Part shown: positions 1-64,000 of the stretch, in pieces | Layout of the letters: every line of letters begins with the position of its first letter | How positions within the stretch are numbered: position 1 is the stretch's first letter | From: Octopus bimaculoides | Taxonomy: Eukaryota | Reading direction: 5' to 3' | DNA: 64,000 nucleotides | Assembly: GCF_001194135.2 (NCBI RefSeq) | Contig: NC_068984.1 | Coordinates: 89,389,641 to 89,453,640 of the forward strand | Notes under the pieces: generated by a model | Seen by the model: only the letters and a program-made list of their open reading frames with translations | Databases searched by the model: none | Told to the model about the DNA's origin: nothing | Made by a program: the position numbers and the translations under genes

Positions 1-218
1 ACTGGCTCATGTGCGGCGACACATGATATCTTTCGAGTGCCCCCGGACTGGCTCATGTGCGGGTGACACATGAAATCTTTCGAGCGGGATCGTTGCCAGT
101 GCCCCTGGACTGGCTCATGTGCGGCGACACATGATATCTTTCGAGTGCCCCCGGACTGGCTCATGTGCGGGCGACACATGATATCTTTCGTGCGAGATCG
201 TTGCCAGTGCCCCTGGAC
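1..218 (-). repeat. Tandem array of the 62-bp structured repeat, alternating 46-bp and 62-bp units (108-bp higher-order period); cut by window start
   Basis: ACTGGCTCATGTG restarts at 1, 47, 109, 155; reverse complement of the array at 2712-3587. Confidence 0.95.
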
Positions 219-354
219 ACACAACATATACACACATACATATATATATACATATATACGATGGGCTTCTTTCAGTTTCCATCTACCAAATCCACTCACA
301 AGGCTTTGGTCGGCCCGAGGCTATAGTAGAAGGCACTTGCCCAAGGTGCCACGC
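219..354 (-). mobile_element. tRNA-derived SINE family 1, partial (runs into gap)
   Basis: Near-identical to 49560-49700 (…AAATCCACTCAC(A/G)AGGCTTTGGTCGGCCCGAGGCTATAGTAGAAG…CACTTGCCCAAGGTGCCACGC). Confidence 0.9.
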
Positions 355-1849
355 NNNNNNNNNNNNNNNNNNNNNNNNNNNNNNNNNNNNNNNNNNNNNN
401 NNNNNNNNNNNNNNNNNNNNNNNNNNNNNNNNNNNNNNNNNNNNNNNNNNNNNNNNNNNNNNNNNNNNNNNNNNNNNNNNNNNNNNNNNNNNNNNNNNNN
501 NNNNNNNNNNNNNNNNNNNNNNNNNNNNNNNNNNNNNNNNNNNNNNNNNNNNNNNNNNNNNNNNNNNNNNNNNNNNNNNNNNNNNNNNNNNNNNNNNNNN
601 NNNNNNNNNNNNNNNNNNNNNNNNNNNNNNNNNNNNNNNNNNNNNNNNNNNNNNNNNNNNNNNNNNNNNNNNNNNNNNNNNACAAGTATACAAATAAAAA
701 ATAAAAATAGAAAATAAAAGTTAGAAAAAAAAAAAATAAAGAGTATAAAAACTAATATGAAAAATATAAAAGATAACAAAAGAACACAAAAAGTAAATGC
801 AACAGCATATGTGAAAAAAGAAGAAAGAAGAAAAGTTAAAAAAGGGAAAAAGAAAAAGAAAAAGGTGGAAGGTAAGAAGACAAAAAGTAGTTCAAAATGG
901 TAGTGAGAAGAGATTAGTCTATCAGGAATAAAGAAATGGAATATTTTTAGGAGTGGTCAAGAATGTTGTTGAGTTCTTGTTAAAAGAACCACAACCTGTT
1001 CACTGACAAAATTTGGCACTGCGACTGCGAGAGTAACAGTTAGTTCATGACATATATGTGTTTATGTATATATGTATGTATGTATATGCGTACATTTGCA
1101 TGCGTGCATATACGTATGTATGTATGTATGTATGTATGTATGTATGTATGTATGTATGCAATTGCTCCTCTTTAGTACATCTTATGATATTCAGAACAAC
1201 TCATAACACGTGGATGTAAGTACCATAAAAGCCTTATCTCCAGATGTTTGATGAGCATTCAAACAATAGACCTGTGTTGATTCCACAGTGCTACAAAAGA
1301 ATCATCTCTTAAGGCCATAAGGACTTCCAGATGACATTGAGTCATCAAGAACAACATATGCTTTCATGTGATGAATTTTTATATCCTTTTCTGTGGTTGT
1401 GATGGTATTAGATATACAAAGGAGTTTTCAGATTTTAGAGAATTTTGCATAATTGTGAATTTAAAACCCTCATAATTATAGCAGATGTATTTAGTCTTCC
1501 ATTTTTCCTGTAATGGTTATATGTAGTTGTTTATTGATATGCTGTGCTTCAGTTGAGATATAGACAGATTAAAGTTTGATTGTTGGGGGTCACCAAGTGT
1601 GTAATGGATTTGTTAGAAGTCCAAGGAATAAATGACAGGAGAAAAATAATAGTTAAAATGAACTTTATTTTACTGTTATGATATAAAAGACAGCTACTTC
1701 ATGTATAATGATAAGTAGATGTTCTGTTGAACATTTGCATGTAATTGTGTTCATCTGGATGACAGCTAGAAGAAGGGGAGATAGAAAGAGTGAGAGAATT
1801 TACCTCTTTGGATTGACGAGTAGAGAGTATGGAAGTTGAATAGTCCCTT

Positions 1850-2190
1850 GGTGACACGCAAGAGGTGCTTTTTCCATCAGGTGCCAGGTGAAAGATCCAG
1901 AATTGAATTTGGGCTCTGTATTTATAATTTTTTCCTACTGAAATTAGGTCAGGATAAACAAAGGATTTTCTTTCTGTTATCTTGTCTAAACTGTATTTAG
2001 CCTAAGGATCTTCAGGAAACAATAGGACATATCTAAATATGATAGTTGACTCTGATAAATTTCTTTGTACAAATGCTGGGCACATTAGGAAGGGATTCAT
2101 AAAAAAAATTTAATTGGGTTTCGAATCCTGGTTAAAAATCCTGTGAGCGATTCGCTTCACTCCAAAAGTGAGAGAATACAAACATCTGAT
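1850..2190 (-). mobile_element. Possible heavily decayed LINE post-RT region (CR1/I-group-like)
   Basis: Minus-strand fragments resembling KANR and LYK..I.SQLSY (cf. LYKALVRSxLEY); many stops and frameshifts. Confidence 0.25.
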
Positions 2191-2214
2191 TCCTAAATAA
2201 AACTAGTCTAGGTA

Positions 2215-2711
2215 TAACTAAAAATTTACTGAGGGCTTAACCCTTACAGCAATAACAACAAAAATTTACCACAAATTGTTGCTGAACCATATGTAGCATG
2301 AACTGGAGAAGGTTTTTTCTAAGAAGCCAAAACGAATTTTAAAAAAATCAGTCTGCTGTTGGGTGGATTTCATTGATCTGGAAGGAGTCTGGGCAAACAT
2401 ACTTTAAGCTATCTTACTGCTTGTAGACTTCTCAAACGATTATGAATTTATTCTATCAGATAAAAATGGAGTAAATTCTTCTAATATAATGCTGTCCCCA
2501 ACAAGTAGTGGTGACAGTAATAATGTTTTATAAGAATAAAAAAACTAAAATTCTTTGTTCTGATGGAGACACTGATTTCTTCATTGATGCTAGAGGATAC
2601 ACATGTACTATTCCTATTTATCAATTGCTGAGTCAACGTCCTTTATATTTCAATTGGGGGATGGGGGTTAAATATGAAAGAACTTGGCTTCACTCTAAAC
2701 AAGATCCCCTC
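2215..2711 (+). mobile_element. RTE-X LINE reverse transcriptase fragment, part 1 (pseudogenised)
   Basis: Decayed motifs NY*GLTLTAITTKIY, EGVWANIL*AILLLVDFS, ME*ILLI..VTVIMFYKNKKTKILCSDGDTDFF match RTE-X NYRGITLTAIAAKIY / EGVRAKNLEAILLFVDFSKAFD / MLYKNTKAxVRSPDGDTDFF. Confidence 0.8.
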
Positions 2712-3587
2712 GTCCAGGGGCACTGGCAACGATCCCGCTCGAAAGATTTCATGTGTCACCCGCACAAGGGCCAGTCCAGTGGCACTGGCAACGATCCCGC
2801 TCGAAAGATCNNNNNNNNNNNNNNNNNNNNNNNNNNNNNNNNNNNNNNNNNNNNNNNNNNNNNNNNNNNNNNNNNNNNNNNNNNNNNNNNNNNNNNNNNN
2901 NNNNNNNNNNNNNNNNNNNNNNNNNNNNNNNNNNNNNNNNNNNNNNNNNNNNNNNNNNNNNNNNNNNNNNNNNNNNNNNNNNNNNNNNNNNNNNNNNNNN
3001 NNNNNNNNNNNNNNNNNNNNNNNNNNNNNNNNNNNNNNNNNNNNNNNNNNNNNNNNNNNNNNNNNNNNNNNNNNNNNNNNNNNNNNNNNNNNNNNNNNNN
3101 NNNNNNNNNNNNNNNNNNNNNNNNNNNNNNNNNNNNNNNNNNNNNNNNNNNNNNNNNNNNNNNNNNNNNNNNNNNNNNNNNNNNNNNNNNNNNNNNNNNN
3201 NNNNNNNNNNNNNNNNNNNNNNNNNNNNNNNNNNNNNNNNNNNNNNNNNNNNNNNNNNNNATCTCGCTCGAAAGATTTCATGTGTCGCCCGCACATGAGC
3301 CAGTCCAGGGGCAATGGCATCGATCCCGCTCGAAAGATTTCATGTGTCTCCCGCACATGAGCCAGTCTATGGGCACTGGCAACGATCCCGCTCGAAACAT
3401 TTCATGTGTCACTCGCACAAGAGCCAGTCCAGGGGCACTGGCAACGATCCTGCTCGAAAGATTTCATGTGTCGCCCGCACATGAGCCAGTCCAGGGGCAC
3501 TGGCAACGATCCCGCTCGAAAGATTTCATGTGTCACCCGCACAAGGGCCAGTCCAGTGGCACTGGCAACGATCCCGCTCGAAAGATC
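2712..3587 (+). repeat. Tandem array of 62-bp structured repeat (contains 450-N gap), flanked by 14-bp direct repeat AAGATCCCCTCGTC
   Basis: Unit GTCCAGGGGCACTGGCAACGATCCCGCTCGAAAGATTTCATGTGTCGCCCGCACATGAGCCA; period 62 (2712 to 2774); direct repeat at 2701-2714 and 3582-3595. Confidence 0.95.
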
Positions 3588-3720
3588 CCCTCGTCACCCA
3601 ACCATATCAATAACAAATGTAGAATATATCAAAGATATTGCTCTCTTTTCAGGCACCATCTCAAAGGTTACCAACCTTCTATTTGAACTTAGAAAAGTAG
3701 AGGCAGATATTGGTCTATAG
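3582..3720 (+). mobile_element. RTE-X RT fragment, part 2 (YADD region)
   Basis: RSPRHPTISITNVEYIKDIALFSGTISKVTNLLFELRKVEADIGL is collinear with RTE-X RSRRYPAQTITDADYADDIALL…AAAGIGL. Confidence 0.8.
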
Positions 3721-3780
3721 GAATATAAAGCAGTTCATAATTATTGTTCTGCATATAAATATTAAAAAGAAAAATAAGTT

Positions 3781-4140
3781 TGTAGTAACGCTGTGCGCAT
3801 GCGTAGTCTCACGCATGCGTGCAATTCAACAACCAAGCTTTCTCGCTTCATTCTGCCTCTTTCTTGTTGGCCAGCGATTGAGCAAGGACGTGTTTAGCTG
3901 TCTCTCTCCATCTTTCGAACTTACGCTAGACAGCTCGCTCACATCTACATACCAACGTCCCAACAACCAAGCTCACACACACAGAAGACGTCTCAACAAA
4001 CAAGAGCTAAAGATGTATATATTTACCACCTGAATAAATGTTGTTATGTTGATAGTCTGGAGTTCAGCGTTCCGTTAATTCTTAATTTTATATAAGAAAG
4101 TCAAGTATACGTCTAATGATGTATAACCCACTTTCCTATA
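3781..4140 (+). repeat. 5' LTR (360 bp)
   Basis: TGTAG start, TATA-like TATATATTT near 4016, AATAAA at 4033-4038, followed by PBS. Confidence 0.85.
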
Positions 4141-4143
4141 AAG

Positions 4144-4157
4144 TGGTGACCCCGGCG
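4144..4157 (+). promoter_or_regulatory. Primer-binding site complementary to tRNA-Trp 3' end
   Basis: TGGTGACCCCGGCG vs canonical Trp PBS TGGTGACCCCGACG (13/14; the mismatch allows G:U). Confidence 0.8.
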
Positions 4158-5637
4158 AAGAAACAAACGCAGCATAGATTCTGGACTACCAACCTATAAC
4201 TGGTGAACCCGACTAAAGAACAAATGCGGCCATGGAGACTGAACTACCAAGCAACGATGACTACCAACGCCATCGACATCTCCAACCATAGTCAACACGA
4301 CTTACTATGTACACCAAACTAAACCACCGCGGCAAATCTCTCTCTTCGATTCTGTTAGGTGACTTAGCTTCACCACGATAATAAACAGACAAGAATTACA
4401 GCCTGCGATACTTCCAATTGTGTACTCAAGAACTTGGTATAAAACTCTCACGTGTACTGACTTTCTATCTGCTGTAATATCTCACATACATATAGACGGC
4501 CTGTCTTTTATTATGTTCTTATATGTCGCATTCACACTCTCACATACACATACATCTTTTATGCCACACTAAATATCTCTTGTTATTCATTTCATACGGT
4601 TGTCTTTTCTATCGTCTCATTACTGGCTATTTATGTTATCGTAATATAACATAATTANNNNNNNNNNNNNNNNNNNNNNNNNNNNNNNNNNNNNNNNNNN
4701 NNNNNNNNNNNNNNNNNNNNNNNNNNNNNNNNNNNNNNNNNNNNNNNNNNNNNNNNNNNNNNNNNNNNNNNNNNNNNNNNNNNNNNNNNNNNNNNNNNNN
4801 NNNNNNNNNNNNNNNNNNNNNNNNNNNNNNNNNNNNNNNNNNNNNNNNNNNNNNNNNNNNNNNNNNNNNNNNNNNNNNNNNNNNNNNNNNNNNNNNNNNN
4901 NNNNNNNNNNNNNNNNNNNNNNNNNNNNNNNNNNNNNNNNNNNNNNNNNNNNNNNNNNNNNNNNNNNNNNNNNNNNNNNNNNNNNNNNNNNNNNNNNNNN
5001 NNNNNNNNNNNNNNNNNNNNNNNNNNNNNNNNNNNNNNNNNNNNNNNNNNNNNNNNNNNNNNNNNNNNNNNNNNNNNNNNNNNNNNNNNNNNNNNNNNNN
5101 NNNNNNNNNNNNNNNNNNNNNNNNNNNNNNNNNNNNNNNNNNNNNNNNNNNNNNNNNNNNNNNNNNNNNNNNNNNNNNNNNNNNNNNNNNNNNNNNNNNN
5201 NNNNNNNNNNNNNNNNNNNNNNNNNNNNNNNNNNNNNNNNNNNNNNNNNNNNNNNNNNNNNNNNNNNNNNNNNNNNNNNNNNNNNNNNNNNNNNNNNNNN
5301 NNNNNNNNNNNNNNNNNNNNNNNNNNNNNNNNNNNNNNNNNNNNNNNNNNNNNNNNNNNNNNNNNNNNNNNNNNNNNNNNNNNNNNNNNNNNNNNNNNNN
5401 NNNNNNNNNNNNNNNNNNNCATTCCGTGATTCCAGTTCCTGGACAGTAGTCATCACGATTTGTTTTCTCATTGTCTCATTTGTTTTTTACTAGGTGGCAT
5501 TTACTGCCCATATTGCATGTTTTTCTTTCATTCCTTCAATTTGTACATTGCATGCATGTATCACACGAGTCTACATTTCATTTCTTTCATTTTTCTTTGT
5601 GTGTGTTTGTGCTACATCTTGTGGGTGGTTTTCAGTG

Positions 5638-5853
5638 GCTAGACAGCTCGCTCACATCTACATACCAACGTCCCAACAACCAAGCTCACACACACAGAAG
5701 ACGTCTCAACAAACAAGAGCTAAAGATGTATATATTTACCACCTGAATAAATGTTGTTATGTTGATAGTCTGGAGTTCAGCGTTCCGTTAATTCTTAATT
5801 TTATATAGGAAAGTCAGGTATACATGTAATGATGTATAACCCACTTTCCTATA
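5638..5853 (+). repeat. 3' LTR, 5'-truncated (216 bp)
   Basis: Matches 3925-4140 with 4 substitutions. Confidence 0.9.
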
Positions 5854-7470
5854 AGTTCATTTTGTACTCAATATCACTTTAAACAATTTCATTGAGAATT
5901 TATTAATGTTTTCAAGAATTTTAGATATTGTTCCTCCCACCACGAAAAAAAAAAAAAAAAAAAGGAAAAGCGAACAACAAATTCAAACAATGATAATTTA
6001 CTAACTCAGGTTCTTTATAATCTAATTTGCGTTTTATGTGCTTTAAATCTGGCATTAAAAAATGTGTCATGATTGCAATTTCATGTTATTTTGATTTTAG
6101 TCTTATCAACGCCTATGTTTGTATTGACAACTGTTACCATGCCAACCGCACCAACGTAAATTCTTCTGTTTCCGCCCTTGCTTACAAGTGTTACACTCAT
6201 ACCCCCATATTAACAACACCAGAGGTTCTTGTCTACTGTTTCCACATTAATGACATCATAGCTGACAAAAAAGAAAAAAAAAAGTCCTGATATGGTAACA
6301 AATCGAGGTTATGAATTCCGACTTTAGTTTAAAATTATCAGTATTTACTACGACACCCACTCCTTATTTGTTTTTTGTTTTTTTATTTAGCAGCAACTTA
6401 TGCTCATTGAAGATATGTTACCACTGTTTTTATAAATATTATTTTCAATACTTGAATAACAGATGGATAAATTACATTCCTCTATTTATTAAATACGTCA
6501 AAAACGTAAAAAAAAAAAAAAAAATCAGTTTGAGAGAAATATTTTTCTGTTATTAAACGGAACATATTTGCCATTTCTTTAACATTTTCTCTAAAAATAC
6601 TGCTTTTACGATTTCAGAATATTCAGAACAATGTGTAACTGTATACTTATATACCGAGATCAGGATTTATCATTATTATAAACCTATTTATTTAGGCTAG
6701 TGATTTCGTTTTGGTTGTTACAATCAATGTTTCAGCTGTTTTACCTTTCTTCAGGTGACTGGTATATTCATTAACGTTCTCGAATCGTAAACCGAACCTT
6801 TATTTAAACCACGCGGTGTGCAGTATCCTCATACTGTTGCATAAGCCCAGGATATTGTCTTCATACTTGTGCTGTATCTTTCTCGTTTCACATCAACCAG
6901 AGTATGAAACTAAAATATAACTTTCACCAGAGTCTTAACTTAAACCAGAGACTGTTGAGTAAATTGTCAGCCCTGTATTATCGATTATTGATTAGTGTTT
7001 TTCATCTGGGTTGTTGTTGTTGTTGATGACGACAACGACGACGGTGATGGACTTCATTCAACTGAGAATCATACTGCACACAGCGACATACAGTGATGAA
7101 TTTTCTTGTTTGTGTGTTATTTCGGTTTTAGTATTTAACTTTGTAGATCATTATGACATATATTAGTGACAGAGCTGATGGAGAGATGAGTCGCTTATAT
7201 ATATATATTTTTTAACAAGTTCACTGGCTGATCGCAACTCCAGTACTTGTTCTGGCACTGTTTTTTCTATATATCACAGGCGGGGAGATAAGTCGCTGCT
7301 ATCTCTTACAGTCGAGCATCCATCATTGAAGAGACCAATGAAGGTCTAAATCACGTGAAGATGGTGGGGGTTTATCTCCCCACTAGCGATATAAACAAGA
7401 GTGCATTTTGCACCAAAAGCCAATATGAGAGTTTCTCTTGTGGTATCTACCACAGTATAGTTTGTTCATA

Positions 7471-9640
7471 CAGAGGGGTGGGCAATTTACGGCCCGCCAC
7501 AGTTTTCTGCGGCCCGAGGAAGCGTTCAGCAAAAAAAATTTCCAAGTCTAAAATTTTCGTAAACTGATCACGGTAAACTGCTAGTGCCAAGGCATGCGTA
7601 GCCCCTTCATACGTAACAGTTTTCTCTTTGCAACAGTAAGACCTGTAACGTTCCGACCCGGACCCTCCTAAAAAGCGCAAAATCGAAAAAGAATGCCGTG
7701 CGTTCAGTGAAGACTGAACACAAATATTTGTTCAGTAATTCAGAGAATAAGGCAGTGTGATTACTATGTCGCGAGACAGTTGCCATATTCAAGGAATACA
7801 ATTTGAAACGAGACCACTAAACAAAACATGACGAGTTTGGTAGCGAAATGTCAGAGGAAGAACGCAGGAAAAAAGCTGCAAAGTGTGTTACGAAGCTGAA
7901 GAAGCAACGGACCATATTTACGAAGCAATCGATACTCCGGGATAGTGCTACAGAGACAAGCTGGCAAGCTTCATGGTAGCATACAATCTCGTTAAAAACA
8001 ACAAGCCATTTTCTGATGGTGAGTTTGTTAAGCAGTGCTTAGTAGATTGCGCAAGCGTACTGTGCCGTGACACAAGAAACAAATTCGAAACCATATCATT
8101 ATCCAAAAGCACTATGGTGCGGCGCATACACTTAATTAGTGACGAACTAACAGAACAGCTGAACACTGTAAGTAAAAAATTTGCGTGGTTTTCTTTGGCA
8201 CTGGACAAGAGCACTGATAACCAAGACACTGTACAGCTACGTATCTTTGTCCGTGGAATTGATGAAAATTTCGTCATTACAGAAAAACTACTTGTTTTGG
8301 AATCGATGAAAAATACAACCACTGGTCAGGACTTGTTTGAATGTGCTGTGGACTGTGTGGAGAAAAGTGCCGTGTCATGGAATAGAATGGCAAGCATTAC
8401 AACAGATGGGGCCAGAGTATTTACTGGAAAAAATGTGGGTATGATTAAACTTTTAGAGAACAAGTTAAAAGCTGAACACCCAGACGGTGATATCTTGCCT
8501 TTTCATTATATTTTGCGACAGAAAAGCTTCTGTAAACCTGCACTGGACCTAAAGCATGTGGTGAATCCTGTAATGAGCATGGTGAACACAATCAGAATAA
8601 GGGCGTTCTACCATCTACAATTTAAATCTCACCTTGAGGATATGGAGGCTCAGTATGGAGATGTGATTTACCACAATAGTGTTCGGTGGTTGAGCCTGGG
8701 CAAAATACTAAAATAGGTTTGGGAATTACAGAATGAAATCCGCCTTTTCTGAACCTGAAGGGGATTTCATGCGATTTTGTGACCAAAACAGGGTGTGAGG
8801 AGTGAAGATATGTGATGATTTTTGCGGCTGATACGTTTGAGAAATTAAATGAATTGAACGTGACATTGCAGGGAAAGGGGTTGTTTGTACATGAAATGTT
8901 CAGGCACGTGAGATCATTCAAAACAAAACTAGGTCTATTTGCAAGGTAAGCAGGCGAGGGCAAGTTTTGTCACTTTCCTTTATTAAGAAAACAGAAAGTG
9001 CCTGCAAGTGTTTCTTCTAAGATTAGGGATCATTGGCTGAGTTTGGAGGATGAAGTCACAAGAAGATTTCAGGATTTTAAGAAAATTGAGCCAGATTTAA
9101 ATTTGTTATCTTATCCTTTAACTGCTGATATTGATACAGCACCCGAGGAGGTACAGCTTGAACTAATTGATATGCAGTAAGATCACACGCTGAAAGAAAT
9201 GTTTAATTCTGTCACATTAATAGAATTTTACAAATCTCTTTTGCTGACAAATTTCCATGTGTGAAGAAATTTGCAGGGAAAATGTTTTCACGTATATTTG
9301 TGAGTAAAGTTTTTCTTGCATGAAAATCAATGAGTAAAAATATATCCTCTGTGACTAACATAAACTTGCAGGCAGTGATGAGGATCTCAACAAGCAACTT
9401 CACTTCTGATTGCAAAAGAATTGTAAATAAGTGCGACAAGTTACATTTGTCTCATTAAATTACTTGTGCAGGCTGATGTGTAATTTGCACATAAATAAAT
9501 CCAATGAAACCTTTTCTGTGTACCACCATTGCTTTAGTTTTATTTATTCATTATTATGATGATTCTACACGTCGCATTAAATGAAATGTTATGTTAACTA
9601 ATGAATACGATCAGTTATATAAGGTGCGACCCTCCGCTAA
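7471..9640 (+). mobile_element. hAT (Charlie/SPIN-like) DNA transposon, 3' end lost at a SINE
   Basis: Left end CAG(A)GGGGTGGGCAA…CGGCCCG typical of Charlie-type hAT ends; encloses transposase pseudogene. Confidence 0.8.
7670..9458 (+). pseudogene. hAT transposase pseudogene (GTF2IRD2/SPIN-like family)
   Basis: KKRKIEKECRAF…LLCRETVAIFKEYNLKR; FSLALDKSTD..DTVQLRIFVRG; SITTDGA; NSVRWLS.GK; multiple stops and frameshifts. Confidence 0.9.
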
Positions 9641-9647
9641 CCAATTT

Positions 9648-9790
9648 TACGTTCTGAGTTGAAATTTCACCGAAGTCGACTTTGCGTTTCATCCTTTTAA
9701 AGTCGATGAAATAAGTACCAGATGAGCAATAACATCTATCGAGTATTCACCTCCCTCCTAATTTAGACCGTGTGACTGTAGTAGAAAATA
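9648..9790 (+). mobile_element. tRNA-derived SINE family 2, partial
   Basis: GTTCTGAGTTGAAATTTCACCGAAGTCGACTTTGCGTTTCATCC…AAGTACCAG. Confidence 0.75.
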
Positions 9791-10496
9791 TATTACTCAG
9801 AACGCATGGCACAAGGGCTAACTAAATGTTTGAAAATAAGCATAGACGAAAATGTCTTGGACAAGCAAAATGTTGAAGATGAATTAGAGTGAACCTTGCT
9901 TCAGACTATGAGCTGCGTGTACATGACTAGAGTGTTGCAGCTTATTCCATTCTACATTAAACTAATCAGGTTCATGGACTCACCTGACTAGAATACACCT
10001 TGTTTCTAGATGTATTGTGATAGTGATGTTACATCTTTTTGGATTGTATTTCAGATGAAAAAGGTAGATGCATGGAGTATGGTTCAAACGTTCTCTCGAT
10101 ATTTTCGAGTGTGCTCTTTTCATTTCATATATTTGTAATTTTGCTTATAAGGCTTGAGTCTATCCGAAATAATAGCTAAAGTCGCTTGCCCACAATGTGT
10201 CACCCGATAGAACCTGAGCTTCATGACTTGTGTTGGCCGAGCGTTGTATTCTTTCTTGTCTTGAGGTTCACGGCCAAACGGCTGGGTGGATTCGCGTGAA
10301 AAATAGCACACATGTGGAGACGGGTGCATAGATTGGAACGCGCTTTCTATTTTTTCTAGCCCCCATACTTACAGAGAAAATCTGCGTGCGTGCGTGTATG
10401 TGAGTGTGTGTCACTGAAGCCATTCATACATATATGCATAATAAATAAATAAACTGAATGATAAATTTCATTTATCTCTCTCACTATTTCTTTCTT

Positions 10497-10537
<41 letters not shown>

Positions 10538-11684
10538 CACATACACCATCAACATTACTCTCTCTGTCGCACACACCCCATCAAACATACACACTCACAC
10601 AGACACAGACATACGCACGCACATCAATTCTCCCCTCTCAATACAACTTCAAAAGAAGTTCAGTCATAAAACTGTCATTCGACGCCCACTTCAAAAGATC
10701 ACCTTCCCTTTTCACTTGTCCGGCCATTGATCGACAGATAAAACAAACCAACTCCTGTTAAATGCAAAAATCCCGCCAAAAATACACACACATACACACA
10801 CAAACGGACATTTCATGTTTTTCAGTTTCTCTATGATTATACACGCGTCGAAAACAATAGCTCATTTTAATCTTCAACAGGTATATATCAATTTCTATAA
10901 TATAAATTGTTTTTCTATAAGCGTATAACAATTACTTATTCCATACTTCACTTTTCTTAAATTGGATACGTCTGCTATTAATTCTTAATTTCCCCGTTCA
11001 TTCATACAGCTTCATTTTCTCTTAAAGCAATTCTTAACGTCAACTTCTTAACATAATACGCAGAATTCTCGCATTAATACAGTAGGGTGTTTTGAGGGAG
11101 ATTTGGTTGCTATTTCTACCGGGTTTACCTACTATGTAGAGGTTTGAACTTATTTTTCATTCACAGATTTGCATTTCAAATGTTATTCTGCCATTAACAC
11201 CAGTTGCTTTCTCTCTCACGTACACCCCACACCACCACACACGCACGTCCATTTCATATATCTTCCAATTTCTGCTCTCTGCAAATAAAATTTTTACGGA
11301 TAAAACTGCTTACAAAAATTGCGATTAATGTATAATTTCTTTCTATGTTCATAATTAAATAAATCAGAACACTGTTTAAAGCATATATCACGTGATTCAA
11401 TGAAACTAGCTGACGACTTTCAAAAAGATCAGAGGACATTCAACTCTGATATCAAAACATGTTGTCGGTCGCTGTAGAAAAAACATGTTGCCGGTCGCTG
11501 TAGGAAAATAAATAAATACTTTATTCAATTTTATAAATTTTATTCACACACACACGCACACACACACACATGAACAATAATATTTTCAATAAAAACGTCC
11601 CAACCGTATCTGATTGTACACAAACTGTGTGTGTATACTGTATATATTTATTCTATTGGTGACATAATATTGGTTTCAAATTTT

Positions 11685-11878
11685 GGTACAGGACCAGAAA
11701 TTTTTGGGGAAGGGGAAGTCGTTTACAATATTCAACTGGTACTTATTTTATCGACCCCGAAAGGATGAAAGGCAAAGTAGACCTCGGCAGAATTTGAACT
11801 CAGAACGTGAACACGGACGAAATGCCGCTCAACATTTTGCCCGGCGCGTGCTAACGATTTTGCCAGCTCACCGTCTTA
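11685..11878 (-). mobile_element. tRNA-derived SINE family 2
   Basis: Reverse complement begins GACGGTGAGCTGGCAAAATCGTTAGCAC (A box) … GTTCAAATTCTGCC (B box). Confidence 0.85.
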
Positions 11879-12020
11879 TTGCAGACTTAACATTGTCATG
11901 TAATACAACAGGGAATCAACACTTGAAAAGAAATTAGTAAGAGAAAGACAGAGAAAACGAAGATCTAATTTCAGTCAAAAACACTCAGAAACTAAATGAA
12001 AAGTTGATCGTGAGAATAAT

Positions 12021-12200
12021 TTTAATGATCAAGTTGGTGTTTACTTACCTTCTCCCATGTTTAGTCATGGGAAGCATTATGTTGCTTTAAGAAGAACAAA
12101 AAACAGGAACAATTTTAAGTTACTCATAAACAACGATGGGAAAACAGGGAAATCTTTATGAAAATCGCAGTTTTACTATCAGTATTATAATAAAAGAACT
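12021..12200 (+). mobile_element. Helitron (PIF1-like) helicase C-terminal remnant
   Basis: FNDQVGVYLPSPMFSHGKHYVALRRTKNRNNFKLLI matches conserved FDKVGIYLPEPVFSHGQLYVALSR motif. Confidence 0.7.
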
Positions 12201-14044
12201 TTTGTGTATGTAAACATATATAGTTTCACATTGTGATTTTTTCCCATGATTTTTAACCAGTGCGAGATTACATGCATATTTTTCAATTTTTTCTGAATAA
12301 AAATGCTAACGTTTCTGCCAGCTCGCCGCCTTAAGGAACCCACGAATGATATCTTATGTCAGTGGGTCTCTCAGCTCAATCGTGTTCGCCTCTTGAAGAA
12401 AAAATATCCTTCATTGCATATTTATTAGCATTAGCTGTTTAAAATCATGCTACTCTAGTGTAGCATGATTCTAAAATACATAATTTAGTACTTCAAATAG
12501 TTTTATTTTCACATGGTTAGTAAAAGCTGTAAGAAAGTAAATTGGAAGAAAGAAACAAGAAATTATAAGGGAAACGACTCTTGATTTGCAGTTTGTGATA
12601 CAAATGCTGAATTCCTTCCCTTTACCTTATAAAATTATGTAATACTATTAAAAAAAAATTCTTATCGTAACACGTTGATTTTTATGTATTACGCAATAAA
12701 AAAATTGGAAATTAATAACCGAACAGAAAGTGTTTCACCTTGTTTGGTTTATGTTTGGTTTATGTTGCTGTTGTGTAGAAAGGCCATATCTTCAAAGCAA
12801 ATCAAAAACAATTTTTCAAAAATGCGGTGAAGTTTAAAATAAAGTAATAGAAATTGGTAGATGTCTTTATAATTAAAATGCATTACCTGGTTTATGCACA
12901 TTTACTGCACTTCAGTAATTTCAATTTTATTAACTTTGTAATTTGTGTGCTGCCATATCTGCGGACGCATGGCGTCGCTTTTCACCCCACCCCACTTACA
13001 TAGGCGCGCACACGCATATGCATGCACATGCACTCACAAAAATTCTTGTTCTGTAAATAATTGTCAAATGTGAACAAAAGACTTTCTTTGCTTAGTAAAA
13101 CAACGCCAGCGAAAACTTCTAAAATGAAAAATTCATATTTGATATTGTTACTTCTTACACACAGTTAAACTTCTATAATCTGTGCGTTTTAGTTTAGTAT
13201 ACTCTTGAAATACATCTTCCTATAAAATCTAGAAAGTGTTGCCTATGGACACACGTATACAGAATTAGCAAAAATGACTGTAGCATTTTGATTATTCTTA
13301 TTCTTTAATAACAATCTCGCTCATATTTTTGTTTTGTAGATGGATTCTTAATTATTTTACTTGAAAAACTAATATCAGTTGGTGATTGTCTCCCAGCAGT
13401 TGTGCAGAGTTATGAGAACTGATATGGCCTTGAAAATATTCCTTTCAGTTTAAGTGTCAACGAGTTGGAAAAAACATTTTGAAGAAACTGGATACATTTA
13501 AGCTGGAACATGATGAAATTGCTGCTGTTAAAGAATTATTACAACGTTTAGAAAGTGATAATCCGTTGGGATATGGAAGTACGTCATCTGTTTTGCTTGA
13601 AAAGTCAATCTCACAACAAAGTATTCCAAAAATGTTGCAAAAGTTGCAAAATCAAACCAGCAGACACTCTAAAAAATTAAGCTAATAGAAAATCCAAATT
13701 TACCGAAGCCAAACTCTACAATACTGTTCATAATTAACAACGATGCTTAGAATACTTGGCGCGAGAAATAGATATTTAACGGAATGTTCACTTAAACTGC
13801 TTTGTTTCAATGAAATGCTTGATTGATTTGGCTATGTTAAGAAGTGAATTTATAAAATTTATTTAGTTTTCATTAGCCTCATATATTCCTGTATATTGTA
13901 TTACTGGTATATTTTATATATGCAACTACTGTAAATATACCGTCAATAATGATGCTAAAAATATTTATTACTATATATAAATGTACGAAAAAAATGATAA
14001 CAACAAGTGGCTAAAATTGTTGGTGGAAAAACAAGTCAATTAAT

Positions 14045-14177
14045 TTATTTAGCTGCCTTCTGGGGGTTCTTGTGAAGAAGAACTGCTTGGATGTTAGGAA
14101 GAACATTAAGCGATGGTTACTATAGACAAAAGTTTGTTCAATTCTTTGTCGTTACGGATGACCAACTGCAAGTGGCG
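14045..14177 (-). pseudogene. H2A: Histone H2A pseudogene, C-terminal half
   Basis: [42 protein letters not shown] vs H2A [40 protein letters not shown]. Confidence 0.9.
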
Positions 14178-15379
14178 GAGTGGGTTGAAAAGTTCATAGG
14201 CTGATTATGAGGGAGTGGCGCTGGAGCTGTGAAATCTTGCATGCAATAATTTCACTTCCCTTAAATAACTGCATTGTTTCTTTCCAGGTAAACTGACATC
14301 TCACTGTCCAGTGAAGACTTCAAAAGTACCCAGTAGTGACTTCTCTTGAAAATTAACAAAATTTGGCGTTGTGGTATTATCAAGTACCTGCAGTAAAAGG
14401 GTTTTTAGCCCATAAGGACATTCATGTTGACATGGTTGCTACATTAGGGGATGACGCTTCAACTTTATCAGCAGTGAAAAAGTATGCAGCTGAATTTAGG
14501 AGGGAAGGGAGAGTCTTGAAAATAACCCAAGGTCTGAATGACCTGCAACTGCCACCGCCAAGGAATACATCGATCGTGTTCACCATATGGTGATGGATGT
14601 CAGGCAATTGACTATAAATCAAATAGTCAATGCTATTAGCATATCCCATGAGAGATATGATACCTGATCAAAAGAAAATGTTAATCACATCACGAAAAGT
14701 TCTGACATAGTTTCAGGCATATCCAGCTGGTTTCCTCGAACGTTTTCTAAACGAGGATGAGTGTTGGCTTTATCATTTTGAGCCAGAGATACAGAGACAA
14801 TCCATGCAGTAGAAACACCTCTTCTCATCTGTTCCAAAGAAGGCTAAGGTCAGGGAAGGTGATGGCCGCAGTTTTTTGGGATGCAAGAGATATTGTGTTT
14901 ATTGACTATCTTGAAAAGGTCCATACCATCAATGGAGAGTACTATGCTAACTTGCTGAGGCAGTTATAAAAGGCTATCAATACGAAACGCCCCGGAAAAG
15001 TGATGAAAGGGGTCTTGTTTCATCATGACAATGCTCCAGTACACAAGTCTTTGCTTTTAATGGCTGCTGTGCATGAACTGGTTGATCACCGTCCCTATTT
15101 TCCTGATTTGGCCCCATCTGACTCATCTGTTCTCAGTATGACAAAAAACAGTTGGCTGGGAACCAATATTGCAGACGACGACGACGTCATATTTGCTGTT
15201 GATGACTTTTTTGAGCGATAGGATGAAAGCTTCTTCACTAATGGGATCCAAATTCTGCAACACGGTTGGAAGAAGTTTGAGGGGCGCAAGGGGGAATGTG
15301 TTGAAAAATAAACCACATTTGGTGACATTCCATGAGAGTATCTTGGTCAGCCTATTAACATTTCAGCCGACTCTCGTAG
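14178..15379 (+). mobile_element. Mariner (DD34D) element, decayed, with both TIRs
   Basis: Left TIR …GGTTGAAAAGTTCATAGGCTGA, right TIR rc TACGAGAGTCGGCTGAAATGTTAATAGGCTGA; motifs GKVMAAVFWDA, FHHDNAPVH, HRPYFPDLAPSD. Confidence 0.9.
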
Positions 15380-15595
15380 ATTTCTTGTATTTGGCAGCGT
15401 TTCTTGCCAATTCCAATACTTCGGCTGTCAGATATTCCGTTACAGTTATAAAATAGACTGGGACTCTGGCACAAATGCGTTCGGCATCGTTTCCCTTACG
15501 GAGAAGACAGTGGATACGACTGACATGGGAAATGAAGACCGGCACAGGATGAAGGACTTACGTTCTTTTCTTTCGTTTATCTCCTTTACAGACAT
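15378..15595 (-). pseudogene. H2A: Histone H2A pseudogene, N-terminal half
   Basis: ATGTCT start at 15595; [47 protein letters not shown] vs H2A [48 protein letters not shown]. Confidence 0.9.
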
Positions 15596-15604
15596 TATTG
15601 AAGT

Positions 15605-15787
15605 TAACAGCATGGCTGTGTGATTAAGAAGCTCGCTCTGTAACAACATAGTTTCGGGTTCAGTACCACTGCGCGACACGTTGGGCAAGTGTCTCCTACT
15701 ATTGCCCTGAGTCGAAGAGTGCCTTACGAGTGACTTTAGTAGACAGAAACCGTGGAAGCCCGTCACGCGTGTGTGCATGTGTGTGCA

Positions 15788-15821
<34 letters not shown>

Positions 15822-15935
15822 GTCTTCGTGTTCTCCACCACCACTTGACAACCGGTGCGGTGTTGTTTTGTTTACGTCCCTGTAGCTTAGTGTTTCGGCA
15901 GAAGTGGCAGATAGAATAAGTACTTAAAAATAAGA
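15605..15935 (+). mobile_element. tRNA-derived SINE family 1
   Basis: Head AGCATGGCTGTGTGATTAAG (A box) … GGTTCAGTACC (B box), internal (TG)n. Confidence 0.85.
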
Positions 15936-16314
15936 ACTGGGGGCAAGTAAAGGATAAAAGAGAAAAAGCTAAAATAAAGAAAAATACATTTGACTTTGAA
16001 TACAGATTTTCAATTGTTGCATTTGCTTTGCAGAGAATAATTTAGGAATTTCGATTTATTATTGTTTTACTTTTATGTATACAACTTTCAGCCGGGGATG
16101 AGGCCATGCTAGGGCACCACCAATTAAGACTTTATATTAAAATACACTTGCTAGAAGCAAAGACATTTTAGTTTTCCAAACTAGAGAGACTGAAATTGGT
16201 GGCTGGCTGGTTGATTAGTTATTCAGTCAGTCAGCTAGTGAGTGAGTTAGCTGGATTGCTAGCTAGCTAGATAAAGGATGACCTGAAACGGATTTACTTA
16301 ATATTTGTTAAATG

Positions 16315-16371
<57 letters not shown>

Positions 16372-16566
16372 AGTCTACCTGTCTGTCTGTCTATCTGTCT
16401 GCCTGTCTGTCTGTTTGTCTATCGATATAACCACATATACACACAACTATACACATTCCACATACACGTATATCATCTCTAACATACGAACACACATATA
16501 TACCCCCCTCTCTCTCTATTACTCACACACACACGCGCACGCACGCACGCACACACACGCACGCAC

Positions 16567-16607
<41 letters not shown>

Positions 16608-17094
16608 TACATTCATTTCTTCAGGTGCCTTTACACGAGTTAGTCAGAAGTGTAAGGGCAGGATTGCCGAGACAGTGGGGGGTGGAGAAGGAAGTAAAGG
16701 AGGAAGGTACCCTTCGATCGGAGCTCAGACTTGAATATTTGCAACAGAAGGAACACAACTAAAGATGCCCGAGAACTAGGTATTGGGGCTAAACTGGATG
16801 ACCATTTAACTCTACTAACCCAGAATAAGAACGGTCTTTCTGTAGAGCTGGCACAGTCTCGACGAAATTTCATTTACAAGGCTTTGGCCAACACAATTCT
16901 ATGACAGAAAACATTTTCTAAGGCTGTGGAATGGTAAGACCGAAACCACAAAGTACGAAAAAATGGTTTTAAGCTGCCAACCATATTTACATTCTTATTT
17001 AGAAGTATTTAGGTGCCTTTCCATTTTTAAAAAGCGGAAGAGGTGAGGAAGAATTAGCTGTCATTTCTAGCAGATTGATTGACCGCATAGAGGG

Positions 17095-17345
17095 TAGGGT
17101 GGAGTGAAAAAAAAAAAATTGTGGAAATTGAAAATGCCTGAGGGTTAAAAAGTTGTTATATTTGATTACTAGAAAAATGCTAAATTTTCGTTGAGATCAA
17201 TCCTTTACTCCCTCAAGTCACCTAAACTCCAAAAATGGAGGATTTTTGTAAATCTTTTACAATAGCGGAGTTTGTGTGTGTGTGTGATTTGAAGGAGTAA
17301 ATGCTCTTGACTAATCTAAGCGAAAATTCAGTATTTTTCTAGTCA
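17095..17345 (-). mobile_element. Foldback MITE, truncated copy
   Basis: Starts TAGGGTGGAGTGAAA; arms and spacer match the reverse complement of 17380-17698. Confidence 0.75.
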
Positions 17346-17379
17346 TGTATGTATGTGCGGGTACATAGATTGTGTAATC

Positions 17380-17698
17380 TAGGGTGGAGTGAAAATAAAA
17401 AAAATTGCAGAAAATGAAAATGTCTTAGGCTTAAAATTTTGCTATATATTATTACTAGAAAAATGTTAAATTTTCGCTTAGATCAGTCAAGGACAGTTAC
17501 TCTCTCAAACCACCTAAACTCCGCTATTGTAAAAAAATTACAAAAAATCCCCCATTTTCGGAGTTTAGGGGATTGAGGGAATAAATGCTTTGACTGATCT
17601 CAGCGAAAATTTAGCATTTTTCTAGTTATCAAATATAGCAAAATTTTAGCCCTCAGGCATTTTCAATTTCCACAATTTTTAATTTTCACTTCACCCTA
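17380..17698 (+). mobile_element. Foldback MITE (~320 bp, long imperfect inverted arms, TA flanks)
   Basis: TAGGGTGGAGTGAAA … TTTCACTTCACCCTA; arms about 140 bp around a short asymmetric spacer. Confidence 0.8.
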
Positions 17699-17964
17699 AT
17701 AGATGGTCCCCTTGTTGGTTCATTCATTAGTTAGTTAAAAGAGAAGATAGTACAAAAATGTGATGTGATAGAGAAAATCTGAGGTCAGTTTTGGAATCAG
17801 CACCCCAAAATTAGTCTAAAACAGCTCTAAGATTTTACGCCAGAAAATAAAAGTTTATTTTGTTGACCAGTGTAATCAAAGAATCTAGTCAGAATACTCT
17901 TGTCTTTTTGTGAATATATATACGGTTGAATGTCATATGAAGGAGAATTGACTGTTGTTTAAAC

Positions 17965-18300
17965 ATGTATGGCTATTGACTTATCTATGCATTCATAGCG
18001 GTAAGTATAACTTAAAAATCACTGAATCCAAGAATCATAGAGATAACTTGTCTATGTCCAAAGTGAGACTGGAAGCAAAGAACACTTAGTACTTCTATTG
18101 CAGAACAATCTGAACTGAGGAGTTAGTCAAAGTCCTTTTACTGAGGCGTCAGAATACATGACAGCAGTGAAGTTCCAACCAGCTGATCATATTTGTATGA
18201 CTAATCAGTATAATAGTTAGTGACAGTTGTGAGATATTTTGGAGTGGAGTGAAACAATCTACATTTAAACTTTTGCATAGATAAGTCAATAGCCATACAT
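17965..18300. mobile_element. Candidate MITE bounded by a perfect 27-bp inverted repeat
   Basis: ATGTATGGCTATTGACTTATCTATGCA (17965-17991) and its exact reverse complement (18274-18300); no clear TSD. Confidence 0.5.
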
Positions 18301-18654
18301 TAATAGCAAAATATTAATAGCAGCCTATTTTAGTAAAGCTCCCTTCTACGATCATTATATCAATGCTGGAGGGAGAAAGAGGACCCCAGGATTTGGTTAT
18401 GTCTTCTACACTCTTTGTTTTGTATATGAATGACCTTTTCGGTGTGACACAGACACTGCCATGCAGATGACACCACACTTTGCTCCACATCCAATATAAG
18501 CATCTCATGCCAGATTTACACGGACTCCACGAATGTAAACCTGAGAGCATCCTATGGTGTGGACATGATCACTTTGTTACACTCGACATCACAGAGTCTC
18601 AGTCACGTGCATACCATATCAACAGCTTTGGAACCTCATTCTCTTTAGTGTTAC

Positions 18655-18730
<76 letters not shown>

Positions 18731-18901
18731 GTCTGTCTGCCTGCCTGCCTGTCTGTCTTGATTATGTGTCTCTCTGACTGTCTGACGGTCTGTCTGTCTC
18801 GCTCTCACGCTATATGTACACGCACACATATACACGCGCACACGCACGCACACACACGCACACGCACACACACGCACACACATGATTGACTCGTATGTAT
18901 G

Positions 18902-19145
18902 TATGAGGTTGGTGCATAATTATTGCGGCTTTTTTTTTAATAAATTTTATTTAACAAAAACAATAACAACATTTAACAAAATGATTATTCCGGAGCATAT
19001 TCACCATCTACTTTAATTATTGCTTCCCATTTGCTTGGCAGTCGGTCGGAATAATCATTTAAAGATGTTTTTGTTAAATGTTGCTATTGTTTTGTTGAAT
19101 AAAATTTATTGAAAAAAGCCGCAATAATTGTGCACCAGCCTAATA
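18902..19145. mobile_element. Mariner-derived MITE
   Basis: TAT(G/T)AGG(T/C)TGGTGCA(T/C)AATTATTGCGGC TIRs; minus-strand spacer encodes RLPSKWEAIIKVDGEYAPE* (mariner C-terminus). Confidence 0.85.
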
Positions 19146-21274
19146 TGTATGTATGTATATACATATATGTATATATTTCAGTATATTTGCAAGTATTACC
19201 GAGAAAAAATTATCAACATAACCGTAAAAATTTCTCACGACACAGAAACCTGAAAACCCCCTCCCACAAAGCAACTTTAGCCATGTGTATGCATCATAGT
19301 AAAATATAACAGGTCTTTCGTCAGTAACTACGAGTGCTCCAGTTGATCCGATCAACAGAACAGCTTTCTCATGAAAGGGAGAAAATAGAAATAGAGAGAA
19401 ACGCATAGCTGAACCATGTGTCCAATATTTGGAAGATTTTTATATGCTATAATTCAGATAAGGTTATAATAGAATTCTTTATTTTTATGCTAGTTCACAT
19501 TCTCGTTGTGACATCCAGAAAGGCTAGAAACTAAGGCCATATCTAAATATTTCAGTTAGAGAGTGGTAAACAAACTGGGCAGAAATACTTGTCGGAGAAA
19601 TTTACGAGTAATCATTAGAAATGTGTGGTTTTAGTAGAATATGCATCACAATGTAGCACGATGAAAGTTGCACACATGACAACCAGTTTCCTACATCAAG
19701 ATATAATTGAAATATAGCTAAAATACCACTCAATAATAGAAACCTAGCAACTTATGTTAAGATATGACACCAAATGAGGATTCTATAAAGTCAAGTGTTC
19801 TGCCAGAATGTGAAATATGTTATGTGGTTTTAGGTAGGATAGCAAAGTAAACTGTATCCTAGACAAATTGTGCTTTAGTATTTCTTGACACTTTACACTT
19901 TAAAGTGAAACCACACGGCCATACAACTGGATCAATTTATTATGGCACTTCTTTTTGATTAACGTTAAAAGACTGATATTCTATCAAGTCTACCAACTGA
20001 GGATCTTTACCATAAAAACAGTTTCAGCATTCACGAATTTTTAAAATTGTGTATTTAAGGATACAGCGAACAATTTTTAAAAAAATTTTATTTTTATAAA
20101 ATCCAAATCCTGACTCGAGAAACGTCAAGTGCAAACTGAGGTTTATGCCTGGCTTTTCTCAAAAGATATTGAATAGGTAGTGATTCGCAATCAAAGATTT
20201 ATGTCTATATGTCTACACAAAGAAGGCAAAATGTCTGTTAAACTCCGTAAAAATATCCTTAGTTTTTTAACACAGTCACCACCAGGACCCCCCCCCCCCA
20301 AAAAAAAAACATATAAACATATAAAAAAGAATTACTGGCAGCATTGAAATAAAATATGACTATTAGAATGTGTGACACAATATAATACAAATTCATACTT
20401 TTATCCATATTATTAAAATATGACTCAAACACTAATCAACTGAGAAAACTAAGCAATCCGTGTTCAAACATTAGGATGATGTGAAATGAAGAAGCAATCC
20501 ATGAAAAGGATAAGTATCAACTACTGTGATTTTGTGTATGACAACAAAATAAAATATATTTAAGAATATTGTACTTAGTATTTGGCGGTATTATATTCTT
20601 TGAAATATACCCATGTGATCGTATTACTTCATCAATTCGACACTAGAATTGATTTTGGTTAACCATGAAAATGATTTGTATAGGATCCTACCTACAAAAT
20701 CAGAGTCTCAATAGTCTCCATTTTTTATCTTATACTCAATAAACAGCAAATACTTTCCAAGATTTATGCACATGTTTTTCTGTGACTTTAAAGTGAAACT
20801 GGAAATAAACCAGCCTCAAACCCTACTGAATTTCATAAATATATGAGAAAGGATCAATCTGTTGAAGCTGTGACAATTGAATCGAATTATTTTGTAGTGT
20901 TTTAGTCTTACTGGATGTCACAACCGAAATATGTGATTTGAGTGGATGGGACTAAGCTATCTAATAGGAGAATCAAGAGAATCAGATAACAGAAAAATGT
21001 CCCAATAAACATATGACATTGATGATCGTGATACAGGTCCCACACCTTTGCGTTTGACATGCATAAATCTAAAAATACTGTGAAGGAAGATAAAATAATG
21101 TTCAACAGGCGCGAAAAAAAAAAAATTCACCACATATTAATTACACGATCCGGCTTGAGTGTACATACATACATACATACATACATACATACATACATAC
21201 ACGCGACACTCCTTTAAATACTGCTGCAATTATTTTTATCAGACACTAAATTCCTGATTACATAAAGAAGACAA

Positions 21275-21309
<35 letters not shown>

Positions 21310-21580
21310 ATATATATTGGTGAATAGGGTAATTATTCTTATTAAACGCATTCCATATTAGTGAGCAAATCTTTTTAGATATTTTACACTAATTTTAGAG
21401 GGATTGATAGTATGGATAATTTCCTTATGAGATAAATAAAATAAATGCAAGTGCAATATATAGGACTAAACGTAAATATTTAAAATTATGCAGAAACAGG
21501 AAGCACTTACGCAGACTTAAATGACCACGTATACACGTATAGACAGTGTGAGATACTCATATGTGTACACGTATATAATA

Positions 21581-21613
<33 letters not shown>

Positions 21614-21725
21614 GTGTCTGTGTGTGTGTGCATATATATATATATNNNNNNNNNNNNNNNNNNNNNNNNNNNNNNNNNNNNNNNNNNNNNNNNNNNNNNN
21701 NNNNNNNNNNNNNNNNNNNNTATAT

Positions 21726-21802
<77 letters not shown>

Positions 21803-21814
21803 GGTAGATAGATA

Positions 21815-23320
21815 ATGTTTTCGGCATCGTTCCAACCTCTTCCTCAAATCTTTAAATGACTACATGGCAAAAATTAAGCAATCTTCAAATGTATTTTTGC
21901 AGACAATACAAAAATATTTTTGAAACAAACATTTCCATTCACATAAGATTCTTCACAAACACGATCTCCAAGACATACAAGGAAACTAGCACCTCCACAT
22001 ACAATGAAATAAATGCAGAATCAAAGGAGTTAGCCGTCCTTAATGTATAAGATCCCGTGGACCGTCTCGCAACACGACCCCCATCATGTTAGATTTAAGG
22101 AGCATCAGCCCAATTTCCTCTCTAACTGCAAATGCAGGTTGATCAACCCTCTAAAAGCGAGATACACATTTTATGTAAGCGCATTCTTGATACCATCAAC
22201 TTAGATATTAAAAGGGCTAGGATTGATTCAATAGGATTACAGCACAGCTGTGACCGGCTGGTTCTGCGGTATGAAGAATAAATCAACCGGCAAATTCACA
22301 CAGTTTGACATTGTGGACTCCTCCCCTTCTACATCGAAACCTCTTCTCCAGAGACCCTGGATTTCGCTAGGCAATCCATTAGTACATGCAACTTCGATGT
22401 CAGAATCTTCATGAACGACAGAAAATCAATCCTGGTTCATGACAATTTCTTCTTGGAGAAGAAAAAAGGCGATCCACTGTTTAACGTTTTTTCGGGAGCA
22501 CCGATAGGGCTGAGATCGTCAACATTGTCGAGTTATTTATTTTTGATAGCCTCAAGAAACGTGCACGCCCCTTACATGGACGACGGCCTGGCACTCTCAN
22601 NNNNNNNNNNNNNNNNNNNNNNNNNNNNNNNNNNNNNNNNNNNNNNNNNNNNNNNNNNNNNNNNNNNNNNNNNNNNNNNNNNNNNNNNNNNNNNNNNNNN
22701 NNNNNNNNNNNNNNNNNNNNNNNNNNNNNNNNNNNNNNNNNNNNNNNNNNNNNNNNNNNTGATAAAAATATTCATAGTATTCAGCCTGTCCATGGCAGTT
22801 ACTACCAACTTGACTACGACCGACTTCCTAGACGTGACCCTAGATCTGAAAACGCGCAAGTACTACCCTTACAAGAAGCTCAATAAGAAAACGGTGTACA
22901 TCAACAGAAGCTCGAATCACCTACTCGCTGTAATTAGAAATTTTAGTTTAGGCATTTGTAGAAAAATATCTATATTTTAAGCCGATTGGAAGATCTTCCA
23001 CAAGGCCGTGCCTAACCCCATTGCAATGACGCATTGGCAAGGAGTCGTTTTTCTGAGAAGTTAGCATATATGAAGGACCCCAAACCTTCACCTCGAACCC
23101 GAAGAGGAGCAGAAAGAGAAAGATAATCGGGTTCAACCTTCCATTTAATCTAGAATTTTTCACCAACGTAGCGAGGAGCTTCCTGCCGTTGATTAAGAAG
23201 CATTTCGTAAGGGGCCATAAGTACTATCAGCTTTTAAACCAAAGGTGAAAACATCAAGGTGAGCTACTCCTGCTTAGGCAACATTGTTTCTAACATTGCA
23301 GGTTACAACAGATGCAAACA
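21815..23320 (+). mobile_element. Penelope-like element reverse transcriptase, decayed (gap 22600-22759)
   Basis: Remnants of KEHQPNF..CKCRLINP, KFTQFDIVD, YMDDGLA, DFLDVTLDL..RKYYPY.K.N..YINRSSNH; no GIY-YIG seen. Confidence 0.8.
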
Positions 23321-23344
23321 TGCTTCCGCACAATCTCCAATCCC

Positions 23345-23510
23345 ATTATTATTATTGAGTGAGAGAGCAGTGTATGCCATCAAAGTGACTCTGTGGTAAA
23401 ATATACGAAGCCCAGTAATATCCATCATGACTACCCGTCAGATAAGGGTACACTAGGAGGCATATGCATCACAACCGTATGTGCGCGACGTGGTGATCTC
23501 ATCCCAATTA
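23345..23510 (-). repeat. 3' part of the (AAT)n-tailed ~570-bp repeat
   Basis: Reverse complement matches 25690-25845. Confidence 0.8.
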
Positions 23511-36744: not shown

Positions 36745-36952
36745 TCATAATCCTTTCAAGGGCAGCAGTTTTTGGGGAGAGGATAAGTCGTTTACATCGA
36801 CCCCAGTGCTCAGCTGGCACTTATTTTGTCGAACCCGAATGGATGAAAGGTAAAATCGACCTCGGCAGAATTTGGACACAGAACGTTGCGTCGGGCGAAA
36901 TACCGCTAAGCATTTCTTCCAGCGTGCCAACGATACTGCAAGCTCACCGCCT
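36745..36952 (-). mobile_element. tRNA-derived SINE family 2
   Basis: …TCGACCTCGGCAGAATTTG…GCTCACCGCC. Confidence 0.85.
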
Positions 36953-36954
36953 CG

Positions 36955-38110
36955 ATCGCACTACCCGAAAGACAATGACAATGCACAGTGCACTCCACCC
37001 TAAGGCAAATGTACATAGGCTCTACAGGAAGAGAGGTAAAGGCGGACATGGGCTGATTAGAGTGTATCAACACTGAAAGAAGAAACATGAAAGAATATTT
37101 GATAAGCGTCAAACAAGACCTGCTACGGTATGTTGCTAGTGCAGAAGGAGTTAACAAAAATGGACTTGAGAGTGCTCATGAATTCCGATCACGAATAGCC
37201 AACGAGAGAGAAGAAACACTACTCCGTATGGAATTACATGGTCAGTTCCACCGTGAAACCAACAAATTAAAAAACCAGGAAGCATCATGGAAGTGGCTCA
37301 ACAAGGGTGACCTAAAAAAGAATACTGAAAGCCTAAACATCGCTGCCCAGGATCAGGCATTGGTTACCAACTCAGTGAAAAAGAATGTATACCACACAAG
37401 TGCAACGGACCACTGCAGAATGTGTGGGAAGAGGGTCGAAAGCGTAACTCACATTGTTAGTGCTTGTGAAAGTCTTGCACAGAAATAGTACAAGCGTAGA
37501 CACGACAAGGTAGCCCAAAACCTGCACTGGCTACTATGCCGTAAGTATGGATATGAGGCTACAGGTGCTTGGTACCAACATACACCGGAAAAGGTAATGG
37601 ACGAAAAGGGGAAGGCAAAAATCCTCTGGGCTTTGATTTTCAGACAGACAAAGTGTTAGAGCACCGAAGGCCGGATATAGTGGCCTTTAGGAAGGACAAA
37701 CAAGAGTGTCTTGAAGGACAAACAAGAGTGTCATGGCAGTACTAGATCAGCATATCATCATGAATGAAAGAGAAAAGGTTGATAAATATGGGGACCTGAG
37801 AATTGAGATCGCTAAGATGTGACAGCTACGAGTGTCAAACATAAAGTTTATCCCTATTGTCATCGGAGCATTGGGTTCAATAACAACCACTCTGAAAAAC
37901 AAAACATCTGAAAACCTTAGAAATACCCTACAATATAGATGTATTGCAAAAGTCGGCATTACTTGGAACTGCACGCATATTGCGTAAAGTACTATCTATC
38001 TGAGGTCCTTGCTGTGACTTGACAAACAATACAAACCCCCGGTAGACACAATATCTTCAATCAATCAACAACATCACGATATTGTATACTGTGCGACGTC
38101 TATAATAATA
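36955..38110 (+). mobile_element. R4/Dong-like LINE copy C, 5'-truncated, 3' end intact
   Basis: DRTTRKTMTMHSALHPKANVHRLY, ESLNIAAQDQAL, CRMCG…HIVSAC, RHDK, RPD, IPIVIGALG; ends TAATAATA. Confidence 0.9.
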
Positions 38111-38122
38111 TGTATGCATGTA

Positions 38123-38153
<31 letters not shown>

Positions 38154-38269
38154 GTGTATATATATATATTTCTATATACGGTATACACACACACATGTAT
38201 GTATATATGTATATGTATATATACATTATATGCATAATCAAATTAAAGGAAATATTCAAATAATATTCT

Positions 38270-38470
38270 TTTCTACTCTATGCACAAGGCCCGGAATTTT
38301 GGGGGAGGGGCCAGTCGATTAGAGTGACCCCAGTACGCAGCTTGTACTTAATTTATCGACCCCAAAAAGATGAAAGGCAAAGTCGACCTCGGCGGAATTT
38401 GAACTCAGAACGTAAAGACAGACGAAATACCGCTAAGCATTTAACCGGGCGTGCAAACGTTTCTGCCAGC
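38270..38470 (-). mobile_element. tRNA-derived SINE family 2
   Basis: …GTCGACCTCGGCGGAATTTGAACTCAGAACG…TTCTGCCAGC. Confidence 0.85.
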
Positions 38471-40249
38471 AAACTAAACTATATAAAATAACAAATACCA
38501 TATCTTAATTTGCTATTGAAAGTACGTTTATGCACTTATCAGTCAGTAGAGAAGTGATAATTACTAGGATGGAAGACAATGACTCTATTATCACAGCTAA
38601 TATGTTAAATATCTTAAAATAGTAATTCGTGGAGCACAACCTTACATAACTAATTGGTGACGTGTCTATTTAAAACACTACTCTTTGCGATATCGCAATG
38701 GAGACAACTTGATCCAGTGGGTGATGGGCAACTTTTATAGCTTAAGCAACACCAGAATATATAATTTGCATATATATTTTGTAAGATAATCAAAGGTAGA
38801 AATTAAGTAAGCATTAAGTTTGCAGGCCCTGACTGTTTAGATTGAGTCTGTGAGCAAGTACTTAATGCATCTTGTGTTTCAGTCTTTTCCACTATCTTTT
38901 CCACTTTCTTTTCCACTGCATAGTTTTCTTTTAGACGCAGTCTGAGACATTAGTCTATTTAGCAACAACTCTTCCCCATAGATGTTCTGACTCCAAAGTA
39001 CAGACCCTGTCTTATGTTACAGTCTTGATAATTTATGAATGTGAAGTGGTTCTGAAAGGGTATCAGAAGTGATGAGGCTCAAGCATTTCTAACCACTGAT
39101 TGGAATTTTTTTTTGTTATTTATTCACCATTACACGTGTTTCATTTGCTAATAGGAATTCCAGAGTTTTATATGTTAGATAGACATATAAGGTGCTTCTA
39201 ATAGGAAATTCCCTACATTGTCTAACATGTAAAATCTTAAAGCTAAAACCAGTACAAACGAACGAACGATGTCATAAATAACAGAACCGCCGATAGATGT
39301 TGTTGACAAACAACGGCAGTAATCTTATTCAAGGGAAAAAATCCCATTACACCGCCACAACGTGTTGTTGACAAACCACAGCAGTAACTGTTTTTACCGT
39401 AATAGACGTCAGTGATTGGTTGAAATTACCGAAATACGACAACTTTTTACATGAAATAACTTCAAATATAAAAATTTTTTCTCTGTTCTATAAGACAAAA
39501 TATACAAGTATACGAAGTTTTAAAGTGTTTCGGTAGAAAACACACTAAATAAAAACTAAATAAAAAATGGTGTCCACCAAATCAGAAGGATCCCTTTTAT
39601 TCCTACCTCAGTTCATCTAATTGTATATATCTATCGTTACTTTTCATAAAAAGCCTTTACTTTTTTTGATGTCCAATGTGCATTTTCGCTTATTTTTCTT
39701 CTTACTTTCCCTTTACATCTCCACGTGTAGTTTCTATTGTCTTTTTGTAACATATTCCTATTATATANNNNNNNNNNNNNNNNNNNNNNNNNNNNNNNNN
39801 NNNNNNNNNNNNNNNNNNNNNNNNNNNNNNNNNNNNNNNNNNNNNNNNNNNNNNNNNNNNNNNNNNNNNNNNNNNNNNNNNNNNNNNNNNNNNNNNNNNN
39901 NNNNNNNNNNNNNNNNNNNNNNNNNNNNNNNNNNNNNNNNNNNNNNNNNNNNNNNNNNNNNNNNNNNNNNNNNNNNNNNNNNNNNNNNNNNNNNNNNNNN
40001 NNNNNNNNNNNNNNNNNNNNNNNNNNNNNNNNNNNNNNNNNNNNNNNNNNNNNNNNNNNNNNNNNNNNAATTCAAGTACAGAAGTACATAAATAAATAAT
40101 AAATGCATGATTAAACAGCGAATGTCCAGTAAAAAGAAAGAAAGGAAAAAGAAGCAAGAAGAAAAAGGAAAGTGAGAGAACCCTCAAAAAGGAACAGGGA
40201 CAGATAAGTACACACACACAGACACACACAAATATGACGAACGATATTC

Positions 40250-40470
40250 TTTTCTACTCTAGGCACAAGGCCCGAAATTTTAGGGGAGGTGCCAGTCGAT
40301 TAGATCGACCCCAGTACGCAACTGGTACTTAATTTATCGACCCCGAAAGGATAAAAGGCAAAGTCGACCTCGGCGGAATTCGAACTCAGAACGTAAAGAC
40401 AGACGAAATACCGCTAAGTATTTCGCCCGGCGTACTAATGCTAACGTCTCTGCCAGCTCACCACCTTATA
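40250..40470 (-). mobile_element. tRNA-derived SINE family 2
   Basis: Near-identical to 38270-38470. Confidence 0.85.
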
Positions 40471-41099
40471 TATAACGAACAGTATTGCTTGCAAATGTGG
40501 TATGATGCGCATATATGCATCACACGCAGATGCGCATACATATTTTTAAACAAGCATACAAGATCACGAGTTGTTGCCACGTCATATGTGAAATAAAAAA
40601 TTTGATAAACGATTGATAAAAGATGGGTAGCCCATGACATATCCCGCACCCAATTGATTAGGAAGGGAGTATAAATTAGAGCAGTTTAAGTTGCACGCAG
40701 TAACAAAAGCGTTTTGGGTCACTCTTTTTAATTATATCTAGGAAAACGCTCAATCCCAGCACTGAGGCATGTCGTTTCATGCTATAGAACGAACACCGCT
40801 CCTATAAACTTGATCATCTCAACCCACTCAAAACAGACGTTTCTGCAACACCAATAAAATTTGCCCACCTCAAGCTTTATAAAGCAATTAATAAAATAAG
40901 TAAAATAAAAGAAATTCATTTGGCGTGGATATAAATGAAAGCTGATTTGGCCATTGATGTTTTACTTTGCCACTTCAAGCTATTTACCTATACCTTACAT
41001 AACCGCTGGGACACCTTTCCTCCACATTTTCTCTTCAGCAATTAGGCGACAACTAATTACCATGGCTGGAAATAAGTTACATAATTAATACGGTTGGTA

Positions 41100-42110
41100 C
41101 TTAGTGGATATCAAACGGCTGATCTGATTATTAAAAACTGGTCTTACTTTGAGAAATCGACCTTAGATCTACAATTACAAGAAGTGCTCAGAGTGATGGC
41201 AATTAGCTTCAAGACATTTATTAGTACGGGCCACTGTTGCTTGAGCAACGTTAACCGAAAGAGTCCAGTGGGATTGCTGTACATGCCATTTCAATTTCTT
41301 CCCGAAGGGCTGTCAGAGTAGCTGTTCTTTTGCGATACATAACATCCTTTATGGTGCCCCATAAGTAAAAATCTGCAGCTGTTAAATCTGCATCCCTTCG
41401 TCCTATCCAGTGTCCTTGCAAATTGTCATCCATGAAAGCTCGCATGTCTCGGCAGTAGTGTGACCGTGCACCGTCTTGATGACAGAAAAAAATCATCATT
41501 TCCATAAAGTGCATATGACAGTTAAGATGGACGTGCTTAGCATATATAGGAAAGCTTCACCAGTAGCAGTACCTTTAAAGAAAAATGGCCCTATAAAACC
41601 TCTTGATGACACTCCCCACCAGACATTGATCTACAGTAAATTGATTGCTTTGTCCACTTACAAGCAAGGATTTTCTGGTGCCCATTAAACAATTATGTTG
41701 GCTCACTGTTCCGTTTAGCTTAAATTGTGCCTCATCAGGCCACACATTCTTCCTCACAAACTCTTCACCCTCGCCTACCATGTGTTAAAACCACTCATAA
41801 AACTCGATTCTTTGATCAGGTTCGTCGTCGTTAGTGGCATATAATAATCTTGGGATGTAAACTTTCTACTTAGTTCTTTTAAGAATGCACCGCATGCTTG
41901 TATTCTTGTATTGCTTATTCCTGTTTCGTAAGCGATAAACTTCTGTGGCAAATGTGTGAAATGTTCTAGCACCATAACCGAGGAAGCAGCACTTGATACT
42001 GCACGGGATCTGCCGGATTTCCCCTTATGTACATCATATGCGGTACTATGTGTTTCGAACTTAATAACGAATCCATGAAATTGCCAGGCATGTTGGAGGT
42101 TCTATTTGAA
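41100..42110 (-). mobile_element. Tc1/mariner transposase pseudogene of maT (DD37D)-like type
   Basis: VWPDEAQFKLNGTVSQHN, FFCHQDGARSHY, HWIGRR…ADFYLWGTIKDVMY; TIRs not resolved. Confidence 0.75.
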
Positions 42111-42450
42111 ACTCACGCGACGTTGTTGTTGAACTTAACAACATTCTCAAATTTGAAATACTACTTTAAAATGGTCTTAGGTTTCTTAAACAATAACCAA
42201 TACCTCTGCCATTTTACCACTGTTGCTTACGATAGCAGAAAGAAAATTTCCAGTCTTTTTAATCTCAAAACATGACCATTAACTATTTCAAACATCAACA
42301 ATTGATCAAGCGCAACCTAACATTTTCAGTATCACACGTAGACAACAATAAAAACAAAATTTTCCATTTAAATCACAAGGCTTCGCACCTTTACTTATAT
42401 ATACATGCATGCATACATACATACATACATACATACATACATACATACAT

Positions 42451-43744
42451 GCGCCTCTACCTAAAACGGAAACAACGAGGGAGAGGCTTAGCATCGATCC
42501 AAAATACCTTTGAATGTTGCATCATAACCCTTCAGCAACATCTTTTAACCACCAAGTGTCGAAGTGCGTCCCTTGGCCAAGTTTGCATACATGAGGCTGA
42601 TAACATCATAAGACTTGGAAGGCAGCCCCTTGAGCAACACTCTCTGTCTGATAACCTAGAATAGATACCCAAAGAAGCCGCATGTCTCTACTGCAACATA
42701 TCATCAAATGAAAGGGTGAGCCTATATGAGCAGAAGACTATGCATAGATATGTTACTAGAAAGCTCCGTGATGATAGTAACATCGATCATCAAAGCAGTT
42801 TATCAGGGACCAATAGCCGGATTACTACCTCCCACTTTGAAGGGTATGCGTTTGCAATCCAGGAACAGGAAATATCAACCAAGTACCTAATGCACAAAAG
42901 GGATAGAGATGCAGGAAAAGCCGTAAAATGTGACAACCGATGCAGACTTTGTGGAGTTCACACTGAAGATATCACCCACATCATAAGCAGTTGTCCGAAA
43001 ATGTCATCACGGTATTATCTACCAATGAGACATGATGTTGTAGCTAGGACACTCTATAATGAAATCCGTCAGAAGGATAATCCCGAAGACAAAGAAATAA
43101 GAACCCACAATATGGTAGAAGCCATAGCCACTCATAATGAAAAGGAATACTGGTGGAATGTACCAGTGAAGATCTCAATAATATGTAAAAAGAACAGACC
43201 TGATATAATGATTTGGGATAAAGAGAAACTATGCACAGTTGTGGAAATTAGCTGCCCAGCGGATGTTAGCATAAAGCTGAATATCAGTGAAAAAGGGAAC
43301 ACCTATACTGAACTATTGAGAAATCTGCAGGTACTCTATCCAGATTACAAATTCAGGTTTATACCTGTAATTATTGGGGCTCTGGGATATGTAACACACT
43401 GCCTAAATACCAATCTTGAGAAATTAGGCTTCTCAAAACCAGAAAGGAGAAAGCTAATTGGAAGTCTACAGATCCAATTCATCACTAGAACTGTAAAAAT
43501 CTGTAAAACTTTCCAGAAGTCTATTATTTAAATATATATGAGCATCTCTAGATATGTATCTATATGCATGAGAATACATACATAAAACACAGAAATCTGC
43601 ACATACATAATAATACATACATACATACATACATACAAAAATACCCGGTTATTGATGTTGAAGGAACCGTGGATCTAGGTTAGAAACAGGTTCTTTCTCT
43701 ATTGGCAAGAAATCTTGAAAGAAACTGAATAATGACATACATAC
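42451..43744 (+). mobile_element. R4/Dong-related RLE LINE copy D with (TACA)n at both junctions
   Basis: RLYLKRKQRGRGL; EGYAFAIQEQEI; CRLCG…H…C; RHD; RPD…VEISCPAD…EK; IPVIIGALG; 3' UTR ends …TGAATAATGACATACATAC. Confidence 0.85.
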
Positions 43745-45199
43745 TGATGTACACTTGCACTATTGTAAGGGATTATATATATATATGTGTGTGTGTGTGT
43801 ACATGATACAATCATTATTTGGCATTAATATAGTACTGGTTATTGGGAGAGATTGCTGTAACACTACTAGTCGAAGGTGATCGTTTATTGCAGGCGGATT
43901 AGTATTTTTTCTGATTTATATTCTGCCACCAAATATCTACTAGCAATCAATGAAAATTATGCTTTAGACCGGAGATTAATACTGGTTGTATGCCAATGTT
44001 TCCTTAATTGCACAAAGACAAAGCTGGGCTTTACTAAGTTAAAAATAATTTCTCCAGTGGAAACCTTAACAGTGAATAAATGGATGTGCGTACTATGAAT
44101 AACGATAACAATTTATTAATCTATAACATTAATTCCATTTTTTATGACAAATTTTCTACAAAATAATTTTTTATCATTTTCACAAGTTTCATAACTTGAA
44201 AAATCAGTTTTCATTCTTTCAGTAACTTACGCGTGCAAGTACTCGAAAACAATAAAGTAAAATATTCTAAGTCTCCTTAAATCTTTGAACATTAAACCGC
44301 ACAAAAATATCAATATAATGAATACAGTTTTGGGTTTCCCTATAGCTTTTATTATGTGTGAGGGAAAGAAGGGCGAATTTCATGGTCTCATTGGAAGTTA
44401 TATACGATGATTTTGTGATCGATGTTGGAAAATGTTCGATAAGTGGGTTTATTTACTGTTGGAGTGTTAGTTATGCTTTTGCCGTCAATAATATGTGTGT
44501 GATGTGTTACAACCATTGTTGGAATTGTAGAATGACTTTTTATATTGTTTTCTGTTTGTTTTCTGACATAAATATTGAAAGTGTATGATTTATTTTTATT
44601 TCTTAATTATTTTATTGATAATATTTAGTTTTATTTCAGTTGTTTGAGGCTTTTGCTTGTTGCTAGTTTTTATAAAGTTTGTGATTTCACTTTTATTCTT
44701 TTTATTTTGCCCTCTCAGGTATATATCTTCGACACTCTTATAGTTATTTTGTTAAGTACTTGCAGTGCTGTAGTTATGCTAATAAATGGGGATTGCTGAA
44801 TTCTGCGAATTATAATTCTATCTCTTGGGGTTTTAACATCCACTTTTAACATCGTTAATATTGCATCCCCAAGGGGCACTTTTACAGTGTTACCTTCTAT
44901 AAAGTATGTGTTGCATACATTAAAGTACTCAGTAAAGCCCTATATGGAGTAATAAGTATCAGATCATCAACAACAATAACAGCCACACAATGCTCTAGGC
45001 CATAAGAACAACTACAAATATCATACTCACAAGCCAGCAGCATGCAAAAGCCTTTTATAAGATATTTCCCGAAAATCAGTCATTAAAATCCGTCCTATGA
45101 GAAGACAAGAACACAAAGTGAAAATGATGCATTTCTATCTACACCATGATTTTGATTCCTTCCTTCCATCGCAAAGCTAATGGAGATATCTAAAAACTG

Positions 45200-46000
45200 A
45201 AAACGCTAGGGAAGTAAAAATCGCAAACATGCTCCTAAAACACACAGAGCCTGCAGGCATTATTGCCGTCTTCAAATATCTACAGCGTTTGTTACCAGCA
45301 CTGTCAAATTCTTAGACTCCTGAAAATTTTCAAAACCATAGCAATTTTAAAACACTTCAAAAGCATCAGGTTAAGTGGCACAAAACAGACTTGCTATCGT
45401 CCTATGATGATAACATCCTATGCACGACCTAAACGTCTTTAGGAAATCTCATTCTTTAGGTCATTGATCCACACATTTTCTTCTGCAAATCTCAACACGA
45501 ATTCGAAATTATTACACTCAACTACTACACTACTAAAAAGAATAACATAGAGGATACATGATGGACAAAAAAAAAAATCCTGAACTCAAACTTCTACATA
45601 CCATCGAAATTAGCAAAGCTTTCGACTCTGTTCTTGCTATCCACTAAGACATGAACAAAACAATAACACGTTAAGAAGTATCAAAGGACGCAAGCTTGAG
45701 AATTACCTCTTATATCGCCAAGCCTATGTATTCAACCCTCTTAGAATCTGAAAATCTCTGAATGGAGATCCACATAGAAGTCTACTTTCGCCCACTATTT
45801 TCAACTTAAAATTGTATGACCAAATCACACTTAAACATTTTTCCAAAACCTCATATGCAGAAGACATTAAGCTCATGTCGTCTTCTAATTCCAGGATACA
45901 ACAACAAAATTATTCTTACACTACACCAGTTGCTTAGAAAGCTGAATATACTAAAAAGAAAGAGGAGTTAAAGCAACACGACCAATTCTTATCAATAACA
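45200..46000 (+). mobile_element. Very decayed LINE RT remnant
   Basis: IEISKAFDSV (~45605-45632) and SYAEDIKL (~45850-45872) at RT-like spacing. Confidence 0.5.
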
Positions 46001-46121
46001 CTATAAAGCATAAAAAAAAACAATTATTACATATTAAGTAAACATTACAGATGCTGAAATCAAAAATATAACAGATTCAGAATATTTGCAGTACATAAAG
46101 AATATATAGTAAACAAAATGA

Positions 46122-46168
<47 letters not shown>

Positions 46169-46821
46169 ATATATATAAATAACACCAGAGAAGGAGCAAC
46201 TCTTAAGCTCTGACCGAGTTCACCTTTCTAACATCCTTTCACTGTCACAACTCTCAAAATCGATGAGTGCACAGAAAAAGATTGAAGAGTAAAAAGGATA
46301 CATCATGTCCAAATTCTCAAACGACTTCCCATGCAATTCAGCACAGCAAGTCGAAGTGTGCAGTATGTTTGTCAGCTAGAAAGAAGTATAATATGATAGA
46401 TTAAAATCCATAATCAAAGAGAGCTGATGATTGTCTGTGTTGTCCGGCTTGTAAGTGCAGAATAAAGTTTACAGGAAATTGCAACGAGTTTAGTTGATGT
46501 GTAGTGTGGAGAGAGAGAAGTATCTTAGCATCGGTTTTTGGCTAATATATGAATTGAAGAAGCGATCTGGAAGAGATGTGGGGGAGTGAAGAATGAATAT
46601 GGGAGAGAGAGGGGAGGCTAATTATCTACCTCCTATAAATCCGCATGATTAGTTCTGACGTGAGGTCACGCAACAAGCAAAACAAGATAGTTTGTTCATA
46701 AAATGCATAGCTACATAGTTTTACACACGTTTCATTACCACTGTAAGTACCAGTCATATACGGGAAATCTTACAAGTGGGATCTTTAGAGATTACGTAAC
46801 TTTTATTAGTAATTCATATTG

Positions 46822-47243
46822 CATAGAAAAGTGCAAGTAAGAGAAATAATTTTCTTAAGATTACAAACCTGGAAAATTACAGGAGAAGTTATTACACTTG
46901 GAAAAGTTCAGGGCAAGTTATTACATCTGGTCAAGTTCAGAACAAGAAATTTTTTACTTAAACTATTACAGCTAAGGATAAAATTAAAAAAAAAATTAGA
47001 TTTAGAAAATTGTAGATATTATTAAAACTAAAAATTTGATTACAAATTATTACTTCTATTTGTTATTACTTGTTACTTGTATTAAAAATAAAAAAATAAC
47101 TCAAAATATTTTTTGCACTTTAAAAAAATTATTAACTAATAATTAAAAATTTGAAAATAGGTTATAAAAAATAATAGTTGTCCTGTAATTTTCCAGGTTT
47201 ATACTCTTAAGAATATTATTTCTATTGCTCGCATGTTTCCATG
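46822..47243. repeat. Old inverted-repeat element (62-bp arms, 53/62 identical)
   Basis: 46822-46883 vs reverse complement of 47182-47243. Confidence 0.65.
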
Positions 47244-49374
47244 TAATCCTTGTTTTTTCCAGGCGATGCTATTATGCTAATTAATAATATGTCAAATGTG
47301 TCAATTAGCGGTGTCGTTGATAATTTTTTCCTTACTCTAATGACGCTGGTGACATATATTAGAAGTTCCCTTGTAGAACTATATTCATAAAAAAGTTTAG
47401 AACTATATTATAACCCTCAAATTTGAGAAACAAATATTCATAACTTTTTTCTTTTAAAACTTCATTGCATGAAATTTCGCGAATTGAGCTCTATCATTTA
47501 GGCTTAATTAAAATATAGTTTGTTTTTAAAATAAAGAAGTTAATTATACTTAAATCCAATTTTTTGCCTTACTTATATTTTTTTCCTGATATTTTACTTT
47601 TTGATACAAATTTTTGCTGCATGGGACCAAAACTAGGAAATCCTTCATGTTTTCTTCTATCATTGAAGCTAAGATAAATATATTTTGCTTTTAAAATAAA
47701 AAGAGTTATTTAGATCTAAACTTGATTGGTGACGTTACTTACTCTCCTATAACGTTGCTACAAATTTTGATGTAAACTTTTTTTCTACTGGATCAAATCT
47801 CAATTTGTTTATGCCAAAATGTAACTAGGGACCAGTACTCTTAAAATATGTTAACAGTTTTCAATTTGGCTAAGAAGTGAATTACGGCTGCATGTGAGTA
47901 AATTGCGGCTTTAAGAATATTATTCAACCGCTACCGTAGTTGAATGTTTCATATTGGATTGCCGAAAGTGTTATAGTATCGATTACCATGATAACAGTGT
48001 GCGAGCGCGTGCACGTGTGTGCATAGGCTCATGAATAACGTTGCTGTTGCCGCTATTATTATACAAGCACACGATGTAACTGGTTGGCGAAAATCTATCG
48101 ACTAGCACTCTACAACTACTGGACATCAGCACCTCTTCCCTCCATTTTTGTTTTGTTCCGCCAGCATATCACTCCTACCTAGAACTACGACCTTCTGAAA
48201 CTCATATCTCCTCACATTCTTTTCACGTACAGAAGTTGATGATAAGCATTAGACTGCATAAACCCTTCACCTCAATTTGGGAGGTCCTGCGAAGGAAGTA
48301 GGTACTACGCTGCTCCTGAATAATAAAAATTGCCTTTTCGAAGTTTATAAATGTGTTTTTATGTCTCGTTCATTGATGTTTGGGTGTAGTCATAGGAGAA
48401 TAAGGTTTGTTTTCCACGTGATTATTGGCAGCTAGGAGGAGTGTGGATCAGAACGTGACGTTTGAAGAGACGTTTTTGCAGTTTGCTCGGTGTGGCGTGT
48501 GTTGGTGTGTGTTGTTTTAAGTGTCAAGAGAATTCAGTTATGGCGCTATTGTGTTTCATGTTACTGGCTTTTCTTTTTGAATGCTTGTATTTCTATAATG
48601 TTGTCATGACCTATTTGTGTTCGAATGACGTCTGTGATATCAGTGAATTAGAGAAACATTTGTTTATAAATGTTATGATGTTATCACTATGATTTTGCTT
48701 GTTCTAGGATTGGAAGAGGTTCAGTGTGAAGTTGTTCTGTATTTTATATTACTACTATGGCCTTGGGTGATGATGAGGAATTTCAGCTTCACGAACCTGT
48801 TTATTAAGTCGTTTATGCTGAACTCTATTGATCCGTTTATAAGGTACAATAGGATATAACAGGTTGAGAAACCTCGAAATATTCCTTTGCTGGCCATCTA
48901 TTAAGTCATTAAACCGTGGTCATATTGGGACATTACTTTCCAGGGCTGTGGGTCTTAACCTTTTGTAGCCCAGTATTCTGGTGTTTTTCAATCATCCCAT
49001 CATTATGCAAAAATAAACAAATACAAAAATGAATTAAAGAAAACAGCAGATTATTTTAATCAAACAAGTAAATTTTTCGCAGTACTTTATTATCCACTTT
49101 TTCTTAATCTATCCCATCCAGCATATGCTTCTTTTATGTTTTTTTTTTCTCTCGGTATTTGCGGGAACTAAAGCCCCTTACATTAGACTATTTGAAGGAA
49201 ATTGCTAAAGGAGGCGAAAATCATATAACGAAGTTATATTGGATCTTGGCATATCATTAGACATGTTTCTTTCCACTCACCACACAATAGCCTATTCATG
49301 ATTTACTCTCAAGAAAGATTTTTTGAAATGTTTTTAAAATATAATTATTGCACTTAGTATAAATGTCTTACTAT

Positions 49375-49765
49375 TTGCTCTTTTACTTGTTTCAGTCATT
49401 TGACTGCGGCCATGCCGGAGCACCGCCTTTAGTCGAGTAAATCGACCCCAGGACTTATTCTTTGTAAGCCTAGTATTTATTCTATCGGTCTCTTTTGCCG
49501 AACCGCTAAGTTACGGGGACGTAACCACACCTGCATTGGTTGTCAAGCGATGCTGGGGGACAAACACAGACACACAAACATACATATATATATATACATA
49601 TATACGACGGGCTTCTTTCAGTTTCCGTCTACCAAATCCACTCACGAGGCTTTGGTCGGCCCGAGGCTATAGTAGAAGACACTTGCCCAAGGTGCCACGC
49701 AGTGGGACTGAACCTGGAACCATGTGGTTGGTAAGCAAGCTACTTACCACACAGCCACTCCTGCG
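49375..49765 (-). mobile_element. tRNA-derived SINE family 1, full-length-like
   Basis: Minus-strand head GCAGGAGTGGCTGTGTGG…GGTTCAGTCCC. Confidence 0.9.
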
Positions 49766-49784
49766 TCTTATGTATCTTTTATCT

Positions 49785-50145
49785 TTAACTTGTTTCAGTC
49801 ATTAGACTGCGGGCACGCTGTGGATACCGCCTTGAATAATTTTTTTCAGTTGACTGAATCGACACCAGTACTTTTTTTAAAGCCTGGTACTTATTCTATC
49901 AATCTCTTTTGCTGAACCGCTAATTTACGGGGATATGAACATACTAGCACTGGTTGTCAAGCAGTGTTGGGGAAACACACACGCACACACACACGCGCGC
50001 GCGACGGGTTGATTTCAGTTTCCATCTACCAAATCCACTCACAAGGCTTTATTCGGCTCGAAGCTATAACAGAAGTGTCAAGGTGTCATGCGGAATCATG
50101 TGGTTGGGAAGCAAGCTTCTTACCACATAGTTACGCCTGTGCCTA
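49785..50145 (-). mobile_element. tRNA-derived SINE family 1, older adjacent copy
   Basis: Collinear with 49375-49765, more diverged. Confidence 0.8.
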
Positions 50146-51186
50146 AAAAATGCCGAGCGTCCCTATAGCGTCCCCTTGATATTTGCCGATTTCTTGTGAG
50201 CTCATAACATACGCAAGAAGGCATTACTGCCCGGTTTAAGAAGCACTGTTTTAGGGTATATCAGCCGAAGTACTTATTATATTGACTTCAGAAAGATGAC
50301 AGCCAAAGTAGACCGCAATGAAACGTTAGAAAATAGTACAAAATATCTTGTTCAACGCTCAATCGATTCTGTCATCCATCTGTCATCGTTGTGTTGTTAG
50401 TGCCAGGTCAGTTAAGATAGAGAAGAATTATGATGGAAGAGATTCCAGTCATGACCATCTCGTATTTTCCTATTTCTTTATCAAGTATTTTGTTGTAAAA
50501 CTAGAGTGAAATAATGTGGAAGATCCCCTTCCCGAATATCATAAAAACGTGCGAGTTTGTTATGTGTATGATAATTCTCTATTAACAATAAGATTTTGCA
50601 TTTTCACTTTTGTGTTCAGTTTGGTTCACTGGAGGATATTCTAGCAATTTAGAATTATCTCGGATTTTTGGTTTCCATAACAAAGAACACCGTCAAGTTG
50701 CTGCAAACAGTAACAGTTAAACATTGTTAGATTCTTTAACTTCTTTGTAGGAACCTCCTTTGGCTGTTAGAGCAGGATGAGATAACAACCAATAAAACCC
50801 TCCGGTTGAGAAATAATTTTCTTCATGATTAACCGAAACAGAACATACACATAGAAAGCCATACTTCGTAGCAAACAACCATTTCAATGAGCGAAGAAAT
50901 TTCATAGATTTAATTCTGGTTGGATTGTTGAATGGACTTCACCTCTAGAAACTTATCTCTTACACACTTCAATTAATCCATTGATTATTTTTCATTGACA
51001 CCCAAAACACTTCGCCTGAATTTAATGCCAGTTCATATAAGAATATTTTTTTTCAGTAATAAGTGAACAGTTGAAAAAAGTTACTTAGATGTCTGGTTAA
51101 AATTATTGACATTAATACACCGAATTGCTTTAATATATTAGTTTTCATTTACTTATGTCAACGTATCTAAGCCTAATCTACTCTAA

Positions 51187-51259
<73 letters not shown>

Positions 51260-52499
51260 TTATCGTGTGTGTGTGTTTGTGTATAAAACCTCCACGTTAA
51301 TGGGTAATATTACTTCGATACAATGTTTAATGTATGTCTATAAGTATCTTATATAATGTGTTAATATTTAAGCATCGGTGGGCAACTTGTTAGTATTTTA
51401 GTGTATGTGTATCTATCCACACAACACTATTTAAAAATATGTAAAGCCATATTTCAGAACTGACTTTTGAGGAATGTTTGTTTCCATTTTAAGACAGTAG
51501 GGATTGGTTTGAAGATTTCGTTTCTATTGTCAGTAGGCAGAGCGGTTCCCGTGGAGCTCTATTGCTAGTTCACATAGCGGAGTGTTTTCGCCTTTTTTTT
51601 TTGTCGCTATCTTGTTAGTGGTGCCTGCGTAGTTAGAATTTGTATTATTGTTGTAAACTCTTCTTCTCTCACATGTTGTGACTCAGATGTTAGATTTATT
51701 TTCATTGTCGGCTTATTGTTTTCTCTCCACCCCCAGTTTGTCGGTTTATTTCTTTTCTCCCCACATTAAAAAAGTATTCTTTCCATACACAATAGCGAGT
51801 TTGTTTCCCCTCAAATATAGTCGTTTGTGTTGTTTACTACAGACGGTTTTAGGCATTTGAATAACATTTTGCTGTCAAAGCATTTCTTTTATGAATATCC
51901 TGTCATTAAGTTATTTAGTTACTAAAGCTACATATTTCTTAATATAAAATATGATAATCTATTGATTATTATTGATATCATAATTACAGAAGACATCATC
52001 ATTAAATTTAGAGTGGGTGATAACATTATGCCTTGGATGGATTATACTGTTCTTCTACCTATTATTAATATTTTGATTCATTTTCATGTATTTTCTTTTA
52101 TTTATTAGTTTAACTTGGAGGCAGGGGCTTCAGGGAAAATACGTACAGATTTTACCAGAGGGCTAAAGTTCTGAGAAGAGACGATTTAGAGTTCTAAGTG
52201 TAAGTTCTATGGTACTGGTGGTACTGGATGCAATATGGGTGACAAGAGGAAGAGAGATGAATGAGTCGGGATCCCAGAGCAGAGGAAACACGAAATTAGC
52301 TATCTAGGAGGAGCAAATGCCAGTCAGTGGTTGCCCTCGGGCCACTTCTACTCAGAAACTCTCGACTCACTCGTCTCACCTCCTTGCTATATCTAACCTT
52401 TCAGCTCCACAGTAATCACTATGTCCAGAACAGAAAGCACTAATGGCAATACTGAGAAGAAGGTTAATGTAGTTGGGTCGTATATTCAGAATGAGTAAC

Positions 52500-54720
52500 G
52501 GAGGAATGCTTGTCAGGTCTGGGATCTCATTACCAGCCGATGATAGCTGCCACTGGTACTATGTAAACCAGTACTACCTGTCCCATTGTTGAGTGGTCGG
52601 CGACCAAACCAGCTCTCCCACAAGAGTATCTAGCAACTCTTGTGAGGAAGGTGCCTGGATACCCAGCGAGAAGAAGAGCAAGATCAGTCGAAGGGCAGAT
52701 GAGCTCCTTGTGGGCCAACGGCTATTCAGTTGGGGAAGGCAATGGCAATCCACCTCAAGAAAACATGAGAAAGTCAGAACGAAGTAGTGCTATGGCTCAT
52801 TTGATGAGCTTCCTCATGTTGGATGAAGACTCTCAAGATTATGAGAAAGAGTCTTTCTGCAGCAACAGGAACGCTAGTGGTCATAACGAGGTATGCCCAA
52901 AGTCTCACAGAAGGCATACATCTGACAGACACGGAAGTAATGTTGCGCAGAGAATGAAAAATGAACGAATTGTTACATAGAGCGTAAGAATATTTCTTGA
53001 TGTTGGCAAGCTAGACCAACTCACAAAGGAACTTAAACGGATAAACTGTAAAGTCTGTGGAATCGCAGAAACTAGATGGTCAAACAGTGGCTATTTCACA
53101 GTTTTTGGGGATAGGCACACTGTTTTCTAGTCAGGACCAAAAGAACAAGAACAAAAGGGAGTTACAATCATAGTGGACGAGAAAATGAACGAGTCTGTTA
53201 TGGGATATAACCCTGTCAGTGATAGCATCATTAAAATTAGAAAAATGCAAAGCCCCATCCAATATCCATCATACAAATATATGCACTACCTTCTGTCGAG
53301 GGAGAGGAAATGTTTGTTCCATTCTATGAAAAACTACGAAACACAATAGACAAATCACCAAAACAGGGTATTGTAAGCATTATGGGAGACATCAATGCTA
53401 AAGTAGCACAAACATCTCAAATAAAAAAAAGTCATGATATGAAAATAGCAAATGACAGAGGATGAAGACTTTCTGAATTCTGCCACGCAAACAAATTATG
53501 GATTAGCAATGGACTGTTTGAATGTCATACAAGAAGAACATTTACTTGGAGATCTGACGGAATAACAAAGAACAAGATAGATTTCATTCTTGTTCAACAA
53601 AGATGGGAATCAAACATCACAAACTGCAGAACATACCCCGGCGCCGACTGAGACTCTGGACCACCATCTTCTTATGGTTATATGAAACATGCGAATGATA
53701 AATGGCCACATGTGGCGCATCATGTCTAATCTTGGCATTCCGAAACACTTTATTAAGCTCATCAAGCAACTTTACATTCAGTAAAATCCTGCATTTGAGT
53801 TTATAATGAGAATACAGGAAAGTTCAAAAATGGGAAAGAAGTTCGTTAGGGCTGTATTTTTCTCCATGCTTATTCATCATCTATACTGAGTGGATAACGC
53901 GGGAAGCAATACAGGAAGAAGATGGCATCAAAATACATGATTTGCATATTTCTAATCTAAGGCATGCAGACGATACTGCTCTTTTTGACAAGACTGAAGA
54001 AATAAGAAATAATAAATAGAATCGAGAAAGTATTAAATGCTTATGGTCTTCATCTCAACCATAAGAAAACTTAAGTTATGGTAAGTATGAAAAGAGAACA
54101 TAAATATTAACGTCAAATCGCGCTGTAAGGGGCTTGAACATGTTGAATTGTACAAGTATCTTGGAGCCCAAATCTCGGATGAAGCCACATGTAAGAAAGA
54201 AATTAATACGCGGTTAGCCATGACAAGAACATACATGGAAAAGCTTAATAACATCTGGACAAACAAAAGCGTCCCAACTAAGTTAAAAACAAGGTTAGTG
54301 CGAGTACTCATTTAACTAATAGGCATTTATAGTTGTGAAGCATGGACTGCGAACAAATTTGAAGAGAACATAATGAATGCATATGAAACGTTGGTGTAGA
54401 GGAGAATGTTACGAGTTTCTTACAAGGACAAATGAATGAGTGTTACAACAAATAGGTGAAAGACAGCAACTCCTGAACACTGTGAAAAAATAAAAGCTCA
54501 TCTATTATGGCCAATTCGAAGAAGAAGTTTGGAAAATATTATCATGGAAGGAAGAGTAGAGAGCAGTAGATCAAGAGGCAGGCAAAGAACACAATAGATG
54601 GATAATATCAAAAACAGGTTGGACAAAAGGGGAAAGACAGCTGGAGGACTCACACTTAGCTGGGAAGACTTTTGTTGTAGTACCATCGATGCACTGTCGA
54701 CGACGTCAATGGAGGAATGG
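52500..54720 (+). mobile_element. RTE (BovB-like) LINE with 5' UTR, APE and deleted RT
   Basis: 5' motif GGGGAAGGCAATGGCAATCCAC (52732-52753); APE GIAETRW, IMGDINAKV, IDFIL, TYPGAD; RT GIPKHFIKLIKQLY, NLRHADDTAL, YKYLGAQI; start approximate. Confidence 0.85.
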
Positions 54721-55823
54721 AGAAAAAATCTGATTTTGCCAAATGAGAACACGCAAGCATTTGGTGTAACACAGAACAAATGGTTGCGTAGTTGTGCACA
54801 AGGACGAGCGTGGACGAAGGATCTGCAGCATAACACGAGACCAAAGTAAGATTATCATTTTAGGATGGATGATGTTAAGTTTAATTTAGCAGGTGATTAA
54901 GCTTTATAATAAACTGGATTAAAGTTATGAAAAGAAAAAAATTATATAGGGTAATGTAAAAATAATAAAGTGTAATGTATCTGCTTACACAACATAAAGA
55001 AGGAAATTATAAAGAATAAAAATATGAGGTAAGTAAACATTTTCGGAGCTGCACCGCCTTGTGAGTACAAAGAATCATTACACTAGAGATTTAAAGCAGA
55101 AAAACCCGTTACTATAGATGTGGGACTAAGAATTCCCTGAAGTCTTTTTGCCTAGAGGAACTGAAAAATAAGAGAAAGGAGAAGAGAATTCCGAACACCA
55201 GCAGAGCCTGCAATAAACAAAAGCAGCATGACCTAGAAACTACTATTTCCAAATCACTATTTGTCGTAAAGCCATGTCCACGTTAACTTGGTTAAAATAC
55301 ACTGTAATGCAACTTTGGATTGTCTTTGTGGATATATGAAAAGTTAATAGCTTTTAAAGTTTGCAAATTTTGAGTAATTTTAGTCAATCGAAAGCCACAG
55401 ACACATTCGTGCCTGTTTCCATAAGTAATAAGCAAAGCTGTACTCTGCTTAAACCACCACTATGTATATTTTCTTTACCTGTGTATTTTCTTTGGCGAGC
55501 ACCTATTTTCTGGTCCTTTGTACCTCATTTTCTTCATTTTCAGCTTTGTTCTTTTTTTTTGAGAAACGGATATTTTCGGTTGCTGTCCTGCCACTACCTA
55601 ATTTTCATAATTTTGAATTGTGTTTTCTTAGACCTTTTCAACCCAAATACAAGTATGACCGCAGTCTACTCGTTTAGCTTTTCGAGTATGATGGAAAAGA
55701 TGAAAAATGCAGTTCCTTATTTTCAAGAGAAGGGTGTTATTCTTAAAAAGAATTGTGTAAAGAGAGTCTCACCCCCACCTCTATGTTCTCGCCTGTGTAA
55801 TTTCATTAACGATGAGTCAACTC

Positions 55824-55979
55824 TTAACCCTAACCTCTAATCCTAAGCCCTTACTTTAATGCTAAACCTAAAACTTAACCCTAAGCCCCGAATCTAACTA
55901 ACCCTTAATCTTAAACTTCAACCCTAACCCTAACTCTAAACATTGATGCTAATCCTAAACCTTAACACTAACCCCTAAA
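55824..55979 (+). repeat. Degenerate (TAACCC)n-like tract
   Basis: TTAACCCTAACC…CAACCCTAACCCTAAC…CTAACCCCTAA with ~6-nt periodicity. Confidence 0.7.
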
Positions 55980-56894
55980 ATACAGTTCGTTTCTTTTGTA
56001 ATTTTTCCTTTTAAAATTATTTACACGCCTGTTTGACCGCTTCACACGACTTTATTTATTAAAACTTATCTCAACTCCAAAACTTACAACTTTCGTTGTC
56101 GTAATGTTTTACTTTCATTTTGTGATAGACAGCTGTCATGCAAAAGTGCCAGCTTCCAAATCCTCTTTTCTGATTGGGTAATTATCAAAATATAAACTTC
56201 TGCAACGTTTTCCTAATTTGTTTTTCTGAATAAATGAATAACAAAATCGTATTCAGTGTGAAAAATTTCATCAATATACTACATTTGAAAATTTTCATTT
56301 AATTTTAAAATTCTAAAATCTGTCACAGCAACAGAAATTACCTATTCTATGTTTTGTAGCTATATTTAATTGCAATTTCTGTAAATTTTTAACATGTGTA
56401 TATGTATATTTTATAACGTGGTTTCTGTATGTCACAGTGTCGTGCACTAATTACAGTGATATTCAATACCACGAAACAGGGTAAGGCACCAACCGTCTCC
56501 ACTTGATATATTCCATATTCCTAAATACTCTTCCAATAACTGTAACCAATCCAAAACAACTCTCAACGAACTATAACAACTCAAAAATTTCTTGCAACTC
56601 CACGAACCCATGACTGACACCTTTCGATTTCCTGCGATTTCTCATCTCTCACTCACAGTCAAACACGCTGCAACTTGTTTTTATATAAATGTTATAATCA
56701 ATCAATCGAATGAAGCGATTGTTGCCGAGCTGGCAGAAATGTTACAGCTCCGGAACTATTCTCCTTGGAAAATTCCTCTTCTTATAGGTATAGGGCAAGT
56801 TTTAATGACTTATGATTCATTTTTCAGTGTTATACTGGTTTTCCAATTTGCCATTGTATGGTTGATATATTTTAGTAGTGTTAGACTACTTTAT

Positions 56895-57261
56895 TCGTGT
56901 GGAACACTTTCGAATGCTTTCTGGTAATCAATCCAAGTCATGTTGAAGTTGATCTTTCGCTTCTTACAGTCCTCTGTAATGGCTCGATTTACCAGTAGTT
57001 GCTCCTTACAACCACACCCCAACCACATTCCAATTGTTTTGGTAAAACGTTGTTTTCCAGGTGTATTATAAACCGGTTATAGATGACTGATGTGAAGGTT
57101 TTGTAGGCTGTTGAGAGGCATGATATTGGCCAATAAGTTTTGTGAGTATATGGTGTCTTTGTATTTTTGGGGGAATTAGGGCGGTTTGTCCTTCCGGCAT
57201 CCAGTTTGGAGTTTATTCTGGTTTGCTTATTAATAGATTAAATGTTGCCGCTATGTGAGTA

Positions 57262-57263
<2 letters not shown>
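56895..57263 (-). mobile_element. R4/Dong-like LINE copy F, RT fragment starting at (TAA)n
   Basis: TPNWMPEGQTALIP…PISCLSTAYK…GCKEQLLVNRAITEDCKKRKINFNMTWIDYQKAFESVPH. Confidence 0.85.
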
Positions 57264-57342
<79 letters not shown>

Positions 57343-57401
57343 TATTATTATTATTATCATTATCATCATTATTATTATTATTATTATTATTATCATTATC
57401 A

Positions 57402-57433
<32 letters not shown>
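57264..57433. repeat. (TTA)n microsatellite with ATC variants
   Basis: Direct reading. Confidence 0.95.
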
Positions 57434-57436
<3 letters not shown>

Positions 57437-57657
57437 CTTGCGAGAGATGGACGTATATTTCGGAGCTCCGTAAGGGCGTGCCTTGTTTACCTCTAAAAAG
57501 ATTGTTATTGTTACATTTTATTGTTATAACTTATAACTTAGATAATCTAGACCATATTGGTCTGATAAACTGTGTTATTATTATTTTTTTTTTGCTTTAC
57601 GGGCAAAAATCACTCGAAAAGAAAATTAATTTTCCTTTCAAAATTTGCAAAACTTAA

Positions 57658-58900
57658 TATGGCGTCGTCGTATTTATCAGCAAGTCAACACAAGAGGGAA
57701 GTGGGAGAAGATGTTGAACGCGAAATTGACTTTCGCCGTCACTGGCCCCCACTCACACTAGATGTATATGATAGTAGCAGGAGGAGTAGCAACAACAATG
57801 ACAACAACAACAACAACCACAATGGGAGTGTCAGGAGTAACGAGAATTCCATCAAGGAAGCACGAAATATAACTAGCAGCAGCCAATTGTGCAAGGAAAA
57901 TATCACCACAAACTCATTGCATCCTTGAAAGAAAAGCCATACCCAGAGCGCTTGGCTGCACTAAACTTGCCTAGTCTCGAACATCGCCGTCTCAGTGGGG
58001 ATATGATCAACATGTATAAGTATACGCACGGTCTGTACCTGACCAACCACTCCTAATTCAACGACTTCCAAGGCAGAAATACGAGGGAACACAGCCTGAA
58101 ATTGGAAAGATCACACTGCAGGCTCAAGATTAGAAGCTGCTTTTTCATACAGTGTGTGACCGCCACCTGGAACAGTCTGCCAAACAGTATGGTTGCAGCT
58201 CTGTCAGTCAATGCCTTTAAGAACAAGCTTGATGCACACTGGAGGGAGCTTCCTGCAAAATTTGACCCTGTCTGTTACTTAGCTACAACTGTCGAAGTTT
58301 TTCACACATGAAAAATTAATTGTACTAATGGAAAAGAACCTGTGCACAAGCTCCTAGGAGCTTCAGCACGGAAACCATCCAGTATTCCAGTAAAGAAAAC
58401 TGAGAGGATTATGTGCCTCAAAAACCTGCTAGAGACAAGTGATAAAAAAAAAGAAAAACAATCATGTACAGATGTCTGTCCATGAAAAGAAGCAGACTGG
58501 AAAAAATACCGCCAGACCAAGCCGAAAAATATATGGGGGGGGGGGATGTCAGCTTTGTCTGCCACGCCCCAAAGTTTGGCTACATCAAGGTCATATTCCA
58601 GTCGGAACCACTAGCACAAAAACACTCAACAGTCCCATTAAAAACGGATGAGTTCACTTTAATTCTCATCTATCTAGGACAGACAGCTATAAGAAATTTG
58701 ACGGCGAGGTAGTAAGAATGACTACCAAATTCAAAGGGGACGATGAACAAAAGCTCGAGAACTTGGCTAATATAATCTATCAGAAAATAGAGAAAAAATT
58801 TGAACTTGAAACAGGGAATGGAGACAAAGCCAGCTTCTATATATGGCTGAAACGAGAAGATCCAAAATGGCTTGAAAGCTATAACATGCCGACTGGGAAA
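57658..58900 (+). mobile_element. ORF1 remnant of the same Tx1-like family, interrupted by CR1
   Basis: MASS… start; FGYIKVIFQSEPLAQKHSTVPLKTDEFTLILIYLG aligns with FGTVEVRFPSEQLAKENSTTTLKTEELHMIPTYL of the ORF1 near 33870-33980. Confidence 0.65.
57903..58290 (+). mobile_element. CR1 LINE 3' fragment
   Basis: TKLIASLKEKPYPERLAALNLPSLEHRRLSGDMINMYK…TREHSLKL…FF…VTATWNSLP…FKNKLD. Confidence 0.9.
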
Positions 58901-59449
58901 TAGCGTCGCTATGTGAGGCTGGCTAACACTTAAGCAGCATCGNNNNNNNNNNNNNNNNNNNNNNNNNNNNNNNNNNNNNNNNNNNNNNNNNNNNNNNNNN
59001 NNNNNNNNNNNNNNNNNNNNNNNNNNNNNNNNNNNNNNNNNNNNNNNNNNNNNNNNNNNNNNNNNNNNNNNNNNNNNNNNNNNNNNNNNNNNNNNNNNNN
59101 NNNNNNNNNNNNNNNNNNNNNNNNNNNNNNNNNNNNNNNNNNNNNNNNNNNNNNNNNNNNNNNNNNNNNNNNNNNNNNNNNNNNNNNNNNNNNNNNNNNN
59201 NNNNNNNNNNNNNNNNNNNNNNNNNNNNNNNNNNNNNNNNNNNNNNNNNNNNNNNNNNNNNNNNNNNNNNNNNNNNNNNNNNNNNNNNNNNNNNCAGTGC
59301 CTAAGACACCTCCGAAAGAGGGGGCCCTGCCATGTCGAAAACGGTAGAGGAGTAGGGGCCGAAACTGGACGTAGTTCCTCCTGATGATGTCTTTGTCCAC
59401 TGGATCCTATAAAGGAACTGCTGAGGTAGCGAACCGCGAAGTGTGGCTG

Positions 59450-60709
59450 GAATTCCATGTCCTTTTTGTACTTCCTTTGTTTTTCATTTTTTCTCTGCTT
59501 TCAATACTCCCTCGTTCCTAATTATCATAGCAAGGTTTCCCTACTTTGGGCTAGGTATCTCATTAAGCTCTCGAGTTCGATACGCACACAGTCTTCTACA
59601 CTTATCAGTACCCTTCCTTCATTCGCTTTCTTCATGTATAGGCGATCAGTGTCTGCACGTGGATGATGTCACGTGGATGATGTCATGCATCGTTAGGAGC
59701 TTTCTTGACTTCCTGTTTATCTCCTTTAGCTCCTCCTCTGTCCACTTCAGGATTCCAGCGCCATACCGAACTACTGCGACTGCGTGCGAGTTTATTGCCG
59801 GAATTATGTTTCTGGCATTCAGCTTTGAAGCCAATATTTTTCTCGCTGCAGGTACTCTCTTTTTGTCTTTTCCTTCATGCTATTGCGTTTGATTCCATCT
59901 ACCTCAAGTATTTCCAGTTATTTATCGTTGGTTTGAGGTTGACTTCCCTTCATCCTTCCACTACTTGGCAACCATATGCCTTCTGTCATAACAAGTTTTC
60001 CTCGTCTCATTTTGTAATGTTCGTTTTCCATTACTCCCTCTGGCTTGTGTTCATACCATTGTTCGGCTCTCTCGAGATTTGCTTTACCGCACAACAGCCA
60101 GTGGACATATCTGGATACGTTGTCGTGTTTCCTTTTGTATTCGCGTTGTGCGAACTTACAGCACTCACAATATGGCTTACACTTTCTCCCTTCTTAGAGT
60201 ACAACCTACACTGTGGCGAGTAAGTGCTTTTATCAATGTGATATTTGGAGTTATTTTTTCTGAGAGCTTGTCCTCGAGCGCTGCACACTAATGCCTCAGT
60301 GGGCCCTTTTAAGTCTCCTTTCTGCAGCCATTGCCAGGTTCTATTCCAATCAGTCTCATCTTTATTCTTCAAGAACTGACTGTGCATTTTCTTGTCCTGC
60401 CAAATTTTCATCTGCTCTCTCTGGTCTTTCTTAAATTGTGTTGGATCTACGGCTTCGTTTACTTTTAAGGTTCCCTGCATCTTCACTACCTCAATCATTT
60501 CTTTACTCCCTTTGACATACCAAGCCAGGCTATTCTCATCTTCCCTTACACAACCTTCACACCACATCAATCTCCACCCTTCTTCTTTCCTCTTTACGTA
60601 CAACCTTGGCACACCACTCTTGAGGTGTAGTTCCTTGTTCATTGTCATTAATTTACGTGTTCTCCGGTCTATCTCTTGTAATTCCATTCATCATCTAAGA
60701 TACTATTCC
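59450..60709 (-). mobile_element. R4/Dong-like LINE copy E, fusion of two segments, starting at (TAA)n
   Basis: ELQEIDRRTRKLMTM…KGPTEALVCSA…CRLYS…HIVS (60709-60005) followed by RRGKLV…KYLE…SKLNARNIIPAINSHAVAVVRYGAGILKW (60005-59450). Confidence 0.85.
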
Positions 60710-60762
<53 letters not shown>

Positions 60763-60763
60763 A

Positions 60764-60810
<47 letters not shown>
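60710..60810. repeat. (TTA)n microsatellite
   Basis: Direct reading. Confidence 0.95.
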
Positions 60811-60812
<2 letters not shown>

Positions 60813-61165
60813 GGCAGTGGGCTTGCAGAAACATTAGCATGCCGAGCAAAATGCTTAGCGGCATTTCTTCTGACTTTATGTTCTAAGTTCAAATTCAGCC
60901 GAGGTCGACTCTACCTTTCATCCTTTTAGACTCAATAAAATAAATATTAGTCAAGTGCTGAGGTCGTTGTAATTTCACGCCTTGTGTCTATATAAGAAAC
61001 CATTAGAAAGGGCGGTGAGCTGGCAGAATCACTGGCATGCTGGACAGAATGCTTAACATTATTTCATCTGTCTTTCGGGGTCGATAAAGAAAGTACCAGT
61101 TGAACACTGAGGTCAATGTAATCAACTAGTCCCCTCCCCACAAATTTTAGGCCTTGTACCTAGTG
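60811..61165 (+). mobile_element. Two consecutive SINE family 2 copies (60811-61000, 61011-61165)
   Basis: Heads GGCAGTGGGCTTGCAG and GGCGGTGAGCTGGCAG; shared TAAGTACCAG-like core. Confidence 0.8.
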
Positions 61166-62799
61166 CATACAAAAAACTTTGGAGAATTTAGTAGGCTTGC
61201 TTATTACAGGGTTCGGACGATAAAAACAAAATTAAACTTTAGACAAATATATTTCTCTCTGTGAATATGAATGTATAAAATGGCAATGAGAAATAGCAGC
61301 CACGCCTCTAAAAGAAAATATTAAAAACTCAAGAATACCACACACAGCATAAAGAACGAAACTGAACAAGAAAATATTGTATGCCAAAAGACACGTTTTT
61401 AAAAGAACGAATATTAATAAATTTCTATAAACAATTTCACTTACAGGAAAAATTCTAACAATTTTTTCAGCAACATTAACACTATTCAGACTCATACAGC
61501 AAATGAAAGCATAAATAAAATATGTATTTCACTGTGGCGGTTTTGCTTATTGCCAGAGCAACAAGAAAGATAAATGATTAAATTTAAGGGAAGTGGGGGT
61601 GGGGTGGGGTGGGGAAGAAAAAACACTTCCCTGAAATCTATAAAAAAATGTGTCGAGACAATATCTCTTTGTCTGAGGAGAATATTCAAAAAGTGCAAGG
61701 ATGAAGGTTACGCTATAACGCATACAGAAGAATATGAAGGTATTCAGTGAATCTCAGAGTAGAAACCCTAATCGATGTGTTGGGAGAGTTACTCGTTTAC
61801 AAGGCCAATAGGATTGACTTCCTCATGTTTAGGACCAAAGATACTGTGAGATACTGTGAGGAAGTAAACGGGATTTGTGAGGTATACATCTACTATATTG
61901 TTGTGCGCCAATATTCACGAAATATAAAAATGATGTTCAAGGTTCAACTGCCTCTGGGTTGTTGTTAACTTTATATCGTAACATGAGTGAGTGACGAGTG
62001 AAGAAATGAGGGAAGGAGATATGTAATCAGAAAGCATTCACAACAGACTTACAGGTACTAATGACCACAGAAAATGACAGAGCTATATCGAGGCTGTGCT
62101 CGGTTAAGAGAGCGGACACGTAGGACATGATACAGAGCAAAAAGCCAATTTAATATAACTGTAGTTATAATAATTTGAGAGTTTTCGTTCAGGAAAACTG
62201 GAGAAGTAGAAAAGTGAATATGAAGGTGAGCTGAAAGTCCTGGCTTCCGGAGCAGCCCCAATAACTCCGCCAGTTGCACCACCGATGGCAGCTTCGGTGG
62301 CTACTATAAAATCCGTCTCAGCTTCAATACTATAAACGAATGACACTGAGGTTCCTTCTTCAGCACCACTACCGATCTTATGGTAATCAAGAAAAAATGG
62401 AGAATGAGAGAAAAGAACAAACTGTCTGGAAGCTCACCAAAGGCAAAAAATCAAAACACACAAAGAACAATTTGGAAAAGACATAGTGTTGACATGCGAA
62501 GAGAAGAGATCCCATTATGTGGAATATACCAGAAACACTTGCTCGTAAAGATAACCTTTTGTTGTTAACAACTTAAACCGTAGCCTAGATGTGAGCCCTT
62601 CATTACTCGCTTCAACACCCAAAGTGTATTGATATAGGGATGAGCTCTGGTAGTAACAGACGTTATTTTTGATATTAATGTTCTTTTCTCGCCAACAGCC
62701 AAATTGTTAATTCTGGTACACTTATTAACTTCTATCAATTGCCAGTGAGCACTGGTAAAGTCGAATCCCAGATGTTGTGCAATTGCATGCAGTCACCAA

Positions 62800-63400
62800 T
62801 ATGTTGATGTGTTCTTGTCGGTTATATTGGACTATGCACGCGATCCTATTATTTTTTCCTCTTTTCGTCTGATCTATTCTGTTATTTTATAGTGTTGATT
62901 GTTTTTCTTCCTAAAAACATTTTAATTTCTTTGGATTCACTAATATTTTATTTTTCCTTAACTTGCCTGTAGAACCTTTTGGTTAAATGTTCTTTTGATT
63001 TCAGAGAGCCTTCTTTTATGTTGATATACATATTATTCGTATCCTTTTTCTTTATTATATTAGATTCTTCCTTTCCTGTTTAGCTCAGTATAGGTGGGCC
63101 TTCTTTTTTTTTCTCAATTCTGAGTATTTCATTTTGTCCTGTGTTTTTTTTTTATCTGGGCTTTGGTTAAGTGTCTAATTCTGTTAGAATCAAACCCGAT
63201 TTCTCTCAATCTACCAAAATTTCGGAGTAGATTCGCTCATTCATTCTGTCAAAATCCAGTTAGTTTGTTGAACAGAATTTCTTGCTAAATCTCACATTAA
63301 TCCCTTTTTTTTTAGTAAAGCAGCTTCTTCATTTGTAACTTTGATAGATGTACATTAATAGATATATATTGATTTCATAACGACATTTTCTATTTTGTTT
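62800..63400 (-). mobile_element. Possible decayed Penelope-like N-terminal/RT-entry remnant
   Basis: KVTNEEAALLKKKG (cf. PLE L..EE..LL.KGLNF); otherwise heavily decayed. Confidence 0.3.
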
Positions 63401-64000
63401 ATTGTTTATTGTTTCTGTTAGGACTTCTCTTTTGTTAATTACAACGGCTCTGTTGTAATACTTCTGCTTGTTGCTAGGTGCGTGTGTATGTGTCAAGGGT
63501 AATACTTTTGTTGTGGTTGACTGTTTTTGTGAGTTTAAGCTGTTTTGAATTTCAAGTCATCTTTCTCTTTGTCATTTATTTACTTTGCTGATCGCTGGTC
63601 TCTGCTGTTTTCACTCTGTTTTGAGTTGTCACTTATATGTGGTCGTCTCTGATATGTTACTTTCTTTCATTTGTGGGATCTTATGTTTTGTATGTGGTGC
63701 TTCTGTTGTGATATTTTCATTTGGATATGGTTTGGTCATATTTTAAGTGTAGAAAGATTGTTTTATTTTCGATATGTATCTTGTCTATAAGTTAAATAAT
63801 TTCAAGTTTTATGATCATGTGATTGTTTATTATAAATCTATAAATTTGCAAACATGCCTTTTATAATGCTCGTGTGTGTTGGATATAGTGTTGTTGTGCA
63901 ATAGAGATTTAACGCTTCATTATATAACGTTTACTGGTGCAGTGTTTTCTTTTAATTTTGTTTTTACGTTGGATGCTTATGTTAAGAAACTGGCATTTTC

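What the first reader, a model, noticed from the sequence alone, without database searches (positions are those of the whole stretch)
180..240. Second, inverted array ends at exactly the same GTC register, inside a SINE
Seen in sequence: array 1 ends …CCAGTGCCCCTG|GAC|ACACAACATATAC, i.e. on its own strand it begins GTC-CAGGGGCACTGG, the same register as array 2 (2712). The host is a family-1 SINE whose other copy reads …CAGACACACAAACATAC (49568-49585), so GAC/GTC is again shared between host and array. Two insertions 2.5 kb apart, in opposite orientation, share one terminus and one trinucleotide microhomology. Inference: the repeat has a biochemically defined end (a cleavage, nicking or priming site at GTC^C), or array 2 was copied locally from the end of array 1.
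Basis: partly seen in the sequence, partly recalled or inferred. Interest (0 to 1): 0.7.

Follow-up and report, generated by a model that had tools for sequence, protein, structure and literature searches.

The report
Mobile 62-bp octopus repeat, shared start
Two nearby, oppositely oriented arrays of a 62-bp octopus tandem repeat do start at the same base of the repeat unit, and one is a true insertion flanked by a 14-bp target duplication. With only two ends visible, a fixed "start site" for the repeat is likely but not proven.

Summary
Array 1 (1-218, minus strand) and array 2 (2712-3586, plus strand, split by a gap) both lose homology to the 62-bp unit at the same unit position, GTC|CAGGGG. 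In each case the GTC can also be read as flank sequence. Array 1 abuts the internal microsatellite of a SINE copy that lacks its 3' half.

New here: array 2 is bounded on both sides by the same 14-bp sequence, AAGATCCCCTCGTC (2701-2714 and 3582-3595). Its first 5 nt and last 3 nt are also unit sequence. So array 2 is an insertion with a target duplication and microhomology at both junctions.

The flanks are not degenerate units. No known ribozyme matches, and the two arrays share no carrier-transposon flanks. Array 2 is not a recent copy of the end of array 1 (88% identity; array 1 alternates 46- and 62-bp units).

At array 1 a 6-nt microhomology was available at another unit position but was not used. 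This argues mildly for a defined 5' end.

Best reading: a dispersed, mobile satellite-like repeat of Octopus, seeded from a linear intermediate with a fixed 5' end, probably by a retroposition-like route. Chance (about 1/62 to 3/62) and DNA template switching remain open. A genome-wide census of array ends could not be run.

The parts
1..218 (-). Array 1 of the 62-bp repeat. Units alternate 62 and 46 bp, giving a 108-bp higher-order period with 96% identity between the two periods. The array runs off the left edge of the window.
   Evidence: D4
216..218 (-). GAC (GTC on the minus strand). These three bases fit both the repeat unit and the SINE microsatellite as seen in copy A. This is the 5' junction of array 1.
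219..354 (-). SINE-like repeat: the internal (TATG/TG)n microsatellite at 219-260 and part of the head at 261-354. It is cut by gap 355-681 and lacks the 3' half at the array side. It has the same orientation as array 1.
   Evidence: 91.7% over 144 bp to 49366-49775
2701..2714 (+). Left copy of the 14-bp target duplication AAGATCCCCTCGTC. Its last 3 nt (GTC, 2712-2714) are also unit sequence.
   Evidence: searches show the flank is not a degenerate unit
2715..2810 (+). Array 2, left contig edge: 1.5 units. With GTC 2712-2714 it forms a 99-bp block identical to 3489-3587.
2811..3260 (.). Assembly gap of 450 N inside array 2. The true array length and its middle units are unknown.
3261..3581 (+). 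Array 2, right part: 5.3 units of 62 bp with 91% matches. The last array-only base is 3581 (...CGCTCGA).
3582..3595 (+). Right copy of the 14-bp target duplication AAGATCCCCTCGTC. Its first 5 nt (AAGAT) continue the unit.
49366..49775 (-). Full-length reference copy of the SINE: head, microsatellite and 3' half. It was used to place the junction of array 1.

Best explanation
The 62-bp repeat is a dispersed, mobile satellite-like family of Octopus. New arrays are seeded from a linear multi-unit intermediate whose 5' end is fixed at ...GT(C)/CAGGGGCACTGG.

Proposed steps (all inferred):
1. The most likely intermediate is an RNA copied by a LINE reverse transcriptase at a staggered chromosomal nick (target-primed reverse transcription).
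2. The 3' junction forms where the nicked target (AAGAT...) pairs with any ...CUCGAAAGAU in the repeat RNA.
3. Synthesis runs to the 5' end of the RNA.
4. The 5' junction is sealed at a short GTC overlap, and the 14-bp stagger is filled in as a target duplication.
5. At array 1 the same 5' end was joined either to a pre-existing SINE or, by template switching, to a SINE RNA.

Shown: the shared register, the 14-bp duplication, the two microhomologies, the missing SINE half, and the shared orientation of SINE and array 1.

Inferred: the RNA intermediate, the LINE enzyme, and whatever fixes the 5' end.
For: - Register: identical at both 5' ends.
- Target duplication: array 2 is bracketed by an exact 14-bp direct repeat of non-array DNA. 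The flanks and the reconstructed empty site show no significant similarity to the unit. By general knowledge, 14 bp lies in the usual range of LINE-made target duplications.
- 3' junction: the duplication starts with 5 nt that continue the unit. This is the best microhomology available at that flank and is what 3' priming on the target would leave.
- 5' junction of array 1: it ignores a 6-nt microhomology (TGTGTC) at unit position 47 and sits at position 4. This is expected if the end was already fixed.
- SINE context: array 1 and the SINE head are co-oriented and the SINE 3' half is missing. This fits a template switch at the 5' end of the repeat RNA.
- Enzyme source: LINE reverse-transcriptase remnants lie in the same window. 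LINEs and SINEs are reported as abundant and recently active in Octopus (PMC13282606).
- Dispersal: the family occurs elsewhere in the O. bimaculoides genome (UniProt A0A0L8HVX5, a translated array).
- Separate history: arrays 1 and 2 are homogenised separately. Identity is 96% within array 1 but 88-93% between arrays.
Against: - Only two 5' ends and one 3' end are visible, and chance agreement has p about 0.02-0.05.
- There is no poly(A) or other recognisable LINE or SINE 3' tail at the end of array 2.
- The unit shows no similarity to the SINE 3' half or to anything else in the window.
- No promoter, ribozyme or processing signal that could fix an RNA 5' end was found.
- Classical target-primed insertion gives fixed 3' ends and variable 5' ends, which is the reverse of what is proposed here.
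- DNA template switching would produce the same junction pattern.
- The 99-bp identity between the two contig edges of array 2 shows that the assembly there is unreliable.
Confidence: 0.35

Rival explanations
1. DNA-level templated insertion (fork stalling and template switching, microhomology-mediated break-induced replication, or strand annealing at a staggered break). A nascent 3' end ...CCTCGTC left its template and primed on a repeat array through GTC. The donor could be the nearby inverted array 1, another array, or an extrachromosomal circle. Synthesis copied several units, then returned 14 bp behind the departure point through AAGAT. On this reading the shared register is partly a product of the GTC microhomology and partly luck.
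For: - Microhomology is present at both junctions of array 2, together with a short duplication of the target.
- An inverted array of the same family lies about 2.5 kb away, which is the classical geometry for a leading-to-lagging template switch.
- Given a flank ending in GTC, only two unit positions offer 3 nt of microhomology, so register agreement is less surprising.
- Junction patterns of this kind have been described for euchromatic satellites in Drosophila: one shared truncated-monomer junction, a variable other end, and a duplication that includes the microhomology (PMC7403614).
Against: - The visible part of array 1 is not the template. Identity is 88% to its terminal unit, and its 46/62 alternation is absent from array 2.
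- At array 1 the best microhomology (6 nt at unit position 47) was not used.
- A simple re-integrated circle predicts that the first and last partial units add up to one unit. They do not: the array starts at unit position 1-4 and ends at position 31-36.
Confidence: 0.3
2. Coincidence. The two arrays are unrelated in origin, whatever mechanism made them, and happen to end in the same register. Nothing is special about GTC|CAGGGG.
For: - Only two ends are available, and exact agreement has p about 1/62.
- No cleavage, nicking or promoter motif was found at the site.
- In Tribolium, satellite array ends showed no regular pattern genome-wide (PMC11610590).
Against: - Agreement is exact to the base and includes the same 3-nt overlap.
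- Array 1 did not use the better microhomology that was available.
Confidence: 0.25
3. Assembly artefact. The inverted arrangement, the array 1/SINE junction or the structure of array 2 results from mis-scaffolding, a mis-join in low-complexity sequence, or a gap-edge duplication.
For: - Gaps lie at 355-681 and 2811-3260.
- 2712-2810 is 99/99 identical to 3489-3587, while neighbouring units differ by 3-13% (2-8 of 62 positions).
- The left contig ends in AAGATC, the variant that leads into the right flank.
- The array 1/SINE junction lies in a 42-bp microsatellite.
Against: - The two informative junctions of array 2 (X|CAGGGG and CTCGA|X) each lie inside a contig. They share at most 5 nt with unit sequence, too little for a k-mer graph to join by mistake.
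- The register of each array end is read within a single contig and does not depend on the scaffolding.
Confidence: 0.1

Closest known systems
Euchromatic satellite dispersal by microhomology-mediated repair or eccDNA (Rsp-like into 1.688 clusters, Drosophila simulans clade; Sproul et al. 2020, PMC7403614)
   Same: - Short arrays are inserted at new sites.
- One end of the cluster has an identically truncated monomer at several sites, while the other end varies.
- The junctions show microhomology.
- Some insertions are flanked by a duplication of target sequence that includes the microhomology.
   Different: In Drosophila the shared junction travels with flanking 1.688 sequence as a hybrid repeat that spreads into existing 1.688 clusters. 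Here the two flanks, a SINE microsatellite and unique DNA, share only GTC. The Drosophila microhomology is 4-7 nt; here it is 3 nt at the shared end.
Tandem repeats carried as the central part of non-autonomous transposons (Helentron-derived Cg_HINE in oyster, PMC7492417; DINE-1 and pearl elements)
   Same: These are mollusc genomes with many short satellite-like arrays scattered in euchromatin. Array orientation and start are fixed relative to the carrier.
   Different: HINE arrays sit between conserved left and right flanks of 50-100 bp that contain subterminal inverted repeats and a palindrome. Here homology between the two loci stops at the first array base. Array 2 is bounded directly by a 14-bp target duplication, which Helitron-type elements do not make. 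The HINE units surveyed were 100-500 bp; this unit is 62 bp.
LINE-mediated retroposition of non-autonomous RNAs, including VNTR-bearing composites (human SVA) and chimeric retrocopies made by template switching (U6-L1 type) (from general knowledge)
   Same: A target duplication in the 7-20-bp range, microhomology at the priming junction, a tandem-repeat block mobilised as RNA, and a 5' partner joined in the same orientation at the 5' end of the first template.
   Different: There is no poly(A) or LINE-like 3' tail, no non-repeat body, and no evidence of transcription. The fixed end is the 5' end, not the 3' end.
Fork stalling and template switching / microhomology-mediated break-induced replication (from general knowledge; cited in PMC7403614)
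   Same: A templated insertion with 3-5 nt of microhomology at both switches, a small duplication at the return point, and an inverted donor nearby.
   Different: The visible part of the nearby array is not the template (88% identity). The model does not predict a common register.

Membership tests
SINE (host of array 1) | Short interspersed multi-copy element with internal pol III A and B boxes | tested here: met
   The window holds four copies: 219-354, 15613-15950, 49366-49775 and 49784-50135. By eye, the head carries TGGCTGTGTGG (A-box-like) and GGTTCAGTCCC (B-box-like). Neither Rfam nor ARAGORN calls a tRNA, so tRNA ancestry is not shown.
SINE (host of array 1) | Array lies inside the element, with both SINE halves and a target duplication flanking the array | not testable with these tools
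   The left end of array 1 lies outside the window. Look-ups for the source contig failed.
Self-cleaving ribozyme repeat (hammerhead or other; GUC cleavage site) | Match to a ribozyme covariance model, with the conserved catalytic core | tested here: not met
   No ribozyme family reached E <= 10 in 1-4400 on either strand. By eye, the CUGANGA core is absent on both strands. The folding z-score of the unit is only -0.3 to -1.7.
Helitron / Helentron-carried array (HINE) | Conserved left and right flanking modules shared by all copies, and no target duplication | tested here: not met
   Homology between the two loci ends at 218 and 2712. A 14-bp duplication directly bounds array 2.
LINE-mediated retroposed element | Target-site duplication of about 7-20 bp flanking the insert | tested here: met
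   AAGATCCCCTCGTC lies at 2701-2714 and 3582-3595.
LINE-mediated retroposed element | Defined 3' tail shared with a partner LINE, and an RNA intermediate | tested here: inconclusive
   Only one 3' end is visible. It has no poly(A), and a profile search found no similarity of the unit to anything else in the window. Transcription cannot be tested.
Re-integrated eccDNA (linearised circle of whole units) | First and last partial monomers complement each other to make one monomer | tested here: not met
   Array 2 starts at unit position 1-4 and ends at position 31-36. The length inside the gap is unknown, but the phases are not.
Local template switch from array 1 | Array 2 is a near-identical inverted copy of the adjoining part of array 1 | tested here: not met
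   There are 6 differences in 62 bp from the terminal unit of array 1. Array 1 has 46-bp units and array 2 has none. A donor segment further left, outside the window, cannot be excluded.
Foldback-type transposon (arms made of inverted tandem arrays) | One element with inverted repeat-array arms and a target duplication outside both arms only | tested here: inconclusive
   The inverted arrays are present. However, a copy of the duplicated 14-mer lies at the inner boundary of array 2, which marks array 2 as an insertion of its own. The outer end of array 1 is not visible.

The most novel reading that the evidence does not exclude
The 62-bp unit is a self-contained mobile module whose copies start at a specific cut in the loop of its own hairpin (GCCAGT^CCAGGGGC ACTGGC). 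That cut would be a nick site for a rolling-circle (HUH-type) enzyme, or the processing site of an undescribed small self-cleaving or enzyme-cleaved RNA. On this reading, cephalopod genomes would carry a new kind of satellite that transposes as multimers with one defined end.
Probability: 0.1. Interest if true: 0.7.

Novelty: new member of a known kind. Interest (0 to 1): 0.35.

Why it matters
How short satellite-like arrays spread through gene-rich DNA is still debated. Candidate routes are transposon carriers, circular DNA, gene conversion and retroposition.

This locus gives a clean case in a cephalopod. The array sits in unique DNA with an intact 14-bp target duplication and readable microhomologies at both junctions. 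A second array starts at the identical unit position in a different flank.

If a genome-wide census confirmed a fixed 5' end, the family would be a tractable model for satellite mobility. It would also point to a specific cut or start site. If the census did not confirm it, the locus would remain an ordinary example of microhomology-mediated satellite insertion.

The analysis also shows that at least one UniProt "protein" of O. bimaculoides is a translated repeat array.

Tried and rejected
1. Ribozyme or structured RNA at the GTC site. An Rfam scan of 1-4400 at E <= 10 returned only microsatellite-driven miRNA hits. RNA folds of one and two units on both strands gave z-scores of -0.3 to -1.7. 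No tRNA-like gene was found. Rejected.

2. The flanks of array 2, or the duplicated 14-mer, as degenerate repeat units (array born in situ). Local alignments of the left flank, the right flank and the reconstructed empty site against the unit scored no better than shuffles or other window DNA. Rejected.

3. The unit derived from the SINE 3' half. Alignments were not better than shuffles. Rejected.

4. Further copies in the window. A profile search with nhmmer found none outside 1-218 and 2712-3588.

5. Further copies in public data, to census array ends.
   - A metagenome scan with a 23-mer gave two unrelated GC-rich bacterial chance hits.
   - Viral and prokaryotic genome scans gave nothing.
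   - A protein search with the translated unit gave one UniProt entry from O. bimaculoides, but no contig could be retrieved for it.
   - A look-up with a window ORF, meant to extend the window leftward, also failed.

6. Literature. No held paper prints the unit sequence, and no paper on cephalopod satellites describes it.

7. Helitron reading (5' TC, hairpin plus CCAG at the 3' end). The 3' end of array 2 is not at that position and there is a target duplication. Rejected.

8. Inversion of part of a single ancestral array. This predicts neither equal registers nor the direct 14-bp duplication. Rejected.

Full report
**What is there**

The window is a gapped eukaryotic scaffold with ten N runs. 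Translating the repeat unit finds a single database entry, an "uncharacterized protein" of Octopus bimaculoides (UniProt A0A0L8HVX5, 80% identity). The source is therefore this species or a close relative, and the repeat also occurs elsewhere in that genome.

The unit is 62 bp: GTCCAGGGGCACTGGCAACGATCCCGCTCGAAAGATTTCATGTGTCACCCGCACATGAGCCA.

- **Array 1** occupies 1-218 on the minus strand and runs off the left edge of the window. It alternates 62-bp units with 46-bp deletion variants. This gives a 108-bp higher-order period, with 96% identity between the two periods.
- **Array 2** is on the plus strand. It covers 2712-2810, then a 450-N gap, then 3261-3586 (5.3 units, 91% matches).
- A profile search finds no other copy in the 64 kb.

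**Check of the observation**

Read on the unit strand, the two junctions are:

- Array 1: ...TGTTGTGTGTC|CAGGGGCACTGG
- Array 2: ...AAGATCCCCTCGTC|CAGGGGCACTGG

Homology between the two loci ends exactly at 218 and 2712 (I7 and I15). In both arrays the first base that disagrees with the unit is the same unit position. The registers therefore agree to the base, with the same 3-nt overlap, GTC.

The sequence at 219-354 is a SINE-like repeat, 91.7% identical to the copy at 49366-49775. That copy reads ...CAGACACACAAACATAC at the matching place, so GAC can be assigned to host or to array. The other three copies in the window continue from the internal microsatellite into a 3' half of about 190 bp. 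That half is missing where array 1 begins.

With 62 registers, exact agreement of two independent ends has p about 1/62. This is suggestive only: there are two ends, and the coincidence was noticed after the fact.

Array 2 is bracketed by the same 14-mer, AAGATCCCCTCGTC, at 2701-2714 and 3582-3595. This sequence occurs nowhere else in the window.

- Its last three bases (GTC) are the bases that precede CAGGGG in the unit.
- Its first five bases (AAGAT) are the bases that follow CTCGA in the unit.
- The middle six (CCCCTC) are foreign to the unit.

Neither flank, nor the reconstructed empty site, resembles the unit more than shuffled or random window DNA does. Array 2 is therefore a true insertion into unique DNA. 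It carries a 14-bp target duplication, and both junctions formed at microhomologies.

**Assembly cautions**

- The first 99 bp of array 2 (2712-2810) are identical to its last 99 bp (3489-3587), although other units differ from one another at 2-8 of 62 positions.
- The left contig ends in AAGATC, the variant that leads into the right flank.
- The simplest reading is a gap-edge or allelic duplicate. A higher-order period or a terminally redundant copy of a circular template are alternatives.
- The two junctions themselves lie inside contigs and share too few bases with the unit to be graph artefacts.
- The spacing and inverted orientation of the two arrays depend on scaffolding across gap 355-681.
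- The array 1/SINE junction lies in 42 bp of low-complexity sequence.

*(a) Local copying from the end of array 1.* Not supported.
- The first unit of array 2 differs at 6 of 62 positions from the terminal unit of array 1, but at only 2 from an internal one.
- The second unit of array 1 is a 46-mer, and array 2 has none.
- Arm identities are 88% to the terminal unit against 93% to the internal unit.
- A donor further left, outside the window, cannot be excluded.

*(b) A defined end.*
- No known self-cleaving RNA matches. Folding is unremarkable and there is no tRNA-like gene.
- The junction does fall at the 5' edge of the loop of a small hairpin, GCCAGT-CCAGGGGC-ACTGGC. This hairpin is not maintained in the 46-bp variants or in several other units.
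- One piece of positive evidence exists. The (TG)n flank of array 1 could have paired over 6 nt (TGTGTC) at unit position 47. The junction instead sits at position 4, with only 3 nt. A junction chosen purely by microhomology would be expected at position 47.

**Mechanism**

Three facts need explaining:
1. The equal 5' register.
2. The 14-bp duplication, with 5 nt of microhomology at the 3' junction and 3 nt at the 5' junction.
3. Array 1 has the same orientation as a SINE head whose 3' half is missing.

A retroposition-like route covers all three.
- A staggered nick is primed on a multi-unit repeat RNA through AAGAU.
- Copying runs to a fixed RNA 5' end.
- The end is joined at GTC.
- At array 1 the enzyme either landed in an existing SINE or switched templates to a SINE RNA.

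LINE reverse-transcriptase remnants are present in the window. LINEs and SINEs are abundant and recently active in Octopus (PMC13282606). Against this route: there is no recognisable 3' tail, there is no sign of what would fix the RNA 5' end, and the usual rule of fixed 3' ends and variable 5' ends is reversed. I give it 0.35.

DNA template switching, or strand annealing at a staggered break, gives the same junction picture and fits the nearby inverted array. It does not predict the common register, and the visible part of array 1 is not the donor. I give it 0.30. Coincidence gets 0.25 and assembly artefact 0.10.

**Comparison with known systems**

- **Drosophila euchromatic satellites (closest).** The spread of Rsp-like repeats shows one shared truncated-monomer junction with microhomology, a variable other end, and in some clusters a duplication that includes the microhomology (PMC7403614). 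There the shared junction moves together with flanking 1.688 sequence. Here the flanks share only GTC.
- **Oyster satellite-like arrays.** These ride inside Helentron-derived carriers with conserved flanks (PMC7492417). That test fails here.
- **Tribolium satellites.** Genome-wide, array ends showed no regular pattern (PMC11610590). This is a reminder that coincidence is a live option.
- **Simple re-integrated circle.** Not supported, because the end phases do not complement each other.

**Verdict**

The claim of a biochemically defined end rests on two junctions plus one indirect argument.

The decisive census of array ends, and the leftward extension of the window, could not be run. No eukaryotic genome collection was available, and the indirect routes failed.

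I rate this a new member of a known kind, dispersed satellite-like repeats inserted at microhomologies, with moderate interest.

Noticed in passing
window 2712-2810 vs 3489-3587: The 99 bp on the left edge of the gap inside array 2 are identical to the last 99 bp of the array, while other units differ at 2-8 of 62 positions. This may be a gap-closing or allelic duplicate, a higher-order period, or terminal redundancy.
   Followed up: partly
window 49366-50135 (minus strand): Two full-length SINE copies lie head to tail. Each has a head, an internal (TG/TATG)n microsatellite, a 3' half of about 190 bp, and a tail ending ...AAAGA(T/G)...TAAGAC.
   Followed up: partly
window 55825-55979: A degenerate telomere-like tract, (TAACCC/CTAACC)n, about 150 bp long. 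It looks like an interstitial telomeric repeat.
   Followed up: no
window 37087-37488 and 42716-43531: ORFs with weak matches, below Pfam's curated cut-off, to the zinc-binding C-terminal domain of LINE reverse transcriptases (zf-RVT). These are decayed LINE copies.
   Followed up: no
UniProt A0A0L8HVX5_OCTBM (P0001): This 65-aa "uncharacterized protein" of Octopus bimaculoides is a translation of an array of the same repeat family, a variant that appears to have a longer unit. The gene model is almost certainly spurious.
   Followed up: partly
window 30006-30150, 57264-57434, 60710-60811, 34958-35277: Unusually long trinucleotide arrays: (ATA)48, (TTA)57, (TTA)34, and (ATG)n with a 9-bp period over 320 bp.
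   Followed up: no
window 1044-1165 and 214-264: Rfam miRNA matches (mir-3149, mir-297, mir-466 and others) fall entirely on (TATG)n microsatellites and lie far below the gathering scores. They are artefacts of low-complexity sequence.
   Followed up: yes
window 4135-4250: Two copies of an unrelated 57-bp tandem repeat (76% matches) lie 550 bp downstream of array 2.
   Followed up: no

What the first reader, a model, noticed from the sequence alone, without database searches (positions are those of the whole stretch)
2701..3595. A 62-bp tandem array inserted as a unit into an RTE-X reading frame, with a 14-bp target duplication
Seen in sequence: AAGATCCCCTCGTC flanks the array on both sides (2701-2714, 3582-3595). 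Removing the array and one copy restores a continuous RTE-X RT frame (…RSPRHPTISITNVEYIKDIA…, cf. RSRRYPAQTITDADYADDIA), so the array is an insertion rather than an in situ amplification. The duplication overlaps the array at both ends: GTC with the start, AAGAT(C) with the end. Inference: a coding-free tandem repeat that moves by TPRT of an array transcript with microhomology at both junctions, by circle integration, or by polymerase-theta-type templated insertion. No known MITE, Helitron or LTR signature fits. Caveat: the 97 bp before the gap (2714-2810) are identical to the last units (3490-3587), so the array length may be an assembly artefact.
Basis: partly seen in the sequence, partly recalled or inferred. 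Interest (0 to 1): 0.8.

Follow-up and report, generated by a model that had tools for sequence, protein, structure and literature searches.

The report
Octopus minisatellite inserted into dead retrotransposon
A short non-coding 62-bp tandem repeat of an octopus genome sits inside a decayed retrotransposon gene and is flanked by a duplicated piece of that gene, so repeat DNA was copied in from elsewhere; how long the repeat is and what moved it cannot be settled from this gapped assembly.

Summary
The sequence facts hold. AAGATCCCCTCGTC occurs exactly twice in the window, at 2701-2714 and 3582-3595. It brackets a 62-bp tandem array.

Real reverse-transcriptase proteins align collinearly across the two flanks. 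RT residues up to about 215 map to 2234-2703, and residues 217-261 map to the 14-mer plus 3596-3717. The 14-mer encodes RT residues (RSPR), so retrotransposon sequence was duplicated around foreign repeat DNA.

Corrections:
- The RT copy is a pseudogene, and the left flank is out of frame with the quoted peptide.
- Only CCCCTC is unambiguously duplicated. AAGAT and GTC also fit the array phase, so the duplication is 6-14 bp with 5-nt and 3-nt junction microhomologies.
- The interior is unknown. The N run breaks the repeat phase. The left contig's last 99 nt copy the array's right end exactly, including the junction base C.

A second array (1-218, inverted) abuts a SINE at the same register with GTCC overlap. 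A third exists in an Octopus bimaculoides gene model.

Most likely mechanism: LINE-type target-primed reverse transcription of an array transcript (about 0.4). DNA-level template switching or capture gives the same junctions. No genome-wide survey was possible. Dispersed satellite arrays with such junctions are already described elsewhere.

The parts
2234..2700 (+). Left part of a decayed RTE-like LINE reverse-transcriptase pseudogene (host of the insertion)
   Evidence: tblastn of real PF00078 proteins. P0082 residues 56-131, 135-179 and 176-~215 map here in three different frames with stops. phmmer of 2508-2660 hits the RT fragment P0002, E=2e-8.
2701..2714 (+). Left copy of the duplicated target AAGATCCCCTCGTC. 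It encodes RT residues RSPR(H). Its last 3 nt (GTC) are also in array phase.
2715..2810 (+). Array, left contig end: 1.56 units of the 62-bp repeat. Together with 2712-2714 it is identical to 3489-3587.
2811..3260 (.). Assembly gap (450 N, estimated length). It breaks the repeat phase and its content is unknown.
   Evidence: A phase-true gap would be 417 or 479 nt.
3261..3581 (+). Array, right contig: 5.3 units of the 62-bp repeat, about 91% alike
3582..3595 (+). Right copy of AAGATCCCCTCGTC. Its first 5 nt (AAGAT) are also in array phase. From C3587 onward it is unambiguously RT sequence.
3596..3717 (+). Right part of the same RT pseudogene (...HPTISITNVEYIKDIALFSGT...IGL)
   Evidence: tblastn P0082 216-261, P0009 166-215, P0103 182-227, E down to 2e-9
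1..218 (-). Second array of the same family, inverted and cut by the window start. Units of 62 and 46 bp alternate (108-bp higher-order period).
219..354 (-). SINE-like repeat (microsatellite plus body) that abuts the second array. The SINE sequence is followed as far as ...TGTCC and then replaced by array ...AGGGGCACTGG, with a 4-nt overlap (GTCC).
   Evidence: alignment with the complete copy at 49370-49762

Best explanation
Shown: a piece of a dispersed, non-coding 62-bp minisatellite family was inserted into an old, already decaying RTE-like LINE pseudogene of an Octopus genome. The event duplicated 6-14 bp of the target. Both junctions are seamless and lie on short identities between target and repeat: AAGAT at the 3' side and GTC at the 5' side.

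Inferred mechanism:
1. A transcript of an array (sense = + strand here, 5'-(GU)CCAGGGGCACUGG...) was reverse-transcribed at the target by the endonuclease/RT of an active LINE (target-primed reverse transcription in trans).
2. The nicked bottom strand ending 5'-...ATCTT-3' paired with ...AAGAU in the repeat RNA. This pairing set the 3' register.
3. A second nick 14 nt downstream freed a top-strand end ...GTC-3', which paired with the end of the cDNA.
4. Fill-in produced the flanking duplication.

The array may have been inserted at its present length or as little as 1.5 units and then grown by unequal exchange.
For: Shown:
- The 14-mer occurs exactly twice.
- Both copies are RT sequence, and the flanks are adjacent parts of one RT.
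- The array family is present at two other loci.
- The unit is unrelated to the neighbouring SINE.
- No TIRs, no tRNA and no Rfam family.

Pattern fitting TPRT:
- The duplication length lies in the LINE range.
- The microhomology sits at the start of the duplication on the 3' side and at its end on the 5' side. That is where priming and second-strand joining put it.
- 3'-end/target overlap is documented for L1, CR1, L2 and RTE (PMC6007223).
- By arithmetic, blunt joining would give overlaps of at least 5 nt and at least 3 nt together with P about 1.5e-5.

Context:
- Octopus genomes carry many recently active LINE and SINE families (PMC13282606).
- The second array is fused to a SINE in the same orientation with a 4-nt overlap at the same array register. 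An RT template switch at the 5' end of an array RNA would give this.
Against: - There is no poly(A) and no recognisable LINE 3' tail at the array's 3' end.
- Neither orientation shows the RTE-type target signature described in PMC6007223 (a T stretch about 10 nt upstream, duplication starting with T).
- This is one event only.
- The shared 5' register of the two arrays has a chance probability of about 0.13 by arithmetic. Microhomology-driven joining would also favour it.
- No RNA evidence exists.
- The two arrays lie only 2.5 kb apart in inverted orientation (about 0.08 by chance). That suits local DNA template switching better.
- The interior is unsequenced and the left contig end duplicates the right end.
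Confidence: 0.4

Rival explanations
1. DNA-level copy-in without RNA. One form is a replicative template switch (FoSTeS/MMBIR-type). A nascent strand ending ...GTC left the RT locus, annealed to GTC|CAGGGG of another array (possibly the inverted one 2.5 kb away), copied some units, and returned on AAGAT 14 nt behind its departure point. The other form is capture of a linear or circular extrachromosomal array fragment at a staggered break by microhomology-mediated end joining.
For: - Both junctions sit on microhomology and a short duplication marks the return point.
- A second array lies 2.5 kb away in inverted orientation.
- There is no poly(A) or LINE tail.
- Satellite insertions with 4-7 bp junction microhomology, and in some cases a 32-bp duplication of adjacent sequence, are described for Rsp-like in Drosophila, where eccDNA was detected (PMC7403614).
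- eccDNA and microhomology are also reported for Tribolium Cast satellites (PMC11610590).
- If the 97-99-nt terminal redundancy is real, it would fit a rolling-circle copy of a circle of about 12-13 units.
Against: - The visible part of the nearby array has a different unit structure (62+46 bp) and different variants from the first units of this array, so it is not a recent direct template.
- For a once-cut circle the two ends of the insert should be adjacent in the unit. Here 20-28 nt of a unit are missing between end and start.
- A 14-nt staggered break is unusual without an endonuclease.
- Pol-theta templated insertions are usually tens of nt, not hundreds (background knowledge).
Confidence: 0.3
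2. Only a short element (about 1.5 units, 97 nt) was inserted, by either mechanism above. The longer array arose afterwards in place by unequal exchange or slippage, or it exists only on one haplotype. On this reading the 'array moved as a unit' claim is wrong although the insertion is real.
For: - The left contig runs from the left junction through 97 nt straight to the right-junction base C. This path is identical to the last 99 nt of the right contig and is unique among the 10 gaps.
- The units differ by about 9%, and the second array has its own 108-bp higher-order structure. Both show that arrays evolve locally.
Against: - The right contig places at least 3.7 further units directly upstream of the same 99 nt.
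- The scaffolder estimated a positive 450-nt gap rather than an overlap.
Confidence: 0.15
3. Assembly artefact: the duplication or one junction is a misjoin of repeat-containing contigs, and no flanked insertion exists.
For: The locus contains an unsequenced gap, the repeat phase is broken across it, and the left contig end copies the right end.
Against: - Each junction lies inside a contig, not at a scaffold join.
- The two contigs carry adjacent, same-strand parts of one RT pseudogene that is unique in the window.
- Both copies of the 14-mer continue the RT alignment correctly on their own side.
Confidence: 0.05

Closest known systems
Euchromatic satellite insertions in Drosophila (Rsp-like into 1.688 clusters; Sproul et al. 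2020, PMC7403614)
   Same: Short non-coding tandem arrays appear at new loci. The junctions sit on 4-7 bp microhomology, and some insertions are flanked by a duplication of adjacent sequence. The mechanism is unresolved (MMEJ, eccDNA or template switching).
   Different: There the targets are pre-existing satellite clusters, and spread is partly by hitch-hiking of hybrid repeats. Here the target is a unique LINE pseudogene, the duplication is short, and both junctions are clean.
Cast satellites of Tribolium castaneum dispersed in gene-rich regions (Volaric et al. 2024, PMC11610590)
   Same: Many short arrays are scattered in euchromatin. Junction microhomology is reported for some, and TE-carried and eccDNA-mediated spread are proposed.
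   Different: No regular end register or target duplication was reported there, and the junctions are poly(A)/(T)-rich. Here the junctions are not A/T tracts.
Mollusc satellite arrays and Helitron/Helentron-carried tandem repeats (Satovic et al. 2016, PMC5139131)
   Same: Same phylum. Short arrays show abrupt transitions to flanking DNA, often next to TE fragments and microsatellites.
   Different: The Helitron-carried arrays sit between element-specific flanks and make no target duplication. Here the repeat itself abuts duplicated target on both sides.
LINE-mobilised short retroposons and retrocopies, including RTE-related SINEs (Nishiyama & Ohshima 2018, PMC6007223)
   Same: Variable target duplication of about 10-15 bp. 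The 3' end of the RNA overlaps the first bases of the duplication. A repeat at the RNA 3' end sets the priming register.
   Different: The array has no promoter-bearing head and no LINE-derived or poly(A) tail. The RTE target signature (T stretch upstream, T-initial duplication) is absent. The body is nothing but tandem units.
Satellite-like W-elements of Schistosoma mansoni (Stitz et al. 2021, PMC8490949)
   Same: Transcribed satellite-like repeats have autosomal copies, and at least one example is flanked by direct repeats at the presumptive target site. Mobility was inferred from this.
   Different: Several W-element families carry hammerhead ribozymes or TE fragments. No ribozyme or TE homology was found in the 62-bp unit.

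Membership tests
LINE-mediated retrocopy (TPRT product) | Flanking target-site duplication of variable length, roughly 5-20 bp | tested here: met
   A 14-nt exact direct repeat, of which 6 nt are unambiguous. Both copies are RT sequence.
LINE-mediated retrocopy (TPRT product) | Overlap between the 3' end of the inserted sequence and the first bases of the duplication | tested here: met
   AAGAT (5 nt) is shared by array phase and the start of the duplication.
LINE-mediated retrocopy (TPRT product) | Poly(A) or partner-LINE 3' tail at the 3' end | tested here: not met
   The array ends ...GCTCGAAAGAT with no A-run. Whether the unit matches the 3' tail of some octopus LINE could not be tested because no octopus repeat library was available.
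LINE-mediated retrocopy (TPRT product) | Endonuclease target motif at the first nick | tested here: inconclusive
   This is a single site. Neither strand shows the RTE-type T stretch about 10 nt upstream with a T-initial duplication (read against PMC6007223).
LINE-mediated retrocopy (TPRT product) | RNA intermediate | not testable with these tools
   No transcriptome data were accessible.
SINE | Pol III promoter head derived from tRNA, 5S or 7SL | tested here: not met
   No tRNA (ARAGORN), no Rfam match in the array, and no similarity to the neighbouring SINE.
TIR DNA transposon / MITE | Terminal inverted repeats next to the duplication | tested here: not met
   The only inverted pairs are the unit's own hairpin and weak distant matches.
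Helitron / Helentron carrying tandem repeats | No target duplication, 5'-TC and 3'-CTRR ends with a subterminal hairpin, insertion at AT or TT | tested here: not met
   A duplication is present. The insert starts (GT)CCAGGGG and ends GCTCGA(AAGAT).
LTR retrotransposon / TRIM | Terminal direct repeats TG...CA, a 4-6 bp duplication, and PBS/PPT | tested here: not met
   The identical 97-99 nt at both ends are array units without TG...CA, and further array lies between them.
Ribozyme-bearing tandem repeats (retrozymes, hammerhead satellites) | Self-cleaving ribozyme motif in each unit | tested here: not met
   No hammerhead or other ribozyme family at E<=1 on either strand. The unit's folding energy is not unusual (z = -1.15).
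Dispersed euchromatic satellite / minisatellite arrays | Tandem non-coding monomers present as short arrays at several unrelated loci | tested here: met
   Arrays at 1-218 and 2714-3586, plus a third locus in O. bimaculoides gene model A0A0L8HVX5. Copy number genome-wide is unknown.
Dispersed euchromatic satellite / minisatellite arrays | Abrupt junctions on microhomology | tested here: met
   GTC and AAGAT at this array; GTCC at the array/SINE junction.
Dispersed euchromatic satellite / minisatellite arrays | Presence on extrachromosomal circular DNA | not testable with these tools
   No Circle-seq data were accessible.

The most novel reading that the evidence does not exclude
The 62-bp repeat is a head-less, tail-less 'retro-satellite'. 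Array transcripts with a defined 5' end (GUCCAGGGG...) are routinely copied into new sites by an octopus LINE, and the tandem repeat itself serves as the priming tail, so any unit can pair with the nicked target. Transcripts may possibly derive from rolling-circle templates, which would make the 97-99-nt terminal redundancy real. This would yield a genome-wide family of arrays flanked by target duplications, with a fixed 5' register and a target-dependent 3' register.
Probability: 0.15. Interest if true: 0.7.

Novelty: new member of a known kind. Interest (0 to 1): 0.4.

Why it matters
How short satellite arrays reach new euchromatic sites is an open question. The current candidates are TE carriage, eccDNA reintegration, and gene conversion or template switching (PMC11610590, PMC7403614).

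This locus is a clean, datable example. The host is a recognisable RT pseudogene, so the empty site can be reconstructed, and both junctions are readable. If many arrays of this family show the same duplication length, strand-consistent 3' overlap and fixed 5' register, that would be direct sequence evidence for LINE-driven retroposition of pure tandem repeats in a genome with many recently active LINE and SINE families (PMC13282606).

As a single, gapped locus it is only a lead.

Tried and rejected
External copies of the repeat:
- Two exact-pattern scans of metagenome contigs, two of genome contigs and one of viral contigs found nothing.
- A protein search with the array translation found one protein only, from O. 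bimaculoides. Its gene is not on record for context.
- Nine window ORFs are not in the protein collection.
- The one related contig fetched (L001, through RT fragment P0002) has neither the array nor the octopus SINE.
- A genome-wide junction table was therefore impossible.

RT homology by direct routes:
- The stitched translation gave no database hit and no Pfam hit.
The probe was used only to fetch real PF00078 proteins, and those proteins did the test.

Origins and classes considered and rejected:
- Origin of the unit from the adjacent SINE: the alignment score is below the shuffle mean.
- Origin from local RT sequence: the empty-site 40-mer is no more similar to the unit than 11% of random 40-mers.
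- Foldback-type element with the two inverted arrays as arms: the RT pseudogene lies on both sides of the right array alone.
- Structured RNA or ribozyme: rejected.
- tRNA-like head: rejected.
- TIRs: rejected.
- Systematic gap-edge duplication in this assembly: rejected, because only this gap shows it.

Literature: searching the repeat's sequence strings found nothing.

Full report
**Source**

The window is gapped eukaryotic DNA with ten N runs. A protein search with the array's translation returned a single hit, an uncharacterised Octopus bimaculoides protein (A0A0L8HVX5). From memory, the dispersed SINE-like repeat in the window is the abundant octopus SINE. I treat the source as an Octopus genome.

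**Observation**

- AAGATCCCCTCGTC lies at 2701-2714 and 3582-3595. It has no other match in 64 kb even with two mismatches allowed (0.11 expected).
- Between the two copies lies a 62-bp tandem repeat. TRF gives 3261-3586, period 62, 5.3 copies, 91% matches.
- In-register units start at 2714, 2776, 3305, 3367, 3429, 3491 and 3553.

**The gap (tested first, as asked)**

- The left contig stops at unit position 35 and the right contig starts at unit position 19. A phase-true gap must therefore be 45+62n nt (417 or 479); 450 N is only an estimate.
- The contig ends cannot be overlapped without mismatches.
- The last 99 nt of the left contig (2712-2810) equal 3489-3587 exactly. They share two private unit variants and the terminal C of GAAAGATC.
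- Every other unit has T or A after GAAAGAT. C is the first unambiguous base of the right junction.
- Units otherwise differ by about 9%, so chance identity over 97 nt is about 1e-4 (arithmetic).
- Two readings remain. The assembler may have walked from the left junction into right-end reads, or a short allele may exist. Alternatively the array is truly terminally redundant.
- None of the other nine gaps shows such a copy.
- Array length is therefore unknown. It lies between 97 nt and about 870 nt as scaffolded.

**Are the flanks one gene?**

- Direct routes failed. The stitched translation found nothing in the large protein collection or in Pfam.
- A phmmer search of 2508-2660 against 1.8 billion representatives found an RT-like fragment, P0002 (E=2e-8).
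I used it only to fetch real proteins.
- 7,995 proteins scored E<=1e-5, and the 120 listed all carry Pfam PF00078.
- tblastn of these against the real window gives, for P0082:
  - residues 56-131 on 2234-2452;
  - residues 135-179 on 2463-2597;
  - residues 176-~215 on 2572-2703 (ending ...MKELGFTLNK);
  - residues 216-261 on 3580-3717 (RSPRHPTISITNVEYIKDIAL...IGL).
- P0009 and P0103 behave the same way.
- Joining the flanks with one copy of the 14-mer gives an ungapped 45-46-aa match across the join. With no copy, three to four residues are lost. With two copies, four extra residues (IPSS) appear.
- The 14-mer encodes RSPR(H), which aligns to RSRR(Y) of the RT proteins.
- So both copies are RT sequence, and the two contigs hold adjacent, same-strand parts of one RT copy that is unique in the window.
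- This is an 'empty site' reconstructed from homology. It also argues against a scaffolding error.

- The quoted peptide is encoded by the 14-mer plus the right flank only.
- The left flank is in a different frame (a 2-nt deficit at 2701/2702). The copy has at least three frameshifts and several stops. It is a pseudogene, and homology is continuous but the frame is not.

**Anatomy of the junctions**

- The array phase reads ...GCCAGT|CCAGGGG... and ...CTCGAAAGAT|TTCATG...
- At the left junction, GTC (2712-2714) fits both the RT sequence and the array.
- At the right junction, AAGAT (3582-3586) fits both.
- Only CCCCTC is unambiguously duplicated. The duplication is therefore 6-14 bp, with 3-nt and 5-nt microhomologies and no filler bases.
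- Blunt joining would give such overlaps with P about 4^-3 x 4^-5 = 1.5e-5 (arithmetic).
- In passing, the 14-mer also resembles an internal part of the unit (GATCCC-CTCG against GATCCCGCTCG). Only 2.9% of random window 14-mers match as well. This may be chance.

**The repeat family**

- A second array occupies 1-218 on the minus strand, with alternating 62- and 46-bp units (108-bp period).
- It abuts a SINE-like repeat. Alignment with the complete copy at 49370-49762 shows the SINE is followed as far as ...TGTCC and is then replaced by array AGGGGCACTGG... The overlap is 4 nt (GTCC), and the array has the same orientation as the SINE.
- Both arrays thus begin at the same unit register, (GT)CCAGGGG. 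The chance of this is about 0.13 (arithmetic), and less surprising if joining is microhomology-driven.
- A third array is translated in gene model A0A0L8HVX5 (tblastn to a consensus array, E=1.5e-30, with a shorter unit variant).
- The unit has no Rfam match on either strand, so no hammerhead or other ribozyme. Its folding energy is unremarkable.
- There is no tRNA and no similarity to the SINE.
- There are no terminal inverted repeats.
- The ends are not TC/CTRR or TG/CA.

**Mechanism**

- What is shown is a copy-in of foreign repeat DNA with target duplication and double microhomology.
- I favour target-primed reverse transcription of an array transcript by a LINE enzyme (about 0.4), for these reasons:
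  - the duplication length is in the LINE range;
  - the overlaps lie where priming (start of the duplication) and second-strand joining (end of the duplication) put them;
  - overlap between RNA 3' ends and targets, and repeats that set the priming register, are documented for RTE and other clades (PMC6007223);
  - octopus genomes have many recently active LINE and SINE families (PMC13282606);
  - the SINE-array fusion looks like an RT template switch.
- Against this: no poly(A) or known LINE tail, no RTE target signature, one event only, and no RNA data.
- A DNA-level event gives identical junctions (about 0.3). It could be replicative template switching (FoSTeS/MMBIR), possibly from the inverted array 2.5 kb away, or capture of extrachromosomal array DNA. 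Satellite insertions of this kind, some with duplicated adjacent sequence and with eccDNA detected, are described in Drosophila and Tribolium (PMC7403614; PMC11610590).
- The visible units of the nearby array do not match the first units here. For a once-cut circle the insert ends should be adjacent in the unit, but 20-28 nt are missing.
- Insertion of only about 1.5 units followed by local growth is compatible with either mechanism (about 0.15).
- A pure artefact is unlikely (about 0.05).

**Comparison and novelty**

- Dispersed short satellite arrays with abrupt, microhomology-bearing junctions, sometimes with duplicated target, are known from Drosophila, Tribolium, molluscs (PMC5139131) and Schistosoma (PMC8490949).
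- This is a new member of that kind, from an octopus, with an unusually clean reconstructed empty site.
- I found no description of this repeat in the searchable literature. Repbase and Dfam could not be consulted.

**Limits**

No octopus genome, read set or repeat library was reachable. The decisive genome-wide junction table, the long-read check and the orthologous empty site remain to be done.

Noticed in passing
window 1-354 (minus strand): A second array of the same 62-bp family has alternating 62- and 46-bp units (108-bp period). It is fused to a SINE-like repeat exactly at ...TGTCC|AGGGG, with a 4-nt overlap, in the same orientation as the SINE and at the same array register as the 5' end of the studied array. 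Its other end lies outside the window.
   Followed up: partly
window 49370-49762, 49960-50120, 27029-27096, 15671-15764: Further copies or fragments of the SINE-like repeat. The first is complete and 94% identical to 230-354. Rfam finds no tRNA in it.
   Followed up: partly
window 3925-4141 and 5638-5854: A 217-bp stretch is repeated at 98% identity on both sides of the gap at 4658-5419, with different upstream and downstream sequence. It is either a young dispersed repeat or two haplotype contigs placed in tandem.
   Followed up: no
window 2701-2714 vs unit positions 18-28; 2711-2714+3596-3599 vs unit positions 41-47: The target 14-mer resembles an internal part of the repeat unit (GATCCC-CTCG against GATCCCGCTCG; 2.9% tail of random 14-mers). 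The reconstructed empty site also shares GTCACCC with the unit. This could be chance or a hint of homology-assisted targeting.
   Followed up: partly
window 37087-37488 (+), also 28436-28834, 42716-43531, 60031-60687: ORFs that look like remnants of other non-LTR retrotransposons. Only 37087-37485 gets a weak Pfam zf-RVT hit. The window is largely TE debris and microsatellites.
   Followed up: partly
L001 (ENA ERZ21867824 ctg121955l, 245863-266129): This contig carries the RT fragment P0002, which is 49% identical to the window's RT piece. It contains neither the 62-bp repeat nor the octopus SINE, so it is from another organism.
   Followed up: partly
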